Source of the DNA: Candidatus Asgardarchaeum abyssi
GTDB taxonomy: Archaea; Asgardarchaeota; Asgardarchaeia; Asgardarchaeales; Asgardarchaeaceae
Length of the DNA: 14,025 bases
Assembly (NCBI GenBank): GCA_040225955.1
Contig: JBECUL010000051.1
Span: forward strand, 1 to 14,025
Direction: 5' to 3'
Within the stretch, counting starts at the first letter, position 1; each line of letters opens with the position of its first letter. Made by a program: the position numbers and the translations under genes. Shown piece after piece: positions 1 through 14,025 of the stretch. The notes beneath the pieces are model-generated. The model searched no databases. It saw only the letters and a program-made list of their open reading frames with translations, and had not been told where the DNA came from.

Positions 1-74
1 AAATTCATGGAGGATTGAGGCGGATCTTGGTGTCTAGGGAGCGTACTCATTTCGAAAATAGTGCGGAAGTACTG
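1..74. mobile_element. Partial copy (cut by window edge) of the ISH3-like MITE family A, inverted relative to the 7628-7766 copy
   Basis: Positions 20-74 align to the reverse complement of the left end of 7628-7766 at 49/55 columns (5 transitions, 1 gap) and end in the same TIR, TGCGGAAGTACTG. Confidence 0.85.
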
Positions 75-81
75 ATTCATT

Positions 82-96
82 AAAAAAATTTAAGTA
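82..96 (+). promoter_or_regulatory. Putative BRE+TATA box (AAAAAAA TTTAAGTA) for the small membrane protein gene
   Basis: Purine run followed by TTTAAGTA at 89-96, 64 nt before the ATG at 161. Motif evidence only, in AT-rich DNA. Confidence 0.4.
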
Positions 97-160
97 TAGT
101 AATCTAAAAAAGAAAAGATGTGCCCTATTAACATAGAACATAACTAAATAGGTGGATTAT

Positions 161-361
161 ATGAACAGGATTAAAAGCCCAATATCAAACATTATTAACT
201 CAAAGGTATTCATGTTTGTTAATATAGTATTATTTCTACTGTTCTTGAGTGTCATAGTAATGTTTGGAAAAGCGATGGAGGGATTAATTGGATTAATTTC
301 TGTTTTTATGTTAGTTATAACACTTGTATTTATAGTAGATTCGTTCATATCAAGATTATAA
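161..361 (+). CDS. Small hypothetical membrane protein (66 aa, two predicted TM helices)
   Basis: SD AGGTGG (150-155) precedes ATG 161, so the GTG at 152 is probably part of the SD. Two hydrophobic stretches: VFMFVNIVLFLLFLSVIVMF and LIGLISVFMLVITLVFIV. Confidence 0.6.
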   Translation: MNRIKSPISNIINSKVFMFVNIVLFLLFLSVIVMFGKAMEGLIGLISVFMLVITLVFIVDSFISRL

Positions 362-372
362 GGCACGTCAAG

Positions 373-1095
373 TTAATCTGATTGAGATTTTCTTATTTTT
401 TTAAATCTTTTCTCTGACAGATTTATTTCATTCTCTATGGAGGTTATTATCTTAGAGGCTACTGTCCAAGTAGCTAATGGCTCAGGGTCTATAGAATATA
501 CGTTATTGGCAGCTTCGTAGAATCTTCTTGAAAAGTCACCATGTGGAAAGCCACCAATTAAAATGCATGGATTTTCATATTCGAGAAGTTCTTTTGCTAT
601 TAATGTTGGTGGTTTAAAAGCGCCTTTTTCGGAGAATAGGAAAACTGGTCCGTTAATTTTAGATATTAAATCATCTATCGATATGTCCTCCTTTTTAATT
701 AATATTTCACCACTATCCGAGATAATAATACTCTTCTTTAAGAGCTGAACCATTAATCCTTTAAAGCGTTGATATGTTTTGGGAATTCTAATTTTTGGAT
801 TAAACCAAAAAACTTCGTCATTAATTGTATGAACATAAACATTAAGGTAACCTTCTCTATTTATAGGTGAGTCAAAAATATACAACAGAGTGGTGTGTAA
901 TATATCGGGTCTACCCCTCTTTTCTGAATACGGTAATTTTTTTATAAACATTCGATGATATGAGACTTCAAGAAGCATATTATTTGGTGATTTACCAAGT
1001 TTTCTTGCAATTTTTATGATCTTTGGCTCGTGTAGTAGATGTTTAGGTATCAACTCAAGGCTTGTTTCAATAATTATGAAATAAATTCTCTTTAT
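373..1095 (-). CDS. nep1: SSU rRNA pseudouridine N1-methyltransferase Nep1/Emg1 (SPOUT)
   Basis: Motifs SLELIP, RGRPDILH, RIPKTYQRFKGLMVQLL and IGGFPHGDF. The start is uncertain: the ORF-track extension to 1266 overlaps rpp21 antisense, and an SD-like GGTGGG at 1104-1099 points to ATA at 1095. Confidence 0.93.
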   Translation of the reverse strand: MKRIYFIIIETSLELIPKHLLHEPKIIKIARKLGKSPNNMLLEVSYHRMFIKKLPYSEKRGRPDILHTTLLYIFDSPINREGYLNVYVHTINDEVFWFNPKIRIPKTYQRFKGLMVQLLKKSIIISDSGEILIKKEDISIDDLISKINGPVFLFSEKGAFKPPTLIAKELLEYENPCILIGGFPHGDFSRRFYEAANNVYSIDPEPLATWTVASKIITSIENEINLSEKRFKKIRKSQSD

Positions 1096-1132
1096 AATCC
1101 CACCAACCAGATCATTCGTATATGGTGAGCTA

Positions 1133-1471
1133 ATGATACCTAAAAGAATGAAAAGAAAGGAATATATTAAAGATATTGCAAGCCAGAGGATAGACATATT
1201 ATTTAATCTAACAAAAAATGTAATCAAAGAGAATTTTGAATTGGCCTCAAAGTATGTAGAGCTCATCAGAAGAATAGCTATGAAGGCTCAAGTTCGCCTG
1301 CCCCGCTCAAAGAAGATGTGGATCTGTAAAAAATGTAATACTTTACTTATTCCTGGATTTACTGCAAGAGTCAGAATAAGATGCAATCGAATGACGCACA
1401 TCGTAATTACTTGTTTAAATTGTGGAAATATAAAGAGGTACCCAGTACAAAAATCTAGTCCTTCTGGATAA
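1133..1471 (+). CDS. rnp4: RNase P protein component 4 (Rpp21/Rpr2)
   Basis: IASQRIDILF helix, zinc ribbon CKKC...CLNC, LLIPG..ARVR and terminal KRYP. SD GGTGAG at 1124-1129. Confidence 0.95.
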   Translation: MIPKRMKRKEYIKDIASQRIDILFNLTKNVIKENFELASKYVELIRRIAMKAQVRLPRSKKMWICKKCNTLLIPGFTARVRIRCNRMTHIVITCLNCGNIKRYPVQKSSPSG

Positions 1472-1500
1472 AATCCAAATTTTTAAGTTACGATTAAAGA

Positions 1501-1642
1501 TGCTTTGTTGACCAAAACATTGTTATATTGAAGTTATGAAATCGGAATTTAGAGCAAGTTATTATGATATCGCATATAACACATTTATCAGCGATATTAT
1601 TATAACATTACGCAACCATTCATTGAATTGTTCAACAAAGCA
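1501..1642. mobile_element. MITE family B, 142 bp, with 8-bp target-site duplication ATTAAAGA
   Basis: Perfect 11-bp TIR TGCTTTGTTGA/TCAACAAAGCA, extendable to 18/22 matches. It is flanked exactly by ATTAAAGA at 1493-1500 and 1643-1650, and is too short to encode a transposase. Confidence 0.88.
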
Positions 1643-1650
1643 ATTAAAGA

Positions 1651-1664
1651 GTAACCTTTAAATA
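1651..1664 (+). promoter_or_regulatory. tRNA-Gly promoter (BRE + TATA TTTAAATA)
   Basis: Consensus archaeal TATA at 1657-1664, 30 nt upstream of the mature tRNA 5' end. Confidence 0.7.
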
Positions 1665-1694
1665 ACCCTTAAGGTTAATTAAACGATGATGCAT

Positions 1695-1769
1695 GCGGGC
1701 GTCGTCTAGTCTGGACTAGGACGTCGGCCTTCCACGCCGATGACCCGGGTTCAAATCCCGGCGCCCGCA
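1695..1769 (+). tRNA. tRNA-Gly(TCC), no intron, CCA not encoded
   Basis: Acceptor GCGGGCG/CGCCCGC, anticodon arm TCGGC-CTTCCAC-GCCGA, T arm CCGGG-TTCAAAT-CCCGG, discriminator A. Confidence 0.97.
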
Positions 1770-1780
1770 TATAATCCTTA

Positions 1781-1789
1781 TTCTTTTTT
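1781..1789 (+). terminator. Oligo-T terminator after tRNA-Gly
   Basis: TTCTTTTTT begins 12 nt after the tRNA end. Confidence 0.45.
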
Positions 1790-1893
1790 GAGATCACAGA
1801 AGGCCAACAATAGTTTTTTATTCTTTGAATTAAAAATATAAGCAAATCTAAGAGCCTATTTAGGACATTATAGCATCATAATGGTGATAATAA

Positions 1894-3282
1894 ATGAAGC
1901 TATTTAACCTCACCGAAAAGGAAATTTACGATGCAATTGACAACGGCGATGTTACAGTTGCGGTATATGGTTTAGGCAAAATGGGCCTTCCTTTAGCCGT
2001 AATATTTGCAAATCGCGGACTAAATGTTATTGGTGTTGATATTAATGATGATATTGTTAGAATGATAAATTCTGGACGATCGCCATTGATCGACGAACCG
2101 GGTGTTAGTGATAAAGAGATAAATCGACTAATAAAAAACGGTAAACTTGAAGCAACTACAGATTCTATTAACGCAGCAAGGAAAGCAGATGTTATCATTG
2201 TTATAGTTCCTTCTCTAATAGATGAAACGAAAAATTTGAAACTTAACTACGTTTTTGATGCGGTCGATGCAATAGGTAAGGGGTTAACTAAAGATTGTGT
2301 TGTAATTACCGAATGTACATTACCACCTGGAACTACAAGTGGACCAATTAAAGAAATTTTGGAAGAAAGATCCGGCCTTAGGGCGGGTATAGATTTTGGT
2401 TTAGCCCATAGTCCAGAGCGAACAATGTCTGGACAAGTTATAAAGAATGTTGTTGAGGATTATCCAAAAATAGTTGGAGGTATTAATAAGAAGTCTACAA
2501 ATGTTGTTGCTGCCTTTTATAGGAAAATAGTTAAAAAAGGTGTAATTGCCGTTAGTGACTGCACAACAGCTGAAGCTATAAAAGTTTTCGAGGGCGTTTA
2601 TAGAGATGTTAATATAGCGTTAGCAAACGAATTAGCACTTTTAGCTGAGAAGATAGGTATTGATATCATTGAGGCTATTCAAGGTGCTAATAGTCAACCG
2701 TACTCACACATACATATGCCAGGGGCTGGAGTTGGCGGACATTGCATTCCAATATATCCTTACTTTTTACTTAATTTAGCTAATAAATATGGCCTTGACA
2801 TGAAGATTGTATACAGTGGTCGTAAGCTAAACGAGCAAATGCCATACCATATTGTTGACTTAGTGATTGAGGCTTTAAATGAAATAGAAAAACCTGTAAA
2901 AAACTCAAAGATTGGAGTTTTAGGTGTTGCATATAAAGGTGGTGTTAAATCAACATATTTAACTCCTGCAAAACCGATCATTGAGAAATTAAAGAGATTA
3001 GGCGCAAATATTGTTATTTACGACCCTCTATTTACCAAAGAGGAAATTGAAGAAGAATTTGGAGTACAAGCGGTATCTACGATGGAAGATGTATTTAAAG
3101 ATTCAGATTGTGTCATAGCTATAACTGATCATAAAGAGTACTTAAAAGAAAAATTACATGAATGCGTTTCTCTTATGAAAGAAAAAGCTGCTATTGTTGA
3201 TGGCAGATATATTTTTGATATGGATATTGTTAGGAAGAAAGGAAAGGTATATCTCGCTGTTGGACGGGTAATGCATAAATAA
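1894..3282 (+). CDS. wecC: Nucleotide-sugar dehydrogenase (UDP-N-acetylmannosamine/glucosamine 6-dehydrogenase, WecC/WbpA type)
   Basis: Rossmann motif VYGLGKMG, SPER, catalytic AIKVFEG..RDVNIALANEL and PGAGVGGHCIP, C-terminal GVAYK and VDGR. SD GGTGA upstream. Exact substrate is not determinable from sequence. Confidence 0.88.
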   Translation: MKLFNLTEKEIYDAIDNGDVTVAVYGLGKMGLPLAVIFANRGLNVIGVDINDDIVRMINSGRSPLIDEPGVSDKEINRLIKNGKLEATTDSINAARKADVIIVIVPSLIDETKNLKLNYVFDAVDAIGKGLTKDCVVITECTLPPGTTSGPIKEILEERSGLRAGIDFGLAHSPERTMSGQVIKNVVEDYPKIVGGINKKSTNVVAAFYRKIVKKGVIAVSDCTTAEAIKVFEGVYRDVNIALANELALLAEKIGIDIIEAIQGANSQPYSHIHMPGAGVGGHCIPIYPYFLLNLANKYGLDMKIVYSGRKLNEQMPYHIVDLVIEALNEIEKPVKNSKIGVLGVAYKGGVKSTYLTPAKPIIEKLKRLGANIVIYDPLFTKEEIEEEFGVQAVSTMEDVFKDSDCVIAITDHKEYLKEKLHECVSLMKEKAAIVDGRYIFDMDIVRKKGKVYLAVGRVMHK

Positions 3283-3347
3283 CGTACATCGACTACATTC
3301 TTCATTATTAAACATCAAATAGAAATGCTTAAAAGAGAAAGATATTT

Positions 3348-3355
3348 TTTATAAA
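3348..3355 (+). promoter_or_regulatory. tRNA-Lys(-trm5) TATA box TTTATAAA
   Basis: Consensus TATA 24 nt upstream of the mature tRNA 5' end. Confidence 0.65.
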
Positions 3356-3379
3356 ATAGCAAATATGCCTATAAGCGGT

Positions 3380-3453
3380 GGGCCCGTAGCTCAGACAGGC
3401 AGAGCGACGGGCTCTTAACCCGTTGGTCGGGGGTTCAAATCCCCCCGGGCCCG
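3380..3453 (+). tRNA. tRNA-Lys(CTT), no intron, CCA not encoded
   Basis: Acceptor GGGCCCG/CGGGCCC, anticodon arm ACGGG-CTCTTAA-CCCGT, T loop TTCAAAT, discriminator G. Confidence 0.97.
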
Positions 3454-3472
3454 TAATTTTTGGGTGGGAAAT

Positions 3473-4531
3473 TTGGTTCATTTTGTAGGAGTAAAAACCA
3501 AAAGTGCTGAGTTTTTAAGAAGGAAACTAAAAGAGAGGAATCTACTTTTAACTGGTTTTGCTGCATTTCAAAAGAACGGAAAAATCTATTTTCCCATAAA
3601 AAATTCGGAAGAAGTAAGAAAATTATTGGAGACTTTAAATCTTAACGGAGATATAATAGAGTCGGAGATATCTCAGAAAAAGAAAAAGAGAGGTAAACTT
3701 TATGAATTAATAGCAGATAAAATTCCAGAGACGCTCATTAAATATATTCCAAGATCATTTGATGTTATAGGAGATATATGTATAGTAGAGATGAATGAAG
3801 AAATTTGGCCATATCGAGAAATAATAGGCCGAACAATTGTTGAACAATTTAAAAATATAAAATCTGTTTATGCAAAGGGAGGAAAAGTATCTGGCGATAT
3901 TAGAGTACGGCCATTAATACATGTATACGGTGAGAAAAAGACTTTGACTATTCATAGAGAGAATAATTGTATTTTCTATGTTGATGTTGAAAAAGTGTAC
4001 TTTAGTCCACGATTAGCCACAGAGCATATGAGAGTTGCTAAGCAAGTTAAAGATGGTGAGATAATTGTTGATATGTTTGCAGGAGTTGGACCTTTTTCGA
4101 TTTTAATAGCCAAAATGGCTAACGCAAAGATATACGCTATTGATAAAAATCCTTCAGCCATAGAGCTCCTAAAAAGAAATATTCAAATAAACAAACTCAA
4201 GGGGACCGTTATTCCAATATTAGGAGATGCTAGGGATGTTATAAGAAAACAGTTGGAGAAAAATGTAGCAGATAGAGTTATCATGAATCTCCCACTAAGT
4301 GCTGATAAATTTTTAGATGTTGCATTTTACGCATTGAAAAACGAGGGGATTATTCATTTTTACACTGTAAAGAGGGAAAATGAACCCTACGATAGAATTT
4401 TTGATTTTCTAAAAAGCAAAGCAGAAGAAGAGGGATATAAACTAGAAAGAGTATTAACATGCAGAAAAGTAAAAGAAATTGCACCTCATGAATTTCAGAT
4501 TGTTGTAGATTGTTTTTTCAAGCTTAAATAA
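3473..4531 (+). CDS. trm5: tRNA (guanine37-N1)-methyltransferase Trm5 (Trm5b/c type, Met-10+ family)
   Basis: SFDVIGDI, HRENNC..VD..KVYFSPRL, SAM motif DMFAGVGPF, DRVIMNLP, and an N-terminal D1 domain. Start is TTG 3473 after SD GGGTGG, with GTG 3464 as the alternative. Confidence 0.9.
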   Translation: MVHFVGVKTKSAEFLRRKLKERNLLLTGFAAFQKNGKIYFPIKNSEEVRKLLETLNLNGDIIESEISQKKKKRGKLYELIADKIPETLIKYIPRSFDVIGDICIVEMNEEIWPYREIIGRTIVEQFKNIKSVYAKGGKVSGDIRVRPLIHVYGEKKTLTIHRENNCIFYVDVEKVYFSPRLATEHMRVAKQVKDGEIIVDMFAGVGPFSILIAKMANAKIYAIDKNPSAIELLKRNIQINKLKGTVIPILGDARDVIRKQLEKNVADRVIMNLPLSADKFLDVAFYALKNEGIIHFYTVKRENEPYDRIFDFLKSKAEEEGYKLERVLTCRKVKEIAPHEFQIVVDCFFKLK

Positions 4532-4534
4532 TCT

Positions 4535-4960
4535 TTAACTGGATTCTACAATGATTGTTATTTTGACGGTAACCTTTGGATTTTTAAGCATTTTAATAAG
4601 TCCTCTATTGAGATCTATCGCTGCTTTATCAGCTTTTATCATCAAAGTTCTTGGGCAAATATAAGTTGATTTTCTACAAACAATATCCGTAGGGTGAGAG
4701 AGTGAAAGGTCTGGGTGACCGAATCCTTTAATGGTTTCAAATATATCTCCTACTTTAATTATCATCTTCACTATAGAATCTCTTTTCCGAATAGCTTTTT
4801 TAATATCATTGGGTATGTCTTTTATTCCACACTCAGAATTAACAGCAATTATACAATCGCCTCGGCGGGTTAAGTGACTCTCCTTTGTTATTTCTAAAGT
4901 AGTCTTATGAGTTGCTAAGATATTATAGTGACCTCTTGCATAGAAAGTAAATGATAGCAT
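4535..4960 (-). CDS. DUF371 domain protein
   Basis: Signature [20 protein letters not shown].HLT.RGDCII and [22 protein letters not shown] 4960 follows GTGAT, with GTG 4969 as the alternative. Confidence 0.9.
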
Positions 4961-4994
4961 AACAATCACTTTTTATAGACATTTTATATCAAAT

Positions 4995-5696
4995 ATGAAT
5001 AGGTGTAAGAACTTGAAATCTTTTACTGAGGAAAAGAAAAGGATAGTAAAATATCTAAAACGTGCTGGGTTTGTGAGAAGTGATAGAGTTATTAATGCAT
5101 TTCTAAAGGTGCCCCGCGAAGAATTTGTTCGTCCAGAATATAGAAAACACGCTTATGATGATACACCTCTTCCTATAGGATGTGGGCAAACAATTTCGGC
5201 AATACATATGGTTCTTATGATGTGTGAATATCTAGATTTAAAACCAGGGCATAAAGTTTTAGAGGTGGGTACTGGATCTGGTTACCATGCAGCAATTATT
5301 GCGGAGCTAATTACAAGTGAAGATGGTAAGATAAAAGGGCACGTTTATACTATTGAGAGAATACCAGAATTGGCAAAATTTGCAACTGAAAATCTAAAAA
5401 GGACAAAGTATGATGATAGAGTAACTATAATTGTAGGTGATGGAACCTTAGGATATCCCGAAAAGGCGCCGTATGATAGAATTTGTGTAACTGCTGCCGG
5501 ACCAGATGTTCCAAAACCGCTTATTGAACAATTAAAGAATGGAGGAAAATTATTAATTCCTATAGGAGCTCAATTTTACTGGCAAGAGCTCTATCTAATT
5601 GAAAAAGATTTGGAAGGAAAAATTAAGAGAAAAAATTTAGGTGGAGTCGCTTTCGTTCCGCTCATCGGGAAATATGGCTGGAATTCAAAGGGGTGA
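4995..5696 (+). CDS. pcm: Protein-L-isoaspartate O-methyltransferase
   Basis: [42 protein letters not shown], and FVPLIG. The start may be TTG 5013 after AGGTGT. Confidence 0.96.
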
Positions 5697-5703
5697 GTAT
5701 ATT

Positions 5704-6732
5704 TTGGGTGTTAAGTTAAAAGATTTAATATCACCAAAAATTATCAGTTTTGATGATTTAACTAACAAGTATATTGCAATAGATGCATTAAATGCAATAT
5801 ACCAATTTATGGCAATAATAAGACAACCAGATGGCACACCTTTGATGGATAAGGAAGGAAACGTAACAAGTCATTTTAGCGGACTATTTTATAGAACAAT
5901 TAACCTGATAGAATTTGGAATACGACCAGTTTATGTTTTTGATGGAAAACCGCCAGATCTAAAATTACAGACTATTCAAAAACGAAGTGAAATAAGAGAA
6001 CAAGCAAGAGAAAAATGGCTTGAGGCATTACATCGAGGAGATATTGTTGTAGCAAGAAAATATGCACAAGCAGCCATAGAAATTAATGAAATGGTAATAC
6101 TTGAAAGCAAAGAATTGCTAGATGCTATGGGCGTACCTTATGTACAAGCACCATCTGAAGGAGAGGCACAGGCTGCATATATGGTAAGAAAAAATGACGT
6201 TTGGGCGTCGGCAAGTCAAGATTATGATTCATTACTTTTTGGATCCCTAAGACTTGTTAGGAATTTAACTCTAAGGAAGAAAAGAAAAGTTGCTGGTAAA
6301 GAGGAATTAAAGGAAGTAGATTTAGAATTATTAATACTCGATGATATTCTAAAGAACTTGGGAATTACACGAGAACAGTTAGTAGACATTGCAATTCTAA
6401 TAGGAACAGACTATAACGAGGGAATAAAAGGTATTGGGCCGAAAAAGGCCTATAATCTAATTAAAAAGTATAGTTCTTTAGAGAGAATAGCTAAATTAAG
6501 AATAATCGAGATAGGTGACATTCCCGTAGATGAGATAAGAAAAATCTTCTTGAACCCAGAAGTTACAGATGATTATAAAATAGACTGGAAAGCACCAAAT
6601 CCAGAGAAGATAAAGGAAATATTAGTTGAAAGACATGACTTTTCAACAAGTAGGGTTGAAAAAGGTATTGAAAGGTTGCAGACTGCTTATGAAAAAACTA
6701 AACAAGCAAGCCTAGAAAGCTGGTTTGGTTAG
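5704..6732 (+). CDS. fen: Flap endonuclease 1
   Basis: MGVKL N-terminus (TTG 5704 after SD GGTGAG), IDALNAIYQF, VFDGKPP, APSEGEAQAA, SQDYDSLLFG, GTDYN.GIKGIG, and C-terminal PIP box QASLESWF. Confidence 0.97.
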   Translation: MGVKLKDLISPKIISFDDLTNKYIAIDALNAIYQFMAIIRQPDGTPLMDKEGNVTSHFSGLFYRTINLIEFGIRPVYVFDGKPPDLKLQTIQKRSEIREQAREKWLEALHRGDIVVARKYAQAAIEINEMVILESKELLDAMGVPYVQAPSEGEAQAAYMVRKNDVWASASQDYDSLLFGSLRLVRNLTLRKKRKVAGKEELKEVDLELLILDDILKNLGITREQLVDIAILIGTDYNEGIKGIGPKKAYNLIKKYSSLERIAKLRIIEIGDIPVDEIRKIFLNPEVTDDYKIDWKAPNPEKIKEILVERHDFSTSRVEKGIERLQTAYEKTKQASLESWFG

Positions 6733-6823
6733 CGACAAACTTGTTATCTAATATGGCTATAAATTTTGCGTTATCTAGCTATTCCTATTTCATATATTTT
6801 AATTTAATGTTCCCAAGCATATT

Positions 6824-7552
6824 TTAAATATAAATATTGTTGCTATCTGATCTTTCTCTTTCTATAAGTTTTTGCTGTTGATCAATTATTGCTTGAATCT
6901 CTCTTTCTATTTCTTTAGCATCTTCTAACAATTGTTTTGTATCTAAAGTTATGTTATATATTTTTGATAAAGCGGATATCGCAACTGCTGCAGCTCGTGG
7001 ATCAGGACGCCCTCTCTCCGCATAAGCTAGGAGGGCATATGCTGGAAAATTATAAATTTCAAAGTAACTTAAAATTAGTGCAAGAGGACCGTATATACCT
7101 AAATTTTCATCTAGAAAGTTATAATTAAGTTTTTTAGCTCTTTCTATTGCAGAAGACGTGCTAACGATTTTTAGATCGTCATCATCTTTAAATTCATTAT
7201 CCAGACCGCCAATTAAAATGGCTTCTTTAAATTGATTTTTTATTACCCACTTAGCTAATCCATATGTTATTAAATTCCATTCCATTTTCTGCAATGGAAC
7301 ACGCTCTATAAAAATTATAAATGAATCCAATTGATAGAGCTCATATGGCGTTAAGATCCCTTGCTTCCCCATATAAGCAGAGGGTGACATGAACTTCGTT
7401 TCCACAAAACCTATCCTTTTTGCATTACAGAAATCAACTAGATGCTTTGTAGCAATGTATCCAACTTGCCCTATATGACTACGAAAACCAGTAATGAAAA
7501 TTTTATTTTTAAAATCAACTTTTTCGATGAGCCTAATTTTCATTTTTGACAA
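6824..7552 (-). CDS. PAC2-family proteasome assembly chaperone (PbaA/PbaB-like)
   Basis: FITGF...GQVGYIA, ILIGGLD, PDPRAA, LLEDAKEIE, and C-terminal HbYX motif IYI. SD GAGGTGA precedes TTG 7552 (alternatives GTG 7561, ATG 7543). Confidence 0.88.
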   Translation of the reverse strand: MSKMKIRLIEKVDFKNKIFITGFRSHIGQVGYIATKHLVDFCNAKRIGFVETKFMSPSAYMGKQGILTPYELYQLDSFIIFIERVPLQKMEWNLITYGLAKWVIKNQFKEAILIGGLDNEFKDDDDLKIVSTSSAIERAKKLNYNFLDENLGIYGPLALILSYFEIYNFPAYALLAYAERGRPDPRAAAVAISALSKIYNITLDTKQLLEDAKEIEREIQAIIDQQQKLIERERSDSNNIYI

Positions 7553-7605
7553 AGACTTCACCTCAGTTAGATAAATTTACATTTTTGATAGAATTAAAAT
7601 TCTGG

Positions 7606-7620
7606 CTTTTAAATTTTCTT
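7606..7620 (-). promoter_or_regulatory. BRE+TATA (AAGAAAA TTTAAAAG) for the PAC2 gene
   Basis: Purine-rich BRE-like heptamer plus TATA, about 53 nt upstream of the start codon. Confidence 0.55.
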
Positions 7621-7627
7621 AGGATTT

Positions 7628-7766
7628 CAGTACTTCTGCATTATTTTCGAAATGAATACGCTCCTAGACACCAGGATTCGCTTGGTCCTTATAAAATTCG
7701 GAATCTCCAATAAAAAATAATTTTTCGCAGCCAATACGGATTCCCACCTATGGTGCGGAAGTACTG
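7628..7766. mobile_element. MITE family A, 139 bp, ISH3-like termini
   Basis: TIR CAGTACTTCTGCA / TGCGGAAGTACTG (12/13), flanks GATTT and AATTT (5-bp TSD with one mismatch), and a second copy at 1-74. Terminal CAG with a 4-5 bp DR is characteristic of the archaeal ISH3 family. Confidence 0.88.
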
Positions 7767-7779
7767 AATTTTAATTTTA

Positions 7780-8655
7780 TTAGAAAAGAAAACTTACAAT
7801 GTGTGTTATTAATTCATATACGCCAAGGAAAGCTAATCCTAGAAAAATAGCAATAGGCAGACCTGGTAACATTTTCTCTCGCTGAAGAAAATAAAATGTT
7901 AACATACTTCCTATTAATACCCCTAAAAGTGAGGCAAATGCTTCTATCAAACCAAAGTATACAGTTATATGAGAAACTAATAGTGTGTAGAAAACGAGAT
8001 CTCCTAGTCCTAACTGCCAATTACTGGCTGTATATCCAAGAAAAGGCAATTCTTCTTCGCCCTCTTTTGAATCAATAATATTAATAATTGTTTTTATAGG
8101 GCCTTTTTTAACAGCAAAGATATCATATAATGACATACCGATTAATATTGCAATAACGGACCATGTTGGGATATTAAATCCTAAAAAGAAACCAAGGATG
8201 CTCCCTAAAAAGATCATTATAATATTTCGGATTTCTAGGGGGATTTTGGAGGATACTGCACTTAATGAAATTATAGTACTCAATATTAAGGAAGAAAATA
8301 AGTATATAACTTCTAACAATTCATTCTCTGGAAATATACTCACAAATAAGTAAAGTGTTATTATAAATGAAGAGAAAAAGAATGCGCCACCCATTAGCAA
8401 TTTGAAGAACAAAAATTTATTCTTTCTTAAAAGGTAAACTATTAGATATGCCGTCAATAGACTGATCAATACATAGAAGATAGCATTAAGTCCTGATGCT
8501 ACAATTCCTTGCTCTTTTTCAGAAAATGGAACAGCTTCAAGTGGGCTTTGTCTAAATTTTATATAATATGCGAAAATTAATCCAAGAAAAGATGAAATAG
8601 TAATGGGAACTATTGGTTCAAAAATATTAATTTTCGTGATGGAATTATTAGACAA
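7780..8655 (-). CDS. Presenilin-family (A22) intramembrane aspartyl protease
   Basis: Multi-TM protein with catalytic LYDIFAV (YD), LGLGDLVFY (GxGD) and PAL-equivalent LPGLP. SD AAGGAGG precedes the TTG start. Confidence 0.92.
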   Translation of the reverse strand: MSNNSITKINIFEPIVPITISSFLGLIFAYYIKFRQSPLEAVPFSEKEQGIVASGLNAIFYVLISLLTAYLIVYLLRKNKFLFFKLLMGGAFFFSSFIITLYLFVSIFPENELLEVIYLFSSLILSTIISLSAVSSKIPLEIRNIIMIFLGSILGFFLGFNIPTWSVIAILIGMSLYDIFAVKKGPIKTIINIIDSKEGEEELPFLGYTASNWQLGLGDLVFYTLLVSHITVYFGLIEAFASLLGVLIGSMLTFYFLQREKMLPGLPIAIFLGLAFLGVYELITHIVSFLF

Positions 8656-8827
8656 CCTAGGGCCTCCTTATACTTAATATTACATTGCATTTTCGTGAAC
8701 TAATAAATTCTTTATTTCATATAAATAAATTAAGAAAAAGACAATTAAAACTTGCGTGTTGATGAAAATAATTGATATGAAACAATGACTATTATATGGA
8801 AAAAATCAAAAAATAATTTTAGATTTA

Positions 8828-9022
8828 TCAGATATATACGATTTTAATATCTAAGGCTTTTAAGAGTCCCTCTGCAGTTTTAGGGTCTGTTTTTAACGTA
8901 TATAAATACTTTCTAGTTCTAAGCTTTAATTTAACAACATCTCCACTTCTTTTTACTCTACATTCCAATGCTCGTTTAGCTAATTCAAGAAATTCCTTTG
9001 TATCAAATATCTCCTTCGGCAT
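8828..9022 (-). CDS. rpl38e: 50S ribosomal protein L38e
   Basis: MPKEI...EFLELA.R...RVKR...VKLKLRTRKYLYTL matches eL38. Start ATG 9022, alternative ATG 9040. Confidence 0.9.
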   Translation of the reverse strand: MPKEIFDTKEFLELAKRALECRVKRSGDVVKLKLRTRKYLYTLKTDPKTAEGLLKALDIKIVYI

Positions 9023-9049
9023 ATGTATCACAACTTCCATGATATTATA

Positions 9050-9152
9050 TGGGCGGGCCCGGACTTGAACCGGGGACCTCCGCCGTGTTTGCCCACCTAA
9101 CCCAATAGGGTCAGATTGAGGGCGGCGTCATGCCAGGCTAGACCACCCGCCC
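9050..9152 (-). tRNA. tRNA-Val(CAC) with a 29-nt intron (9089-9117) at non-canonical position 34/35
   Basis: Acceptor GGGCGGG/CCCGCCC+A, anticodon stem CCGCC/GGCGG, short variable loop, T arm CCCGG-TTCAAGT-CCGGG. Removing 9089-9117 gives a 74-nt tRNA with loop CT-CAC-AC. Confidence 0.9.
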
Positions 9153-9153
9153 A

Positions 9154-9312
9154 CTAATGACTACCTCTCTTCTTTAATCTAAGGCGGGTACTCTTACAAC
9201 GTCGACATTTTTTAGCGGAAATAGGGTTTCGAGCATAACACTTTCGACAAATTTTATAATTTAGTAAATGATACAGTGCAAGTTCTCGTTTATACTGGTC
9301 TGTAACTGGCAT
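9154..9312 (-). CDS. rpl40e: 50S ribosomal protein L40e
   Basis: KICRKCYARNP..A.KCRRC.ST.LRLKK. SD GGTGA lies 5 nt before ATG 9312. Confidence 0.96.
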   Translation of the reverse strand: MPVTDQYKRELALYHLLNYKICRKCYARNPISAKKCRRCKSTRLRLKKRGSH

Positions 9313-9567
9313 TATTATCACCACTCTATTAAGTAAAAGTATGCCAAGAAAAATTTTACATAACATATTAAAAATCTTACGATTTTGAGTAAAGCTTTTA
9401 GATTTAATTTTTTAAAGCATCTTGATATATATTAAAAATAATAATTCAAGTAGTAATAGTAAGTTCTAATAGTATCCAACTCCGAGTTGTTTTAAATGGC
9501 ATCCTCCCGATGTTTACTTTTTAATATGATTAAAATGAATAGATTATGAAAATTGGTTGTGGTTTAG

Positions 9568-10236
9568 ATGAAGAAATTAAAGAAAAGAAGAGCCGCTATA
9601 CCTTTAACCATTTCACAAATCTTACAAGCAGAGTATCGCACAGGGGATAAGGAAAGTTATTTGATACTACCTAATAAGAAAATTGTTTATAAACTACGTA
9701 TTGTTGGAACAATTATAAATAAGAGCTTTTATCCAGGTAGCGATAATAAAAAAGATTTTGCCTTCCTAGATATTGAAGATTTAAGTGGAACTATTAGAGT
9801 TAAACTTTGGGGTACATTGGCTATTAAGGTAAATGACAACATAGATGTAGGAGACGTTGTAATGGTAATAGGGAAGCCAAAAAAAATAACTGATAAGGAT
9901 CAGTTATTCATTTCTGCAGAAATTATAAGGAAACTGTCTAATATAATTTGGGAGGTTTATAATGAAATTGAGTCCTATGAAAAGTTAAATATTAAATTTC
10001 ATCAGAAAATCACTACTGAGGTTACAGAATCTTCGGAGGATTTATACCTTGTTATGCAGAAAATTATAGATATTATTAAAGAACATGATATTAATAAACC
10101 AGTATCTCTTGATCTTATAAAAAGAATATTAAGGAATACATCAGAAAAAGTAATTTTGGAAGCAATAAATTCATTAATAGAAAGTGGTGAGATATACGAG
10201 ATATCAGATAATGAATATAAAATTGTTGAGGGTTGA
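9568..10236 (+). CDS. Replication protein A subunit RPA32/RPA2-like (OB fold + C-terminal winged helix)
   Basis: OB fold RIVGTII...IEDLSGTIRVKLW...GDVVMVIGK, followed by a winged-helix tail EAINSLIESGEIYE....YKIV. Confidence 0.8.
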   Translation: MKKLKKRRAAIPLTISQILQAEYRTGDKESYLILPNKKIVYKLRIVGTIINKSFYPGSDNKKDFAFLDIEDLSGTIRVKLWGTLAIKVNDNIDVGDVVMVIGKPKKITDKDQLFISAEIIRKLSNIIWEVYNEIESYEKLNIKFHQKITTEVTESSEDLYLVMQKIIDIIKEHDINKPVSLDLIKRILRNTSEKVILEAINSLIESGEIYEISDNEYKIVEG

Positions 10237-10239
10237 CTG

Positions 10240-10668
10240 ATGGCAAAAGATAAAGTGGATTTGTATGACTATATGAGCCTTTTAAAAAGAGCTAGAAGTA
10301 TGATTCCACCAAAAGTATTAGAAAAAAGAAGATTCGAAATTCCAAAAGCAAGTGTGGCTATTCAAGGTAATAAGACAATTATTATAAATTTTAAATCTAT
10401 ATGTGATGCATTTAATAGAGAGCCACGGCATGTTTTAAAATATTTATTAAGAGAACTAGCAACCGCAGGGATTATTGAAGAGGGACGAGTAATATTCCAA
10501 GGTAAGTTCAGTGGAACTGCTATAAACAATCTTATTAAAAGATATGCTGAGATATACGTGATGTGTCCTATCTGTCATAAACCAGATACGAAGATTGTTA
10601 AAGAAGGTAAATTCTCGTTTCTTGTATGTGAAGCTTGTGGAGCTAAAACTCCTGTAAAAACACTTTAA
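10240..10668 (+). CDS. eif2b: Translation initiation factor aIF2 subunit beta
   Basis: RFEIP, GNKTII.NF, LLRELATAG, and zinc finger CPICHKPDT...CEACGA. Confidence 0.97.
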   Translation: MAKDKVDLYDYMSLLKRARSMIPPKVLEKRRFEIPKASVAIQGNKTIIINFKSICDAFNREPRHVLKYLLRELATAGIIEEGRVIFQGKFSGTAINNLIKRYAEIYVMCPICHKPDTKIVKEGKFSFLVCEACGAKTPVKTL

Positions 10669-10763
10669 TTTGTAATTATTCATACATAGTTTTTATATAG
10701 TGTAGAACAAAAATTATCGATAAGTGCATTTTAAATTATTACTCACAAAGTTATGGTGTGGTT

Positions 10764-11072
10764 ATGGTGCCCCAAGTCTATCTTAAGGTTATGTATCATG
10801 GAAATGAAGTAGTTGTAGCAGTTTGTGATAAGGAAATTCTTGGTAAAACCTTTAAAGAGGGTGAACTTAAAATCCATGTTAGTGAAAAATTCTATAAGGG
10901 AGATTTAGTCGAAATTGAGGATGCAATAAATGCTATAGAAAGGGCTACTATCGCTAATTTAGTAGGAGAAAAAATTGTTGCGAGAGCTGTTAAAGAAGGG
11001 TTATTGCATAAAGATAGTGTGATTTATATTCAAGGAATCCCGCATGTACAAATAGTAAAAATAATGTTTTAG
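10764..11072 (+). CDS. DUF424 family protein
   Basis: VAVCD.EILGK.FKEG.L...V.E.FY.G, ATIANLVG..V..A, I.GIPHVQ. Typical neighbour of aIF2-beta and nmd3. Alternative start GTG 10758. Confidence 0.9.
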   Translation: MVPQVYLKVMYHGNEVVVAVCDKEILGKTFKEGELKIHVSEKFYKGDLVEIEDAINAIERATIANLVGEKIVARAVKEGLLHKDSVIYIQGIPHVQIVKIMF

Positions 11073-11085
11073 AGGAAATAAGAGC

Positions 11086-12159
11086 ATGCCACAAATCTTT
11101 TGTCCAATATGCGGAAAAAAAGTAATAAGCCCCAACCAACTTATCAATGGTGTATGCGCAAACTGTTTCTTAAATAAGATAAAGTTATTTGTAGAGCCTA
11201 ATGCTATAAAATTTTGTAATTATTGTGGTGCTGTTTTTCTGTCTGGAAAATGGGTTCGAAAATATGATTCATTTGATAAGTTAGTTTCGAATTACATTAT
11301 TTCATTTTATAAGAAACATTTATCCAAATTGGAATTAGATGCCGAAGTAAATATAGTTCCGCATGGATTAAAGCGGGTATCCAAAGCAAAATTCGCATAT
11401 ATTGCCACATTAGAAATCTTTAATTTTAAAAATCCTGCTTTGGCTAAGATGAAACAAGTATCTGAAATTAAACTACCCATTGAACTTACTACATGTGATA
11501 GATGTCAAAAAATCTTTACTGGTCAGTTTGAAGCCATTTTACAAGTAAGAAAATTCGGTGAACCTCTATCTCCAAATGATATAATGATTATTAAGGATGA
11601 AGTAAATAAAGTAATTAGATACAAATTTTCTGATCCCTCGGCATTTATCTCCGATATAAAAGAAAAGAAAACATTTATTGAGTTTAAAGTTGGATCCAAC
11701 TCTATCGCAAAAGCTATAGCAAATCATTTTAAAAGGTTTTTTAACGCGAAAATAGTATTTACCGCTAAATTAGTAAGTCTAAAAGAAGGAAAGCGAATTT
11801 ACCGAGTTACTGCCAAAATAGATTTACCTATTTTTTCTAAGAGAGACGTGGTTATAGTTGATGACAAATATATTGGTTTAGTGCATTCAATAACGAATAA
11901 ATACATTTTGATAAAGGACTTGATCGAAAAACGAACAATAAAAGTCTATGTGAATGAGTTATATAGGGTGAGAAGAGTTAATAACGATGAAATTCAAAGA
12001 TATCAAGTTATATCTATTTCTCCCAAAATTGTTCAGATTATGGATTTAGAGTCTTATGATATCTATGAAATTGATAACAGCAATATATTTGCTAATATAA
12101 AAGTCGGTGATGTAGTAAAAGGCATAATTTTTAATAATCGTATTGTTATTTTACCATAA
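11086..12159 (+). CDS. nmd3: NMD3 family large-subunit biogenesis factor
   Basis: Four CxxC pairs (CPIC, CANC, CNYC, CDRC), FEAILQVR, and a C-terminal beta-rich region with QIMDLESYD. Confidence 0.92.
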   Translation: MPQIFCPICGKKVISPNQLINGVCANCFLNKIKLFVEPNAIKFCNYCGAVFLSGKWVRKYDSFDKLVSNYIISFYKKHLSKLELDAEVNIVPHGLKRVSKAKFAYIATLEIFNFKNPALAKMKQVSEIKLPIELTTCDRCQKIFTGQFEAILQVRKFGEPLSPNDIMIIKDEVNKVIRYKFSDPSAFISDIKEKKTFIEFKVGSNSIAKAIANHFKRFFNAKIVFTAKLVSLKEGKRIYRVTAKIDLPIFSKRDVVIVDDKYIGLVHSITNKYILIKDLIEKRTIKVYVNELYRVRRVNNDEIQRYQVISISPKIVQIMDLESYDIYEIDNSNIFANIKVGDVVKGIIFNNRIVILP

Positions 12160-12184
12160 TACAAATACAAATTGGGTGATTTAC

Positions 12185-12514
12185 ATGTCAGATGAAGAAG
12201 ATATTAATAAATTATTTGAGGTTATGGGTGAAACTCAAAGAAAAATAAGACTACCGGGAGAAGGCGAAGTCCTTGGTATTGTAATTCAAATGCTAGGCTA
12301 TGATAGAGCAAGAGTTAGATGCACAGATGGAAAAGTCAGACTATGTAGAATTCCAGGGAAGATGAAAAAGCGCATATGGATAAGAGAAGGAGACGCTGTC
12401 CTTATAGCTCCATGGGATTTCCAGGATGATAGAGGGGATATTATTTGGAGATACAGTAAAAATGAAGCAAGATGGCTTGAAGAGAACGGATATCTGCAGG
12501 TTGAGGAATTTTGA
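12185..12514 (+). CDS. eif1a: Translation initiation factor aIF1A
   Basis: RLPGEGEVLG.V.QMLG, C.DGK.RLCRIPGKMKKRIWIREGD.V...PWDFQ..RGDI.WRY. SD GGGTGA precedes ATG 12185. Confidence 0.97.
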   Translation: MSDEEDINKLFEVMGETQRKIRLPGEGEVLGIVIQMLGYDRARVRCTDGKVRLCRIPGKMKKRIWIREGDAVLIAPWDFQDDRGDIIWRYSKNEARWLEENGYLQVEEF

Positions 12515-13332
12515 AAGATAATTTTATTAAATCCAAAAAATTGAGGATTTTAGAGGAAAAATTGAATCATTTAAGACAAAAATTTAGAGATAAGAATGAT
12601 TTTAAAACAGTTGAAGCTGTCTTTGACTCTAAAACCCTTCTAGCGCTTTATAAATTATTTAATGATGGATATTTAGACATTCTAAATGGTGTGATTTCTA
12701 CTGGCAAGGAAGCTAATGTTTATTGGGGTGTAACTCCAGAGGGACAAGATGTTGCCGTTAAGATTTATAGAATTTCAACTCTTGATTTTAAGAATTTCTT
12801 AAAGTATATAGAGGGTGATCCTCGTTTTTTATCCATAGGGAAGAAAATTCACACGAGAATTTATTTATGGGCACAAAAAGAATTTAAAAACCTAACAATA
12901 GCTAAGAAAGTAGGTGCTCATGTACCAACCCCTGTAACAGTTTATAAGAATATTCTTATTATGGAATTTATAGGAGAAAATGGTCTTCCAGCTCCACTTT
13001 TAAAAGATTATCTTCCTAAAAACCCTGAAAAAATATTAGAAATAGTTTTATCTGATATTGAAAAATTATATGTGAAAGGACATTTAGTACATGCAGATTT
13101 AAGTGAGTATAACATCTTAGTTCATAAAGAAATTCCATATATCATAGACATCGCACAAGGTGTTAACATACAGCATCCTAATGCATTAAATTTCTTAGTC
13201 AGGGACATAAGGAACATCCTGAGATTCTTCAGAGAAGAGGCAGGTATAGATGTCCCTGATATAGCAGACGTCTTTATGAAAATAACGGGGTTGAATCTAT
13301 ATGAATTTCCCGACCTATGTGAAGATACCTAA
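12511..13332 (+). CDS. rio1: RIO1 serine kinase/ATPase
   Basis: ISTGKEANVY, AVKIY, LIMEFIG, HADLSEYNIL and IIDIAQ. The TTG start overlaps the aIF1A stop (TTGA). Confidence 0.96.
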   Translation: MKDNFIKSKKLRILEEKLNHLRQKFRDKNDFKTVEAVFDSKTLLALYKLFNDGYLDILNGVISTGKEANVYWGVTPEGQDVAVKIYRISTLDFKNFLKYIEGDPRFLSIGKKIHTRIYLWAQKEFKNLTIAKKVGAHVPTPVTVYKNILIMEFIGENGLPAPLLKDYLPKNPEKILEIVLSDIEKLYVKGHLVHADLSEYNILVHKEIPYIIDIAQGVNIQHPNALNFLVRDIRNILRFFREEAGIDVPDIADVFMKITGLNLYEFPDLCEDT

Positions 13333-13870
13333 AGCTAGAATAGGAGTCTTAATAGGTAAGAAGGGAAGAGTAAAGAGGGAAATAGAGCGTCTAACACAAA
13401 CAAAATTAGAAGTAAATAGTGAGGACGGCCAAGTAAAAATAACTTTAAGAGAAGATGCTATAGATCCTCTAGGGCTATTAAAAGAAAAAGCAATCGTACA
13501 GGCTATCGGTAGAGGATTTAATCCTGAGAAGGCCATGAGGCTAATTGAAGATGATACAGTTATGGAAATAATTAATATTGAGGATTTTGCATCAACAAAA
13601 AACAGTCTAATAAGGCTAAAGGGACGAATTATTGGTGAAAATGGCAGAGCCAGAAGAATTATTGAGGAGGCAACAGGAGCGGATATATCAATATATGGTC
13701 ATACAGTAGCTATTATTGGTACTGTAGATGAAGTTTATGCTGCTAAACAAGCAATTTTAATGCTTTTAAAAGGAGCTCAACATGGAACGGTATATAAATT
13801 TCTAAGACGGTATAAATATAACTTGCGAAAAAGAGAGCTAGAGCGTTTAAGCAGACGCGAAACACTCTAA
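13301..13870 (+). CDS. dim2: KH-domain pre-rRNA processing protein Dim2/Pno1
   Basis: Two KH GxxG loops (VLIGKKG, RIIGENG), AIGRGF.PE.A, and G..HGTVY.FL. Conserved position after rio1. Confidence 0.93.
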   Translation: MNFPTYVKIPKARIGVLIGKKGRVKREIERLTQTKLEVNSEDGQVKITLREDAIDPLGLLKEKAIVQAIGRGFNPEKAMRLIEDDTVMEIINIEDFASTKNSLIRLKGRIIGENGRARRIIEEATGADISIYGHTVAIIGTVDEVYAAKQAILMLLKGAQHGTVYKFLRRYKYNLRKRELERLSRRETL

Positions 13871-13956
13871 TTTCTGTTTATTAATGTTGTTGTAATGTAT
13901 TATATAAGTGTAAAACTTCTAAATAAAAATGAAGGATGCAACTTTTTTATCATATC

Positions 13957-14025
13957 TCAACATCCCTCCTTAATCAATTTATTATTCAATGGAGTTCCTT
14001 TTTTAATATCTATTTTTTCTTTTTT
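13957..14025 (-). CDS. Possible 3' end of a convergent gene entering from the right (…KKEKIDIKKGTPLNNKLIKEGC*)
   Basis: Open frame from the window edge to TGA at 13959-13957. DIKKGTPL...LI resembles the C-terminal SAF/AFP-like domain of NeuB/PseI synthases, but only 22 aa are visible. Confidence 0.3.
   Translation of the reverse strand, partial: KKEKIDIKKGTPLNNKLIKEGC

Follow-up and report, generated by a model that had tools for sequence, protein, structure and literature searches.

In this archaeal genome, insertion sequences (IS) and MITEs of several families lie at fixed offsets from a flanking BRE/TATA motif that is identical with the motif of bona fide promoters. They obey orientation rules, the same sites were hit repeatedly, unfilled alleles already bear the motif, and distant relatives follow the same rule. 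We consider it highly probable that some reader anchors the targeting on BRE/TATA, and regard it as an even call that this reader would be the TBP/TFB complex and not the transposases' own DNA reading.

Promoter-side junctions in the window

The window, the whole 14,025-nt stretch analyzed here, is contig C51 of a 2.6-Mb metagenome-assembled genome of 189 contigs. A preliminary description of this DNA held that three elements end 14 nt before a TATA-like box, and when we re-read the junctions this was borne out in 3/3. On the plus strand, the element end at 74 is followed by ATTCATTAAAAAAA (75-88) and TTTAAGTA (89-96), and the end at 1642 by ATTAAAGAGTAACC (1643-1656) and TTTAAATA (1657-1664). 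On the minus strand, the end at 7628 is followed by AAATCCTAAGAAAA (7627-7614) and TTTAAAAG (7613-7606), upstream of a PAC2-family gene. The 12/13 flank match TAA(A/G)AAAATTTAA reported between the two family-A copies is also correct.

All three elements had been called MITEs, which holds for those at 1501-1642 and 7628-7766 but not for the copy at 1-74 (plus strand). Since this copy is 98.6% identical over its 74 nt to the end of the full-length ISH3-like element IS-A and the contig breaks inside it, it is probably IS-A rather than a MITE, cut by the contig start so that only END1 is left (the IRR side, downstream of the transposase gene). The promoter-side copy of its 5-bp target duplication would be ATTCA (75-79, plus strand), a length taken from the MITE copies and from the reverse-complement pairing of IS ends. 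The A-rich BRE-like run (83-88) and the TATA-like box that complete this junction (83-96, plus strand) have a leave-one-out score of 7.5, above the 99th percentile of the null, and the box faces a small ORF (161-361) for which a Pfam search gave no match.

MITE-B (1501-1642, plus strand) is a 142-bp derivative of an IS5-family IS with 22-nt inverted ends beginning TGCTTTGTTGA. It lies between the distal (1493-1500) and promoter-side (1643-1650) copies of the 8-bp duplication ATTAAAGA, both on the plus strand. The predicted promoter that follows (1651-1664, plus strand), with gtaacc at the BRE position and the TATA box, would serve a tRNA-Gly(TCC) gene identified with ARAGORN (1694-1770, plus strand). 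Its TATA begins 37 nt before the tRNA 5′ end, within the range of −36 to −46 usual for the tRNA genes of this genome.

At the third junction, MITE-A (7628-7766, minus strand; 139 bp, inverted ends CAGTACTTC(C/T)GCA) presents END1 at 7628 to the predicted PAC2 promoter (7606-7619, minus strand), which consists of a BRE-like agaaaa (7619-7614) and the TATA-like box and scores 7.7 in the leave-one-out test. The gene downstream (6824-7561, minus strand) matches PF09754 with E = 3.5e-35. The promoter-side copy of the 5-bp duplication, GATTT (7623-7627, plus strand), has a partner AATTT at 7767-7771 (4/5 match). This MITE-A copy was also found in metagenome contigs L022 and L026.

Identity of families A and B

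The two families had been described as unrelated. They do belong to different IS families, ISH3-like and IS5, but not to wholly unrelated ones, as both transposases fall in the DDE_Tnp_1 clan. MITE-B has 16 full copies with 94-100% identity, all with 8-bp duplications, and its ends are identical to those of IS-B, a 1070-bp element encoding a 325-aa transposase. This transposase (P0001) scores 263 bits on the IS5 model NF033579 (cut-off 140), which places it in the IS5 family; PF01609, PF13737 and PF13612 are also recorded for it. It is 78% identical to a transposase fragment on contig C22, and the IS that encodes it (L027, 345-1414) bears both IS-B end types of this genome. Judged by these sequence matches, family B is an IS5 family with an 8-bp duplication, resembling the IS903 and ISH1 groups in IS-B size, model score and duplication length, and the MITEs of both families share their parents' ends.

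MITE-A, with about 5 full copies, inverted ends in common with IS-A and a 5-bp duplication, likewise qualifies as a MITE. The full IS-A is 1942 bp long in metagenome contig L023, and its 575-aa DDE_Tnp_1 ORF runs towards END1. The transposase matches PF01609 (E = 7.6e-9) and its best model is NF033541 (ISH3; E = 1.9e-26), at 92.9 bits, below the 225-bit cut-off. The ISH3 family has, in the ISfinder description, a target duplication of 4-5 bp. The family-A duplication is 5 bp, perfect on contig C14 (GGTCT) and with a 4/5 match at two MITEs; moreover, for 11/17 of the IS-A END1 flanks an END2 flank on a different contig supplies the matching reverse complement. Family A thus appears to be ISH3-like by its transposase domain, best model and duplication. 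About 300 distant relatives of the transposase match in two stretches. IS-A belongs to a rare outlier lineage of long elements (1.9-2.3 kb), of which a set of 1.84 billion representatives contained only three relatives, at 32-34% identity.

Fixed offsets across the genome

We built a promoter matrix from the family-A END1 flanks and scored each flank leave-one-out against random intergenic sites, taking the 95th percentile of this null as the threshold (5% pass). The threshold was exceeded by 16/23 of the A END1 flanks (Mann-Whitney p = 1.7e-10) and by 2/25 of the END2 flanks. When the matrix trained on A only was applied to family B against a two-sided null, 14/16 MITE-B elements scored above it (p = 5.8e-11). 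In both families the score peaked sharply at shift 0 and the signal collapsed when the offset was shifted.

The distance from element end to TATA start is 14 nt in family A and the related family C (ISH3-like, 5-bp duplication) and in family B (IS5 family, 8-bp duplication), with exactly 14 as the best offset in 16/19 family-A flanks and 19/35 family-B ends. In two further families whose transposases were not assembled it is 15 nt (family L; best offset in 6/11 L1 flanks) and 17-18 nt (family N, 8-bp duplication; best offset in 12/37 ends, a count reached in 0/400 simulations). An independent matrix, made from 35 tRNA upstream regions with no element nearby, placed above the 95th percentile a fraction of 0.76 of the A1 ends and 0.48 of the B ends (per end) at 14 nt, 0.73 of the L1 ends at 15 nt and 0.24 of the N ends at 17 nt; with this matrix the A2, L2, M, O, K, J and J2 ends were flat, with no peak distance. 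Five other repeat families of the same genome showed no offset peak. Where the two ends of a family differ, landing has a single orientation: A lands with the end downstream of the transposase gene (IRR) and L with the opposite end (IRL), while the symmetric MITE-B lands either way, with no orientation rule.

Fixed-offset TATA enrichment among genome-wide copies was the test on which the preliminary description had staked its proposal of promoter-anchored insertion just upstream of BRE. The enrichment proved strong and phase-specific, also with the independently built matrix, and therefore supports that proposal.

Flank motif and gene context

Across four families, C occupies position −7 in 29/53 flanks, against a background of 12-15% (p = 2e-11), and G or A is common at −6. 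The C(−7) is anchored to the TATA box and not to the element end, and it is also found in 9/26 element-free tRNA promoters. We take the BRE-like C(−7)/R(−6) to be positions contacted by TFB.

Among the 50 motif-positive ends, 45 face a gene start and 5 a 3′ end, compared with 0.47 and 0.25, respectively, for motif-matched random sites (binomial p = 4.9e-5). Ends just upstream of tRNA genes number six, versus 1.2 expected. From sequence and context, the target boxes are predicted to be promoters. For about a quarter of the motif-positive ends, crude gene calls place no co-directional gene in the next 300 nt. Two targets near tRNA genes are at −61 and −66, off the usual distance, so naked motif copies may also be hit.

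Repeat hits, unfilled alleles and nested targets

At two loci the same 8-bp site was hit twice. The order on C9 is C-end, ATAATATC, MITE-B, ATAATATA and GTAAAA-TTTATTAA; on C22 it is IS-B end, ACTTTATC, MITE-B, ACTTTATC and GCAAAA-TTTTTAAC. These double hits indicate that only the promoter side is read. Two unfilled alleles in this genome already contain the motif, one at C18:5822|5823 (TTCAA-aacggaaga-TTAAAATG) and one at C46:2159|2160. At two further loci (C14, C24), N-MITEs lie 17-18 nt upstream of the internal TATA of a family-D repeat; promoters inside another mobile element are also targeted.

Comparison with known systems

In budding yeast, the Ty3 integrase is positioned by TFIIIB, that is, TBP plus the TFB homologue Brf1, and this TBP-containing, promoter-bound complex sets integration to the nucleotide. 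Ty1 and the Dictyostelium elements TRE and DGLT-A also land at tRNA genes; all of these are retroelements with integrases that land at or near the Pol III start site. The preference for tRNA genes is shared here, with tRNA promoters about five-fold over-represented. However, the elements of this genome are DNA transposons whose landing sites lie upstream of BRE, at genes of every kind, and their dependence on a host factor is putative.

Among bacteria, the TnGBS ICEs, the ISLre2 family and the ISKra4 group carry Mutator-like 'p-MULT 3/4' DDE transposases (Brochet 2009; Guerillot 2014; PMC3942029). They insert 15-17 bp upstream of the sigma-A −35 box and spare the gene, in a conserved orientation with IRr beside the promoter that has been ascribed to unlike ends (PMC3942029). 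As in those elements, several distant families of DDE elements land here a short, constant distance upstream of a core promoter element, and IS-A also puts its IRR side next to the promoter. In contrast, the landmark here is the archaeal BRE/TATA and not the bacterial −35 box, the transposases belong to the DDE_Tnp_1 clan (ISH3-like and IS5) with neither being Mutator-like, and IS-L uses the opposite end and MITE-B either end. The archaeal p-MULT 2 element ISH6 duplicates an AT-rich AANATNTT target and has been speculated to favour promoter or intergenic regions in archaea (Guerillot et al., PMC3942029). In ISH6 it is the AT-rich motif that becomes duplicated, and no BRE/TATA register is reported; here the duplicated bases precede a BRE/TATA that stays intact.

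In the literature searched we found no description of promoter-register targeting for the IS5 or ISH3 families, and no published report of promoter-aimed landing at a fixed distance in archaea. A small number of elements in bacteria and yeast are known to land in this way; here several families do so, 14 to 18 bases upstream of BRE/TATA.

Candidate mechanism and alternatives

We propose that the transposition complexes of several DDE IS families, together with the MITEs they mobilise, would dock on BRE/TATA and join the element on its upstream side at a family-specific fixed distance. Promoter and gene would be left intact, a safe harbour, and the promoter-side duplication copy would regenerate the same target. 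The landing platform would most probably be promoter DNA that carries TBP and TFB and is bent by them, not the naked sequence. Guidance by TBP/TFB is the best fit and about evenly poised; this agent, whether acting as a guide or through the boundary of its footprint, is favoured indirectly, as one and the same BRE/TATA is the reference for families that differ in ends, duplication lengths and offsets, and as the shared motif includes the presumably TFB-contacted C(−7)/R(−6). The broader reading, to which we give slightly less than an even chance, is that several unrelated DNA-transposon families of this archaeon land on the TBP/TFB-bound core promoter, each at its own fixed distance upstream of BRE. 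This would be the archaeal equivalent of Ty3 integration as guided by TFIIIB, and would amount to a general strategy of mobile DNA in archaea that has not been described before.

A possible, though less probable, alternative is direct DNA reading: the sequence or shape of the junction between A-tract and T-tract (C-R-AAAA-TTTAAA) would be sensed by every transposase on its own, at a set spacing from the enzyme's active sites, TBP and TFB playing no role and the link to promoters being evolved or incidental mimicry of the consensus. The family-specific offsets fit this, as do the targeted motifs that lie off the canonical tRNA distance or have no called gene downstream, and the inheritance of the rule within the IS-A lineage. 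In TnGBS, ISLre2 and ISKra4, furthermore, promoter specificity accompanies a transposase sequence signature (PMC3942029). However, reading of the same roughly 15-nt signal, including the TATA-anchored C(−7)/R(−6), would have had to evolve separately in at least four families that differ in ends, orientation rules and duplications (5 and 8 bp). Moreover, the tolerated variants (TTTAAA, TTTATA, TATAAA and CTTATAAA) mirror promoter degeneracy, and promoter orientation is commoner in the targeted motifs than in motif-matched random sites. The offsets of 14, 15 and 17-18 and the bacterial signature precedent are, as observations, compatible with transposase-intrinsic reading.

Random or merely AT-biased insertion followed by selection is very improbable as an explanation; here a compact genome would retain only those copies that spare both the gene before them and the promoter after them, which would create an apparent association with promoters. 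The genome is indeed compact, about 84% coding by crude calls, and the gene upstream of IS-A usually ends (3′) 0-50 nt from the END2 side, which leaves little permitted space. Yet such filtering predicts a spread of distances above a minimum, as opposed to a single exact distance in most family-A flanks. Nor does it fit the absence of a peak in the five other repeat families, the almost exclusive use of one end by A and by L, the double hits on one 8-bp site, or the N-MITEs that keep the register at the internal promoter of a different mobile element. The preliminary description had cautioned that selection could enrich promoter-sparing insertions; given the phase-specific enrichment with the independent matrix, selection alone is not explanatory. 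Genomic copies are survivors, so the sample is filtered by selection.

That the motif belongs to the elements, their true ends lying beyond the inverted repeats or a flanking promoter being carried along by transduction so that the shared flank is homology, is scarcely credible: BLAST coverage of IS-A ends does extend a few bases into the flanks, but the target duplications abut the inverted repeats with the motif outside them, flank positions 1-7 and beyond 23 are unrelated among copies, the downstream genes are all different, and the unfilled alleles contradict it.

If promoter-anchored insertion through TBP/TFB holds, archaeal IS would have a precise safe-harbour strategy that uses machinery common to archaea and eukaryotes, a parallel to bacterial elements that target sigma-A promoters and to yeast elements that target TFIIIB. 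It would explain IS and MITE positions in compact archaeal genomes, make element ends usable as free promoter markers in uncultured archaea, and predict displaced regulator sites upstream of dozens of genes. It would also offer a position-specific integration system testable with purified components. A direct test of the question is within reach: the target spans about 15 nt, the sequences of two transposases are available and the predicted cut positions are base-exact.

Conservation in relatives

In the three distant relatives of the A transposase, which come from other metagenomes, an A-rich TATA-like box again lies 14 nt from the corresponding end, with 3/3 above the null at this end and 0/2 at the other. 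Among IS5 relatives in other genomes of the phylum, 2/3 have an end 14-15 nt from a BRE/TATA motif.

Element ends in the window

The genome is a 2.64 Mb metagenome assembly in 189 contigs (34% GC, 93% complete, 7.8% contamination), of which the window is one entire contig. The preliminary description had placed three MITEs here, each with an end 14 nt before a TATA-like box. The junction sequences bear out this spacing, and two of the three elements are indeed MITEs: MITE-B (1501-1642; 142 bp), with 22-nt inverted ends beginning TGCTTTGTTGA and a perfect 8-bp duplication ATTAAAGA, and MITE-A (7628-7766; 139 bp), with ends CAGTACTTC(C/T)GCA and a 5-bp duplication GATTT/AATTT. The third (1-74) is probably not a MITE but the end of a full-length insertion sequence, IS-A, truncated where the contig breaks; it shares 98.6% identity with the IS end. 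The IS-A end is followed after 14 nt by the TATA-like box TTTAAGTA (89-96), with a small ORF (161-361) downstream; at the same distance the MITE-B end is followed by the TATA box TTTAAATA (1657-1664) of the tRNA-Gly gene (1694), and the MITE-A end by the minus-strand TATA-like box TTTAAAAG (7613-7606), with PAC2 downstream. We found no exact match of the PAC2 protein in other assemblies, nor any PAC2 relatives among contigs of other genomes.

The MITE-B target has mirrored TATA-like boxes on both sides (1476-1500 and 1651-1664; TTTTTAA-gttacg-[ATTAAAGA]-gtaacc-TTTAAATA), but a promoter score and an associated gene are found for the right-hand one alone. Elsewhere, the longest reading frames of Nep1/EMG1 (373-1266, minus strand) and RNase P Rpr2 (1133-1471, plus strand) overlap head to head by 134 nt; since the Nep1 Pfam match begins at residue 63, translation probably starts more internally and the overlap is spurious.

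Register of the insertions across the genome

Using BLASTN and end-motif searches we collected 23 unique flanks of END1 (the family-A end found at 7628), 25 of the opposite end (END2), 16 full MITE-B copies and ~10 parent-IS ends. Coverage-based repeat boundaries were abandoned in favor of the end-motif searches, as they overran into the flanks because the promoter motif is common to them. We also dropped a tally of 12-mers that recurred at a fixed offset from any of the matrix hits, since motif hits within repeats swamped it. The END1 flanks are A-rich at positions 10-14, carry T at 15-17 (18, 13 and 20 of the 23) and A at 18-20; the END2 flanks show no features.

We built a log-odds matrix from flank positions 9-24 of END1 and compared it with a null of 20,000 random intergenic sites. 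The check proposed in the preliminary description, fixed-offset TATA enrichment among genome-wide copies against such sites, came out strong and offset-specific. In a leave-one-out analysis, 16/23 END1 flanks exceeded the 95th percentile of the null (Mann-Whitney p = 1.7e-10), as did 2/25 END2 flanks, and 14/16 elements of family B, never used in training, were above a two-sided null (p = 5.8e-11). Exactly 14 nt was the best offset in 16/19 family-A flanks and 19/35 family-B ends, and the mean score collapsed when the window was slid by at least 3 nt. The orientation rule of family A is strong but not absolute: at C21:25892 and C73:166 it is END2 that lies 14 nt from a strong BRE/TATA.

Other repeat families behaved alike at offsets of their own. 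In family L (L1 ends GAGCACTTGTAAAAAATATGCC) the promoter-facing end, L1, peaks at 15 nt, which is the best offset in 6/11 flanks; depending on the matrix used, a fraction of 0.73-0.91 of the L1 flanks pass there, and the opposite end is flat. Family N (ends GGTAACAT, 8-bp duplication, 100-bp MITE) has 12/37 ends at 17-18 nt, a count matched by 0/400 simulations; this peak in its offset histogram made us discard it as a negative control. In the A-related family C (ends TAGTACTTCCGAAAAA), a TATA-like box lies 14 nt from one end of each of the three elements, one of which was read through a MITE-B insertion on contig C9. No offset peak was found in families M, O, K, J and J2, the last three of which look IS200/IS605-like. 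The IS-A gene is directed toward END1, so that IRR faces the promoter; in IS-L the arrangement is reversed, with the ORF beginning at the promoter-facing end.

The motif as a probable promoter

In front of its tRNA genes this genome has (g)aaaaa-TTTAAATA, and the TATA box begins 36-46 nt upstream of the mature 5' end. An independent matrix, trained solely on 35 tRNA upstream regions that were free of elements within 150 nt, gave every peak again (END1 0.76 at 14 nt, B 0.48 per end at 14, L1 0.73 at 15, N 0.24 at 17), and the remaining ends and families were flat. When the flanks of all four families were aligned on the TATA box, 29/53 had C at -7 against a background of 12-15% (p = 2e-11), with G or A frequent at -6. 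This C, also present in 9/26 element-free tRNA promoters, is fixed relative to the TATA box and not to the element end. The archaeal BRE consensus is cRnaAnt, and both positions fit it.

Motif-positive ends also point toward genes: 45 are oriented to a gene or tRNA 5' end lying within 300 nt and five to a 3' end, compared with fractions of 0.47 and 0.25 for motif-matched random intergenic sites (binomial p = 4.9e-5). Six ends lie directly upstream of tRNA genes where 1.2 were expected (p = 0.002).

Double hits and unfilled sites

On contigs C9 and C22 an earlier element (C and IS-B, respectively) ends 8 bp short of the BRE/TATA, and a MITE-B with its own duplication occupies that interval. The promoter-side duplicate thus stays a target, and reading is confined to the promoter side. 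Family D (C3:12950-13193 and ~35 further copies, e.g., C39:7036-7258 and C24:645-867) is a ~245-nt GC-rich repeat without inverted ends or duplication, which bears near one end GAAACAG-TTAAATA, a putative promoter by its sequence. Two 100-bp N-MITEs (C14:44376 and C24:873) lie 4-5 nt inside a family-D end, 17-18 nt upstream of the internal TATA, indicating that a mobile element's own promoter draws another element in the usual register.

Searches for IS-A DNA in 40 relatives and for the encoded protein across 300 genomes of the phylum gave no match beyond the window's own genome, so cross-genome tests were made on metagenome contigs. These yielded an IS-A junction, TTCAA-aacggaaga-TTAAAATG (contigs L023 and L025, two samples), and an IS-B junction, tcatcccc-gtaaaa-TTAAAAAA (L027). 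In this genome the corresponding sites, C18:5822|5823 and C46:2159|2160, contain no insertion and have the motif; the motif therefore predates insertion, and the population is polymorphic for the elements. L023 (Ga0209410_1013172) and L027 (Ga0190316_1028541) each join flanks from two loci across the IS (C2/C18 and C46/C9), with mismatched duplications, and are assembly chimeras or IS-mediated rearrangements.

Target choice

If DDE transposition follows the standard staggered-cut model, the two attacked bonds would lie upstream of the TATA start by 14 and 9 nt for A, 14 and 6 nt for B and ~17 and 9 nt for N, at, or just beyond, the upstream edge of the BRE. A TATA start near -30 would put the junction near -44, which is roughly where TBP/TFB footprints end on the upstream side. 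We favor a mechanism in which the transposition complexes would dock on the TBP/TFB-bound, bent promoter, because one and the same signal is chosen by families that differ in their ends, offsets, orientation and duplication length, and because this choice takes in BRE positions, tolerates variation as promoters do and follows promoter orientation. A serious rival is that each transposase reads the sequence or shape of the DNA directly. A complex prediction for the IS-A transposase together with TBP and the core domain of TFB scored 0.00, which counts neither for nor against docking. Peaks in some families and none in M, O, K, J and J2 mark the habit as element-specific and not general to surviving insertions, and selection alone is effectively excluded as the explanation of the promoter association. 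Hitch-hiking of the flank with the element is likewise effectively excluded; target duplications and unfilled alleles rule out the motif being part of the element.

Among described systems, the nearest are the Mutator-like elements TnGBS, ISLre2 and ISKra4 of bacteria, whose insertions lie 15-17 bp upstream of sigma-A promoters, IRr adjoining the promoter (PMC3942029), and, in eukaryotes, Ty3 at TFIIIB-bound Pol III genes; the present elements act like both but are members of neither. The preliminary description knew of no such account for archaeal IS elements, and our full-text literature searches likewise turned up no case in archaea of insertion in register with BRE/TATA; target sites and TATA go unmentioned in a 2026 survey of archaeal IS elements. 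What this genome contributes is four to five families side by side, together with families that serve as internal negative controls, sites hit twice, alleles still unfilled, and the argument from C(-7).

Autonomous elements and their relatives

Most contig breaks of the assembly fall inside IS-A, IS-B, IS-L, IS-N or IS200/605-like repeats (e.g., C14:1-357, C31:25411-25608, C7:1-201 and C18:1-77). IS interiors are absent from it, and transposase counts taken from it are therefore too low. A Pfam search of short IS fragments gave no useful match. IS-A is 1942 bp long (L023, 472-2413) and encodes a 575-aa DDE_Tnp_1 protein whose best match, below cut-off, is the ISH3 model. Its lineage is rare: a comparison with 1.84 billion representatives gave three transposase relatives, at 32-34% identity. 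Each of them has the inverted ends of IS-A, and the end downstream of its transposase gene is 14 nt away from an A-rich TATA-like box (scores 6.0, 8.0 and 3.8 vs a 95th percentile of 1.9); opposite ends scored -12 and -10. IS-B is a 1070-bp IS5-family element (NF033579, 263 bits), and of three IS5 relatives found across 300 other genomes of the phylum, two have a BRE/TATA motif 14-15 nt from an end.
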